Origin: Malacoraja senta
Taxonomy: Eukaryota
Assembly: GCA_038087875.1 (NCBI GenBank)
Contig: CM075990.1
Location: forward strand, 11,472,001-11,536,000
Direction of reading: 5' to 3'
DNA: 64,000 nucleotides
Part shown: piece by piece, positions 1-64,000 of the stretch
Layout of the letters: each line of letters begins with the position of its first letter
Numbering within the stretch: position 1 is the first letter of the stretch
Notes under the pieces: generated by a model
Told to the model about the DNA's origin: nothing
Databases searched by the model: none
The model's input: only the letters and a program-made list of their open reading frames with translations
Position numbers and translations under genes: made by a program

Positions 1-545
1 AGTACTGACGGACAATAGACAATAGGTGCAGGAGCAGGCCATTCGGCTCTTCAAGCCAGTACCGCCATTCAATGTGATCATGGCTGATCATCCACAATCA
101 GTACCCCGTTCCTGCCTTCTCCCCATATCCCTTGACTCCACAATCTTTAAGATTTCTATCCAACTCTCTCTTGAAAGCATACAGAGAATTGGCCTCCTCT
201 GCCTTCTGAGGCAGAGAATCCCACAGATTCACAACCCTTTGTGTGAAAAAGTTTTTCCTCATCTCCGTTCTAAATGGCTTAACCCCTTATTCTTAAACTG
301 TGGCCCCTGGTTCTGGACTCCCCCAACATCAGGAACATGTTTCTTGCATCTAACGTGCCCAAACCCATAATAATCTTATACATTTCAATAAGATAGCCTC
401 TCATCCTAAATTCCAGAGAATACAAGCCCAGCCACTCTATTCTATCAACATATGTCAGTCCCGCCATTCCAGGAATTAACCTCGTGAACCTACGCTGCAC
501 TCCCTCAATAGCAAGAATGTCCTTCCTCAAATTTGGAGACGAAAA
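1..545 (-). mobile_element. CR1/HER1-type LINE 3' fragment
   Basis: Minus ORF 279-530 reads as a CR1 ORF2 C-terminus (RKDILAIEGVQRRFTRLIPGM...ESRTRGHSLRIRG). It runs into the GAAGGGCCGAATGGCCT-type 3' UTR and a degenerate (CTATTGT)n tail. Confidence 0.9.
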
Positions 546-779
546 CTGATGTCATCTTTTGAATGAGTATTCAATGGAAGCATCTTCCGCGTTCCCACGT
601 CACTGGGAAAATTACCTGCCGTGTTCCCTCATTAAAATACTAGCCACGCCTCCAGGGCGGTAAAATGCTCTGGGCTGATCTGATACATTAAAAGTGCTCT
701 AATCGCCTACCAGCCTGTGCACACAATATGATTGATAACACGTTCATTAACTGCTTGAGATTAGTTTTCTGTGGTATAC

Positions 780-1155
780 ACCTCATTGAAACTTACCGAA
801 TAATGAAAGGATTGGATGGAGTAGATGTGGCGAGGATGTTTCCACTAGTGGAAGAGTCTAGGACTAGCAGTCATAACCTCAGAATGAAAGGTCGTTCCTT
901 TAGGAAGAATTTCTTTAGTCAGAGGGTGGTGAATCTGTGGAATTCTTTTCCACAGAGGGATGTGGAGGCCAAGTCAATGTATATTTTTAAGGCAGAGATC
1001 GATAGATTCTTGATTTGTACGGATGTCAGGGGTTATGGGGAGAAGACAGGAGAATGGGGTTAGGAGCGATAGGATAGATCAGCCATGATTGAAGGGCGGA
1101 GTAGACTTGATGGGCTGAATGGCCTCATGGCGCCTATCACTTATGGCTTTATGAC
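780..1155 (+). mobile_element. CR1/HER1-type LINE 3' fragment
   Basis: LIETYRIMKGLD...FFSQRVVNLWNS peptide followed by the CR1-type 3' UTR. Confidence 0.85.
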
Positions 1156-1399
1156 CAGGGTGCAATGAATTTTCCTGATCACATGAAGCTCACAGAGTGA
1201 ACTGTATACATTGTATGTTAAATACCACTGATGATCCAATTAATGATAAATAAATCAGCGGTAGTGCATAAAAGTGTTAAAAGGCAATAAGAGAGTGAGA
1301 GATTGGGGTAGAGTTAAGAGTAAGAGCACATGGGAAAGAAGTGTGAGAGTGGTAATTGGTTCAGGAGTCAGATAGGAGCAGGGTAGAAGCTGTTCTTTA

Positions 1400-1746
1400 G
1401 CCTGGATGTCCCATATGCCCCATAGATACATGATAAGGGAATAACATTTAGTGCAAGGTAAAGCCAGCAAAGGCAGTTCAAGGATTGTCCGAGGGTCACC
1501 AAAGAGTCCTGAACTACAATCGACCTCTTTGATGACCCTCGGATTATCTTTTGTCAGACTTTGCTGGCTTTACCTTGCACTAAACGTTATTCCCTTATCA
1601 TGTATCTATACTGTAAATGGATCGACGGTGATCATGCATTTCCTTTCTGCCGGCTGGTTAGCACGCAACAAAAGCTTTTCACTGTACCTCGGTGCATGTG
1701 ACAATAACCTAAACTGAACTGAACTAGACTGAACTGAACTAAACTG
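1400..1746. mobile_element. Rex1-type 3'-tail repeat, rearranged (minus piece then plus piece)
   Basis: Shares CAAAAGCTTTTCACTGTACCTCGG..GTGACAATAA plus a (CTGAA)n tail with copies at 4715-5120, 21975-22240 and 59795-60000. Confidence 0.65.
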
Positions 1747-1887
1747 ATATCTTCTCCCAGATGGTAGAAGAGTGAAAAGTGAATGGCCAGGGTGGCAGGC
1801 ATCTTTGACAATACCTGCAGCCTTCTTGATTCAATGCACCATGACGATGGACTGAATGGAAGGAAATGACAAGCCTGTGATAGATTA

Positions 1888-2440
1888 AACATAGACATAG
1901 AAACATAGAAAGTAGGTGCGAGAGTAGACCACCAGGTCCATCGAGCCCGCACCGCCATTCGCTCATGGCTGAACACCAAACAGACACCCCTACCCACAAA
2001 CAGTAGACACAAGACACAGAACACAAGACGCTACCCTCCCCTTTATACCGCTATCACCCCTCTCCACCCCAAGAACCGCGTGATCTCCTGGGGGAGGCAA
2101 AAAAACGGATAAAAACCCAGGTCCAATTCGGGAAAAAAATCCGGGAAATTCCTCTCCGACCCCAATCCAGGCGATCGACACTTGTCCAGGAGATCACTCA
2201 GGTCTTACTATACTAACCCTACCTAGGTCCATATCCCTGCCCTCTCCCCGTAGCCCCTTATCCCCTTGGCAGCTAAAAAACCATCTATTTTAGACTTAAA
2301 TATATTTAATGTTTCTGCTTCCACTGCTCCCTGGGGCAGTGAATTCCATAAATTAACCACCCTCTGGGTGAAGAAGTTCTTCCTCATCTCAGTTTTAAAA
2401 GAGCCCCCCCTTATTCTGCAACTATGTCCCCTAGTTCTAG
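1888..2440 (-). mobile_element. CR1 LINE 3' fragment of a second subfamily with a long 3' UTR
   Basis: ORF 2223-2474 contains RTRGHSCRIRGGSFKTEMRKNFFTQRVVNLWNSLP. About 330 bp of CpG-rich UTR follows, then a (TTTCTATG)n-type tail. Confidence 0.8.
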
Positions 2441-3653
2441 ATTGAGCTGTGTTCACTATTATCAGCAAGTTCAAGCGATTAAGAGCAGACGAGTTGTCAC
2501 ACCAGGCTGAAATGAGTCCCGTCAGAACACTTTCTATAGTAATGTGTAGGAAAGAACTGCAGAGCCTGGTTTAAACCGAAGATAGACACAAAATGCTGGA
2601 GTAACTCACCAGGACAGGCAGCATCTCTGGAGAGAAGGAATGGGTGAGGTTTCGGGTCGAGACTCTTCTTCAGATTTCAGATGTGGTGTTGAGTGCGCGT
2701 GTTGGTTGTGAATGATCTGTGAAGACCAGCATTGCTTTGGGAAAGTATTAGGATGTGTAGGGAAAAGAGGAAATGGTAACCTGTCAGGAATGGGCTGTTG
2801 ATCTTATGGAGAGTGGTCCTAAGTAGCAAATTGAGGACAAGCTGGAGATCAGGTAGTACTATGAGTAGGACTGATTCTGGACAGCACATGGGGATTTGAA
2901 TGGAAGAGATGTGTTGTACAATGATTTAATACGCAATGCCCTGCCTTGTTATAACTGTTCCAAGTAAGATTGCCGTGTTTCCAGTGCCGGATGTTTTTCT
3001 AGGTATATAAACCCTTGATTATAATGAAGAACAAATGCCAGGACTCTTTGGAGATTAAGCCATCTACTAAATCCAAACTACTGTAAATCCTTGTTTACGT
3101 TCAATGAAGCATAACGTCATAAATCAAAAAGAAAATGGGCAAAATTCATGACACGTTTGTATCTCAGGTCAGGGTATTCCAACGTGCAAAGGGTCGTGTG
3201 TGATTCATTATCATGAAAAACAGCTTTGCTAATTGACGAGTTAATGGTATTATAATGTAAATTCATAAATTGTTAATTGAGGCATTGCTGTTTTTCTCCA
3301 AATAAAATAATATGATTGTCTTTCTGATGGAAATCTGTTAGGATGGGGCCTCCATAGGAGTTCAAAGGTATTTAATTAGGAAAATTAGGAAAATCATCAG
3401 CACACTGAGTCAATACCGACCATCAACCATCCATTTGCACTGGTCCCATTTTTTAAAATGTTCCCCATATTCTTATCAATTCCTATTAGATTCTACCTCA
3501 CACCTACATGCTGGGGGTGATTTTCAATTAACCGACTACTTGCATGTCTTCACCTAGAGGAAGCCCATGTGAACACAAGAAGACCATGTAAGCATCACAT
3601 AGACAACACCAAAGGTCAGGATTGAACTTGGGTCACAGGCTCCATGAGGTTTA

Positions 3654-3928
3654 GGGTGGCACGGTGGCATAGCGGTAGAGCTACTGCCTTACAGCGCCAG
3701 AGACCCGATCCTGACTATGGGTGCTGGCTGTACGTTCTCCCGTGACCTGCGTGGGTTTGCTCCGAGATCTTCTGTTTCCTCCCACATTTCACACTTTGTA
3801 GGTTAATTGGTGTGGTATAAATGTAAAATGTAAAATTGTCCCTAGTGTGTGTAGGATAGTGTTAGTGTGCGGGGATCGCTTGTCAGCAGGGACATAGTGG
3901 GCCAGAGGGCCTGTTTCCACTCTGTAAA
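3654..3928 (+). mobile_element. HE1/V-SINE-like tRNA-derived SINE
   Basis: GGCACGGTGGCATAGCGGTAGAG A-box head, V-domain GTTCTCCCGTGACCTGCGTGGGTTT...TTTCCTCCCACA, and the HER1-shared tail GGGCCTGTTTCC. Confidence 0.85.
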
Positions 3929-4004
3929 GGTGGTGGTTCAAGTAACTGCACCACTGTGCTGCAGCTGAAGAACTGAAATCATCATTCCTGTGACAAAAGA
4001 AAAA

Positions 4005-4232
4005 ACACAAAATGCTGGAGTAACTCAGCGGGACAGGCAGCATCTCTGGAGAGAAGGAATGGGTGACGTTTTGGGTCGAGACCCTTCTGAATAAGTTCTG
4101 TCTGAAGAAGAGTCTCGACCAAAAACGTCACCCAGTCTTTCTCTCCAGAGATGCTGCCTGTCCCACTGAGTTACTCCTGGCCCTTTGGTTTATCTTTGGT
4201 TTAAACCAGCATCTGCAGTTCCTTCCTACACA
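4005..4232. mobile_element. Penelope-derived short repeat, inverted pair
   Basis: A minus copy (4005-4090) abuts a plus copy (4100-4232) of the 3' terminal repeat of the PLE at 39533-40497. Confidence 0.8.
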
Positions 4233-4714
4233 TTCCTGTGACAAATACTGGAATTACTTGCATTTATTCCCTGAAGGGAAACTGGAAGGAGGATTCCTGC
4301 CTGGATTGATGTTTAGCTGCTCTTTCCATTTTGGTTCTTTCGTTTTCAGGAAAGGATCTGTGAGAAATGGCAGCAATTTTGCAATCTACCAGCTCTGAAG
4401 CACTCGCATTCTTTACTTAATTTGTTCTTTCATAGATTGTAAAATATACTGGAATGGGTTCAAAATAAGTTTGTCGGTGCTGTCCTATTAAGTACAAATT
4501 ATAAAACTCCAAGGTTCTCTGCTGAAGTATAAATTACTCGCGAGTGAGGGTTTTATGGCTCTGTTTGGCAGTGGTACAAGATATACCAGTAGGTTGGTTA
4601 GACAATTTGCACAGCTCTTTCGGCTTACCAATTTCTATTTAGTTTTCTGAGATATTATCTGTGGCTTTCTGGATTAAAAAAAAATTAATTGTTCAGGATC
4701 TCGTTCAGATTTTT

Positions 4715-5120
4715 TTAGTTTAGTTTAGTTTATCGTCACGTGTACCGGGGCACAGTGAAAAGCTTTTTGTTGCATGCTAACCAGTCAACAGAAAGACAAC
4801 ACATGATTACAATCGATCCATTTACAGTGTATTGATACATTAGCAGGGAATAAAGTTTAGTGCAAGGTAAAGCCAGCAAGTCCGATCAAGGATAGTCCGA
4901 GGGTCATCAAAGAGGTCGATAGTAGTTCAGCACTGCTCTCTGCTTGTGGTAGGGTGATTCAGTTGCCTGATAACAGCTGAGAAGAAACTGTCCCCGAATC
5001 TGGTGGTGTGCGATTTCGCACTTCTATACCTTTTGCCTGATGGGAGAGGGGAGAAGAGGAAGTGGCCAGGGTGCGACTCATCCTTGATTATGCTGCTGGC
5101 CTTGCCGAGGCAGCGTGAGG
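4715..5120 (-). mobile_element. Rex1/Babar LINE 3' fragment
   Basis: ORF 4927-5124 (IIKDESHPGHFLFSPLPSGKRYRS...SFFSAVIRQLN) resembles the C-terminus of the Rex1 at 29134-29994; (CTAAA)n tail. Confidence 0.85.
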
Positions 5121-5299
5121 CCACTTATCTGCTGACACTTATCAGCCAATTTAATGTATAAATCTCTTGAAAGATGGCAAAGCCACTTTGCAGTTCTTCA
5201 GGCTCCTAGAACTCCGTATCCACCGTGCTGTTGGGCAGGGAGTTCTAGAATTTAGACTCAGTAACGATATAGGGCCAGTGATATATTTTCAAGTCAGGA

Positions 5300-5630
5300 A
5301 AGCTCTTGCCCAGAGTAGCGGAATCAAGAACCAGAAGACATAGGTTTAAGGTGAGGGGGGGGGGGGGGGGGAGGATTTAATAGGAACCTGAGGGGGAAGG
5401 TTTTCACACAAAGTGTAGTGGGTTTATGGACCAAGCTGCTGGAGGAGGTAGTTGAGGCAGGAATTATCCCAACATTTAAGAAACATTTGGACAGGTACAT
5501 GGATAGGACAGGTTTAGAGGGATATGGGCCAAATATAGTCAGATGGGGCTAGTGTAGATGGGACATGTTGGCTGGTGTGGGCATGTTGGGCAGAAGGGCC
5601 TGTTTCCATGCTATAAGGCTCTGTGACTCT
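5300..5630 (+). mobile_element. HER1/CR1 3' tail
   Basis: Ends in GGGCAGAAGGGCCTGTTTCC, the same tail carried by the HE1-like SINEs. Confidence 0.75.
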
Positions 5631-7004
5631 CTGACTTGCAGAGATACTGTAGATGGTGGTGATTCCATGGATCCACTATCTTTATTTTCCCCTTGCTGTA
5701 GATCGCAGGTGTAGGGGGGTGTTTGTCGAGCAGGCTTGCTGAAGAGGTGCAGCATTGTATTTAATAGATGGTTTAGATCATAGCCACTCTGCACTGGCAG
5801 AGGAGGGAATTAATGTTTAGCATGGTTGCCAATCAAGCAGGGTACTTGTTGCAGAGGTGTGGAACGTCTTGAGAATTACTGGCTTGGCTCTTAGTCAGGA
5901 AAATGTTCCATCATAGTCCTGACGTGTCTTATAGGTGGACTTTGGGAGGGGGGGGGGTGGTGTGGGGGGTAAAGAGGAGAGTGACTTGTTCTTGTGGCCA
6001 TGGTATTTATGTGGCATTTATATGGTATTTATTTTCCTCAATTTGTATGCCACTTCCATTATCTCCGTCTGATACCAGGAGGGGTACTGATTTTAGATGA
6101 TTAGCCATGATCATGTTGAATGGCGGTGCGGGCTCGAAGGGCCGAATGGCCTACTCCTGCACCTATTTTTCTATGTTTCTAAGTTTCTATGAGTAAGAAA
6201 GAGGTTTTGCCTTTGGTGTTATTCCTAACCACTTCCGCAGTCAGAAATGAAGAACAGTACCTGTGTAGTAGTGGACTGAGTGACATGTTGTCAGAGATTC
6301 CAACATACAAATGAGAAGGTAAACAAACACACCCTCTGCCTATTCCACTGGGTCAGATGGGTACCATAGAACCTTGCACCACCATTATAAAGTTATAAAA
6401 ACGTTTGAGAAACATTTAGACAGGTACATGGATAGGACAGGTTTAGAGGGATATGGGCCAAATGCAAGCAGGTGGGACTAGTGTAGATGGGACATGTTGG
6501 CCGGTGTGGGCAATTTGGGCCGAATGGCCTGTTTCCATGCTGTAAGACACTATGACCAACCAATTTTCAACAGGATTTTTATCCTTTTTCTATTAAAACG
6601 ATTCTTCTGCACTGTCTGCTTTTGTTACCTAATTGCTGAACCTCACTGCATCAGTTTTTCTGTTCAAAGAGTCTGCGTATTGTAGGCATGGATAAGTTAT
6701 TGTCCATCTCTAATTGACTCTGACCCGAGGAAGCATTGCTGTAGATCTCACGTGGACCAGAAGAGATAATGTCAGCAGATTTATTTTCTGAGTGAATAAA
6801 TGCCTCTTTTTTTTTTAACAACGATCAGGCTTTATTTTTTCTGTGCAGCTACATGGAGAGGAAGTGGCTGAGCAACCATTTACAAGCACCAGGCATTATC
6901 AGAGGTGCAACAACTCTCCTGTTTCTACTGTACATTTATTACTGTAAAACACTGCAGCAGGATTCCATCTGACAAAATCCTAAATCGCCACAAGGTATAT
7001 TAAT

Positions 7005-7600
7005 GTGTAGGAAGGAACTGTAGATGTTGGTTTAAACCGAAGATAGACACAAAATGCTGGAGTAACTCAGCGGGTCAGACGGCATCTCTGGAGAAAAGGA
7101 ATAGGTGACGTTTCAGGTTGAGACCCTTCTTCAATCTGAAGAAGGGTCTCGACCCTTCTATTACATTATCATGTATATTACATTATCGTGTATCTATACA
7201 CAAATGGATCGATTGTAATCATGTAAGAATGAACTGCAGATGCTGGTTTAAATCAAAGGTAGACACAAAATGCTGGAGTAACTCAGCGGGTGAGCGTTTG
7301 AAGAAGGATCTCGACCCGAAACGCCTCCCATTCCTTCTCTCCAGAGATGCTGCCTCACCCGCTGAGTTACTCCAGCATTTTGTGTCTACCTTCGATTGTA
7401 ATCATGTATTGTCCTTCTGCTGACTGGTTAGCACGCAACTAAAAACTTTTCAATCACAATAAACTGAGCTGAACTGAAACTGAACTGACACGAAACATCA
7501 CCTTCTTCACTGAAGAAGGATGTCGACCTGAAACGTCACCTATTCCTTTTCTCCAGAGATACCGTCTGACCCGCTGAGTTACTTCAGCTTTTTGTATCTA
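7005..7600. mobile_element. Cluster of Penelope-derived short repeats interleaved with Rex1-type tail pieces
   Basis: Several copies of AGACACAAAATGCTGGAGTAACTCAGCGGG or its reverse complement, in both orientations. Confidence 0.75.
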
Positions 7601-8959
7601 CCAAGTTATATTAGGATGGGTGATGAAGAATGCATTGCATCATGGGATTTGTAGTTCACGTTGGGACATGTTTCTTCCAATTGGTTGCCAACAGCCAGGT
7701 TGACCACTGTAATAGGATCCCTCTGTATATTGTTATTAAGCTTCCAAACTATTTCTGTGCAACTGCATTATTGATACGTTTCCATTAAATCAACTGAAGT
7801 ATAAATAAGCTAACATCAATCACTTCACAACCTCATCCCTTTCTATCTTTAGAACCTTCTCCAGCTGGAGATCGACAGGAAGGATTGTATTTACATGATT
7901 CTATGCTGCCTGGCCCACCGACTTACTCAAAAACGTTACGTTCTTTTGTGCAAACCAGCATCAGCAGTTCCTTGTTCCTATTGTGTAGGAAGGAACTGCA
8001 GATGCGGGGAAAATCGAAGGTAGACAAAAATGCTGGAGAAACTCAGTGGGTGAGGCAACATCTATGAAGCGAAGGAATAGGTGATGTTTCGGGTCGAGAC
8101 CCTTCTTCAGACCAGATGCTGGTTTACACCGAAGGTCGACACAAAATGCTGGAGTAACTTAGTGGGACAGGCTTTACGTTCAGAGGGGGAGAGGTTAGAG
8201 TAGGTAAGGGGAGTGGAAAAATTGAGATGGTTGATGTCACGCCAGCAGTTAGAAATGAAAAGGTCTAGAAGGGTGGAAGGCTGCCGGGGGGGGGGGGGGG
8301 GCAGTCCAAGAGAAGGGGGACTGGTATGGATGGCAGAATGGGGTCATCACTGGGTGGTGAGGATTCCTTCCCATAGAAAAAGACATGGAGGCAGAGGCGA
8401 TGGAAGAAAAGCTCGACGTCATGGTGGACCCAACACTCATTGAGGTGAGGGCGGAGGGGAACAAAGGTGTCATGTCTCGCCTGTCCCATTGAGTCACTGT
8501 AGCATTTTGTGTCTATTGTCCTTGTTGCTACTGTCTGTTTCTTGCATTTACATTACACCTTTCACAATGTCCCAAAGTGCTTTAGACCTGTTGAACCAGC
8601 ATTGACATGTCATCACTGTGTCATGAGCAGCGCCCAAGGTCAACACACAGGCAACATTGGTGACGATCAGATCATCTGCTGATCTAGAGATATTGATTGG
8701 ATTTTTAATATGAACGTGAGTAGTAATTTTTTTTACACAATGGGTGGTGAGTATATGGAGCGAGCTATATGGCGAGGCTGGTACTATCAACAAGGTTAAG
8801 TGACATATATTCAGGTACACGGATAGGACAGGTTTAGAGGGCTATGGGCCAAGTGCAAGAAGGTGGGACTAGTGTAGATGGGACATGTTGGCCGGTGTGG
8901 GCAAGTTAGACTGAAGGGCCTGTTTCAGCACTGTATGACTATGACTCTATAACTAAAAC

Positions 8960-9165
8960 AGGACACCAGGGAGGAGTCTTTTGCTCTTCCTTGAAATTAT
9001 GCCGTGGATCTTGGGAAAGAAGATGTTTTTTGTTGGAAAGGCAGAACCTACAGCAGTACCTTGCTCCCTCAGCACTACCTCAGCAATGTCATCTGAGAGT
9101 TTTGTTCTTAAGCCTGTGGAATGGGACTTAAATCTACAGTCTGAGTCAGAGGGGAGGGTCCTTGC
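8960..9165 (-). mobile_element. Ancient Deu-domain SINE remnant
   Basis: Degenerate match to the reverse complement of the DeuSINE core (CTCCCTCAGCACTAC...TGTGGAATGGGACTTAAA...CTGAGTCAGAGG). Recognised by eye only. Confidence 0.5.
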
Positions 9166-9477
9166 AGTGAAACATGCCTATTTGTGCTTCTCAAGTTTCC
9201 TGGCATTATATTTCCTGGCATTATATATGGTTTATATTTCAAAAGTAATTCATCAGTTTCCAAAGTGCTTCAAGGTTCCAAGAAATGCTGCATAAATTAT
9301 CATTAATGTCAGAAATTAATCTGCCGGAAAGGCTCCCTGTTAATCTAAAGTCAAATTCAAGTGCTGGAAACACTCAGCAGGTGGCAGGCAGCATGCATGG
9401 AGAGGGCAGCAAAGTCAACATGTCTGATGGTTCCTCATGTTTGTGACCTCTCATCAGAATGCCCCAGATCCATCTTC

Positions 9478-9994
9478 AGGGCCTGTCCCACTTGGGCGAC
9501 CTAATCCGCAAGTTCTGGCGAGTTTGCCCTCGACTCATTCTCACAGCATGGTCGACACGAGGTCGTAGGAGGTCTTCGTAACTCTCCTTCATGCTCAAGA
9601 GTGGTCTCCGTGTACTCGAGGCCTCAGCTAGGTCGCGGCGTTTTTTTCAATATGTTAAAAAATGCCCGCGAGTAAAAAAAGGTCACCATGGAAAAAATTG
9701 ACTCGTAGGTTTAGTCGTAGTAGGTCGTAGTACGTGGCATGTTAGTCGTAGTAATCGACAGTAGTCGAAGGTAGTCGAAGGGAGATCGAAGGAGGTCGTC
9801 TTCACTCTACACAATCCGGTGTCCAATTTTCCCGAAGTTAGTTGTAGCTAGTCGTAGCTAGTCTTCAACATAGTCAAAGGAGGTTGAAGGAGGTCTTCTA
9901 CATTGTCGAGGGAGGTCTTCAACATGTAATTTTTTCAAACTCTCCTAAACTCTTCTAAACTCGCCAATTAGTTCGCCCAAGTGGGACAGCCCCT
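9478..9994. mobile_element. Harbinger-like MITE
   Basis: TIRs AGGGCCTGTCCCACTTGGGCGA / TCGCCCAAGTGGGACAGCCCCT; internal GTCGTAG/GTCGAAG repeats; TSD not clean. Confidence 0.75.
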
Positions 9995-9997
9995 TAA

Positions 9998-10030
9998 GTC
10001 TGAAGAAGGGTCTCGACCCGAAACGTCACC
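9998..10030 (+). ncRNA. Minimal hammerhead ribozyme core in Penelope repeat
   Basis: CTGAAGA-A-GGGT(CTCG)ACCC-GAAAC-GTC matches CUGANGA / stem II / GAAA / NUH. Confidence 0.55.
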
Positions 10031-11096
10031 CATTCCTTCAATCCAGAGATGCTGCCTGTCCCACAGCCCTGTTGAGTTACTCCAGCATTTTGTGTCTATC
10101 TTCAGTCTCATCTCCCTTGGCCTCAGTCTGCACGATACAATACGGTAGAACGTTATTTATCCCAGGAGGAATATTGATCAGCAACTCCAACAGTCACAAA
10201 ACACTAAATACATGAAACATGAAATTAAAGTGACTAGTGGGAAGGATTGTGGGTGTGCAAAGATTGGGGGTGGGGGGGTCATGGGGAGTCAGTCTACCCC
10301 ACGGCAGAAGGGGGAGGAGTTGCACAGTTTGATAGCGACAGGGGAAAAGGATCACCTGTGGCGTTCTGTCCTGCATCTTGGTGGAACCAGTCTGTTGCTG
10401 AAGGTGCTCGTTGATTACATGAATCAACACTTGGCAGACACCTTTCCTGACTCTGGATAAATCGCGATAGCAATTAGAAGCCACACTGATAACAGTTAGG
10501 CATGGCAGTGGTGGATTGGTGCTATGGTGTATAGGGCACCCACAGGGAAGGGAATACTGGATCAGAATTGACAAGCAATATGATGCAAGGCACCAAGACA
10601 GCAAATCACAGGGTCGAAACAAGGACAAAAGGACACAAAGTGCTGGAGTAACTCAGCATGTCTGGAGAACATGGGCAGGTGATGCTTCAGATCGGGACCC
10701 TTCCCCAAACAAGAAGAAGGGTCCCGACCTGAAATGTCTCCTGTGCATGTTCTCCAGAGATGCTGTGTGACCTGCTGAGTTACTCCAGCACTTTGTGTTC
10801 TTTTGAGATAGCAGATAAAATACATTCATTTCACGCATCTCCGCATCTTCATTTGTTGGTGGGTGACTTATTTTGATATATTAGCTGAATGTTCCTGCAC
10901 CTGAGTGAAATCTTGCAGTGAGCATCACAACTTAAACTTATTTATCCTCTCACAACTCTACTCCACATCCCAGAGCCAGGATGCAACAGAATGTGGACCC
11001 AGATATGATGGAACTCTCATTTACAAGCGTTAGATGTAAGAGGCTGGCGTACAAGTTTGCAATAAAGTTCATGACAACCAACCACTCCAATATACT

Positions 11097-11725
11097 CCAA
11101 CCAGTATAGGAGCAGGGAGGTTCTACTGCAGTTGTACAGGGTCTTGGTGAGACCACACCTGGAGTATTGCGTACAGTTTTGGTCCCCAAATCTGAGGAAG
11201 GACATTATAGCCATAGAGGGAGTACAGAGAAGGTTCACCAGACTGATTCCTGGGATGTCAGGACTTTCATATGAAGAAAGACTGGATAGACTTGGTTTAT
11301 ACTCTCTAGAATTTAGAAGATTGAGAGGGGATCTTATAGAAACTTACAAAATTCTTAAGGGGTTGGACAGGCTAGATGCAGGAAGATTGTTCCCGATGTT
11401 GGGGAAGTCCAGGACAAGGGGTCACAGCTTAAGGATAAGGGGGAAATCCTTTAAGACCGAGATGAGGTAAAACTTTTTCACACAGAGAGTGGTGAATCTC
11501 TGGAACTCTCTGCCACAGAGGGTAGTTGAGGCCAGTTCATTGGCTATATTTAAGAGGGAGTTAGATGTGGCCCTTGTGGCTAAGGGGATCAGGGGGTATG
11601 GAGAGAAGGCAGGTACGGGATACTGAGTTGGATGATCAGCCATGATCATATTGAATGGCGGTGCAGGCTCGAAGGGCCGAATGGCCTACTCCTGCACCTA
11701 TTTTCTATGTATCTATGTATCTATG
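11097..11725 (+). mobile_element. CR1/HER1-type LINE 3' fragment
   Basis: ORF 11132-11470 (LVRPHLEYCVQFWSP...GHSLRIRG), 3' UTR and (TATCTATG)n-type tail. Confidence 0.92.
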
Positions 11726-11943
11726 AGGAAGCATGGAAATATGTCCCGCCATTGAATACGTTTTGTGAATGTCACGTAGGACATGCTTGCAATCCTTATG
11801 ATCAGACTTTGGTAATGATCTGAAAATATTGTACATAAAATGTCAATTTTCAGCAAGTTAAGGATTTGTGATGATCGATTTGGCAGTCAGGAAACATGCA
11901 GAGGCACAGCACTTGATCACGTTTCTAAGAATACTAAATCTGA

Positions 11944-11984
<41 letters not shown>

Positions 11985-12217
11985 TAAAATAAAAATAATA
12001 AATTAATAAGAGACCGTCTCTCACGTACCATGAAACCATTTGAGGCAGGGACTCCATTTCACGCAGAGAACAATGCCAGCTGTTTATCACACAGCAAGAT
12101 TTCGCAAATGGCAAAGGGCTGAACGAGCATCTAACCAGTCACAAAAACAGAAATAGACAGCCGATCCATCAGCCGCGAGACGCAAGAGTAAGCCAATTTA
12201 GTTTTTTTTTGTTTTAC

Positions 12218-12511
12218 AGGAACAGTGTGGAAACAGGCCCTTCGGCTCACCAAGTCTGCACCGACCAGCGATCCCCGCACATTAACACACACTAGGGACA
12301 ATTTACACATACACCAAGCCAATTAGCCTACATAGCTGTATGTCTTTGGAGTGTGGGAGGAAACGGAAGATCTCCGAGAAATCCCACGCAGGTCACGGGG
12401 AGAACGTACAAACTCTGTACAGACAGCACCTGTAGTCGGGATCGAACCCGGGTCTCCGGCGCTGCAAGCGCTGTAAGGCAACAACTCTACCGTTGCGCCA
12501 CCGTGCCACCC
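12218..12511 (-). mobile_element. HE1/V-SINE-like SINE
   Basis: Reverse-complement head, B-box (GGTTCGATCC), V-domain and HER1 tail are all present. Confidence 0.88.
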
Positions 12512-12838
12512 ATGAGTTAGGTACAGACCTTTGATCAGAATTGCTTTGTCAGAATCTTGTACCAGATGATGAATCTCTAAAGGTAGCAGGTAGTGGAGAA
12601 GTTATGTGATTGCTTATGGTTTAGAAGAGTCTTTCAAGTTGGTGCAATCTCCATGTTTGACAATAAAGTACATTATGTGAATGAACAATCATTACAGCAA
12701 GATGTTACTGGCGACTCTGAATCATCAATAAACTGTACACGACTCTTCACTTTAAACCATTGCCCTGGAATCAAAGGTAAGGACATCCTGTATCAAAGAA
12801 AAGTCTATCATGACTGGTGCGTCTTGCATCTATCACAT

Positions 12839-12935
12839 ACAACTTGCTCTATTTGAACTTATTTGATTGTGCACGCCAGGTTGATTGCATTCGTCGAAAC
12901 AGGGTGGACCCATGAAGGTTGCAATCTCCCATCCC
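12839..12935 (-). mobile_element. Short retroposon (Ingi/Vingi-like non-autonomous), 3'-truncated copy
   Basis: Near-identical to 52844-52937 in reverse complement. Confidence 0.7.
12883..12935 (-). ncRNA. Minimal HDV-like ribozyme (degenerate copy)
   Basis: Minus strand reads GGGATGG-GA-GATTGCA-ACC-TTCATG-GGT-CCACCCT-G-TTTCGA-CGAA-TGCAATC, i.e. P1/P2/P3/L3/J4-2 nested double-pseudoknot order with a G1-U wobble. Confidence 0.75.
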
Positions 12936-13616
12936 ATTCATTCCTTCCTTCCTTCCTTCATTCCTTCATTCCTTCATGATACGTGAATCCAAGTTAAATG
13001 TGGGTGATTGGTGGCCAGTACATTGCATCAAACAGCTCTCACCAGAAGTACTCATGTCGTTGAACCTGACAGCTCATACAGCCGCCCACCTTCTCAAAGG
13101 CATCAAGACATGACCATGAAGCACTGGCCTTGCCAGCAATGCCCGCGTATTGAGAACAGATTAAATCACCTCTGATCACTGACTGCGGAGGGCTCGTAGG
13201 CCCCGACCACGGGAGAACAAAGAGTAAGATGACTGAACTTCATTGTATAGGGTATTGTTACCTCTTATTTTTTATCATTTAGTTCAATGGTGAGAATGGA
13301 ACGAGTTACATTATTTATTAAACATTATCAAGCGGGCTTAAATTAAATTGGATAATTCTGCTATTAAAAATTAACCAGATCTTTAACCACAAGTATTAAA
13401 ATACCTCCTACAATGAAAATACTTTGCTTTGATTTGACACTTACCTATTGATGCTTTATGCTAAGATGATGCCAGATTGATTTCACTGTCTTTGCAATGT
13501 ATCTGTCTGTGGTGGGAGTGAGAGTAAGAACCTGAGTAGACAAAATTGCTGGAGACAATCAGCGGGTGAGGTAGCATTGATGGAGAGAAGGAAATAGGCG
13601 ACTATGGAGAGAAGGA

Positions 13617-13967
13617 AACATCGCCCAGCTCGGTCTGTGGACTTCAGGGCCGCGGTAAGAAGTGGCCGATTCGGAAACTGAGTGTGTTCTTCCGTTCCAA
13701 TGTCGGAGTTCCGATCATCCCGGCGAGAGGGCCTGAACATCGGGCAGGACTGCGGAGGGCTCATAGGCCCCGACCACGGGTGAACAAAGAGGAAGATGAC
13801 TGAACTATATTGTCTTCTCACAGTGGGAAACGTTGATTCCGCTGTGTGGGGACGTTCATGTTAAATTCTATCGTGTATTGTGTTCTTATTCGTATGGCTG
13901 TATGGTAACTCATATCTCACTGCACCAGTTGGTGCCTGTGGCAATAAATGTAACGAACTTGAACTTG
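13617..13967 (+). mobile_element. GC-rich non-autonomous element with Rex1-like tail
   Basis: Similar to the 3' part of 58734-59603; partial copy at 13180-13245; (AACTTG)n tail. Confidence 0.6.
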
Positions 13968-15419
13968 ATCCCGACTACAGGTGCTGTCTGTATGGAGTTT
14001 GCACGTTCTCCCCGTAACCTGCGTGGGTTTTCTCAGAGATCTTCGGTTTCCTCCCACACTCCAAAGACGTACAGGTTTGTGGGTTGATTGGCTTGGTATA
14101 AATGTAAAATTGGCCCTAGTGTGTGTAGGGTAGTTTTAATGTGCGGGGATCCCGTAGTCAGGATCGAACCTGGGTCTACGGCTCTGTAAGGCAATAGTTC
14201 TACCGCTGCGCCACCGTGCCGCCATCTTAGCATCATGTTCGGCTTGGGCATTGTGGAATGAAGAGCCTGTTTCTGTTCTGCGCTGTTCTATGTTATCTAC
14301 GTTCCAATAGATGATGAAAGTCCTGGGTGTACTTATATTCTTTCACAGACCACAACACATTGGTGCAATGTCTTTCACATGCTGACTTTTCCTGTAATAA
14401 AATCAGAGAATGCTGCAAAACTCAGCACATCAGGCAGCAAATGGGAAAAGATAAAGAGTCAACATTTCAAACTGTAATCAATGGTCAGAACTCTCTTTCC
14501 CTATTCTGGTGAAGAGGCACAGTCTAGTAACATTGGTTATTTTTCTTCCAAATGATGCTGGCTGGCCTGTTGAGTTCTACCGACACTTTCTGTGATTATT
14601 TCTGATTTCCAGTATCTGTAGTTTTATTGATTTCCTGTTTTATTTGTATGTTCCATTTGAACATGTTGTTGTGGCTTGCAAACTATGGGAATGATAGGAT
14701 GATTGAGGGCAGACAGTGGCGCAGGTGGCAGAGTCGCTGCTTCACAGTGCCAGAGACCCGGGTTCGATCCTGACGTCGGACGCTGTATGTGTGGAGTTTG
14801 CATGTTCTCCCTGTGACCACGTGGGTTTCCTCCAGATGCTCTGGACTCCTTCCATATCCCAAAAGACCCGTTGGTCTCTGTAAATTGTCCCCAGTGTGTA
14901 GGGAGTGAATGTGAAAGTGGGATAACATAGAACTTGTATCAAGCAGTTATCGATAGTTGGCATGGACTCGGTAAAGAGCCTGTTTCAATGAATCAATCAA
15001 AAAATGATTGGGCTCCTGTGCTGTTTAAGAAAATACTGCTGGAGAAATCGAAGGTAGACATAAAATGCTGGAGAAACTCAGCGGGTGAGGCAGCATCTAT
15101 GGAGAGAAGAAATAGACAATATTTCGAGTTGAGACCCTTCTCTCCATAGATGCTGCCTCATCCGCTGAGTTTCTCCAGCATTTCTTGTCTTCCTTCGGCC
15201 TTCTATGCTGTATCGGTCTGTGATTTTAGAATGCATGCACAAAACACAAGATGGTTCTACACAATGTAGAGAGACACAAAATGCAAGGCCTTACTTCCAT
15301 ATCTGATTATTACCCAGCTAATGAACACAAAGGGATCTCAGTTTAAAACTTTTGTAAACAAAAAGTAGTGGTGGAGAGAATGAGAAAGAGAGAGGGGGAG
15401 GGAGGGGGAGAGGGAGAGG

Positions 15420-15424
15420 GTAAT

Positions 15425-15480
<56 letters not shown>

Positions 15481-15525
15481 ACATACACACACACATATAT
15501 ATATACATATATGTACATATATATA

Positions 15526-15556
<31 letters not shown>

Positions 15557-15622
15557 AATACACATTTGTATGTATATATATATGTTTGCATGTATGTATG
15601 TATATATATGTGTGTAGGTATG

Positions 15623-15654
<32 letters not shown>

Positions 15655-15662
15655 TAGGTATG

Positions 15663-15718
<56 letters not shown>

Positions 15719-15747
15719 AGTGCGTGTGCGTGTGCGTGTGCGTGTGC

Positions 15748-15780
<33 letters not shown>

Positions 15781-15781
15781 A
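15420..15781. repeat. Compound microsatellite (GATA)n/(TA)n/(TATG)n/(TG)n/(GTGCGT)n
   Basis: Directly visible. Confidence 0.97.
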
Positions 15782-16544
15782 TGGAGAGATATGGATTACA
15801 TGCAGGCAGAGGAAGTTATTTTAATTTGCATCATGTTTGGCACAGACATAGTGGGCCGAAGGGTGACGTGACTGATTCGGGTTGAAGGCGGGACTAGATA
15901 GTTCAGAGTGTCTCCATTACATTTTGGATTGCAATTGAAGAGATAGAGCTGTACTGGTTAATAAAAGTAATGTAGCAGAACAACTGGGCCATTCCCAGAT
16001 TTCCGCAATTCTTTATATATAATTTACAAGGATATTAAAAAGGATTTAATTTTGCTTGGTCAGCTGGTCTGCGTGTGCCTAGGGACCAATTGCATGCTGA
16101 TTCTATTCTGGTGATATTAATAATGAACAAGTTATGGAATTTGGCGAAAATTCTTCTGGCCATTAATTTAACTCAGCCCTTGATTAAGATGATGAACAAA
16201 AATAAAATCATGCAAAAGCATTAATAATTCATGCCGTGCAGCACAATTTCTATCCGATGGTGTTGTAAAACGACAGAGTTTCCCATCACTGGTTGCAGTA
16301 GCACAAGCTGATGTTCAGACGCTCAGTGTATGGACTGAGGAGTAATAACTGGTGGCATGGAAAGATTATTTCGGGAGCTAGAAATGGCAAGGGAGTCAAG
16401 GGATATGGGGAGAAGGCAGGAACGGGGTACTGATTGTGGATGATCAGCCATGAATGGCGGTGCTGGCTCGAAGGGCCGAATGGCCTACTCTTGCGCCTAT
16501 TGTCTATTGTCCATTGTCGATTGGCACGGGGTACAAATGATCTT

Positions 16545-16841
16545 TAGCTTAGTTTAGAGATACAGCACGGAAACAGGCCCTTCGGCCCACCGAGTCCGCA
16601 CCGACCAGCGATCCCCACACATTAACACTACCCTACACACAGTAAGATAAATTTACACTTATATCAAGTATACAAACCCAAGCCAATTAACCTACAAACC
16701 TGTACGTCTTTGGAGTGTGGGAGGAAACTGAAGATCTCAGAGAAAACCCATACAAACTCCGTACAGACAGCACCCGTGGTCAGGATTGAACCTGGGTCTC
16801 TGGCGCAGCAAGCATAGTAAAGCCGTGCCACCGTGCCGCCC
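16545..16841 (-). mobile_element. HE1/V-SINE-like SINE
   Basis: Same consensus as the other copies, reverse complement. Confidence 0.85.
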
Positions 16842-17825
16842 CTTCTTCTTGGAGCTTACACAAAATGATAACTCCAAATGCAAGAACACAACTTATTGCT
16901 TTTTAGTGGGCGGCACAGTGGAGCAACGGTACAGTTGCTGCCTTACAACACCAGAGACGTGGGTTCAATCCTGACCACAGGTGCTGCCTGTACGGAGTTT
17001 GCACGTTCTCCCTGGGTTTTCCCCGGGCTTTCCAGTTTCCTCCCGCATTCCAAAACATCCATTTCAGGTCGGATCCCTTCTAAAGATCTAAACATCACCT
17101 ACCCATGTTCTCCAGAAATGCTGCCTGACCTGCTGAGTCACTCCAGCATTTTGTGTCCTATTGTGTAGGCCAGCATTTGCAGTTCCTTGTTTCCACAATA
17201 TTGCCAGGATTGTGCGTCTGTAAATTCTAAATAGGAGGTCTTCAATCACTGTTTAAATCTATGAAGTATTCACTGTCATTATCAATGGTGGCACAACGGT
17301 AAAGGTTGTGCCTTACAGCTCCAGGTTTGATCCTGACTACGGGTGTTTGTCTGTCTGGAGTTTGTGTTCTCCCCGTGACCTGCGTGGGTTTTCTCTGGGA
17401 GCTCTGGTTTCCTCCCACACTCCATCGTACATTGGCTTGGTGTAAATGTCAATTGCGTGTAGGATAGTGTTGGCGTGCGGAGATCGCTGGTCGGCACAAA
17501 CTCAGTGGGTCGAAGGGCCTGTCTCCGTGCGGTATCTCTAAGCTAAACTTAAACAGAACGGCGTCAGGATCTGGTCCTGAGAACTGCTCATAACCAGTGA
17601 AATGAACAAAAGCAGTGTGTGGGAGAGGATCAGAGCCATGACAAGAGAGGGTGCAGGTGCAGGAAGGGGGGCATCAGCCAGCCTCTCTGACCCAGTGAGC
17701 GAGTCTGATCCGCGCTCCCAGCTCTGCTCGGCTCCAACCAGCCCCCCAATTGGTACAGCTCAGGTAGTGAGGGGAGGGGTGGAGAGAAGACATGTGGAAA
17801 TGCCACATCCCCACCTGGCAGAAGG

Positions 17826-18110
17826 GGGTGGCACGGTGGCGTAGCAGTAAAGTTGCTGCCTCACAGCGCCAAAGACCCGGGTTCGATCCTGACTACGGGT
17901 GCTCTCTCAACGGAGTTTGCACGTCCACCCTGTAATTGCATGGGTTTGCTCCGGATGCACCGGTTTCCTCCCACACTCCAAAGACATGTGGGCTTGTAAG
18001 TTAATTAGCTTCTGAACATTGTTACTAGTGTGTAGGATATTACAGGTGCTCATCAGTCAACACAATCTTGGTGGACCTAAGGGCCTGTTTCCATTCTCTA
18101 TTTCTAAAAA
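17826..18110 (+). mobile_element. HE1/V-SINE-like SINE
   Basis: GGCACGGTGGCGTAGCAGTAAAG head and GGTTCGATCC B-box. Confidence 0.85.
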
Positions 18111-18665
18111 AAAAAGATGCCTGCAGCTGTCTGTAAATCCTTCCCCAACCATCCCATTGGTCTCCCAAATGCTCGCTTGTATCTACTGTGCATCCATAAA
18201 TAAGGCATTCACAACTTGAGGAGAATCTGTACTTGGGATATAGCTGGAGCCATGTGCAGTTCGGATCAATAGTTGCAGAAAGAAACTGAGAGGAGGATTA
18301 CGGAAAAAAAGAGTTGCAAGGCCAGAAGACCTTAATCATGAAGAAAGATTGGTTCGGCTGCAGGTTGCAGGTTGGTTCCCGTGAAACACAAGAGGCTGAG
18401 GTGTATTTTAATTGAGACAAACTACATTGAGAGTGAGCAGGAAGGAGTTATCTCCCTTCACACAACGGCTGAGATTTAAGATAATTTAGGAAAAGCTTTT
18501 ACATCTAAATGAAGGTGGAATCTGAAGCACACTATCTGAAAGGGGAGTGGAGGCTAAAGATATCTCTCCCAAACGTACTCCGCCCCTCAACATAACGCTG
18601 CCATTTAATAAAGTCCTGTTGTGACCTCAACTCTGCATACCTGCCTATCATTGGTAACAGGATAA

Positions 18666-18877
18666 AGGGCCTGTCCCACTTTCACGACCTAATTCACGAC
18701 CTTTGCCGAGTTTGCCCTTGACTCGTACTCGCAGCATGGACGTCACGAGGTCGTAAGAGGTCGTAGGTAGGTCGTGATGCTAGCCGTAGGTACTCGTGGC
18801 ATCAAGTAGGTCGGGGCTTTTTTTCAACACGATGTAAAAAAGGTTGTGAATTAGGTGGTGAATGTGGGATAGGTCCT
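18666..18877. mobile_element. Harbinger-like MITE
   Basis: TIRs AGGGCCTGTCCCAC / GTGGGATAGGTCCT; TAA TSD at 18663-18665 and 18878-18880. Confidence 0.82.
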
Positions 18878-20472
18878 TAAGAAGGAACTACAGACAAAAT
18901 GTGTAGGAAAGAAATGCAGGTGTTGGTTTAAACTGAACATAGACACAAAATGCTGGTGTGATTCAGCGGGACAGGAAGCATCTCTGGAGAGAAGGAATAG
19001 GTGACGTTTTGGGTCGAGACTGTGTCTGAGGAAAAGATTTCTCTTTCAAGAGAGAGTTCGATATAGCTCTTAGGGCTAACGGAATCGAGGGATATGGGGA
19101 GAAAGCAGGAACGGGGTACTGATTTTGGATGATCACCCATAATCATATTGAATAGTGGTGCTGGCTTAAAGGGCTGAATGGCCTACTCCTGCACCTATTT
19201 TCTAAATGCTGGAATGAGCCCTCGAAGTAGAGTGTCTTAACCCATAAGACTGTGGCCCGAACTCAAGGTGGTGAGATTAGGCTAAAGATCTGCTCTGGAG
19301 CTGACACGAGCAAGTTGGGCTGATTGATGTCATTCCGTGCCATTAACAACTCTGATTCAATGAAGTCCGCAGATCCCCTTGAAACAGTGGTCGTAGTTTG
19401 ATCCATCCTCTGCCTCCCACTGCCCAAGTAAGCAGGCTCAGATCTCCCTCTCCTCTGCACCACCGTTTGAACCTCTCATGCAAAGTTTCTTTCTGTTCCA
19501 GTTTAAACAGAATAAGAAGTAGAATCTACAATCCAAGATCAGAGTATTTGGAGGCCAATTTCACCGCAGGGAATCTTGGCATCGAAGAGCTCTTGAGAGC
19601 CTTGAAGTGACTCACTAACCTAGTTGTTTCTTCCTGATTAGAAAACGGATCTCACTTCATTAAAAAAAAATCAGAGCCACCAGGTCATTTGATTGCACAG
19701 CTTTGAATGAAATGTTGACTACATTTAACCACCTTTGTAATTGTTTACTCTTGTTCCTGCTTTATCAAACCAGTCCTGTCAGGATACTTTCTACCCATGA
19801 TATTTTCACATGCATATTTTATTTTTGCTGACTAAAATCTTTTCCTCTTTGCTGCAAATCAATCTCTGATTATTTGTAACAAGCAACTTCATAAAATATG
19901 CATCAAGGTTTATGATCAAGTTAACACCAAAAATCTCAATTTCTCATTTATTAAACCCTAAGGCATTTTTCCCTCTCATTTTATCGATAAATATTAATGC
20001 TCTTCTTTGACTCCCAATAGTGTTATTTTGAAGTGCACCAACATTAACACTAATTGCACTTTCTTTTCTGTGTGAAGATTTAGCCCTGACCTTCTTTCCC
20101 TTCCCCTCTCTCTCTCCTTCTTTTATTCAAATCTCTTCTGCCCACCTACCCCCCTCCCCCCATCCATAATAACCCTCTCTCAGAGTCTGCAGATACCCAA
20201 TTAAAAGTACATAAATATTTCTCTTCGAAAAGAAAATCTTGGAAGTTAACAACCCCTGGGTAAAATGACAATTTGTGAGTTGATGTCCTTTTGAGTCTGC
20301 TTGCATTGGTCTTTAGATGGGAAGGTAATGGTGTCATTCTGACATGCTGAATGAGCATAGTGTTAAAGAACAGATACAAGAATATGCATTTATGCAGTAA
20401 GTATCTTGAACCCAGGATGGTCCAAAGTTCCTTACAGCAATTGAGATGGTTTAAAAAAATGTTGTGAACAAT

Positions 20473-20794
20473 GGGCGGCACGGTAGTGCAGCAGTAGAGT
20501 TGCTGCTTTACAGCGCTTACAGCGTCGGAGACCCAGGTTCGATCCTGACTATGGGTGCTGTCTGTACGGAGTTTGTACATTCTCCCTGTGACCTGCATGG
20601 GTTTTCTCCGAGGTCCTCGATTTCCTCCCGCACTCCAAAGATGTACAGGTTTGTAGGTTAATTGGCTTGGTAAATGTAAATTGTCCCTAGTGTGGGTAGG
20701 ATAGTGTTAATGTGCGGGGATCACTGGTCGGCGCGAACTCGGTGGGCCGAAGGGCCTGTTTCCGTGCTGCATCTCTAAACCTAACTAAACTAAA
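20473..20794 (+). mobile_element. HE1/V-SINE-like SINE
   Basis: Full head, V-domain, HER1 tail and (CTAAA)n. Confidence 0.9.
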
Positions 20795-21112
20795 CAGTTT
20801 ATGGTGTGTGGACAGTCTGCATCTCAATTACAAATTAAACTATATCTATCAACAATTTTTAATCCGTCAATATATCCAGCATTGACGACACTTTAACGTA
20901 ATTAAATAACTGAACTCTAAGTCTAATCAAATAAATGCTCTTATTCATTCCTTTACGTTAGCCATTAGTGAAGCACATTTAATAAATATACGTGTCACAT
21001 CAGAAGTGCCAATACACTGTAATGCTGTGTATCGTCACAGAAAAAGCATTGATTGTCTCATCAGAATGTAAGAAAATCATTTTTTTTCACAGCTAGATCC
21101 TACAGTAATTTT

Positions 21113-21429
21113 ACTTTAGATATACAGTGTAGAAACAGGCCCATCGGCCCACCGAGTCCACACCGACCAGTGATCCTCGCACATTAACACTATCCTACAC
21201 GCACAAGGAACAACTTACATTATTTTATACCAAGCCAATTAACCTACAAACCTGTACATCTTTGTGGTGTGGGAAAAAAACCAAAGAGCTCGGAGAAAAC
21301 CCACGCGGTCACGGGGAGAACGTACAAACTCCATACAGACAGCACACATGGTCAGGATCGAACCCGGGTCTCTGGCGCTGCATGCGCTGTAAGGCAGCAA
21401 CTCTACCGCTGCGCCACCGTGGCCGCCCC
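21113..21429 (-). mobile_element. HE1/V-SINE-like SINE
   Basis: Full-length reverse-complement copy. Confidence 0.9.
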
Positions 21430-21974
21430 TAATGTGATAATGAAATAATGAGATGTGCGATATTAACCAATTATTGACCAGGTTACCAGGGATATTCCTC
21501 CAGCTCCCCTTCAGAATTCTGCGGTGGAATCTTTCACATCAACCTGAGAGGGGAGATGAAGCCTTGGTTGAACATCGCGTCAAAAAGACAACACTTTTGA
21601 GAAGGTTCAACTCTGCACCAGGTTCAAAGTGGGACCTGAAATATAGCGGTCAACTCTGTCAACCCGGAGATCCCAACACATTATTCATTGGTCCACAAAG
21701 TTGGATCCATGAATTAGCCAGTTGTATCTCTTTTTAACTGCCTCTGATGCTACGATACCCCTTCTCGGGTAAGGAAACCAAAACTGAACAGAAGTCAAAG
21801 AGCAGTCTCACAAACTCCGTGTACAAGTTTAACATCACCTCCCATTTCCTAATCTCCAATTCCTTTGCAATTGAATTGAATTAGACTTTATTAATCCCCT
21901 TATTCAGGGGAAATTCAGATGTCCTTATGAAGGGCAGTATTCCATTTGGTCTTTTAACTTTTAATTTATAAAGT

Positions 21975-22240
21975 GAATCATCCTACCAACAACTAGAGAG
22001 CAGTCCTGAGCTACAATCTACCTCATTGGAGACCCTCGGACTATCTTTGATTGGACTTTACTTCACTTTATCTTGTACTAAACATTATTCACATCATTCC
22101 CTTTATTGTGTATCTGTACACTGCAGGTAGCTTGAATGTAATCATGTATTGTCTTTCCGCTGACTGGTTAGCACGCAACAAAAGCTTTTCACTGTACCTC
22201 AGTACATGTGATCATAAACTCAACTCAACTCACCTCAACT
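21975..22240 (+). mobile_element. Rex1-type 3'-tail repeat
   Basis: TGAATCATCCTACCA...CAAAAGCTTTTCACTGTACCTC with a (CTCAA)n tail. Confidence 0.7.
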
Positions 22241-22503
22241 CAATTATCTGCTGTAATTGCCTGCTAACGTTTTTGTGATTCAAAAATAAAACAAGGTTTT
22301 AAATTGTCTAATGGCAGCTGCAGAATTTAAATTCAGTTAATTCGGTAATCTTGAAAAATGATATCAATAGATCACTGTACAATTATTGTCACCCTGACGT
22401 AGGAAAGATGCCATTAAGCCAGAAAGTTTTACAGGGAGGTAGTTAGCACATGAGGACATAAGTTATAGGAGGAGTTTGGGCAGGCGAGAACATTGTTCCG
22501 TTA

Positions 22504-22672
22504 GAGCCTGTCCCACTTGTGACTCCTGTATGGTCGTGAGTAGTCGCCCAAATAGTCGTACTTTTTCTGGTCACCGCTGGATTTTCAACATGTTGAACAT
22601 TTTCGGCGAGCTGCTGTGACTATGAAGGGTGCCGGCAAGTCGCCGAAAAAATCGTGTAAGTGGGACAGGCCC
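22504..22672. mobile_element. Harbinger-like MITE
   Basis: TIRs GCCTGTCCCACTT / AAGTGGGACAGGC; 3-bp TSD (TTA or TAG depending on the parse); interior shared with 57512-57783. Confidence 0.8.
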
Positions 22673-23369
22673 TTAGTAGAGTGCAGGAGTCTGAGTGGTG
22701 ACCTTAGAGAGATGTATAAAATCATGAATGGCCTAGATAAGCTAGCCGGTGTAGGTTTAGTGTCGGAGGGGAAAACATTTAAAGGAACCTGAGGGGCAAC
22801 ATCTTCACATCGTGAGTGGTGGTACATGGAACAAGCTGCCAGAAAAAGTAGTTGGGGAAGGAACAATAACAAAATACTTGGACGGGTACATGGACAGGTA
22901 ACCTGGTAAAATACATTTGTAGCAATGATATAAGTGTACAATTTTGGTCACCGTGCTGCAGGAAAGATGTCATTAAGCTGGAAAGGGATTTGGGCACGAT
23001 GCAGGCAAATAGGACAAGCTAAGATGGGGGTCAGCATGGACAGGCTGGGCCGAAGGGCCTGTTTCCATGCTGTATGATGCAATTACATTATGACTATGTT
23101 GATCACCATCCTTCATGTGGTGGGGAAGAACTTTCACATGAACAATTGTCAGATTGGGAAGTGTTCAGCAAAGCCCCTGCTTCGAATTTAAAAAAAAGTT
23201 AAACACTGAATTGATTTTTTTACAATAGAATTGGAGGTCAAGAAAACATGATGAATTATTGAGGGATGCAATATAGCCCCAGAGCATGGCCACTCTGCCT
23301 GCTGGTCCCAGAATAGGATATACTATCATCCACTACAACTGTTCCATTCTTTGAATCTCCTTTCCAATT

Positions 23370-23645
23370 GTCAAGTCAAGTCAAGTCAATTTTATTTCAA
23401 TAGCACATTTAAAAACAACTCTCGTTGACCAAAGTGCTTTACATCAGTGTAGGTGCTAACGTGCTACATACAGTGGTACTTAGATCTAACAATACATACA
23501 TAAATACATACATACAGCGCTCCCTCAGAGGACCTCAAGAAACACTTGTGAGTAGAAATAGGTTTTAAGTCGAGACTTAAAGGAGTCGATGGAGGGGGCA
23601 GTTCTGATGAGAAGAGGGATGCTGTTCCACAGTCTAGGTGCTGTA
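23370..23645 (-). mobile_element. L2 LINE 3' fragment
   Basis: (TTGAC)n tail, GTAAAGCACTTTG...GCTATTGAAATAAA L2-type end and APRLWNS-like coding remnant. Confidence 0.7.
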
Positions 23646-23699
23646 AATCTCTCAGCTGCTAACTATTTTAACTCGCCTTCCTATTCCCATGATAAACCT

Positions 23700-24390
23700 C
23701 TGCTCAGGGCCACCTCAGTTGCAAGAGTGAGAAGACACACAAACTGGAGGGGCAGCATCTCATGTTCCACTTGAGTAGTTTACAACCCAGTCAACATTGA
23801 ATTCTCCAATTTTAGGCAACTGACCTACAAGCACTCCCCTTTTTTCTTCCCCCTCTTTTCCCTGAGCCCCACCTGGATGCACACACATTTCTCTCTTTCC
23901 CCTCCGCCCCCCTTGTCCCCTTCCACCTATATTCATTCCTCTGGCTGCATATTTCGTGCCCTTTCGATCCTTAACTCACAGTTTTTGTCTTTTCATCTCT
24001 GGCCTTTGTCTAGCCATCCGTTAATCAAAAAAGCACCCTTACTTGTATCTACCTTAGCTGTTCTGGACTCTTAAAGATAGAGGTGTCAGGGGATATGGGG
24101 AGAAAGCAGGAACGGGGGTACCGATTGGGGATGATCAGCCATGATCACTTTGAATGGCTCGAAGGGCCGAATGGTCTACTCCTGCACCTATTGTCTATTG
24201 TCTGTCCCGTCACCACTTCTCTTCCAGTATTCTCAGCCATCCCCCCACTACAATTCGTCTGAAGAAGTGCCCGACCCGAAACATCACCTATCTATGTTAT
24301 CCCAAGATGCTGTCTGACCCGTTGAGTTACTCCAGCACTTTGTGTCTATTTTTGTAAACCAGCAAGATCAGTAGATCCTTGTGCCTATAA
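23700..24390 (+). mobile_element. Penelope-like element 3' remnant with an embedded CR1 tail
   Basis: Degenerate match to 40180-40490 (C-terminal EEQHLIF/NIDFSNF region plus terminal repeat). Confidence 0.65.
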
Positions 24391-24908
24391 ATCTATCAGG
24401 ATTTCTAATATTCTACACTCTGGGATTTTTCTCTTTACACTACGTGTTGTACTTATGTATGGTTTAACTGCACACATGTATAATTTTGATTTGACTGCCT
24501 AGCACGGAAACAAGGCTTTTCACTGTATCTCAGTTCTCATGACAACAATAAACCAATACCAATAGTAATACCGGAAGATTTATGGTAATTGGATGTACAT
24601 TTTGTGAGGAGTGGGAATATTTGTTCTCAGCTGATATCAATACTGAACGATAAAGCAGTCTTAGCGTATGTAGCAACCCCATATTTCCCATATGGAAACT
24701 TTTGGCTTCAAAAATAGAATATTTTAACAAGTGGGAGCCATTCTCCAAGTGCGTGAAATGCACAAAAAGATGCTGTCTGATCCGCAGAGTTACCCCAGCA
24801 CTTTGTGTCTTTTTTTGTGAATCAGCATCAGCAGGAAAATAAATCTCTCCTTAGTCTAATCGAGAGACAAAAAAATGACCAAAATAAACAATCCTAGAAC
24901 CTGCTTTA

Positions 24909-25645
24909 TGGGCCTGTCCCACTTGGGCGATTTTTCAGCGGGCTGCCGGTGACTGTCATGTTGCTGGCAGTCGCCTGAAAAAACGGCAACTGGAATGGCG
25001 ACTGTCAGAGTGGAACACACACACAAACACATCGCTTCATTCACCAGCCCGTGTGAATTTTTTAGACAGCGCTCCCCCCGCTTGCCCTGTCTAATAAATT
25101 CACACAGTGCAAAGCCACGGTGCAAACAGACACACACCGCGATGAACAGGAAGGTTGGCGCTGTAATTAAGACGGCTAAAGCACAGTGTACGGTAAGTCC
25201 TTTAAAAGAGGGGGAAAGAGGGGGGAGAGGGGGGAGAGGGGGGAGAAGGAGTGGAGACACCTTTTAAGAAGCCAGAGATACACGGCTGTGAAGCTTGGCA
25301 GACATTTAACATTACCGGTCGGTTATCCTTGGTTCTGAAAACTATTGCTTACCTTTTTTTTCCTCGATGATCCAATGAAATTCACCGGTCAGCACCGGCT
25401 ACAACCAACGAGAACCTCCGACCTCCTGGCAACCCATTAGGACCTCCTGGCGACCCACCCACGGCTCGAGAATTCTCACTACTCTCCATGGCGGCTTCAT
25501 TCCATAATGAGGTCGCGACTAGTTCCCAGAATGCGGGAACTCCTCGCGCCCATGAAGGCAACTCCCCGGCAACTACCTGCGAACATGTGGCGACGGCATA
25601 GTCTCCTGCAGTCGCCTAAAAAGTCGCCTAAGTGGGACAGGCCCA
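24909..25645. mobile_element. Harbinger-like non-autonomous DNA transposon
   Basis: TIRs TGGGCCTGTCCCACTTGGGCGATTTTT / AAAAGTCGCCTAAGTGGGACAGGCCCA; TTA TSD on both sides. Confidence 0.85.
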
Positions 25646-27669
25646 TTAAGGAAAGGAAATGTCTATTTGTAATTTCAGTTCATGCATCAATGTCCTTATG
25701 CAAAGAACTAGTATGAACACAACTTCAATTAAAATGCTACATAATTATCTTTGCTGGGCTTGTCATTTCACGCACCCGTGTTGATGGAATAGGAGGGGGC
25801 AATTGGAAAGGTGTTGAAATCAGTCCTGTGGAGGCAAAAGACATGAAAGGCTTGGAATGGAGTTTGGACTTGTTGCTATCGATATCCACACGTCGAAAAA
25901 CACCCCGTGGTTGCTTTATATTAACGTGTAATTTTCCTGTGGAAATTTGTTATTGATTTCTAATTACTATATTAATATTTTTGAGAAAGGGCAACTCTTG
26001 TTCTGCAGAACAATGATTCAGAAGGGAACTTCTTACGATACAACTGACAAGGAAAGGCCAATTAGCTCATTGCTCGTTGCCAACTTCCCGAAAAAACAAT
26101 CTCATCCCATGGTTTCGTCATTAGCAGTGAATATTTTTCTCAAGTACTTATCCAATTGCTTTTGGAAGGTTAGTGTTGTATCTGCTTTTGCTACTTTTCA
26201 AGCAGTGCGGTCTTCTGGGAGAAACAGTGGTGCAGCGGTAGAGTTGCTGCCTTACAGCACCAGATTTGAACCCGACTACGGGTGCTGTCCGTGCGGAGTT
26301 TGTACGTTCTGATCGTGTGGGTTTTCTCTGAGTGCTCCGGTTTCCTCCCACACCCCAAAGATGTGCAGGTTCGTAGGTTAATTGGCTTCAGTAAATTGTC
26401 CCTAGTGTGTAGGATAGAACTGATGTATGGGTGATCATTGGTCAGCAAATACTCGGTGGGACAGAGGTCCTGTTTCCACGCTGTATCTCTAAACTAAATT
26501 TCAGCTATTTTACTACAATTGGATTGTTTTAAATAAAACATCCCCTCGAAGCGCAACAGTCTCCATCTCCATTATGAATTGCCTTAAATTTGTGACTTCC
26601 ACATACCAACCCTTCTTCCACAAGAATCACTGACCCTTTATTTACTGGGACGAAACTCTTGATAATTTTGAATGTCTCTATCAAGTTTCTCTTGACCTGA
26701 ACTGTTCTGTGGAAAATAGCCTCAGCTTCTGCCTCTTCACAATAGACAATGGACAATAGGTGCAGGAGTAGGCCATTCGGCCCTTCAAGCCAGCACCGCC
26801 ATTCACTGTGATCATGGCTGATCATCCACATTCAGTACCCCGTTCCTGCCTTCTCACCATATCCCCTGACTCCGTTATCTTAAGAGCTCTATAATTCACG
26901 TATCCATTATCCACGTATTGGGCAATTTCCTTTACTTCCTCTCCTTGACATCTTTGCAAAAGCACCCAGCATTGACCTCAACGCTCAGCCGGAGCGGAGC
27001 TTGCATTTGTTAAAGTCTTAGCATGACTACGAGAAATCAGGAATAAGGTGAAAACACTACTTGACCATGTCTAATCCATACCTGACCTTAGCCTGAGTAC
27101 ATCATTGTGTACATATCCAACCTTATCCGAACTTCTCTATAACAATAATAATCTCGAGCAAGTTTTCATCTGCTAAACTAATCATCATGCCCAATATACA
27201 TTTTTATTAGAATGTAAAACTATTGAGTTGTGCATTATCAAGCATGGTTTTGGTAGCCAGACTTCAGTGTCTATCATTTATAAACCGAAACAACCAAATG
27301 ACCCACTCAACTGACCTTGCCACCTTTAAATATTCTACTACACTCATCCAAGATCTCTGCTCTTGGATTCGCTTCAACATTACACCATTCAGTTCATGTT
27401 AACCTACCTTGCTCTTACTACCAAAACGCATTTCAATAGAGTCCAACCAAAGGAAATCGACCTGCACGCATTCAGCCATTTAACAGAGTCCACTCACATA
27501 ATGCTTGGTCCAATGCGTAAATCTTTACCCAGTTTGGACACAACATTAAATGGAGCCACTCCTGCTCCCTTAGGGGAATAGTGAAAGCCCAATGAGACTA
27601 TTCCAGATAACATTAGAGTTTGTGTTCATTATTATTCATTAGTAAACGTTGTTTTTTAGTTTATAGTTT

Positions 27670-27974
27670 TTTTAGTTCAGAGTTACAGCACAGAAATAGG
27701 GCCCATCGACCCAGCAAGTCTGCACCGACCAGCGATCCCTGCACACTGACACTATCCTCCACAAACTGGGACAATTTACAATTATACCAAGCCAATTAGC
27801 CTACAAACCTGCATGTCGTTGGAATGTGTGAGGAAACTGGAGCACCTGGAGGAAACCCACGCAGGTCACAGGGAGAACGTACAAACTCCATACAGACAAG
27901 CACCCATAGTCAGGAACAAACCCAAGTCTCTGCCGATGTAAGGCAGCAGTTCTACCGCTGCGTCACCGTGCCGC
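27670..27974 (-). mobile_element. HE1/V-SINE-like SINE
   Basis: Reverse-complement consensus. Confidence 0.85.
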
Positions 27975-27977
27975 TCA

Positions 27978-28115
27978 TGTTGTGGGATCTTGCACTGCGC
28001 AGTGGAAATTACCTTTTTCTCATTTACAACAGAGCACAGAAAATGCACTTACTTGCCTGTGAAGCTCTTTGGGATATCCAGAGATGTTAAAGATGCATTA
28101 CAATTGCAAGTCGCC
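27978..28115 (+). mobile_element. Deu-domain SINE 3' remnant with L2-type tail
   Basis: TGTGGGATCTTGC...TGTGAAGCTCTTTGGGATATCC...AATTGCAAGTC. Confidence 0.5.
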
Positions 28116-28469
28116 TCTTGACACTCATTCCACTTAGAAAAATACCAAATTATTAAGACAGGGACAAGTGGGCAGCAGGGTGTCACAGCTGATAGAACCT
28201 GCTGCTCTCTGCTCCAATGACTCAGGTTTAATTCTGTCCTCCTGTCCTGAGTATGTGGAGTTTGCATGTTTTCTCTGCAACTGCATGGTGTTTTTTCAGG
28301 TGCTCCAGTTCCCTCAATCAGGGAACATCTCATCAGGTTGATTGGTTAACCACTTTAAAGGATGTATGGTTAGTTTAGTTTAGTTTAGTGATACAGCGTG
28401 GAAACTGGCCCTTTGGCCCACAAGTCCGCACCGATCTTGGTGGGCCAAATCGGTTCTGGACACGCCCAA

Positions 28470-28810
28470 CATGTTCCCAATGTTGGGCGAGTCCAGAACC
28501 AGGGGCCACAGTCTTAGAATAAAGGGGAAGCCATTTAAGACTGAGGTGAGAAAAACTTTTTCACCCAGAGAGTTGTGAATTTGAGGAATTCCCTGCCACA
28601 GAGGGCAGTGGAGGCCAAGTCACTGGATGGATTTAAGAGGGAGTTAGATAGAGCTCTGGGGGCTAGTGGAATCAAGGGATATGGAGAGAAGGCAGGCACG
28701 GGTTATTGATTGGGGACGATCAGCCATAATCACAATGAATGGCGGTGCTGGCTCGAAGGGCCGAATGGCCTCCTCCTGCACCTATTTTCTATGTTTCTAT
28801 GTTTCTATGA
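28470..28810 (+). mobile_element. CR1/HER1-type LINE 3' fragment
   Basis: MFPMLGESRTRGHSLRIKG-type coding, 3' UTR and (TTTCTATG)n tail. Confidence 0.88.
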
Positions 28811-28956
28811 TCAATGATCACCCATTCCTATTAGTTCTTTGTTATCACATTTGTGCATCCTAAACACCAGCGGCAATTTTACAGAAGCCAATTAACCTGA
28901 AAGCCTGCAGGTCTTTGGAATGTAGGTGGAAACCAGAACACCCGGAGAAAGCCCAC

Positions 28957-31900
28957 ATAATAATAACAATAATAATAATAATAATATATTTTATTGTCAT
29001 TGCACGTCAGTGCAACGAGATTTAGTATGCAGCTCCACCGATGTACAAGAAAAGTAAGATAAATAAATAAGCAAGCTGAGTGACGTGACCATCCGAGGGA
29101 GACTGTCCAGGGGGGGTGGGTGGGGGGGGGCACTCAGCAGGGCCGGTTCAGAGCCGCTATAGCTCTTGGAATAAAGCTGTTTCTGAGTCTGGAGGTTCGG
29201 GCGTAGAAGGCCTTGTAACATCTGCCGGAGGGAAGTAGTTCAAGCAGTCCGTTACAAGGGTGTGATGAGTCCTTATGGATGCTGACGGCCTTCCTGAGGC
29301 ACCGTGTGTGGTAGATGCCCTCCAAGGCTGGTAGCTGTGTCCCAATGATCCTCTGCGCTCTGTGGACGACGTGCTGAAGAGCTCTTCTCTCCGCCTCCGT
29401 GCAGCTGAGATACCACACAGAGATGCCATACGTTAATATGCTCTCTGTGGTGTAGCGGTAGAACGTTGTCAGCAGCTGTTGGGGCAGACCAGTCTTTTTT
29501 AATGTCCTCAGAGAGAACATTTGTTGCTGTGCCTTCTTGACCAGCGCAGCGGTGTTGGTGGACCATGTGAGGTCCTCTGAAATGTGAGTGCCCAGAAACT
29601 TAAAGCTGGACACTCTCTCCACACTTTCCCCGTAAATGGAGATTGGGGCGTATTCTCCATTATGGGACCTCCTGAAGTCAATACTCAGCTCCTTGGTCTT
29701 GGAGGTGTTTAGTGACAAGTTGTTATGAGCGCACCAGTCCGCCAGGTTCTGCACCTCCGCTCTGTATTTTGTTTCATCACCGTTGGTGATCAGCCCAATC
29801 ACTGTTGTGTCGTCTGCAAACTTCACGATGGTGTTGGTGTCGAATGCAGGGACACAGTCGTGAGTGAAGAGGGAGTAGAGCATGGGGCTTAGTACACAGC
29901 CCTGTGGTGTGCCGTGCTCAGGGTGATAGTGGAGGACAGGTGCGGGCCCAGTCTCACTGCCTGCGGTCGCTCCGTCAGAAAGTTCAGGATCCAATCACAT
30001 ATCGGCGAGCTGAGGCTTAGCTGGTGGAGTTTGGTGGTGAGCTTGGTGGGGATGACCGTATTGAATGCAGAGCTATAGTCAATGAAGAGCATCCTCACAT
30101 ACGTGCCCTGTCTGTCCAGGTGAGTCAGGACAGTGTGAAGAGCCAGAGAGATGGCATCCTCTGTTGATCTATTTGCCCTGTATGCAAATTGATGGGAGTC
30201 CAGTGAGGCAGGGATGCTGGATTTGATATGGGAGAGGACCAGCCTTTCGAAGCACTTCATTGGATTGGAGTTAGGGCAACCGGGCGGTAGTCGTTCAGGT
30301 TGGTGACTTTTTCGGCACCGGCACTATGGTGGCTGTTTTCAGGCACTTGGGGACCGTTGCCAGAGATAGAGACAGATTGAAGATTCTCGTGAATACTTCC
30401 GCCAGCTGTACAGCACAGTCCTTTAGTACCCTTCCCTGGACTCCATCCGGGCCTGCAGCCTTGCGTGGATTGATCCTACGCAGAGCGCACTGTACCTCCT
30501 GGGTGCTCAGTGTTAAGGCTGTCCCTCCGCCATGGCCGGGGTTATTCCACTCCTGGTGGGGTTGCCAGTTTCGAACCGGGCAAAGAAGGTGTTTAGTTCG
30601 TTGGCCAGTGTGATATCACCGTGGGGGCAGGCAGGGCTGCTCTTGTAGTCAGTGATGTCCCCGACACCCTGCCACATGCTTCTGGTGTCCGCGGTGTTGA
30701 AGTGGTCTTCTACCCGTTGCCTGTGGACGTCTTTGGCTTTTTTTATGCCTCTGTTCAGGTTCGACCTGGCCGCACTGTAAGCAGAAGTGTCACTGGATTT
30801 AAAGGCATTGTTGTGTGCCCTAAGCATATCCTGAACCTCCTTGTTCATCCAGGGTTTCCGGTTTGGGAACATCTTTATTTGCTTGTCCACTGTGACAGTC
30901 TCCACACAGCAGTTGATGTAGGAGAGCACAGTGGATGTGTACTCCTCCAAGTCTACCTCTGTACCACTGGTAGCCTGTTGTGCAAACAGGTCCCAGTCGG
31001 TGCGATCAAAGCAGTCCTGGAGTTGTAGGGTGGCGTCCTCGGTCCATATTTTGACCGTCCTTATTGCAGGTTTGGTCTTGCGGATGACGGGTTTGTATGC
31101 AGGCAGTATAAACAGTGAGAGGTGATCGGATTGTCCCAGGGATGGGCGGGGGAGAGCTCTGTATGGGTCCTTGATGTTGGTGTACACTTTATCCAACGTG
31201 TTTGAGCCCCTGGTAGGGCACTGCACATGCTGGTGGAATTTGCGGAGTGTGGCTCGTAGGTCGACCTGGTTAAAGTCCCCTGCAACAATGAAGGCACCGT
31301 CGGGGTGAGCATCCTGCTGCTGACTGATGGCCGAGTGCAGCTGTGCTAGAGCTAGGTTAGCATTAGCCTGTGGTGGGATGTATATGGCCATGATGATAAC
31401 CACCGTAAACTCCCGAGGCAGGTAAAACGGCCTACATTTAAGCAGTAGGTATTCCAGGTCTGGGGAACAGTAGCTCTCTACTGCAGTGTGGTTGGTGCAC
31501 CAGTCATTGTTGATGTAGATGCAGAGCCCGCCACCCTTGCTCTTACCGGAGTCCTTTGTTCTATCAGCACCATGCAGTGACCGGTTGGTCAGGTCCACAG
31601 CCCCATCGGGAACCAGCGCGCTGAGCCAGGTCTCTGTGAACATCAGCACACAGAGATCGCTGGGTGTTGGTCCAGAGCCTTACCTCATCCATCTTGTTGG
31701 TGAGTGACCGGACATTCGCGAGGAAGACGCTTGGTAGCGATGGTCTTTGTGGAGCCCTCCGTAGCCTGTCCTGCACCCCCGCTCGCTTTCCACGTTTCTG
31801 CTTTCGCTCCCGGCGCTTGCTCCATCTCCTACCCTCCGGAGTGGTGATCCAGGGGGGCTGTTCTGCCCAGCTCCCTCGGGATTGTGGTAAGGGTGCTGTA

Positions 31901-32190
31901 GTACTCGCAAGCCAGTTTCTCGCAGCCACGTCCGATGTTGAGCAGTTCCGTGCGGCTCCATGTGCGACCCGTCGGGATTGCGATGCGGGTCCTGGATTTC
32001 CTCGTCCTGTAGGTGAGTTTCTTCTTATGGTTCCTGGGCTTTTCTGGGGTTCCTGGGGTTTCTAGGGGCTCTAGGGGTTCTGAGGTTTTTAATTACCTTG
32101 TCTTTCCAGCCGCGTTCGGTACCGGGCTGCTCCGAGTTAACTCGGACGTGGGAGCGCAAAGCCGCTGCGTCTGAACGCACCGCCATCTTC
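28957..32190 (-). mobile_element. Near full-length Rex1/Babar-clade LINE inserted in an HE1 SINE
   Basis: 5' end GAAGATGGCG; basic leader; APE endonuclease (LANVRSL, FTETWL, GGGLCIY, AGDFN, TLDKVY, SDH); RT ([25 protein letters not shown]); (TAT)n tail. The SINE halves at ~28800-28956 and 32191-32300 rejoin across it. Confidence 0.95.
29134..31929 (-). pseudogene. Rex1 APE-RT ORF, disrupted
   Basis: Split over ORFs 31564-31929, 30513-31649, 29889-30260 and 29134-29994 by frameshifts or stops. Confidence 0.9.
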
Positions 32191-33118
32191 CGTAGATCAC
32201 ATGGGAGAATGTATAAACTCCGTGCAGACGGCACCCGTAGTCAGGATCGAACCCGGGTCTCTGACGCTGTGAGGCAGCAACTCTACTGCTGTGCCACCCT
32301 CTAAGTGTAAATGATAGAGTCGAAGATAAGTTGATGGCAATGCAGGAGAATTAAATGGGTGCTGGATGCTTCATGTAGGTTAGGTTCAGTATAACTTGGA
32401 AGTAAGCTTATTTAACGTTCCATTGTTATTATTAATAATAATTAGTATAATAATCATTCTCGACAAAAGATGAGATCACAATGCCTGTTCATGGTGAAAA
32501 ATGATCTCAGCAGTCTGAATCATCTCTGCTTTCATTTACTGTTGAGATTTTTTTTTTCTTTCTTGTTAAAGATACATTTGTCGAACGTGGTGGCAAAGGC
32601 TAAGTCTTCCTCTGGTAATTCAACAAAAATCATTACCTTATGTGACAGAAGTCTAAACAGTTTTAAATCAACCAGCTGTGTAGCTGAATGTGAAGAAGTC
32701 CATTTCATTCAGTGGGTTTTCTCTGCTGCTGTTTATCACTCCCGATCCATCTACCTCTTGGGCTACATTAATTTGATAAAAGCTGAGAAGATGTCCTGAG
32801 AGGTAAGTTCAATGTTGCTGCATTTCTGGAGTAGACCCTGCTCGACAGGAATGTAAATCAGAGGGAAATGTTGGTGTTTAATTTTGAATTCTCACGGGCA
32901 GCTCGTAAATTCATGCTTCAGGCTTGATACAGTTTAATGTACTTCCCAGTGCCATTTGCTTTCACCGGTACAAGGCAAACAAGGTGCAAGAGCTAGTGTG
33001 TAGGACGGAACTGCAGATGCTGGAAGATAAGACACAAAAAGCTGGAGTAACTCAGCGGGACAGGCAGCAAATCCGGAGAGAAGGAATGGGTGACGTTTCA
33101 GGTCAGACCCTTCTTTTA

Positions 33119-33464
33119 AGCCCCTGCTCCACTGTTCGAGGTAATTCAAGAGTTATCCCGAGTGTTCCCCTGATTCGAACTCGGAGAATGTCCGTAGGAG
33201 TTCGTGGATCTCTTGTAGCGGCTCGTACGAGTAAAAAGTAACACTTTTTTTCATCATGAGTATTTTTTCACTCATGGACATTTTTTGCAGGAATGAATAA
33301 ACATCACGAGTTTACGGGATGTCCCAAGTACCTACTGTTAACATTACGAGCCGCTACGAGACATCCACAAACTCCTACGGACCCGCTACGGACATTCTTC
33401 GAGTTCGGATCAGGGGAAAACTCGTGAGAACTCTTGAATTACCTCGTACAGTGGGACAGGGTCA
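33119..33464. mobile_element. Harbinger-like fold-back MITE
   Basis: Long imperfect TIRs: CCCTGCTCCACTGTTCGAGGTAATTCAAGAGTT / AACTCTTGAATTACCTCGTACAGTGGGACAGGG, extending about 100 bp. Confidence 0.75.
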
Positions 33465-33729
33465 TAGAGTCATAGAAAATAGGTGCAGGAGGAGACAGTT
33501 TGGCACTTCGTGCCTGCATTGCCATTCATTGTGATCATGGCTGATCATCCACAATCAGTAACCCGTGCCTGCCTTCTCCCCATATCCCTTGATTCTGTGG
33601 CAGATAATTCCACAAATTCACAACTCTCTGGGTGGAAAAGTTTATTTTTCTCATCTCAGTTTTAAAAGGCTCCCCTTTATTCTTCGACTGTGGCCCCTGG
33701 TTCTGGACTCCCACAACATCGGGAACATC

Positions 33730-33996
33730 TTAGAATGAGAGTTAAGGGAGAGGGGACACGAGATATGGAAGAGTCCAAAGACCATGTTAGGTGTGAGAAG
33801 GACAGATCAAAGTAGACGATGATCAAGGAAATGGGCAATGGTTCATTGTTGGATGGGGGGGGGGGGGGGGAAAGGGGACAACGAGACATATAAACAGGAG
33901 GACAGTGAAACTAGTAGGGGAACTAGGGTGGGGGAGGGATGGAGGGAAATCAAGGGTTACTTGAAGTTAGAGAATTCAATATTCATACCACTGGGT
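33730..33996 (-). mobile_element. Penelope-like 3' remnant
   Basis: Minus CCCAGTGGTATGAATATTGAATTCTCTAACTTCAAGTAA matches 40235-40273. Confidence 0.7.
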
Positions 33997-34429
33997 AAGC
34001 ATGAGCCAGCGTTGGTATGTGGCCTCTAACCTGCTCCTCCGTTTAATATCCACCGGTACACTCTCACTTGCTGCCTGATTCCTCGCTCAGCGTTCCTCAA
34101 TGCAAGGCCTGTGGTTTCCATCAACTCCAGATTTCTCCAGATTGTACAGTCAGCAATGGGACAGGATGCATGGATGGAACACGGCCAGGAGTGTGGGCTA
34201 TTGCGCGGCCAAGACCCGGGGGACAGAGCGTGGCTGAGATCACCAGCTGGTCAACACAGCGTGTCCAGAAAGGTGGGTGAGCCTAGATAGGGATGGAGTG
34301 CAGCAGGATCTGTGAGAGTCTGGGAGGAGGTCAGAAAGCAAGGGGAGAGAGAAAATGCACAGTGAGGGGTTTAGAGCCAAGGGGGATGCATGAGGGTGTG
34401 TGGGATGTGAGGAGTGTAACAGTGAGAAC

Positions 34430-34481
34430 GTTTGTGTGTGTGTGTGTACACCTGTGTGTGTGTGCGTATGTGTGTGCACCC

Positions 34482-34526
<45 letters not shown>

Positions 34527-34676
34527 ACCCACCAGTGTGTGTGTTAGCAGGTGTGTGTGTGTGTACACCTGTGTGTGTGTGCGTGTGTGTGTGCACCCAC
34601 TGTGTGTATGTGTATGTGTGTGTGTGTGTGTACACCTGTGTGTGTGTGCGTATGTGTGTGCACCCACTGTGTGTAT

Positions 34677-34718
<42 letters not shown>

Positions 34719-35150
34719 ACCCACCAGTGTGTGTGTTAGCAGGTGTGTGTGTGTGTACACCTGTGTGTGTGTGCGTGTGTGTGTGCACCCACTGTGTGTA
34801 TGTGTATGTGTGTGTGTGTGTGTACACCTGTGTGTATGTGCGTGTGTGTGTGCACCCACTGTGTGTATGTGTGTGTGTGTGTGTGTGTACACCTGTGTGT
34901 ATGTGCGTATGTGTGTGCACCCACTGTGTGTATGTGTATGCTGTGTGTGTGTGAGTGCACCCACCAGTGTGTGTGTGAGCAGGTGTGTGTGTGCGTACAC
35001 CTGTGTGTATGTGTGTGTGTGTGTGCGTGTGCACCTGCATGTGTGGTGTGACCGTTCGTGTGCATGCTTGCATGTGCATATGTGTGTGTGTGTGTACCTG
35101 TGTGTGTTTGTACCTGTGTGTTCACGTGTGTGTATCCATGTGTGTGCTTG
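34430..35150. repeat. (TG)n-based compound minisatellite
   Basis: TG runs punctuated by recurring TACACCTG, GCACCCACTG and GCACCCACCAG..TAGCAGG spacers. Confidence 0.95.
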
Positions 35151-37232
35151 TACGCATATTTGCTTTATTACACTTTTAAAATATAGTTTTTATGGCTACT
35201 TTTTTGTAATTGCATGTACATTTCTATTAATCTGCTGATCTACTCTCTTGTAATGACCTGACTTCACTCATATGGTTGGCCCAGACCCCATCTTACCTTT
35301 CTCATAACAAGTATATCCATGTATATGCAGGCATTAAGGAGCTGCTCACCGCCAGTGTAATATAGTGATCCATTACCAGACCACTTGTGTCAAGTGGCTC
35401 CCTGCTGGGCCCTTCTCCAATGCAGTGTGTCCTTGTTTTCACAGCTGCACTTGAAGTTCAAAACCCTTACTGCTTGTAAGTCCCTATGGAAGTAGTTTGT
35501 TGGTGATATCATTCCCTTTTAGGTATTTAAAGATATTAATGTTATTATTAATGCAAGTTAATCCTTTAGGACATCATTGAGCATATACATTCGGACCTTC
35601 GAGCCAGCACCACTATTCAATGTGATCATGGCTGATCATCACAATGACCCAATCAGTACCCCGTTCCTGCCTTCTCCCCATATCCCCTGATTCCGCTATC
35701 TTAAGAGCCCAATCTAGCTCTCTCTTGAAAGTATCCAGAGAACCGGCCTCCGCCCTCCGAGGCAGAGAATTCCACAGACTCACAACTCTCTGTGTGAGAA
35801 ATAGAAGGGAGGATGGTTTGAGTGATGGTCTGGGCTGCATCCACAATACTCTCATGCTGGTTCCCTCCCAAGCAAATAATGTTGTTTGCTCCTCGGCTCC
35901 ATCTGCCTGCCTTGACATCCTTAAACTGCTCACCTTGATAACGCAAAGACCGAAAACATAGGATAAGTGGAAAACAACCAATTGTTGATATTTGAAATCT
36001 CTTCAAAGTAATCCACCTACTGTCACAACAATGACTGGATTATGCAGTTTGGTAGATTAGGTAAGCACTGCTCAAGAATTCTCAGTGGAACTTCATTACA
36101 GTAGTACAATCATTTTCACCATAAAAGCACTCAGGAAACACTTGTGTTGTGCTAAACTCCCAGAAGATTTGCATTATGAAATACAAATATTTGAGACTCA
36201 TTCTGCAAGGCAACGTTAAACCTCTTGCTGATTTTATTATCCAGGTTAACCCCACATTATTAACTCATTGAAGAGTCTTTTCCAGCCCATTGAAAAGAAA
36301 GGCTTTGGGCTTTGCATTGATGCGAGTTTCGACAATTTCATCCCATGTACCCTTTTCTCTTCGTGCTGGCTTAATTTGTTCTGTAGGCAAACTGTCCAAC
36401 CACTTCACACTATGGAGATTTAAAGATTTTTTTGCGTTTTGTTATGCCTTTATTCACTTTTCTACTTCACTGCACACAGATAAGATGGGAATGGAGGGGA
36501 TATGTGAGGATATGTGTAGGGCCTGTGTGAGGATCGCACATTAGAACCTGGATCCTGAAGGCACCTTCACATATGGATCATATGCAGGCAGATGAAATTA
36601 GTTTATCTGGGTTGAAATATTCGGCACAGACATTGTGGGCCGAAGGGCCTGTTCCTATACTGTACTGTTCTATGTTTTATGTTCTATAAAGACACTATAG
36701 ACAGAGAATATGGTGTGTGATTGAGCAGAGGATTTTTCTGGGGCGATTTTGTAAGCTTGAGGTTCAATTAAAATCTGAGAGATCTCAAAGACTTGGAGTG
36801 CTGGGAGAGGTTCCAGAGTCAGGGGGGAAGTAAAGTCCACGATGGATCTGAAAACAAGGGTAGGACATTCATGTTTCAAACTGTGGGTGGAATGAAAGAT
36901 GGTGAGCAGAGTGGACAGGCAGCATCTCTGGAGAAAAGGAATGGGCGATGTTTCAGGTGGGGCCCTTTCTTCAAACAGTTGGTCTCGACCCAAAACATCG
37001 TCCATTCCTTTTCTCAGGGATGTTGCCTGTCCCACTGAGTTACTCCAGCATTGTGTCCAACCTTGGTTTAAACCAGCATCTGCAGTTCCTTCCCGCACAT
37101 GGTGAGCACAGTGATGGGTGAGGGGAGCATGGACTGCCAGGAACATAGATCAGTGCAGCTCAGGAGCAGGCCCTTTGGCCCACAATGTCCTTGCCGAATA
37201 TGATGCCAAACTAAACTTTTCCCTTCTACCTG

Positions 37233-37645
37233 CAAGTTTAGAAGGATGAGAGGGGATCTTATTGAAACATACAAGATTGTTAAGGTTTGGTCACGCTAGA
37301 GGCAGGAAACATGTTCCCGATGTTGGGGGAGTCCAGAACCAGGGGCCACAGTTTAAGAATAAGGGTCAGCCATTTAGAACGGAGATGAGGAAACACTTTT
37401 TCTCACAGAGAGTTGTGAGTCTGTGGAATTCTCTGCTCAGAGGGCGGTGGAGGCCAGTTCTCTGGATACTTTCAAGAAAGAGCTAGATAGGGCTCTTAAA
37501 AATAGCAGAGTCAGGGGATATGGGGAGAAGGCAGGAAGCAGGAACGGGGTACTGATTGGGGATGATCAGCCACGATCACATTGAATGATGGTGCTGGCTC
37601 GAAGGGCCGAATGTCCTACTCCTGCACCTATTGTCTATTGCACAT
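37233..37645 (+). mobile_element. CR1/HER1-type LINE 3' fragment
   Basis: FRTEMRKHFFSQRVVSLWNS peptide plus 3' UTR. Confidence 0.88.
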
Positions 37646-39532
37646 GATCCCTATCCCTCCATTCCTTGAATATCCACGTGCTATCCTGTCTCTTTAAATG
37701 CCAATATCACATCTACTTCCCCCATGGCAGCTAATTCCAGGTAACCTCCCAATAAGTTCATGTTCATAAGTTATAGGAGAAGAATTAGGCCATTCAACCC
37801 ATTAAGTCTACTCCGCCATTCTATGATGGCTGAACTATCCTTCCCTCTCAACCCTGTTCTCCTGCCTTCTCCCCATGACCCCGATACCCTTACCAATCAA
37901 GAATCTGTCAATCTCTGCCTTACAAATATCCACAGCCTTCTGTGGCATTGAATTCCACTCTGACTACAGAAATTCTTCCTGGGGGGAGGGGGTTGGGGTT
38001 GGATAGAAGTGCTACTGATGGTGGTGGATGGGTAGGAGATTGTGAGAATGTCACAGTGTTGGAAATCTGGAGATTACAACAGAAATAGCCAAGGTAACAT
38101 TGCACTCTTAAATGTAGACATGGGATGCTTGGGTTGCCTCTCAAAGAATTAGCCATCTGTGAAACACAGGCAATCCTATGGGGAGCGGGGGAAGACTTTC
38201 AAAGACAGTTGGTAGCATTAAAAACCCCTCCCTATGGATGCTGAGTGGATGGGAGTAATCAGATGTCTATGTAATCCTATTGCACTGTTTCACGCTGATA
38301 GCACTGCACCTGTCGTTCTACAACCTTTGGCAGCTTTGATAATCGAGCATTTTAATATTAAAAAACTGTCCACTGCACTTCAGTCACTTGTGCATTGCAG
38401 AGGTAATTATCTTTCCTGTTCTGCTGCAGACTGCCTCAGCATGGACCCACTGATCCAGCCACTTGCTGTATTATCTGTGATCATCCAGCCTGGCTCGGTG
38501 ATAAATCCACCTCAGGGAGCCTGGCCGAGCAGCGAGCTGTCCAGCCAGCGTGATAAGGGGCCTGTGTGAGGATCGCACATTAGAACCTGGATCCTGAAGG
38601 CACCTTCACATTCAGCCCTGTCAAAATCACAGCGAGAGTCAGGTTAGTCAGCAAGGAAAGACAAGCTATTCAATCAACGCCAGGAGCAGCAGATTAATGA
38701 ACCCCAGAGGGAGTTGTATCAATACCTGCTTTGAATCAGGTGCTGTAGGTAGACGTTTTGACTTCCTATCTTATTCTAACCTTGCGGCATACAAGGTAAC
38801 ATCTACATCTCCAAACAAGCTGTGTGTGTGTGTGTTCTATCTGTGTATGTCTATGTCTGTGTGTATGTCTGTATGCACAAATATGCAGTATGATCTGCAT
38901 GTGTATGTGTCTTTTGTGTATGTGTGTTTGTTCGTCTGTATGTGTTTCTGTGCATGCATGAACAGGTGCACGAGGTGAAGTGTGGTCTATGTGTGTATGT
39001 CTAACTGCATACGTGTGTGTGCTTCCGTGTGTGTGTACGAGTGTATTTGTATATGTGCGTCTGAGTGTGTTGTTGTGTGTGTGTGCGTGTCTGTAGGTGT
39101 GTGTGTATGTGTGCATTAGGGTTAGGGTGTATCTGTGCTTGCATGACAAGATGCACAAGTATGCAGTGTGATCATCCGTGTGATTTTTGCTTCACATGCA
39201 TTTAACACCATAATTGAGGAGGGATTCTCTGTATCTTCAGATTCCTATATTTGTTCAATTGGACCAGAACATACACAAACTAATATTTTCTGCATATCTA
39301 TATAAACTGGGAGAAAATCCTAAGGGTACTTTTAAAGTAACATATTTCTATTCCCCTTCAAACATCTGTTCGAAAAAATATTAAAGATGAAACCTCTTAA
39401 TTACTGAACTTTGGAATCGAGAACATAGGTTTAAGGTGAGGGGGGGAAAGATATGAATCTGAGGCATAACTTTTTCACACAAAGGGTGGTGGGTGTATGT
39501 AACAAGCTGCCGGAGGAGGTAGTTGAAGCAGG

Positions 39533-40497
39533 TTTTCCCCCATACTAGATCATCGAAGATGTCCTCATTCTTTAGGAAACGGGGGGTTCCCTCTTCCATT
39601 ATAGATGAGGCTCTCACTAGGGTCTCCTCGATATCTCGCAGCTCTGCTCTTGCTCCCCCTCCCCCCCATTCACAACAAGGATAGTCCCTTTTGTCCTCAC
39701 CTTCCAACCCATCAGCCATCGCATATAGCATATAATCCTCCAACACTTTAGCCACCTCCAACGGGATTCACCAACTGGCCATATCTTTCCATATGCACCC
39801 CTTTCTGCTTTCCGCAGGGACCGTTCCCCCCGCAATTCCCTGGTCAACTCATCCCTTTCCACCCAAACCAACCCCTCCCCAGGTACTTTCCCCTGCAACC
39901 GCAGGAGATGCAACACGTGTCCAAAGGACCCCGACAGTCTTTTCAGGTGAGGCAGAGGTTCAGTTGCACCTCCTCCAACCTCATCTACTGTATCCGTTGT
40001 TCCAGGTATCAACTTCTGTACATCGGCGAGACCAAGAGCAGGCTCGGCGATAGTTTCGCTGAACACATCCGCTCAGTCCGCCTTAACCTACCTGATCTCC
40101 CGGTTGCTCAGCACTTTAACTCCCCCTCCCATTCCCAATCTGACCTTTCTGTCCTGGGCCACCTCCATTGTCAGAGTGAGGCCCAGCGCAAATGGGAGGA
40201 ACAGCACCTCATATTTTGCTTGGGTAGCTTACACCCCAGCGGTATGAACATTGACTTCTCTAACTTCAAATAGCTCTTGCATTCTCTCTCACTCCATCCC
40301 CTCCCCCCACCAGCCATACTGTCTGACTACATTCTATCTCTGTCCTGCCCACTCCCCCGACTCTCAGTCTGAAGAAGGGTCTCGACCCGAAACGTCACCC
40401 ATTCCTTCTCTCCAGAGATGCTGCCTGTCCCGCTGAGTTACTCCAGCATTTTGTCTCTACCTTCGATTTAAACCAGCATCTGCAGTTCTTTCCTACC
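39533..40497 (+). mobile_element. Penelope-like element, 5'-truncated (RT thumb end, Cys linker, GIY-YIG endonuclease, terminal repeat)
   Basis: GIY-YIG motif NLIYCIRCSRYQLLYIGETKSRLGDSFAEH (ORF 39908-40273); upstream FPCNRRRCNTCP linker; the 3' repeat equals the short repeat scattered through the window. Confidence 0.92.
40367..40399 (+). ncRNA. Minimal hammerhead ribozyme core in the PLE terminal repeat
   Basis: GT-CTGAAGA-A-GGGT-CTCG-ACCC-GAAAC-GTC-AC. Confidence 0.6.
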
Positions 40498-41164
40498 TAA
40501 GAAAGGGGGTAGTTGATTGGAACGAAAGAGTGGACCAGTCAACCAAAAAGGGAACAAGGTGGGAGGGGAGGAAAGGTGAAGACTGGTCTGGCAGTGGAAT
40601 CTCTGAAGGAGGGAGACATTGCAGAGAATAGGATGCAGTATGATACGAAAGAACTTTATTTCTCCCAGGAGGGAAATTGTTCTGTCAACAGTCATAAAAC
40701 ACAAGAAGATACATGGAACATGAAATTAAAGTGATGAGTGGAAAGTCCAGGATTTGGTATGTGGAAAGATTGGGGGGGGGGGGGGGTTGGAGGGGAGTCA
40801 GTCTACTCCTCGAGAGAAGGGGGGGGAGTTGTACAGTTTGATAGCTACATGAGCTATAGGGAAAGTGAAAGCTGTAGATGTGGAAGGTGAGGACCAGGTT
40901 AAGGCTATCCTTGTTCCGACATTCATCATAGTTGATCTGCCCCAGGCATCATTTTCTCTTTTGTGTCAATTCCCCAAAGCCGTGCGTTTTCTGATCTTTT
41001 GTTCGCTACTCTTTAACCAGCCTGAATGATCTAACCTACTCAGTCCTCTGGAGAAGAGAATGCCAAAGATTCATCACTTTCTGCAAGGAAAAAAACTCTC
41101 AATTCAACCGCAATCTTTGCTGAATATTCTGCCCTTTTCCTGGTCATTTTCATTGCACCTGCCT

Positions 41165-41400
41165 TGTTATTGCCAATCCATGCTAGTCGAGGTGTGCCGA
41201 TGAGAATGATGAGAACCCAGTTGCATATGGGGGAGCAGAGAGCGAGTTTCCTGAATTTGACAATGATCTTGGAAGGGAAGATGGCGTTGGACGCCAAGCT
41301 GTGGTGGGTGAACAACTTGAAGTATGTGTTCTTGGTCCAACAGTGACAGGAGAGCCAGCAAGTTCACATCCCCGTCCATCTCTTGTGGCGGGAAGTGAAT
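41165..41400 (-). mobile_element. Old Rex1 RT fragment
   Basis: IFPSKIIVKFRKLALCSPICNWVL resembles [24 protein letters not shown] of the Rex1 ORF 29889-30260. Confidence 0.65.
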
Positions 41401-42960
41401 CAAAGTCACAGAGTGATACAGTGTGAAAACAGGCCCTTCGGCCCATCTTGCCCACACTGGCCAACATGTCCCAGCTACACTAGTCCCACCTGCCTGTGCT
41501 TGGACCATATCCCTCCAACCCTGTCCTGTCTAACTGTTTCTTAAATGATGGGATAGTCCCAGCCTCAAGTTGCCCCTTGGATTCCTATTAAATCTTTTCC
41601 CCTTCACTTTGAACCCATGTCCTCTGGTCCTCAATTCCCCTACTCTGGGCAAGAGACTGGGCAAGTGGATCTAAGTCATTACCAAAGTAGCAGTTAATTT
41701 GCAGCATAAGCAACCTGCCGAGGCACTGTATCGCAATGGAAGTAAGAGCCACAGATGGGTTATCGATGAGTCACGTCATCTTGGTTTTCTCAGCCTCTGA
41801 TCTTATGGATGTAATTTTAAAAACAGGAGGGGACCTCACATCATGGTCGTGAAAGGTTGAAGATGTCCGTGAAAACTCCAGCCAGTTGGGCCGCATAGGT
41901 TTTGAGAACATGGCCAGGTGCACCATCAGGACCAGATGCTTCCAAGGATTCACCCTAGGGATGGATCTTCTGAAGTTGGCTTAGTTACGAGGGCCGCTAC
42001 AATGGCAAGAGGATGCTGGTGAAGGTGTAGTTTCATTCATACTTGGAATTTGTCCCAGTAGGAACATTTTCGGGCATAGCGGAGATCTCCCCATCACATC
42101 TGGGTGCTGTACCTACTGTGCCTGTGTGTCATGGGGTCGGGATGTGTCGGGCGAGTCATAGGGTGATACAGCGTGGAAACAGGCCCTTTGGTCCAACCTG
42201 CCCACACTGGCCAATATGTCCCAACGACACTCGTCCCACCTGCCAGCAATCGGTTCATATCCCTCCACACCCGTCCTATCATTTTAATAAGATCTTTAAT
42301 CAATTTACACAGCCCAGAAGCCTGCTAGTTAAAGCACTGATTTGTGCCATTTTTCTTCACATTAGGAATTAGGATTTCCATGCTTTAGAAATCACGGCTG
42401 AGGACACAATCCACCTATTTTGTAATTGAACGAGACATCTCTGGTGTGAAAGGATTTACCCAGAACAGGCCGAGCATGTGGAGACAAGGAAATAGTTCCT
42501 CCAGCTCATCATTCTTCCTCCCTTTCTGACAAGCCAGCATTGATTTTTCTGTAAGCATCTCTCTTAGTCCTTTTTTTCAGCTGCCATTTCGAAGCTGACA
42601 CATCCTCCACAAATAGTCAATTAGGGGGGAATTTTATTCCTACATGACTGACGCTTTGAGTCAAAACTTTTAAAGTGATTTTTTTACTTTTTTTTATTTT
42701 TTTAAAGTAAGTTAACTACATCTTACAACAGACAAACAAAGTAAAACCGCAAATGTCGGAAATAAGAAATGAAAGATGAAAATACTGGAATTATTCAGCA
42801 GATCATGCAGCAACTATGAACAGAGAAAGGGAGGTGGTATTTTAGGTCAAAGATTTTTCTTTGCATCCAGAAGAGTGAGAAAACAATCGTGTCTTTGGTT
42901 GCAGAGCGACAGAGAGGGTGGGGAGAACTGAGGGAATGACCGTGATAGGATGGAAACATT

Positions 42961-43251
42961 AGACTTTACTTTAGACTACAGAGAAACAGTGCAGAAACAG
43001 GCCCTTCGGCCCACCGAGTGCGTGCTGACCAGTGATCAACCAGTAAACTTGCACTATCCTACACACCGGGGACAATTTACAATGTAACTGAAGCCAACTA
43101 ACCTACAAACCTCTATCCTTTTGGAGTGTGGGAAACAGGATGACCCAGGGGAAACCCATGCGGTCACAGGGAGAACGTACAAACTCCGACCAGACAGCAT
43201 CCGTAGTCAGGGTTGAACCTGGATCTCTACCACTGCACCATTATGCTGCCC
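42961..43251 (-). mobile_element. HE1/V-SINE-like SINE
   Basis: Reverse-complement consensus. Confidence 0.8.
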
Positions 43252-43381
43252 TGAGACCATAGAGTGATACAGTGTGGAAACAGGCCCTTCAGCTCAACTT
43301 GCCCACACCGGCCAACGTGTCCCAACTACACTAGTCCCACCTGCCTGCGTTTGGCCCATATCTTTCCAAAGCTGTCCTATC

Positions 43382-43587
43382 TGTAGATTGATGATGCATG
43401 TGAACCAATCACACTTAGCCAGCATCACTAACTCCACCCCATTATAACACTTATACTAACGCCCATTCCCAGCACCGTTAGTTGAAGCAGCTAGGATGAA
43501 ATGACAACCCCTTGTTTTGTAATGCTGCCAAGTTACTGTGCTGATTAAAGATGTGTGTAAATCTTATACAGTCTCAAGTGATTTACA
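43382..43587 (+). repeat. 5' LTR
   Basis: TGTAGAT...ATTTACA with internal ATTAAA; 5 mismatches to the 3' LTR by my count. Confidence 0.97.
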
Positions 43588-43605
43588 TGGTGTCAGAAGT
43601 GGGAT
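43588..43605 (+). promoter_or_regulatory. Primer-binding site, tRNA-Leu
   Basis: TGGTGTCAGAAGTGGGAT is the complement of a vertebrate tRNA-Leu 3' end (ATCCCACTTCTGACACCA) and lies directly after the LTR. Confidence 0.9.
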
Positions 43606-45128
43606 TAATGCACAGGCAGATTTCATCCTTTCCCTTCTTAACTGTGGCAATCATGGTTGAGACCCAGTCGGTGGGGTTGCTGACTGCTTCAATTACGCCT
43701 TTGGAGACCATGTCCTTCAGCATAGAGTGAACCCTGCCAGTTATGGCAAATGACAATCGGTGCGGGGGTCGGATTACGGGTGTCACATCGGGGTCAGTAA
43801 TAATCTTGTAGGACACAGGCAACTTGCCTAGGTTGTTGTCGAAGAGACCAGGGAATTCATTCAGTGGATCAAAAGAAACTTGCAGTTTGTGGACAGTTTT
43901 ATCAAAGGAAATCAGCCCCAGTTCCTGACGCACGATTGCCAAGCAGAGTAACTGAATTAAAGTTCAACACGTAGAAGGTCAATTCCCTCGTTGTTTTCTT
44001 CAGTACACATTTCAAGTTGGTTTTGCCCAGAGGAACCAGCACCTCCCCTCCAAAAGCATGTAAAGTGGACGCGTCCTTGACAAGTGGCTCGCTAGCTCTA
44101 ATCTTGTTAAAAAGGTTGATTGACATTGTGTTGACCTTCGCGCCCGTATCCAATTTTGCGCCAAAAACAACATTGTTTACAGGTATCGTCACTGTAGGAT
44201 CAGAATTCTTGGCAGCAGCATGCTGTAACGTGTAAACAGTTGGGTCATCTTGCGAGTTAATTGGAATGTATTCGGGGGCGGCTTCGAGCTGGAGATGGGG
44301 AGGCAGTATGTTGCTGTCTCATTGCAAAAAATTGAGATTAGACTTGGGACTGGGCGCATTCTTTCCTCGGGCCCTGATTGCAGCCCGACAGACTGAGGCA
44401 AAGTGATTTAGCTTTTGCAGTAATTACAAGCCTTCCCGAGGGTGGGGCAGGTGGATTGCCTGTTGTGTAGATAGCCACAGTTAGGACATTTCTGCGGAGG
44501 ACCGCTGAGAACTGCCTGGCTAGCTTGGGTCATAAATCGGCTGTGGGGCCCGTCAGATTGATGGTATTGCTTTCATGCGAATGTCTATGGGATCGACAAG
44601 TTTGGCTGTTCTACATGCATGCACCGCTTCCTCGAGCGATAACTCTGGCTGTCTCAGGAGCTCTGATCACTAAAATATCCCTCGTTAACTGATCAGTCAA
44701 CTGATGAACCAGCATTTCCTGGAATCGGCAACGTTGGGCTAAATACATTAAAGACAAAATAAATGAGTCAACTCGTTCCCCGGGAAGTTGACGACGAGAG
44801 GAAAACCTTGCCCTGTCCAAAATGTGATTTGAGGGCAGGTCACAGATCTGGCCTAGTTTTCGCAGCAAAACATTAGGGTCAGTAGGAGACTCCGCCGGTG
44901 TAATTACCTGGTCATCACGGATAGCCGGAGCATAATGGAATGTTCTGGATCGATGAAAGGGTACCTGGGCCCGCAAGGTTGAGCAGGAGAGAGGCCTTGA
45001 CAGCATCTGGTTCATTTCGGTGTACAATGTTCATGTAGTGCTGGGTAATCAATTTCAAACGTGGCCCAGCTTTCGCTGATATCCGCATCAAAGACAAGAG
45101 GCTTAGGCTTTCGACAAGAAGAAGCCAT
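43603..45128 (-). pseudogene. Mag-type gag-protease-RT N-terminus, frameshifted, inverted relative to the LTRs
   Basis: ATG at 45128 (MASSCRKPKPLVFDADISESWATF..ASLLLNLAGP); RRQLPGERVDSFI; tandem Zn knuckles (CPNCGYLH..C, CNYC..NHFASVC, ~44390-44492); protease LDTGA; RT start (GVIEAVSNPTDWVS...ICLCINP). Confidence 0.9.
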
Positions 45129-45193
45129 CGTAAAGTAAAGCAAAACTCACAAAAGATAAAATAAAAACCGTTATACAAGAGGAGTGGATAGGA

Positions 45194-45208
45194 CCACTTC
45201 TGACGCCA
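45194..45208 (-). promoter_or_regulatory. Second, inverted PBS
   Basis: Minus strand ACA-TGGCGTCAGAAGTGG, followed by the leader and gag ATG. Confidence 0.85.
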
Positions 45209-48200
45209 TGTTCTACTGGCCCGGAATGGCCATGTACATCCGGGACCGCGTAGCCTCCTGCCCCATTTGCAACAATCTTGTGCCTCATCAGCAGCGGCAA
45301 CCCCTTCTGCAACAACCTCCACCAGCACTGCCTTGGTCGTCGCTGGCTGCGGACATTTTCGAATGGTGCGGTAAGCACTACCTTGTTCTGGTCGACTCTT
45401 TTTCCAACTGGTTTGAACTTGACCAACTGACCTCCCTCACGTCTGAGATGGTCATCAAGAAGCTGAAAAGACCCTTCTCAGCCTATGGCGCTCCTGTCAT
45501 CCTGAGAACCGACAACGGTCGACAGTTCACCAGCCACTTGTTCAAGCTTTTCGCAGACCGATGGAACTTCCAGCACGTCACAAGCAGTCCCGAGTATCCA
45601 CAGAGTAATGGACTCGCTGAACGCGCTGTCAGAAGCGCCAAGCACTTGCTGGAGGGAGCGCGCATTTCAAAGTCAGACGTCTATCTCGATCTCCTGAATC
45701 TCAGAAACATCGCCAGAGACGGAACCTTGGGGTCACCAGCGCAGCGTCTGCTGTCGAGGGTGACGAGGTCTCCAGTCCCCATTGCACAACAGCAGCTGGT
45801 CCCTCGGGTGTTGAAGCCCGCCACTGTCCAGCAACGTCTCCAAGAGAAGCACGACATCCAGAAACGGTCATACGACAGTTCCAGCAGACCACTCCAGCCT
45901 CTACTGCCGGGCCAGGTCGTCCGTCTACGAACTTCAACTGGACATTCTCGTCTGGGCATTGTTTTTTTATTAGAAGTTAATACAATACAAAACAATACAA
46001 AGTCATAACGTAATGCATTCTATGTACAACCTCTAGTTTTATGTTTTTGAAAAGGAGGTAAAAAATAAAAAAAAAGAAAGAAAAAAATAGAGAAAAGAAA
46101 GAGGAAAAATAAATAGTAGAAAATAGAAAAACGTGAAGTGTGTATATAAGAAAAGAAAAAATAGAAAGTAGAAATAGTAGAAAAAGACCCTTAAAAAAGA
46201 AATTTTCAAATCTTTGTTTGGAGATGTAAATCTATCCACGACCTGACCTGAAATCAGTAATCTTTACGGTACTGCTGCATCACATGATTCCAAAAAGTCG
46301 ATGAAAGGTGACCAACTCCTTAAGAATTGGTCATATTTATCTATTAGGCGGTCTCATTTCTTCAAGGTGTGCTATGTCCGTCATATTCCTAATCCACATT
46401 TTAATAGTTGGTATAGCTGTATTTTTCCAAAATTTAAGTATCAATTTCTTTCCAATTATTAACCCATAATTAAAGAATACTTTTTGGTCTTTGTTTAAAT
46501 TGATATCTTCTAATATTATTCCAAATATAATCCATTCCATATTAGGTTCTATTCTTGACTTGAAGAGCTTTGTAAATATATCAAATATATCGCTCCAAAA
46601 TGTATTCAACTTTGTACATCCTACAAATGAATGTGTTATATTGGCATTTTGAAACAAACATTTATCGCATCTGGGAGAGACATTTGGGTAAAATTTATTC
46701 AACCTCGTTTTTGAATAATATAGTCTATGTAATAATTTAAATTGAATTAAATTATGTCTTGCATTAATGGAACAATTATGTGTATTCATCAGATACTTTT
46801 CCCATCTATCTTTCGGGATCTTTATCATTAGTTCATGTTCCCAATCTTCTCTTAGTGCCTCTGTTGAGGGTAATTCTCTATTTAATATACTATTATAAAA
46901 ATATGATATTAGTTTTTGTGAATCAGCCTTAATATTCATTGCTTCTTCTAAAGGGTCTAAAAATATAGTTTGAAATCTATGTATATATTTCTTCATAAAG
47001 TCACATATCTGTATATATTTAAAATATTGATTATCATTCAGTTTAAATTTTAATTTTAATTGTTGAAATGATAACAATTTGCCCAGTTCATACATATCTC
47101 CTACTTTCCTAATCCCCAATCTATCCCATTGTTAATATGTTTTATCGATAAGAGATGGTTTGAATGCAGGATTATTCAGAATTGGGGTTAATACTGATAG
47201 ATTATTTAATTTCAAGGATAATTTTATTTGTTTCCAAATTCTTATTGTATTGTGAATAATTGGGTTCTTCTTATATATTATACTATTCAATTTTATTGGT
47301 GAGAACAAGATCGTTCCTATATCGTACGGGAAACACTCCTCTTTTTCCATTCTTATCCACTCCGACTGGTGAGTTGAACTATCCAACCAGTACATTATGT
47401 TCTTAATATGCACTGCCCAGTAGTAATACGTAAAGTTAGGTGGTGATAAACCCCCAGCTTCTTTAGGTTTACACAAATGCTTTCGTTGAATTCTGTGTGC
47501 TCTATAATCCCATATAAAATTAGTGATATTAGAATCTAGTTTTTTGAAAAAATATTTCGGAATATATATTGGGATCGCTTGAAACAAATATATTAATTGT
47601 GGTAAGAAAGTCATTTTTATAGCGTTAATTCTACCTATCAATGAGAGTGGGAGCGTTTTCCAAAATTTAATCATAACATTCAATTTATTTAATAGTGGCA
47701 TAAAATTGGCGCTAAATAATGATTTGTGTCTTCTCGTAATTTGAATACCTAAATACTTGAATTTTTCTGTTGCAATTTTGAAAGGGAATTTTAATAAGTG
47801 TCTCGCATCCTGTGGTTTTGAAGACATGATTTCGCTTTTATTCCAATTTATTCTATATCCTGAAAAAGAACCAAATTCCTCAATTAGTGTTAATAAGGTG
47901 GGAATACTCGTTTGTGTATTAGTAATATATAAAAGAATATCATCAGCATATAATGAAATTTTATTCTTTGAGTCCTTGGTATTATATCCGTGAATATTCG
48001 GATGATTTCTAATCCTTTCAGCCAGCGGTTCTATCATAAGGGCAAATAGCAATGGTGACAAGGCACAACCCTGCCTATTACCCCTTGATAAATAACATTT
48101 TGAAGATAACATATTGTTAGTTAATATTCTTGCCGTAGGTTTATCATAAAGTAGTTTAACCCATCTAATAAAATTCTCTCCCGTATTAAATTTTTTGAGT

Positions 48201-48825
48201 ACCTTATATAAATACTGCCATTCTACCGGATCAAATGCCTTCTCTGCATCCAGCGTAACGACTGAAATATCTTCAATGTCCTCTTTGTGAGAGTACATTA
48301 TATTGAAAAGCCTTCTCAAGTTATTAAATGATTGTCTTTTGGGTATAAATCCCGTTTGATCCGGGTTTACCAATTTATTAATATAATTATTCAGTCTTCT
48401 TGCTAGAATCTTTGCTAAAATTTTCTGATCGCATTGTTGTACGCCCGACTGATGAGCCACGATCGTACCTTGTGGACTGTGAGGGAGCGGTATACCGGAG
48501 AAGTCGACAGCACCTGCTTGCTGTGAAGGAGCCCCGACCACCGCCTGCTGATCCCTATGCTCCGCCGCTCCAGTTCCAGCCACCTTTTGCAGTGTCTCCC
48601 GCCCGTCCCCGCATGCCTTGCTCCCCCTCACGTCCCTCGGTCTCCACTAACCACGGGGTTCCACCTACCGCATGTTTCCCCTCTCGTTCACCACAAGCCT
48701 CTCCCGTGCGATTTTCACCTTCAGCCTCTCCGCCTAATCCTTCAGTGGAGGGAGGGGATGGTTGGGTCCGCACGTGCTCGGGCCGTGTTAGTAGACCACC
48801 AGACAGGTATGGCGAGTATGTTTAA
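45205..48825 (+). pseudogene. Gypsy integrase, N-truncated, split by L1
   Basis: YWPGM..CPIC, ADIFE, LVLVDSFS, TDNGRQF, PQSNGLAER. After removing the L1 it continues GIVVRPTDEPRSYLV..RRSRQHL..RTCSGRVSRPPDRY. Confidence 0.92.
45962..48430 (-). mobile_element. L1-clade LINE, 5'-truncated (ORF2 RT plus C-terminal Cys domain, 3' UTR, poly-A)
   Basis: DQTGFIP, LDAEKAFD, RQGCALSPLLF, YADD, KYLGI and CDKC..HSFVGC; one in-frame stop at 47132-47134; TSD GCATTG(TT) at 45956 and 48431. Confidence 0.95.
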
Positions 48826-48852
48826 TACACTTCCTTTCCACATTTAATCTTT

Positions 48853-48863
48853 AGGGGGAAGGA
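48853..48863 (+). promoter_or_regulatory. Polypurine tract
   Basis: AGGGGGAAGGA immediately before the 3' LTR. Confidence 0.9.
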
Positions 48864-49069
48864 TGTAGATTGATAATGCATGTGAACCAATCACACTTAG
48901 CCAGCATCACTAACTCCACCCCATTATAACATTTATACTAATGCCCATTCCCAGCACCGTTAGTTGAAGCAGCTAGGATGAACTGACAACACCTTGTTTT
49001 GTAATGCTGCCAAGTTACTGTGCTGATTAAAGATGTGTGTAAATCTTATACAGTCTCAAGTGATTTACA
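48864..49069 (+). repeat. 3' LTR
   Basis: Direct repeat of 43382-43587. Confidence 0.97.
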
Positions 49070-49162
49070 TATCCATGTACCTGTCTAACTGTTTCTTAAA
49101 TGTTGTGATAGTTCCCGCCTCAACTACCTCCTCTGGCAGTTTGTTCCACACACCCACCATAC

Positions 49163-49433
49163 TTTTTTTTCTTTTCTTTTTTTAATTTATTAGAAGCAAA
49201 TGTACAAGAGTAGAACCAACGGCATATAAAATTATACAGTTATTGTACAGCTTCAATTGTAACTTTTTAGCTTTGAATTTGAAGAAAAGAAAGGAGAAAA
49301 AGCAAGAAAGAGAAAAAGTGAGATGTGCAAAGATAGGATCCCTAGACTACCAAAGTAGTGGGGCCAAAGAGTGAGTAAAAGAAAGAAAGAAGAGAGGAAT
49401 AGAAAAAAATAAAAGGACAAAAAGAAAAGGAGA
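49163..49433 (-). mobile_element. Short poly-A retro-insertion, probably an L1 3' UTR
   Basis: TSD ACCCACCATAC at 49152-49162 and 49434-49444; its TTTATTAGAAG end matches the L1 end near 45965. Confidence 0.75.
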
Positions 49434-51261
49434 ACCCACCATACTTTGTGTGAAAATGTCACCCCTCAGATTCCTATTAAATCATTTCCTCTTCACCTTA
49501 AACCTATGTCCTCCCGTCCTCGATTCCCAACTCTGGGCAAGAGACTCTGCATCTACCCAATCTATTTCTCTCAAGATCTTATACACCTCTGTAAGATCAC
49601 CACTCATCCTCCTGCGCTGCAGGAAATAGAGTCCCAGCCTACTCCAGCTTCTTGTCACTATCTACACTTTAAGTGTTTGTCAGGGTGATACTGGAGACGC
49701 AGCCCATCACTGGACAATACACCCCTCAGCATTTACTAGGCCGTTACACAGGACTGGCCCCTTGGTGTCTCAAGGTGGCAAGACTTCAGTCCTTCCCTAC
49801 AATGCCTTTGGAGGCTTATATTTTTTATTTTAAATAAATCTTTATGCATAAGAATATATGAATGGACAAAAACAGCACAATGTTTTCTTTACATTCATAG
49901 AGCTGTGTACTTAATGATCAGCCATGATCAAATGTAGACAAAAATGCTGGAGAAACTCAGCGGGTGAGGCAGCATCTATGGAGCGAAAGAATAGGTGACG
50001 TTTCGGGACGAGACCCTTCTTCAGACTGATGTGGGAGGGTGGGCGGGGGGAAGAAGAAAGGAAGAGGCGGAGACAGTGGGCTGTGGGAGAGCTGGGAAGG
50101 GGAGGGGAAGGAGGGAGAAAGCCATGATCAAATGGTGGATCTGACTCGATAAGCCAAAAGGCCTAATTCTTCATGGGCTAAACATTCAGAGTATTATCAG
50201 ATCTGTAAATGTACAGTGCAGGCATGCTCAGGGTCCAGAGCAGGTTTGCTACTCATCTGGCCTTCTCACATGATACAAACTTCAAGTTTCAGTCCCTCAA
50301 TGTCCAGTGGCAGGCCCACAGATTACAACCCTTCCCCACAGAGCCTTTGCACTGAACGTGCGTGCGTGCGTGCGTCCCTCAGCATGTAATCCTGCAGCCT
50401 GGAACTTGCCCGTAAGCAGCATTCCCAAATGGACTCTTAGTTAGAGGGTGGTGAATCTGTGGAATATATTGCCACAGACGGCTGTGGAGGCCAAGTCAAT
50501 GGATATTTTTAAAGGGGGAGATTGACAGATTCAATTGACTGATTAGTAAGGGTGTCAGGGATTATGTGAGGAAGGCAGGAGAGATAAATCAGCTATGATT
50601 GAATGGCAGAGGACACCTGATAGGTCGAATGGCCTCATACTGCTCTATAACTTCTGAACTTATAATCTTATGACATCTCATTGTACTGACTGACCCACAA
50701 GATCCAGACAGAACACCATGCAGCTTTCATCAAATTAATGATCTTCCACCAGCACTTGATATTTGTTGATCTATTACCAGCTGTGTATATCTTTCAGTCC
50801 CTATCTCCCCGCACAAACCCTTGCCCTTTGCACTCTGTCTTTCTATTCATCCGGGTGGTAAATGTTTCATCTATTGTTGCACAGGGTTGCTTAATATCTG
50901 CAATGAAGTCAAAGCCATTTGGTTCAACTAATTGTGCCGTGGTGCAGCAGCCAGTACTGGTGCCTCACTGCTCTAGTGACCAGAGTTCAATCCCGACCTC
51001 AGGTGCTGTCTGTTTCCCGGATAACCAAGTTAGGTTTCCTCCAGATTCCTCCCACGTAAGTATGACCCGAGGCCAGTTCTCCATCGGGGAAAAGATTACA
51101 CACCGCCTGTATTCAATACAACTAACACATTGTCTGACTTCTGCCTGTGGGTTTCTTTGTAAATAAATAATTTTGCCAGCTCACAATGTGGGCACTTTGC
51201 AAGACGGGTACTGTGAAATAATAGGTTAAATGGCTCTTGAAAATGTCCTCTACTATACATT

Positions 51262-51573
51262 GGGTGGCGCAGCGGTAGAGTTGCTGCCTTACAGCGTTTG
51301 CAGCGCCAGAGACCCGGGTTCGATCCGGACCACGGGTGCTGTCTGTACGGAGTTTGTACGTTCTCCCCGTGACCGCGTGGGTTTTCTCCGAGATCTTCGG
51401 TTTCCTCCCACGCTCCAAAGACGTGCAGGTTAATTGGCTTGGCATAAATGTAAATTGTAAATTGTCCCTAGTGCGGGTGTGTAGGATACTGTTAATGTGC
51501 GGGGATCGCTGGTCAGTGTGGACTCAGCAGGCCTAAGGCCCTGTTTCTGCGCTGTATCTCTAAACTAAACTAA
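51262..51573 (+). mobile_element. HE1/V-SINE-like SINE
   Basis: Low-divergence copy with B-box, V-domain and tail. Confidence 0.9.
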
Positions 51574-51842
51574 AGTGGCAGGAAAATCAAAGGAGAATTG
51601 ATGGGCATGAATGAGAAAATAGGTCATAGATCTCCCTGTGCCTTCTCTATCAATATCTTTCATCAGTTTATAGCTCTCTATTAGACCATTACCCTGTCTT
51701 TGCTTTCTAGAGAAAATAGACCCAGCATGTTCATCCTGTTCTGATGGCTTGTAACGTACAATCTCTGAAAATATTCTGTACTCTCTTTAGTGTCATTTTT
51801 AATCACATAGGAACCAGAAATGCGTATCATAGTGTGGTCTTA

Positions 51843-52118
51843 AGTTAGTATAGAGGTACAGCACAAAAACAGGCCCTTCAGCCCACCGAGTCCAAGCCGA
51901 CCAGCGATCCCCGCACATTAGCACCATCCTACACACTGGGGACAATGTACAGTTTTACCGAAGCCAAACCTGCACATTTTTGGAATGTGGGAGGAAACCG
52001 GAGCACCCGGAGAAATCTCACGTGGTCACATTATGACTTCGTGCAGTCAGCATCTGTAGTCAGGATCGAACCCAGTTCTCTGGAGCTATAAGGCAGCAGC
52101 TCTACCGCTGCACCACTG
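51843..52118 (-). mobile_element. HE1/V-SINE-like SINE
   Basis: Reverse-complement consensus. Confidence 0.8.
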
Positions 52119-52297
52119 TTTTGCAGTTTTTTTACCTCCAGATATACATCCTAGTGACTCGCTTACTTTCATTCTGGCCTTATTAAACTGTTACTTCTTC
52201 CATTGTTTTATGTATCGTGCTCCAGATCCATTCAGTCGTTAACCCCATTTACATTCTTGTATTCCTAATACTGCTCTCTCACTAACTTGATATCCTA

Positions 52298-52824
52298 CGA
52301 CTCAAACGACTCCAACTGGTCCAAAACGCAGCCGCTCGACTCATTACCCACACCAAATCCTGGCACCACATCACCCCAGTTCTCAAAGAACTTCACTGGC
52401 TTCCCATTTCCCACCGGATCACCTACAAAATCCTGGTCCTCACCTACAAAGCCCTCAACAACCTGGCCCCCCCTTATCTCATTGACCTCCTCTCCCCCTA
52501 CCAACCCTCACAGTCCCTCAGATCCACATCAGCTGGTCTCCTCTCCACTCCGAAATCAAACCTCTGCACTTTTGGAGGCAGAGCCTTCTCCAGGGCAGCT
52601 CCCAGGCTCTGGAATTCCCTCCCACAACCGGTCCGAAATTCTGAGTCCCTCACCATCTTCCAGTCCCGCCTCAAGACCCATCTCTTCACCTCTGCATACC
52701 CTTAGTCCCATGTTCCCCTCCCCTCTGTCTTACTGCTCTATTTTGTTTTGTTTATTCTTGACTCTCAATGTAAAGCGACTTTGAGTCCTGAAAAGCGCTA
52801 TATAAATAAAATCTATTATTATTA
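52298..52824 (+). mobile_element. L2 LINE 3' fragment
   Basis: A frame not shown in the ORF track reads LQLVQNAAARLI...HITPVLKELHWLP...APRLWNSLP...FQSRLKTHLF; tail GTAAAGCGACTTTGAG..GCGCTATATAAATAAA(TAT)n. Confidence 0.9.
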
Positions 52825-52843
52825 TCCTCTCACCTCTCCATGC

Positions 52844-52976
52844 GGGAGAGTCCAACCTTCACGTGGTCCACCCTGTTTCAACGAATGCAATCAACCTGGC
52901 GTGCACAATCAAATAAGATCAAATAGAACAAGTTGTCCTACAACTTTAGGCTGTGCGCGCCATACGTAAGAAGATT
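52844..52976 (+). mobile_element. Short retroposon (Ingi/Vingi-like non-autonomous) with HDV-like 5' end
   Basis: 9-bp TSD TCTCCATGC (52835-52843, 52977-52985); ends CCATACGTAAGAAGA; internal stem GGCGTGCACA/TGTGCGCGCC. Confidence 0.78.
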
Positions 52977-53354
52977 TCTCCATGCAGCCCTGTGCAGGAA
53001 GTCCACAGGTATTGACTGGGTTCTCAGGCGTTCCAGCAAACTGCTTGTAAGTCGGAAATGAGCTAAAACAGGGCATGGGAGAGGATCACAGAATGGCTGT
53101 GCTGGGAGAGCGATCAAACGCATGAAGAGAGGCCGCCAGCCAGCGTCACTGTCTCTGTGAGTGAGAGAGAGAGCGAGTGAGTGTGCGCTCAATGCCCTCA
53201 GCACTGCTTTGCACAGGGGTGACGGGAGGTAGGGATGTGCGTGAGGGGAATGTCACAAATTCAAACACCCACAGAGCTGTACAGCTACAGCACTGCCATG
53301 GGCCCTTCGGCCCACCTTGTCCATGCTGACCAAATAGGCATATGGGGCTCGTCC

Positions 53355-54170
53355 CAAGGCAGATACAGTTTAATGTGGATAAATGTGAGGTTATCCACTT
53401 TGGTGGCAAGAACAGGAAGGCAGATTATTATCTGAATGGTGTCAAGTTAGGATAAGGGGAAGTACAACGAGATCTGGGTGACCTTGCACATTAGTCACTG
53501 AAAGTAAGGTGCAGCAGGCAGTGAAGAAAGTTAATGGCATGTTGGCCTTCATAACAAGAGGAGTTGAGTTTTGGAGCAAAGAGGTCCTTCTGCAGTTGTA
53601 CAGGGCCCTGGTGAGACCACACCTGGAGTATTGTGTGCAGTTTTGGCCTCCAAATTTGAGGAAGGACATTCTTGTTATTGAAGGAGTGCAGCGAATGTTC
53701 ACAAGGTTAATTCCCAGGATGGCGGGGACTCATATGTTGAAAGAATGGAGCGACTGGGCTTGTACACACTGGAATTTAGAAGGATGAGAGGGGATTTTAT
53801 TGAAACATAAGATTTTTAGGGGATTGCACACGCTAGAGGCAGGAAACATGTTCCCGATGTTGGGGGAGTCTAGAACCAGGGGCCACAGTTTAAGAATAAG
53901 CGGTAGGCTATTTAGAACGGAGATGAGGAAAAAAAAATTTCACCCAGAGAGTTGTGAATCTGTGGAATTCTCTGCCTCAGACGGCAGTGGAGGCCAATTC
54001 TCTGGATGCTTTCAAGAGAGAGTTAGATAGAGCTCAAAGATAGTGGAGTCGAGGGAAATGAGAAGGCTGGAACGGGGTACTGATTGTGGATGATCAGCTA
54101 TGATCACAGTGAATGGCGGTGCTAGCTAAGGGCCAAATGGCCTACTCCTGCATCCATTGTTTATTGTCCC
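53355..54170 (+). mobile_element. CR1/HER1-type LINE 3' fragment
   Basis: ORF 53509-53787 (AVKKVNGMLAFI...LVRPHLEYCVQFW) plus downstream tail. Confidence 0.92.
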
Positions 54171-54179
54171 ATTCATTTT

Positions 54180-54480
54180 TTAGTTTTAATTTTAAAGATA
54201 CAGTGCGGAAACAGGCCCTTCGGCCCACCGAGTCCACACCGACCAGCGATCCCCGCACATTAACACGACTCTAAACGCACCAGGGACATTTTACATTTAT
54301 ACCAAAACAACTAAACTGCAAACCTGTACGTCTTTGGAGTGTGGGAGGAAACCAAACATCTCGGAGAAAACCTATGCAGGTCACGAGGAGAACGTACAAA
54401 CTCCATACAGACAGCTCCCGTAGTCAGGATCGAACCCGGGTCTCCGTCGCTGTAAGGCAGTAGCTCTACCACTATGCCAT
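54180..54480 (-). mobile_element. HE1/V-SINE-like SINE
   Basis: Reverse-complement consensus. Confidence 0.85.
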
Positions 54481-54693
54481 CGGGCTGTCCTGCATTAATC
54501 TGCATTTAGCCCACATCCCTATAAACCATTCTTATCCACACGCCTGTCCAAATGTCTTTTAAAAGACATAGGTGGTGCAGGAGGGAAGGCACATGGAAAT
54601 GTCTCTTTGCCATCCTGCAAAAGATGGGTGAAGTCTCATAATAGCAAATAAATCCACACCCATCAGTCTCCTCAACCTTCCGAGTCTAAAGAA

Positions 54694-54979
54694 GGGCAGC
54701 ACGGTGGTGCAGCGGTAGAGTTGCTGCCTTACAGCGCTTGCAGCGCCAGAGACCCAGGTTCGATCCCGACTATCTGTACGGAGTTTGTACTTTCTCCCCG
54801 TGACCTGCGTGGGTTTTCTCCGAGATCTTCAGTTTCCTCCCACATTGGTGTAAGGGTAAAATTGTTCCTAGCCTGTGTTGGATGGTGTTAATGTGCGGGT
54901 ATCGCTGGTCGGCGTGGACTCGGTGGGCCGAGGGGCCTGTTTCCGCGCTGTATCTCTAAACTAAACTAAAACTAAAACT
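54694..54979 (+). mobile_element. HE1/V-SINE-like SINE
   Basis: Head, B-box, V-domain and (CTAAA)n tail. Confidence 0.88.
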
Positions 54980-55423
54980 ATGTCCTCCAGAGATGTTGCC
55001 TGACCTGCTGACTACGCCAGATTCCAGCATTTGTAGTTGTTGTGTTCGTATATATGGGGCATCCATAATTGATCTTTTCAGAAGCTGGGGAAGACATACA
55101 TCTGTCTCAAGTGGCAAGTAACCATGGTAGACACAAAAAGCTGGAGTAACTCAGCAGGACAGGCAGCATCTCCTCCAGCTTATGAACAGATCAATTATGG
55201 ATGCCCCATATATACCATCAAAGGGTTGGGAGACACAACAACTACAAATGCTGGAATCTTGTGTAGTCAGCTGGTCCGGCAACATCTCTGGAGGACATGA
55301 ATGACCAACATTTTGAGTCGAGACCCTTCTTCAGACAAGAAGGGTCTCAACCCAAAACATCCCCCATTCCTTCTCTCCAGAGATGCTGCCTGTCCCACTG
55401 AGTTACTCCAGCATTTCGTGTCT

Positions 55424-56158
55424 GAATGAATGAATGAATATGAATATAACTTTAATTGTCATTCAGGTACACACATAGACACAGTGCACATTGAACGGAA
55501 TTTCGTTGCATTGACTCTTCAAAGTAGCAGCAGAATATAACATTTATATCAGGCGATCAGTAAAAGTGCTTAGTGTGTCCAGGTGCATAGTTAAAAAAGG
55601 AAAGTTTTTAAAAGTGGCAATGTATAAGAAAGTTCTAGCATCGGTTTGATTGTGAGTTCAATAGTCTTATGGCCTGGGGGATGAAGCTGTTGCAGAACCT
55701 GGTTGTCCCGCTCTTCATGCTGCGGTACCTCCTCCCAGAGTTCAGCAGTGTAAACAGTCCATATTGTGGGTGTGTGGGGGCTCTGGTAATGCCCTTAGCT
55801 CTTGTCAGACAGCGTTGGTAACCAATGTCCATGATGGAAGGAAGAGAAGTCCCAATGATTTTTTCCGCTGTCCTCACCACCCTCTGAAGTCACTTCCAGT
55901 CCGCAGCTGTACAGCCGCATAGAGATGCAGCTGGTCATGACTGATTCAATGGTGCGTCTGTAGAATGTGGTGAGGATGGGAGGGTGGAGGTGTGATCTTC
56001 TCATCCTGCGGAGGAAGTACAAACGCTGCTGTGCCCGTTTTACCAGAGATGTGATGTTTGTAGTCCAAGTTAAGGTGTCCGTTATATGCACTCCCAGGAA
56101 CTTGATGCTTTTCACCTGCTCCACTGCTAAGTTGTTGATGCACAGCGGAGTGTGACTG
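55424..56158 (-). mobile_element. Rex1/Babar LINE 3' fragment inserted in a Penelope repeat
   Basis: KFLGVHITDTLTW..AQQRLYFLRR..HPQYGLFTLLNSGRRYRS; (ATTC)n tail; GTCT duplicated at the ends. Confidence 0.9.
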
Positions 56159-57511
56159 GTCTATCTTCAGTTTAAACCAGCATCTGCAGTTCCTTCCTAC
56201 ACAAGTCTCCTTGCTATCCTAATCCATGCTTCTCCTGGGAACACTTCTGTGTAACCTGCCCACATTCCGAGCTGGCAAAAGTTATTTTTTGAAAAAAAGG
56301 AAACAAAAAGTAGTTAATTTGTTGGATATATTAAAAAACTGGGAGTAGACAGTCTCTTCTTGTGATGGAGAATTTACCTCAGGATACACTGTCACATGCA
56401 GAAAAACCTCAGCATCAACCATGCAGAATAATACAATGTACATCAAATGTTGTCTTTATGCTGAGCAACAATGTCCCTTAAACATCCCATTAGATCTTCA
56501 AATCCATTTGAGCCAGCAGCTGTTAATATCTGAGGGACACCACCTCCAACAAGACAACAGGGGCATGCCATCGGATGAACACTGATCACAAGGTTTGAAA
56601 AACTTCTTGGGGAATCTTGTACCTCGTGTGGAGATCAGGCAAAACTCTTCTGTGGATTTTTTTCATTCCAAAGTATTCCCTTTGTACACATCTTTCAGAA
56701 TTCATAATTTAGAACTCGTCTAAAATGCAAGGCATTAGTAGTGATTAGCAGTGATGAAGACGCACGTGTTGGTTAATTGAGAGCTGATCTGTGTTTGGTG
56801 ACTTCCCGACGCTCCCTTGCTGGAGACCAACACATTGCTACGGGGAGCTGAGCAATGGAGGGGACGCACTCTTCCTTTGTCCCCGCAATGATTTGGCTAG
56901 TTTAGATGTAATTACATCCCTTGATTTAATCCCAGTCATTACAGTGTGAGGCACCAGCTGTTAGGATGGAAACATTATCACATGGATATCAGACCGAGCC
57001 GGCTGACTCTTGTTTCACTGCTTCAGGAACAGCGGAACACTTTACCTGATAATCCCGTGGAAGTAATAAGAGAGGACTTTTCTCATTTGTTTTTTTAATT
57101 CACTTGAACATAAATTAGCCTCTGAAGACTGAATTAATCCATGTTTTATCACATTGATCTGGTGAAATGAATTAATTTTCTTTCTCTCTGAATGTAATAA
57201 GCTTGACTTATTTGAGCGTTCCTCCCTTTGTTTGCATTTTCACTCGCTCCGTCCCTAGAGTTCTGGGGAATAGAGGCCTGGTCTCTCGTTGTGGTTCTTA
57301 CTTTGAGTTTAGGTCAGTTCCTTAATTAAAGACTAAAGCAGCAGGACTCTAGAGGCTGTGTTCTATGTCTCTCTTTCTCAGAGTGTCTAGCAAACAAATT
57401 AGTATATTAACTTGCAAGTTCCAAGTCTGCACTTTCATTAACTAAGCTATGGAATACCGACATTGCATTTCAGTTTAAATCATTAGCAGAAGTATGGGGA
57501 GAGGAAAGTTA

Positions 57512-57783
57512 AGGGCCTGTCCCACTTACGAGACCTCTCACGACCATACAGGCGACCCCTGGTGCCCTCTCATGACCATAGGACACCTCTCACGACCATA
57601 CAGCCTGTATGGTCATGAGAGATCTCCTATGGTCATGAGAGGTCTCCTATGGTCGTGAGAGGTCTCCAAAGAGTCGTAGAGTCTTTCTGGTCGCCGATGA
57701 ATTTTCAACATGTTGAAAATTTCGGCGACCTATCATGGGTGCCGGCAGTCGCCTGTAAAGGTCGCGTAAATGGGACAGGCCCT
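57512..57783. mobile_element. Harbinger-like MITE
   Basis: TIRs AGGGCCTGTCCCACTTACG / CGTAAATGGGACAGGCCCT; TTA TSD; internal CTCTCACGACCATA direct and inverted repeats. Confidence 0.85.
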
Positions 57784-58591
57784 TTACTGATCTCATAAGT
57801 GCATCCGTGATAGGAGCAGAATTAGGCCATTTGGCCCATCAAGTCTACTCCTCCATTCATTCAGGGCTGATCTATCTCTCCCTCCGAACCCCATTCTCCT
57901 GCCTTCGCCCCATAACCCCCAACACCCGTACTAATCAAGAATCTATCTATCCTTACCTTAAATATATCCATTGACTATATCCAAAGAATTCCACGGACTC
58001 CAGGCGGAAGTGGAGTCTACCATTCCACTGGCTCATTAATGAAACTGACGAGTTAAATTGAAATTCTGCTCATGGCACTGGCCACACAATCTTCATCCAC
58101 TGTCTTGACAGTCACTACCAGGGCAACACTGCCAGAGATATTAGCTGCCACTTACTAATCGGCAAAGAGGAACTGTCCTTCTGAACCACTTTGTCAGCGT
58201 TCTTCCTTGCGAGCGAGTCAATAAAGAATAAATATTTGCAAGATGTACCTTTTCCGAGGCAAACCACAAATAACAATTTTATTCCTATTAAAAAAAAAAC
58301 GTCAATGGCTGGACGAACTCAGTGGGTCAAGTAGCATCTGTGGAGGGAAATGAAAAGGCTACTCTGCCTGACCCGCTCAGTCATTTTCAGTCAAGCCGAT
58401 GAGTTTGAGGGGAAGGGAAAATTAACACTCGAGCTGCAAACCAACACACTTTCACGACCCGTTGGAGCTGTAGATCCCAACCACGGTTTCAGTTGCACAC
58501 CCATTCCACAGCACGGTCCCTCACCCTGACCAGACTCCAGATCTTCACTTCACATTCCAAATTAATGAGTTAGATGGCAAACCATCAGAAT

Positions 58592-59788
58592 GGGCGACCA
58601 CGGTGGCGCAGTGGTAGAGTTGCTGCCTCACAACGCTTGCAGCACCAGAGACCCGGGTTCGATCCCCACCACGGCTGCTGTCTGTATGGAGTGTGTACGT
58701 TCTCCCTGTGACCGCGTGGGTATTCTCCCGAGAATACCCGGCGCGACTTTCGTCTGCAGCGGCCTCTGCAGTCCGTCTGTCTTTTTATTATTTTTGTCTT
58801 GTTTTTATGTAGTTTTTTATTATTTTTTTGTCGGGGTATGTGTGTGGGGGCGTGGGGGTGGGGGTGGGGGGGGACTTTGAAATCTTTCCCCTGCACGGGA
58901 GACCCGACCTTTTCTTTGTCGGGTCTCCGTTGTCGTTGGGGCTGGGCAACGTGGAGCGGCCTCCAGCAGGAACGACCTGGGGCTCCAGTTGCGGAGCTGC
59001 GGACTACTCACCGTCGCGGGGCTGGCCGAGTCCGGAGCGGGTGGAGCTGTGGTGGAGCGCTGCTGCGACCCGACCCCCGGAGATTCGGAGGCTACAGCCG
59101 CGGGTCTGGCGGACGGCAACACTGGAAGCCCGCGGGTCCCCTGGTGGGAGACCGCTTTTTGGGGCTTCCGCAGCGGCGACTTCTCCCGCCCGAGTTGCGG
59201 GGTTGAAGAGCACCTGGAGCGGGGCTTTACATCATCGCCCCGCGCGGCTTGGAATGGCCACCGGACTTTGCGGGCGCGCGCCGGGGCTCTAACACCAAGA
59301 CCCGGTGCGCAACCTTGCATCACCCGGCGTGGCTTTAATGGCCGCGGGACAATCACCATCGCCCGCCGGGGGCTTTGACTTTGACTCTGACATCGGGGGG
59401 GGGGGGAGTGCAGTGGAGAGATACGTGTTTTTGCCTTCCATCACAGCGCTGTGATGGATGTATGTGTAAATTGTGTTGTGTCTCGGGTCTTCTTCGTTTT
59501 GTATTGTATGGCTGCAGAAACGACATTTCGTTTGGACCTCAAGGGGTCCAAATGACAAATTTGTCCAAAAAGACAAATAAATTGAATTGAATTGAATTGA
59601 ATTGAGATCTTCGGTTTCCTCCCACACTCCAAAGACATACAGGTATGTAGGTTAATTGGCTTGGTGTATGTGTAAATTGTCCCTAGTGTGTGTGTGTGTG
59701 TAGGATAGTGTTAATGTGCGGGGATCACTGGTCCGTGCAGACTCGGTGGGCCGAAGGGCCTGTTTCCTCACTGTATCTCTAAACTAAA
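58592..59788 (+). mobile_element. HE1 SINE interrupted by an 870-bp insertion
   Basis: SINE halves 58592-58733 and 59604-59788 rejoin at GAGA. Confidence 0.88.
58734..59603 (+). mobile_element. CpG-rich non-coding retroposon with Rex1-like 3' end
   Basis: GAGA TSD; ATTTCG-hairpin-TGACAAAT end; (ATTGA)n tail; no recognisable protein. Confidence 0.75.
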
Positions 59789-61284
59789 ATCAGAGATCAG
59801 GCAACTGAATCATCCTACCACAACCGGAGAGCAGTGCTGAACTACGAGTTACCTCTTTGTTGACCCTCGGACTATCCTTGATCAGGTTTATTCCCTTATT
59901 TATCTATACACTGTAAATGGCTCTATTGTAATCATGTATTGTCTTTCCACAAAAACTTTTCACTGTACTTCAGTAAACATGACAATGAACTAACTGAACT
60001 AATTGAGAGCTTCAGTGGTGCACTCGTCCTAACATGAATAAACAATGAGCCAGGTCAACACTGCACATGTGACTCAGACCCGTACCTTTTAGCAGAATAC
60101 ACACTCATCCCAAACTCGAGGTATGTTGTTGTTCTGGAAACACGGAAAATAAGTGCACGAGTAGGCCATTCAGCCCTTTGAGCCAGCACCACCATTCAAC
60201 ATGATCATGGCTGAACATCCAAAATCAGTACCCCGTTCCTGCTTTCTCCCCATATCAGTTTCCTCAGTTCTGTCAAACTCTGGGCAAGTAGCCAGATTCT
60301 AAAGAAGGGTTCCAACCTGAAACATCACCAATTGCTTTTTCTCCAGAGATGCTGCCTGACCCGCTGAGTTATTCCAGCATTTTGGGTCTATTTTCTGGCA
60401 GTGTTAGACCCGCAGAACCCTTAAAGGAAATATCCAACTGTTCTTTGGACAATTCTGTGAATCACATCTACACAGAACAACTTTTGAAGCAGGGGGAAAA
60501 CTCATTGAGAAGCAATAACCCAAATCAGGCACTAGGATAATTGGAGAGAAACTATTTCCTCTGGTGGGATGAGATTAAAACAAGGGAGTGTGACCATACA
60601 ATTAGAGTCCGCATGTTCAGGGCGATGTCAGGATTTATTTGTTCAAAAACTGAGTTGAGTTTAGTTTATTGACACGTGCAGTGAAAATCCTTTGTTGCAT
60701 GCTAACCAGTCAGCAGAAAGACAATACATGATTACAATCAAGTACTGTTAGGTTTCGTGCTCTATCCCATGGTTGTAAAACATCTAATGTTTCTATTTTG
60801 AAGGCAAACAAAGAACTCGCCTCAATATCAATCAACTTTGGCAGAAACAGATTAGCCTAGAACTTGATCTGAATTACTTGGACGTGATGCAGACCAATTT
60901 CAACTTTAGTTTAGTTTATGTTGATTTTTAAGTGTATCAAGATGCTGTTCAATTCAATTCAATTCAACTTTAATTGTCATTGCACAGATACAAGTATGGG
61001 TACAACGAAATGCAGTCTAGCGTCTGCTCGTAGCAATATTGCAATATAGAAATAAAAACACAGAACAAGAACAATATACAGAATAAAATACAGAATAAAA
61101 TACAGAATGAGCAAACAATGTGGACGGAGAGACTGGAGAAATCTATCGGGGGGACTCCGAGTTCAGCAATGTGATAGTGTTGTTGAAGAAGATGTTCCTC
61201 ATCCTGCTTGTACGAGACCTGAGGCTTCTGTACCGCCTCTTGTGTAATCATGTATTGTCTTTCCACTGACTGTTGTGTGCTATT

Positions 61285-61685
61285 CAGTCAGTGGAAAGAC
61301 AATACATGATTACAATCGAGCCATTCAGATACATGATAAAGGAAATGACATAAAATAAAGGAAATGCACGATAAACCCAGTAAAATCTGATCAAAGATAG
61401 TCCGAGGGTCTCAAAAGAGGTAGATTGTAGTTCATGACTGTTTCTAGTTGCTGGCAGGATAATTTGGTGGTCTGTAAACAGCTGAGATGAAACTGTCCCA
61501 GGATCTGGAGGTGTGCGTTTTCACACCTATACTGTTTTGCCCGATGGGAGAGTGGAGAAGAGGGATTGGCCAGGGTGCGACTCGTCCTTGATTATGCCGC
61601 TGGCCTTGCCGAGGCAGCGCGAGGCATAAATGGAGTCAATGGAAGGGAGGTTGGTTTGTGCGATGGTCTGGGCTGAGTCCACTGA
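61285..61685 (-). mobile_element. Rex1/Babar 3' fragment
   Basis: ORF 61527-61799 contains LPSIDSIYASRCLGKASGIIKDESHPG. Confidence 0.8.
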
Positions 61686-62674
61686 CTGGGCATCTATTGG
61701 AGATGTTACGACTGATTGTTTTTTGTTAGACAGGTGTATTTTTGGATACGAGGTGGGTAAATGACTGATCACCAGCGATGTAGCTGAATGATGAATCAAA
61801 TTGGAGGGGTGGGGGTGGAAGGTGGGAGGAGAGAGCTGACTGCTCCTATAATCAATGGAAACAATTACACTGAAGGATCGCCTTCAGTACTGCGTACCAT
61901 GTGTACAACACCATCTAAAGAATGAGGTTGAAATGATGGGGATAAATCATTTAACCATGTTTTATTTGGTATACAGCAAAGGTGCTATTGCCGAAATTCC
62001 AGAAACATGCTAAAAGATTCCTGGTCATAGTATGGGAGGAGCAGTGTTAAGTGGCAATGTCCTGGGAGCGATTAATCTTTTTTAATTTCACTGTCATGAA
62101 TTATCAGCAGAGGACAGTGAGATTGTCTCTAATGACCAAGGAATAAATAAGCATCAATCTTTATTCATAGCTCCATTAAAAAGAAATGTGTTATAACTTA
62201 CAAATCCGCTCAAGTTGCAATGAACATCTGAGAAGAGAGCAGGGTTTTACAAATTTGTTGGATTATTTGATTTTTTTTTTGCACTTTGTATTAAAACCGA
62301 ATAAGCCGACTAATAAGGAGATGGTTTAAATGTTTAAAAAAAATGTAATTAGTATTTAGATTTATTGCATTTGATAACCAAAGTTCCTCATCACATATTT
62401 GCCTTTGTTTAGTTCATGGCATTATCTCTACTTTAAATCCTCTGATTGAATTAATTATGTTTTGTAAACACAGAATGTCAGTGGTGATAATTAAGTCTCA
62501 ATTTCTCTCAGGCAGCAGAGACCTATTTTCAAGAATTAATTCATAATTAATTCATCCTGTCACACTATTGCAATCACACTGAGCGGGCACAAATATGCCT
62601 TCTTCAATAAATGGATCTTCCAAGTAAGAACAGGTGGCCTGTTTTCATCTTTCCCAATCCAAGACACCGAGATT

Positions 62675-62981
62675 AGTGTAGTTTCGAGATACAGTCAGGC
62701 CCTTCGGCCCAACGAGTCCACAGCGACAAGCGATCCCCACACATTAACACGATCCTACACACACACACACACTAGGAACAATTTACACTTATACCAAGCT
62801 AATTTACCTACAAACCTGTACGTCTTTGGAGTGTGCGAGTAAACCGAAGATCTCGGCGGAAACCCACGCAGGTCACGGGGAGAACGTGCAAACTCTTTAC
62901 AGACGGCAGGATCGAACCCGGGTCTCCGGGGCTGCAAGCGCTGTAAGGCAGCAACTCTACTGCTGCACCATCGTGCCGCCC
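62675..62981 (-). mobile_element. HE1/V-SINE-like SINE
   Basis: Reverse-complement consensus. Confidence 0.88.
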
Positions 62982-64000
62982 ACAGTTCTGCACCGAAGAT
63001 AGACACAAATTGCTGGAGTAGCTCTGCAGGGGCAGGCAGCGTCTCTGGAGAGAAGGAATGGGTGACGTTTCCGGTCGAGAATCTTCTTCAGACTGAGAGT
63101 CAGAGGAGAGGGAGTCTAGAGGTATGGAAGGGTAACCTAGTTATGCAATTCTGTGTATACTGCTCAGTCCTCTTGTTTCATCATGTCACCGAGTGTTAAT
63201 TTAATCCTCATTTTCTTTTATTTTCAATGCAACAATTAACACTATTCCTTTAACTTTGTTTCTTGACAGTGCCATGCCTCTGAGAACAATCAATTACGTG
63301 GGTACCAGACGCTGCTGCATGGCATTCATCAATGCCACCACCAACGCACGAATAAATGTCTATTATAAGGTTATCTGGCCAGTTGTCACACATTGGCGTA
63401 GCAGATGCTCCAAATGAGATAGTAAATGGTGACCATGTTTGCATCTTTCACTGACTTATACAGCACGGAAACAGGCCCTTTGGCCCACCATGCCTATGCC
63501 AACTTATCTGTACTATTTCTATTTACCAGCGCTTAGTCCTACTCTATGTCTTGTTGATTCATACAGATGATTCTTAAAGGTTGTAAGAACACCTGCTTCC
63601 ATCAACCTCTCCGCACTATGTTCCACCACCCTCCAGAAGAAAAAAATCTCTCAGATCCCTTCTAACTCCTCACTTTAAACTTATGGCCTTAGGTCTCAGA
63701 CACCTCGGCAACGTGGAAAGGTTTTCTACTATCTACACTGTGCATCATTTCCAACCATTACTGGATCTTTTTATTCCAATGGGTCTGTAAGAATAACTTT
63801 ACGCAATCTTCAAATGTTAAAGAATGTTTGTCAAACCTCCTTAATGAGCAATGGGAATCACCAATAAAATGCAATTTTGCCAGCACTACCTGCATTATTA
63901 AAATTATACCTCAGTGAAGTAGGACATAGTTATGTGGTGCATAGTCACTTACAAGGAACCGTGTTTTCATAGAGATTGGGTATCGCAGAGTATTTTGTGT

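Follow-up and report, generated by a model that had tools for sequence, protein, structure and literature searches.

Recurrent inverted copies in a Ty3/gypsy-type retrotransposon family of Malacoraja senta and their probable origin in mis-primed plus-strand strong-stop DNA

How can a retrotransposon that is bounded by two direct long terminal repeats (LTRs) come to carry its gag region, its protease and the N-terminal part of its reverse transcriptase (RT) on one strand and its integrase on the other? The question is raised by an element located in a window of the Malacoraja senta genome, the window being the whole analysed stretch of 64,000 nucleotides (GCA_038087875.1 CM075990.1:11472001-11536000). 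The element occupies positions 43382-49069 and can be assigned, on sequence grounds, to the Ty3/gypsy-type LTR retrotransposons primed by tRNA-Leu. It consists of an LTR, an 18-nt copy of tRNA-Leu, an antisense block running from the N-terminal part of RT through protease, gag and leader to the edge of the primer-binding site (PBS), the sense integrase, the polypurine tract (PPT) and the second LTR (table 1). The antisense segment, about 1.6 kb long, closes with the 15-nt PBS in reverse, followed by three bases of the LTR. The outline given by a first-pass annotation was confirmed in most respects: the direct LTRs (206 nt, 97.6% identical) and the TATC duplication on both sides are intact, the 18-mers at 43585-43602 and 45194-45211 form an inverted pair in which one base differs, the protease lies on the minus strand (a weak Pfam match, E 0.004) and the integrase on the plus strand (E 4e-11), and the large internal loss amounts to about 1.42 kb (ruler 1648-3071). 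The target-site duplication (TSD) of the family is usually 5 bp, which makes the 4 bp of this copy exceptional. The integrase is interrupted by a LINE of 2.47 kb with its own 8-bp TSD (45956-45963 and 48431-48438), an insertion that was not found in the other aligned copies of the family.

The two junctions of the inverted block could be placed precisely. The left PBS (from 43588), to which an 18-19-nt match with tRNA-Leu had been ascribed, matches the copy of a genomic tRNA-Leu(CAG) gene (L167) over 19 nt, and its end does overlap RT codons: TGGGAT is common to the tRNA copy and to the antisense of the residues I-N-P, where the junction was placed by alignment to the uninverted natural copy L147. 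In the right PBS, proposed to be a shorter 15-nt match in front of the leader, 14 of the 15 positions match and are followed by TCC where the tRNA copy has GAT. The overlap of this end with integrase had been read as CCATGT; it is TGT only, 3 nt and not 6, because other copies read GGGATC-TGTTCTAC there. The N-terminal RT and gag pieces had no match in Pfam or PDB, and their assignment rests on colinearity with L147, in which the domain order is protease-RT-RNaseH-integrase. In the same copy, the one scanned for an envelope gene, a single open reading frame after integrase is without a Pfam hit and the gap between integrase and PPT is about 0.4 kb.

Table 1. Features of the element and its surroundings in the window (positions counted from the first letter of the window)
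Feature	Position	Strand	Remark
Host SINE-like repeat, left part	43258..43381	+	insertion target of the element; rest at 49070-49159
Left TSD, TATC	43378..43381	+	4 bp
5' LTR	43382..43587	+	TG...CA ends; 97.6% identity to 3' LTR
Outer, tRNA-type PBS	43588..43605	+	18-nt copy of tRNA-Leu 3' end; base 19 matches too
First junction X1	43600..43605	+	hexamer TGGGAT, present in tRNA copy and as antisense of the I-N-P codons of RT
Inverted block: leader, gag region, protease, N-terminal RT	43600..45211	-	ruler 1648 back to -2
Aspartyl protease domain	43935..44189	-	Pfam PF13975, E 0.004, below curated cut-off
Gag region	44341..45128	-	interrupted by stops and frameshifts; placed by position alone, without Pfam hit
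Inner, genome-type PBS	45194..45208	-	15 nt; C at position 4, then TCC and leader
Second junction	45209..45211		3-nt microhomology TGT, reversed LTR end / integrase
Integrase, zinc-finger tail and core	45209..45963	+	ruler 3071 onward; Pfam E 4e-11
Later LINE insertion (RVT_1, zf-RVT)	45964..48430	-	5'-truncated
Integrase tail and 3' untranslated part	48431..48852	+	
PPT	48853..48863	+	
3' LTR	48864..49069	+	
Right TSD, TATC	49070..49073	+	

The structure is not unique to the window, from which it had been described, and recurs at fixed sites in more than 120 copies. Across the family the first junctions lie at fixed primer-matching hexamers, the second junctions are unique, the copies belong to many independent lineages and integration is normal. 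The search for further copies with the left junction of the window (X1) returned 57 sites in the 1.94-Gb genome, and a junction 39 nt downstream (X2) returned 66; native PBS-leader sites number at most 104, reversed inner PBSs, that of the window among them, being included (all three are exact-pattern counts that contain segmental duplicates). When the LTR plus the junction served as query, all 40 scored matches crossed the LTR-junction, most of them over nearly the full 619 nt.

The share of aberrant copies was read from three samples. The PBS pattern occurs at 262 sites; the sample made from them comprised 99 among the first 100, and 87 were left after the removal of 12 rows (duplicated flanks, reversed inner sites, a tandem repeat and two that lacked a full LTR); 51 of them are inverted, 13 show read-through into the tRNA, 4 are sense jumps, 17 are colinear and 2 are unclear. 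The resulting estimate of about 80% aberrant copies (17 colinear of 87) is ascertainment-biased, because a common form of the native PBS, the one with A at position 12, escapes the pattern. The integrase-selected sample, classed manually and favouring copies that retain integrase, has 11 colinear loci among 33, next to 5 inverted after the PBS, 3 with read-through, 1 sense jump, 5 cut before the PBS and 8 unclear; colinear copies are more frequent here, and therefore 51/87 overstates the inverted share. Finally, a PBS-blind census of the LTR variant carried by the window element gave 22 sites (18 distinct), with 10 inverted, 4 read-through and 4 native copies. About half of the copies being aberrant is a fair figure across these samples. 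Internal deletions are common in colinear copies also.

In three colinear copies (L105, L147 and L093), all from the window's side of the family, only three 6-nt matches to the primer 3' end are present, all antisense, namely X1, X2 and a site in gag, X3 (L105 ruler positions 1643, 1682 and 630), and uninverted copies carry the TGGGAT match exactly at the junction position. Rarer first junctions lie at 4-7-nt matches to the primer end, and at least seven different first junctions occur in the family; in L106 a variant primer end, GGAAT, is joined at a 7-nt GTGGAAT site. In one clade of 25 copies (starred on the tree) the X1 hexamer is changed in all 18 readable copies, and this clade contains no X1 and 13 X2 copies, compared with 14 X1 and 8 X2 copies outside it (Fisher p 0.0002, with the counts read off the tree; kin copies share labels, and the value is therefore only a guide).

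The origin of the outer PBS can be read from its bases. In all 32 similarity-selected copies it is tRNA-type at positions 4 and 12, with T at position 4, while the inner PBSs end in TC in 9 of 9 cases and have C at position 4 in 8 of 9. Native PBSs end in TC(C/T/A), as opposed to GAT in the tRNA copy, and about two thirds of 100 listed ones, counted by eye, have C at position 4; the uninverted copies continue from the 15-nt PBS with TC(C/T/A)TA(T/C)CC. The outer PBS being tRNA-type and the inner one genome-type, the former was therefore copied from tRNA, and the PBS of the template was unpairable at its last three bases. Copying of the tRNA beyond 18 nt followed by sense sequence, a signature that is absent from the window element, passes position 58 in 15 of the 99 sampled sites, 6 of which have a non-T base opposite that position. 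The read-through pattern fits the m1A58 of the primer tRNA as the usual stop of strong-stop copying (PMC8599865). ARAGORN detected no tRNA gene at any of the 9 loci of one set, nor at 6 of the 8 loci of another.

That more than 120 copies carry an antisense block directly after an 18-nt tRNA copy, starting at one or other of a few TGGGAT sites, is likely because strong-stop DNA was repeatedly mis-primed on the element's own RNA. Recurrent mis-priming of this kind, an analogue of twin priming that yields inverted copies, is considered highly probable, and the core of the first-pass annotation, in which plus-strand strong-stop DNA primed on a sense template within RT, was copied back to the PBS/U5 edge and was joined to the 3' half in a product that still integrated, is supported. 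The strong-stop DNA, with its tRNA-templated end ...GTGGGAT, would find no pairing partner in the three terminal bases of the native PBS (TCC, TCT or TCA); instead, its 3' end would anneal over 6 nt to an AUCCCA word of the sense RNA that the growing minus strand has yet to reach. RT would then extend it in antisense towards the 5' end of the RNA, at most to the edge of the PBS, which would be the limit if R-U5 had already been removed by RNase H. The two cDNA 3' ends, that of the antisense extension and that of the unfinished minus strand, would be joined through 0-5 nt of microhomology or a short filler, and the joining would delete the sequence between them. Since both LTR ends are correct, such a product would integrate via integrase. 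No reverse-transcription intermediate was observed, and these steps are those we infer.

The second junction could be scored as a simple joint in 63 of 74 inverted copies, and all 63 differ from one another. In 61 of them the sequence resumes at or downstream of X-6 (X being the first junction), and both exceptions are three-piece copies. Clean joins number 34 of 63, and 22 of these 34 have an overlap of at least 2 nt, the null expectation being 16% if the picking of the best of several references is ignored; filler was scored at the other 29, in several cases owing to indels near the joint. The antisense block ends within 3 nt of the PBS start in 6 of 66 copies, the window included (p 4e-7), a pile-up in which five of the six are similarity-selected copies or the window itself and which comes to 1 of 43 in the PBS-pattern sample alone (p 0.16). 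Among copies in which both ends could be located, exact TSDs flank 15 of 24 with X1 and 21 of 24 with X2 (36 of 48 in total), and the median LTR identity of inverted copies is 98.1-98.5%, like that of colinear copies. The rule that the second junction lies at or after the first could also reflect the loss of palindromic products.

It has to be asked whether so many copies reflect many events or few. One or two master copies could have been inverted once and amplified non-autonomously, each descendant deleting its second junction later; L030, a complete reciprocal inversion, could act as such a master, the deletions seen in colinear copies would supply the later losses, and the close relatives L012, L014 and the window element all end at the PBS edge. 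Trees were built from 76 rows for the 3' end and from 55 rows for the segment beside the junction, rows without the region being omitted, and X1, X2, read-through and colinear copies are intermixed on both. A single clade was rejected by the AU test on the 3' tree (p-AU 6e-5 for X1 and 1e-56 for X2) as well as on the junction-adjacent segment (3e-48 and 7e-5). Together with second junctions that are never shared among the 63, this led us to reject a single master as the main source; the seven or more first junctions and the lack of X1 events in the sub-lineage that lost the X1 hexamer also speak against it. A master-copy origin, improbable as an account of the family and largely refuted as its main source, explains a minority only. 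L158 and L197, located at different loci, have a rare first junction in common (a 4-nt match) and antisense ends that agree within 1 nt; they therefore probably descend from one inverted copy, as the master-copy reading would expect. At least one inverted copy has thus probably re-transposed, and some second-generation movement of inverted copies is likely.

The nature of the template is a related matter. In L030, L128, L123 and L112 the block continues across U5 or the entire LTR, ending with head-to-head LTRs, which RNA starting at R alone cannot template; strong-stop DNA might accordingly have been primed on plus-strand DNA, either a second co-packaged genome or a fold-back. We give this little probability: if a single RNA is copied by two RTs, second junctions should lie downstream of the first, as 61 of the 63 do; several blocks come to a halt no more than 3 nt from the PBS edge; and the run-on into the LTR may arise from a subsequent switch at the copied PBS. 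Inversion after insertion, by DNA repair or by recombination between short inverted words, could draw on the possibility that the RT antisense by itself supplied the GAT after the 15-nt PBS, TGG serving as the microhomology. TGG sites are many, nonetheless the junctions are at TGGGAT; the outer PBS has T at position 4 without exception where most native PBSs have C; the inversions, L030 aside, are not reciprocal; and no reverse PBS was found in the integrase of uninverted copies, the presence of one there being what the first-pass annotation had named as pointing to simple inversion. This origin was rejected as very improbable. An assembly artefact, or an integrated autointegration circle, is extremely improbable. 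No read or contig crossed the window junctions in three runs, in which contigs were short and the sequence repetitive, but the first junction is base-exact in dozens of contigs whose flanks and TSDs differ, and it is separated from the CA terminus of the LTR by 18 nt.

Mis-priming of strong-stop DNA on the element's own RNA, the preferred reading, can be compared with several known systems. In L1 twin priming (PMC2837659) a second primer anneals in the RNA before the end of the first strand, giving an inverted 5' part and an internal deletion; both are found in this family, as are the TSD and microhomology at the inner joint. Unlike the host DNA nick of that system, the second primer here would be the element's own plus-strand strong-stop DNA, before integration; it has one fixed 3' sequence and therefore the first junctions are fixed. 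In HIV-1 proviruses, tRNA read-through and premature second-strand transfer were reported as deletions (PMC12657518). The present family likewise has tRNA read-through followed by a downstream jump, and junctions upstream of the PBS; unlike in that paper, which makes no mention of inversion, inversion dominates here, at fixed hexamers, in the germline and in about half of the copies. Inversions constitute 1-3% of proviruses in another HIV study, whose available text does not give this mechanism (PMC9278108). Autointegration inversion circles also contain inverted internal segments in LTR-element cDNA, but they do not integrate and their breaks are spread through the element (PMC7197481), whereas here the first junctions are fixed 18 nt beyond the LTR end, the LTRs are direct and TSDs are present. 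Among mouse endogenous retroviruses and Ty elements, common PBSs mismatch their tRNA, with escape from tRNA-fragment silencing as the proposed benefit, and Ty1/Ty3 inherit the genomic PBS and not the tRNA copy (PMC7472051); most colinear copies here keep the genomic PBS in the same way. The part of that review at hand names no inversion cost of PBS mismatch, unlike the reading given here. TPRT takes both of its primers from host DNA nicked at the target, and in our copies the inverted part begins inside the element, after the LTR and the tRNA copy. The structure appears to work like twin priming without being TPRT, and we class it with aberrant plus-strand transfer, as a variant form.

The literature searched yielded no LTR family in which inversions recur at hot spots in this way, and classic retroviral work may hold a closer precedent. 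Strand-transfer errors in retroviral vectors and in unintegrated avian retroviral DNA were reportedly described by Pulsinelli and Temin in 1991 and by Olsen et al. in 1990, and are said to have been laboratory events of low frequency. What is a rare error of reverse transcription in the laboratory becomes, in the skate family, a natural experiment that can be counted, with more than 100 germline insertions, which record the strong-stop end point, the minimal pairing required (6 nt) and the cost of PBS mismatch. It is suggested that twin priming is perhaps not confined to non-LTR elements. Repeat annotation would label such inverted copies as nested or mis-assembled. Antisense sources of silencing can be piRNA-cluster-like or Mu-killer-like, their antisense transcripts and small RNAs lowering the expression of the family, and the inverted copies may be a way for an LTR family to scatter antisense versions of itself through the host genome. 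A wider reading, speculative and rather doubtful in our view, would be that this gypsy lineage keeps a mismatched PBS and pays for it in that about half of its insertions are twin-primed products; antisense RT-protease-gag behind an intact LTR promoter would then be a predicted dispersed source of self-silencing, and hence of self-limitation, and the failed copies would record the m1A58 mark of the tRNA. The natural experiment itself adds a testable cost side to the trade-off proposed between priming and silencing at the PBS.

Two controls are built into the material: the sub-lineage that lacks one of the sites, and a sister family, about 78% identical, whose native PBS ends in GAT and matches the primer. 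Among 19 sites of the sister family (one a flank duplicate) 17 continue into the leader, one is an X2-type inversion and one is a deletion. Inverted copies therefore make up 1 of 19 sites there and 10 of 18 in the sub-lineage of the window (p 0.001), a control for the mismatch reading that consists of a single pair of families. The one X2 inversion, present despite the matching PBS, counts against that reading. In addition, nine sites combine a genome-type position 4 with GAT, and the four that were inspected all belong to the sister family.

Among the Leu-primed families of this genome, copying of the primer tRNA beyond position 58, where m1A58 is the probable usual stop, is not confined to the family of the element in the window. 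The genome (G000) has 199 sites with the 31 nt of the tRNA-Leu 3' end, followed in 191 of these by C, as in CCA, and all six inspected 31-nt sites (loci L159-L164) are preceded by LTR-like ends that belong to other families. Read-through into the tRNA during plus-strand transfer is therefore a common event in several of the Leu-primed families. One of these loci, L160, carries opposed read-through primer-binding sites (PBSs), one at each end.

The T opposite tRNA position 58 is replaced by A or C in read-through copies L100, L107, L110, L121 and L155, which is the misincorporation pattern expected at m1A. The lengths and sequences of the read-through suggest that more than one tRNA-Leu isoacceptor was involved.

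In the colinear copies L096, L117, L131, L143 and L156, the 18-nt tRNA-type PBS meets the leader in three different registers, which are probably slipped but successful transfers. In two copies, L178 and L205, the 5' LTR ends after ~23 nt and is followed by different internal sites, and this stop is possibly a hot spot of premature plus-strand transfer.

Head-to-head LTRs, with a U3 end on either side, were observed in five whole elements (L092, L099, L112, L123 and L129) and also at L024, L115 and L238. All five whole elements are flanked by exact 5-bp target-site duplications (TSDs), and these five were therefore accepted by integrase. L129 is only 308 nt long, with its fold-back at a 6-nt match within the LTR.

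Some independent insertions have a 5-bp target in common (GTTTG for L079, L102 and L120; GAAAT for L128 and L133), and the SINE-like repeat hosting the window element also hosts several other copies, together hinting at target preference.

Of the LINE sequences listed below, the one at 45964-48430 is younger than the LTR element harbouring it.

LINE sequences in the window
Feature	Position	Strand	Description
LINE, 5'-truncated	45964-48430		AT-rich; 8-bp TSD; inside integrase of the LTR element
LINE remnant	29134-31679	minus	endonuclease and RT matches

What the first reader, a model, noticed from the sequence alone, without database searches (positions are those of the whole stretch)
52844..52976. 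~135-bp retroposon headed by a minimal HDV-like ribozyme
Seen: a TSD-flanked (TCTCCATGC) 133-bp insertion, with a second copy on the minus strand at 12839-12935. Merging the two gives GGG(G)TGG GA GATTGCA ACC TTCACGT GGT CCACCCT G TTTCGA CGAA TGCAATC. This has a 7-bp P1 opening with a G-U wobble, a perfect 7-bp P2, a 3-bp P3 closing a 7-nt L3, a G for P1.1, a vestigial P4 and J4/2 CGAA carrying the catalytic C. Known: this is the HDV/CPEB3 double-pseudoknot order, and such ribozymes cap R2, RTE and Ingi/L1Tc elements. Inference: a non-tRNA SINE-like family made of little more than ribozyme, stem-loop and an ATACG-(AAG)n tail (Vingi/Ingi-like), cutting itself out of read-through transcripts. 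This copy lacks about 5 nt at the 5' end and has two P2 mismatches; G4 of the consensus is inferred from pairing.
Basis: partly seen in the sequence, partly recalled or inferred. Interest (0 to 1): 0.85.

Follow-up and report, generated by a model that had tools for sequence, protein, structure and literature searches.

The report
Ribozyme-headed mini Vingi retroposon
This 135-letter repeat, present in more than 7,000 copies in an animal genome, is a cut-down version of a larger jumping gene (a LINE, likely of the Vingi kind) and begins with a 54-letter RNA fold predicted to cut itself out of host transcripts; related jumping genes start with the same kind of fold, and one of them is likely the source of the mammalian CPEB3 ribozyme.

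Summary
52844-52976 is one damaged copy of a family with at least 7,027 copies. Most copies start 5 nt further upstream, at a G that opens a complete HDV/CPEB3-type double pseudoknot of 54 nt with no P4; 80 of 87 sampled copies start at nt 1-2. The autonomous partner is in the genome: a ~3.1-kb single-ORF LINE (APE + RT + CCHC, no RNase H; Vingi-like) with the same first 80 nt and last ~35 nt. So this is a short internally deleted LINE (SIDE), not a true SINE; three more such deletions exist. Copies show no compensatory changes, but Vingi-like LINEs from other organisms carry the same fold with different pairs, exactly at their TSD-defined 5' end. A model trained only on four of them ranks this family's heads first. 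One such head passes Rfam's CPEB3 threshold, and the printed 5' end of Vingi-2_Gav nearly equals CPEB3. Cleavage is untested; the window copy itself cannot form P1. Verdict: new variant of a known kind.

The parts
52835..52843 (+). left target-site duplication (9 bp exact; 52832-52843 if 12 bp with two transitions)
52844..52892 (+). HDV-like ribozyme head, family nt 6-54; nt 1-5 missing in this copy. P2 5' 52848-52854 (two mismatches), P3 5' 52855-52857, L3 52858-52864, P3 3' 52865-52867, P1 3' 52868-52874, P1.1 G 52875, 6-nt loop in place of P4 52876-52881, J4/2 52882-52885 with the predicted catalytic C at 52882, P2 3' 52886-52892
   Evidence: sequence; family alignment; descriptor; model trained on foreign heads scores it 16.0 bits
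52893..52919 (+). rest of the LINE-derived 5' part, with the 5' arm (52897-52907) of the predicted end-to-end stem
   Evidence: LINE heads printed; pair counts
52920..52932 (+). 13-nt deletion junction: 8-nt duplication of the preceding word plus 5 filler nt
   Evidence: comparison of LINE and SIDE ends
52933..52967 (+). LINE 3' end: last codons, stop codon TAG at 52947-52949, 18-nt 3' UTR with the 3' arm (52952-52962) of the stem and the ACG motif
52968..52976 (+). (AAG)2 tail; the last 3 nt probably belong to the TSD
   Evidence: tails of other copies
52977..52985 (+). right target-site duplication
12839..12935 (-). second copy, family nt 1-98, 3' part lost; P1 mismatch at nt 4 and shortened L3
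   Evidence: 23.6 bits, best hit in the window

Best explanation
The element is a non-autonomous, internally deleted derivative of a ~3.1-kb single-ORF LINE (likely Vingi clade) that keeps the LINE's first ~80 and last ~35 nt, and its first 54 nt are predicted to fold as a P4-less HDV-like ribozyme that would cut the RNA free just 5' of G1. SHOWN: shared ends with the LINE; sharp 5' ends at G1; 10-14-bp TSDs; (AAG)n tail; the same fold at the TSD-defined 5' end of unrelated Vingi-like LINEs. INFERRED: (1) a copy lying in a host Pol II transcript is transcribed by read-through; (2) the pseudoknot folds and C44 catalyses cleavage, leaving a 5'-OH RNA that starts at G1 whatever the flank; (3) the LINE's APE-RT protein binds the 3' 22-35 nt, nicks DNA and primes reverse transcription at the AAG tail; (4) because the template is so short it is nearly always copied to G1, so each new copy is a complete, promoter-independent unit, which let it outnumber its parent more than tenfold; (5) an 8-bp stem between the two ends, lengthened to 11 bp in the commonest subfamily, may help hold the ends together. 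After insertion copies decay neutrally; the window copy is a dead one.
For: Partner: tail search found ORF-bearing 3' ends; L111-L114 carry head, ORF and tail in order; APE and RT by Pfam; intact relative P0001, 1,019 aa, 72% identical, maps from residue 22 to 1012 on L112; no RNase H in 6 of 6 relatives scanned. 5' ends: in a sample picked by a middle word, 80 of 87 start at nt 1-2 and 85 of 87 at nt 1-5; 54 of the 59 copies with an exact TSD of 9 bp or more (80 examined) have it ending within -3..+2 of G1. Fold: G1-U wobble, 7-bp P1, 7-bp P2, 3-bp P3, L3 and following GU identical to Rfam's CPEB3 consensus; common variants fall at unpaired nt 8, 42, 45 or keep the 5-32 pair. Across families: strict descriptor hits upstream of 6 of 26 Vingi-like ORFs (5 distinct), decoys for the catalytic C 1, 0, 1; 0 of 520 shuffles, 0 of 26 reverse strands, 0 of 26 coding stretches; in 4 of 5 full-length elements tested the left TSD ends within -1..+2 of G1; P1/P3 91% paired, 19 cells changed on both sides, 0 of 500 shuffles reach it. 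A model from four foreign heads scores the 12 family heads given 30.7-39.9 bits against a background of 12.2 or less. P4-less HDV-like ribozymes are active in phages and silkmoth R2 (PMC10879173; PMC3774820).
Against: No cleavage assay. No compensatory change within the family, and paired positions decay like the rest (2.1% vs 2.3%). Only 29 of 87 copies still fit the strict descriptor. Rfam gives the family's own heads no ribozyme match. P1.1 has one pair only and P4 is reduced to 6 nt, which may make it slow. An internal promoter would give equally sharp 5' ends. The descriptor was written after I had seen the family, and it chose the model's training set. 18 of 26 foreign upstream regions gave no hit even with the relaxed descriptor (several are cut short or decayed). 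No tree against named Vingi, Ingi or RTE proteins was made.
Confidence: 0.76

Rival explanations
1. Same SIDE, but the 5' end is set by an internal promoter in the head (as Pr77 of L1Tc also is), and the shrunken ribozyme is slow or vestigial.
For: L1Tc's 77 nt are both promoter and ribozyme (PMC4035085). Sharp starts at G1 fit both. This head has the shortest P4 region of the six compared (7 nt vs 16-30), and the minimum-energy fold without pseudoknots pairs L3/J4/2 otherwise.
Against: Pairing, not sequence, is what is conserved across families; the C of J4/2 is kept while its neighbour varies; the predicted cut site equals the element boundary in four unrelated families.
Confidence: 0.15
2. 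The pseudoknot is kept for a non-catalytic job (5' shield against exonucleases, protein-binding site or IRES-like start for the LINE ORF) and the SIDE only inherits it.
For: Such roles are described for R2 and L1Tc ribozymes (PMC13708176; PMC6765202). An ATG at nt 47-49 is in frame with the LINE ORF.
Against: A purely structural role does not need the catalytic C and J4/2 A, present in all seven distinct foreign heads and in the family. It is compatible with, not exclusive of, cleavage.
Confidence: 0.08
3. A conventional Pol III SINE with a small-RNA head whose resemblance to HDV is accidental.
For: Short length, high copy number, a weak B-box-like word at nt 37-47 (by eye).
Against: The head is the LINE's own 5' end; no tRNA in 7 of 7 loci; 0 of 20,000 shuffles fit the descriptor.
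Confidence: 0.01

Closest known systems
R2 SIDEs of Drosophila (PMC3414825, passages)
   Same: Non-autonomous element made of an HDV-like 5' ribozyme plus the LINE 3' end, moved in trans; there self-cleavage is shown.
   Different: 529 bp, rDNA-specific, RLE-type partner, ribozyme with P4 and long J1/2; here ~135 bp, dispersed, APE-type partner, 54-nt head, thousands of copies.
NARTc / RIME / SIDER of the L1Tc-ingi clade (PMC4035085, part 1 of 7)
   Same: Internally deleted derivatives of an APE-type LINE of the sister clade, headed by a 77-nt HDV-like ribozyme.
   Different: Trypanosomatid; partner has RNase H; head has P4 and is also a promoter.
Bipartite non-autonomous Vingi derivatives (Vingi-1_EE, SINE2-1_ACar; PMC5786205)
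   Same: Vingi is one of four clades reported to give 5'+3' deletion derivatives.
   Different: [quoted passage not shown]
Minimal HDV-like and theta ribozymes (PMC10879173, parts 1-2)
   Same: No P4, about 55 nt, C first in J4/2.
   Different: Found almost only in gut phages next to tRNAs; here in an animal retroposon, with a CPEB3-type L3 and single P1.1 pair.
Mammalian CPEB3 ribozyme (Rfam RF00622)
   Same: Identical L3 and following GU, 7-bp P1, 3-bp P3, CGAA J4/2; a Vingi-like head (L248) passes its gathering score.
   Different: Single-copy, conserved, has P4; this family's P1/P2 sequences differ and do not match the Rfam model.

Membership tests
HDV-like ribozyme | P1 (7 bp, G1-Y), P2, P3 in nested double-pseudoknot order | tested here: met
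   consensus pairs; descriptor; features as listed in PMC6326823
HDV-like ribozyme | L3 with first U and C-G able to form the reverse wobble; P1.1 | tested here: met
   U20, C24, G25, C22-G37; one P1.1 pair only, as in the Rfam CPEB3 consensus
HDV-like ribozyme | Catalytic C opening J4/2 (C-N-R-A) | tested here: met
   C44 in 79 of 85 copies with a base there; nt 45 varies; decoy test in foreign heads
HDV-like ribozyme | Covariation of the helices | tested here: met
   across families; none within the family
HDV-like ribozyme | Match to a curated Rfam HDV-like family | tested here: not met
   no match for the family's heads; Rfam models carry P4 and omit pseudoknots
HDV-like ribozyme | Mg2+-dependent self-cleavage lost on C-to-U | not testable with these tools
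   needs an in vitro assay
SIDE / bipartite non-autonomous LINE | 5' and 3' ends both from one LINE, no ORF | tested here: met
SIDE / bipartite non-autonomous LINE | Own amplification with TSDs and LINE-type tail | tested here: met
   TSD found in 76 of 90, 10-14 bp in 62; 7,027 middle-word matches
Vingi clade (partner LINE) | Compact single ORF with APE endonuclease and RT | tested here: met
   definition from PMC13708176
Vingi clade (partner LINE) | No RNase H (unlike Ingi) | tested here: met
Vingi clade (partner LINE) | RT phylogeny with named Vingi elements | not tested
   no named Vingi protein was held; indirect link only: relative L248 has a head 34/36 identical by eye to the printed Vingi-2_Gav 5' end
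SINE proper (Pol III, small-RNA head) | tRNA/5S/7SL-derived head | tested here: not met
   head is LINE-derived

The most novel reading that the evidence does not exclude
Vingi LINEs as a clade are capped by CPEB3-type self-cleaving ribozymes; the mammalian CPEB3 ribozyme is a stranded, domesticated Vingi head; and this family is the stripped-down limit of that design, a ~135-nt promoterless retroposon with an active 54-nt P4-less ribozyme that puts thousands of self-cleaving sites into an animal genome and defines the minimal template (about 80-95 nt 5' plus 22-35 nt 3') for Vingi gene writers.
Probability: 0.55. Interest if true: 0.82.

Novelty: new variant of a known kind. Interest (0 to 1): 0.66.

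Why it matters
It adds Vingi to the LINE clades with a 5' HDV-like ribozyme (not found in print by searches; three key papers and patents could not be read), which fills the one gap in the pattern that clades giving bipartite derivatives are those with ribozymes. It gives P4-less minimal ribozymes, whose roles are described as poorly known, a job in an animal genome. It offers a directly testable origin for the CPEB3 ribozyme (no paper in the library holds both 'CPEB3' and 'Vingi'). Four natural deletions bracket the cis signals needed by Vingi proteins, which are in use as RNA-templated gene writers. About a third of sampled copies keep the whole fold, so host transcripts may carry many cleavage sites.

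Tried and rejected
Rfam on the window and on six family loci gave no ribozyme match for this family. Covariation within the family: none; copies decay neutrally. tRNA head: none in 7 loci. Expression: no RNA holder listed; contigs of four coded organisms laid on an intact copy show the same element boundary and the same variant sites, but contigs cannot show starts or RNA origin. End-to-end pairing in foreign families: duplex predictions for four loci were not informative. One short-protein search of the own genome for further Vingi-like families returned 13 places, all already; no weight is put on it. No intact LINE ORF in the four copies listed. No host gene was recognised among 39 stop-to-stop frames of 130 aa or more in the window, read by eye. 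Ruminski 2011, Kojima 2011 and Webb 2009 are not held; they may already contain Vingi-type heads under other names. The CPEB3 ancestral-reconstruction paper has no occurrence of 'origin', 'retrotranspos' or 'transposable' (PMC8233481). Earlier findings of this scan: nothing.

Full report
1. Observation. The stretch 52844-52976 is flanked by an exact 9-bp duplication and has one relative in the window, 12935-12839 on the minus strand. The window lies in a 1.94-Gb genome and is filled with repeats. The family is large: 2,168 exact matches to 32 nt of the head and 7,027 to a 17-nt middle word, with reversed-pattern controls of 0. The window copy therefore lacks most of P1 and has two P2 mismatches; it is a dead copy, inserted about 20 bp after the tail of an L2-like element (frame 52286-52705; L2 label recalled).

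2. Family anatomy. I sampled the first 90 of 7,027 middle-word matches (all on contig C1) and dropped 3 with duplicated flanks. 80 of 87 start at nt 1-2 and 85 at nt 1-5; only 2 are clearly 5'-truncated. TSDs were found in 76 of 90, mostly 10-14 bp. Among 80 complete copies, 59 have an exact TSD of 9 bp or more and 54 of these end within -3..+2 of G1. The base before G1 is T in 40 of 69 against 28% in flanks (p 2e-7). Mean divergence is about 5%, 3.8% in the commonest subfamily. Contigs of four coded organisms carry the element with the same boundary and variant sites, so it likely predates their split.

3. The head. Nt 1-54 read: P1 7 bp opened by G-U, 2-nt J1/2, P2 7 bp, P3 3 bp, 7-nt L3, one P1.1 pair, a 6-nt loop where P4 would be, J4/2 C-(G/U)-A-A, P2 3' strand. 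These match the fixed features of the HDV descriptor in PMC6326823 (passages); L3 and the GU after P1 equal Rfam's CPEB3 consensus. My descriptor fits 29 of 87 copies, 0 of 87 reverse strands, 0 of 20,000 shuffles and no place in the window. Against: no compensatory change exists within the family and paired positions decay like unpaired ones (2.1% vs 2.3%), as expected of dead-on-arrival copies; Rfam does not match this family's heads.

4. The partner. A tail search that excluded in-register heads exposed 3' ends preceded by coding sequence. Following them gave a LINE with 403 candidate 3' parts and about 30 5' parts. L111-L114 hold head, ORF and tail in order; L111 is TSD-flanked. The ORF has APE endonuclease and RT and ends in a CCHC knuckle, with the stop 18 nt before the AAG tail. 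An intact 1,019-aa relative, 72% identical, covers it end to end; no RNase H was found. Single ORF, APE type and no RNase H is the definition of Vingi in PMC13708176 (passages); no tree was made. The short element is the LINE's first 80 nt, a 13-nt junction and its last 35 nt. Three further independent deletions, each in more than 10 of the 100 rows listed (135 matches), keep 85-95 nt of the 5' end and as little as about 22 nt of the 3' end.

5. Independent test across families. From 77 metagenome loci encoding relatives I took the 26 whose match starts near the N-terminus. The strict descriptor hit 6 (5 distinct), decoys 1, 0 and 1; a relaxed one hit 8 (7 distinct); controls were 0 of 520, 0 of 26 and 0 of 26. 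P1, P2 and P3 differ in sequence and keep pairing; on P1 and P3, 91% of cells pair and 19 change on both sides, above all 500 shuffles and all slid controls, although three rows are off register and the structure came from these sequences. In 4 of 5 full-length elements tested, a 10-14-bp TSD ends within -1..+2 of G1 and the tail is ACG plus a microsatellite, as here (the fifth is cut by its contig start). A covariance model of four foreign heads only scored all 12 family heads given at 30.7-39.9 bits and ranked the two window copies first and second in 64 kb; it also found weak heads before two more foreign ORFs.

6. CPEB3 link. The head of L248 passes Rfam's CPEB3 threshold (55.6 bits, cut-off 35) and is the TSD-defined 5' end of a Vingi-like element. 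The supplement of PMC5786205 prints nt 2-74 of Vingi-2_Gav (passages); by eye it equals the Rfam CPEB3 consensus at 38 of 40 nt from G2 and at the last 14, and the L248 head at 34 of 36. That paper does not call it a ribozyme (section read). The simplest reading is that the CPEB3 ribozyme is a Vingi head; this is inference from two alignments by eye and one Rfam score.

7. Mechanism. Shown: shared ends, sharp starts at G1, TSDs, conserved fold at the element boundary. Inferred from R2 and L1Tc: read-through transcription, self-cleavage 5' of G1, trans recognition of the 3' end, target-primed reverse transcription. The LINE ends share an 8-bp complementarity; the commonest SIDE subfamily has two changes that lengthen it to 11 bp, suggestive only, since the core is a palindrome. 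Rivals are an internal promoter (0.15) and a non-catalytic role (0.08).

8. Novelty. Ribozyme-headed SIDEs, bipartite Vingi derivatives and P4-less ribozymes are each known. Their union, and a ribozyme on Vingi, were not found in nine library searches; Ruminski 2011, Kojima 2011, Webb 2009, their supplements, Repbase and patents were not seen and may bear on this. Other papers seen as passages only: PMC7761336, PMC5753468, PMC3391268, PMC4494074, PMC10919898, PMC8256844. Verdict: new variant of a known kind, interest 0.66.

Noticed in passing
L248:1106-1190 (same element in L249, L250): 5' end of a TSD-flanked Vingi-like LINE passes Rfam's CPEB3 ribozyme threshold; the printed 5' end of Vingi-2_Gav and the Vingi-derived part of SINE2-1_AMi look even closer to CPEB3.
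   Followed up: partly
L033, L117-L122, L130: LINE copies whose 5' part, head included, is inverted next to the 3' part, as in twin priming; 7 of 12 loci that hold both parts are inverted; TSDs frame the unit exactly in 3 of 6 checked and with a mismatch in the other 3.
   Followed up: partly
G000, rows: Three more SIDE families of the same LINE with different junctions; the shortest keeps about 22 nt of the 3' end.
   Followed up: partly
L112:575-700: The LINE frame is open from inside the ribozyme; an ATG at nt 47-49, on the J4/2-P2 border, is in frame with the ORF.
   Followed up: no
family sample L131-L220: T bias at the base before G1 (40 of 69) and frequent 1-nt G overlap between TSD and G1 (16 of 59), pointing to microhomology or an added A at second-strand joining.
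   Followed up: partly
window 52286-52825: 3' end of an L2-like LINE just upstream of the finding (label recalled).
   Followed up: no
window 29134-32061 (-), 43902-48825: Near-complete APE-RT LINE fragments, an LTR-type integrase/gag fragment and an L1/Tx1-like RT fragment among the open frames (labels by eye).
   Followed up: no
L133, L210-L212: Copies cut at nt ~100 with shared flanks, apparently carried inside another repeat.
   Followed up: no
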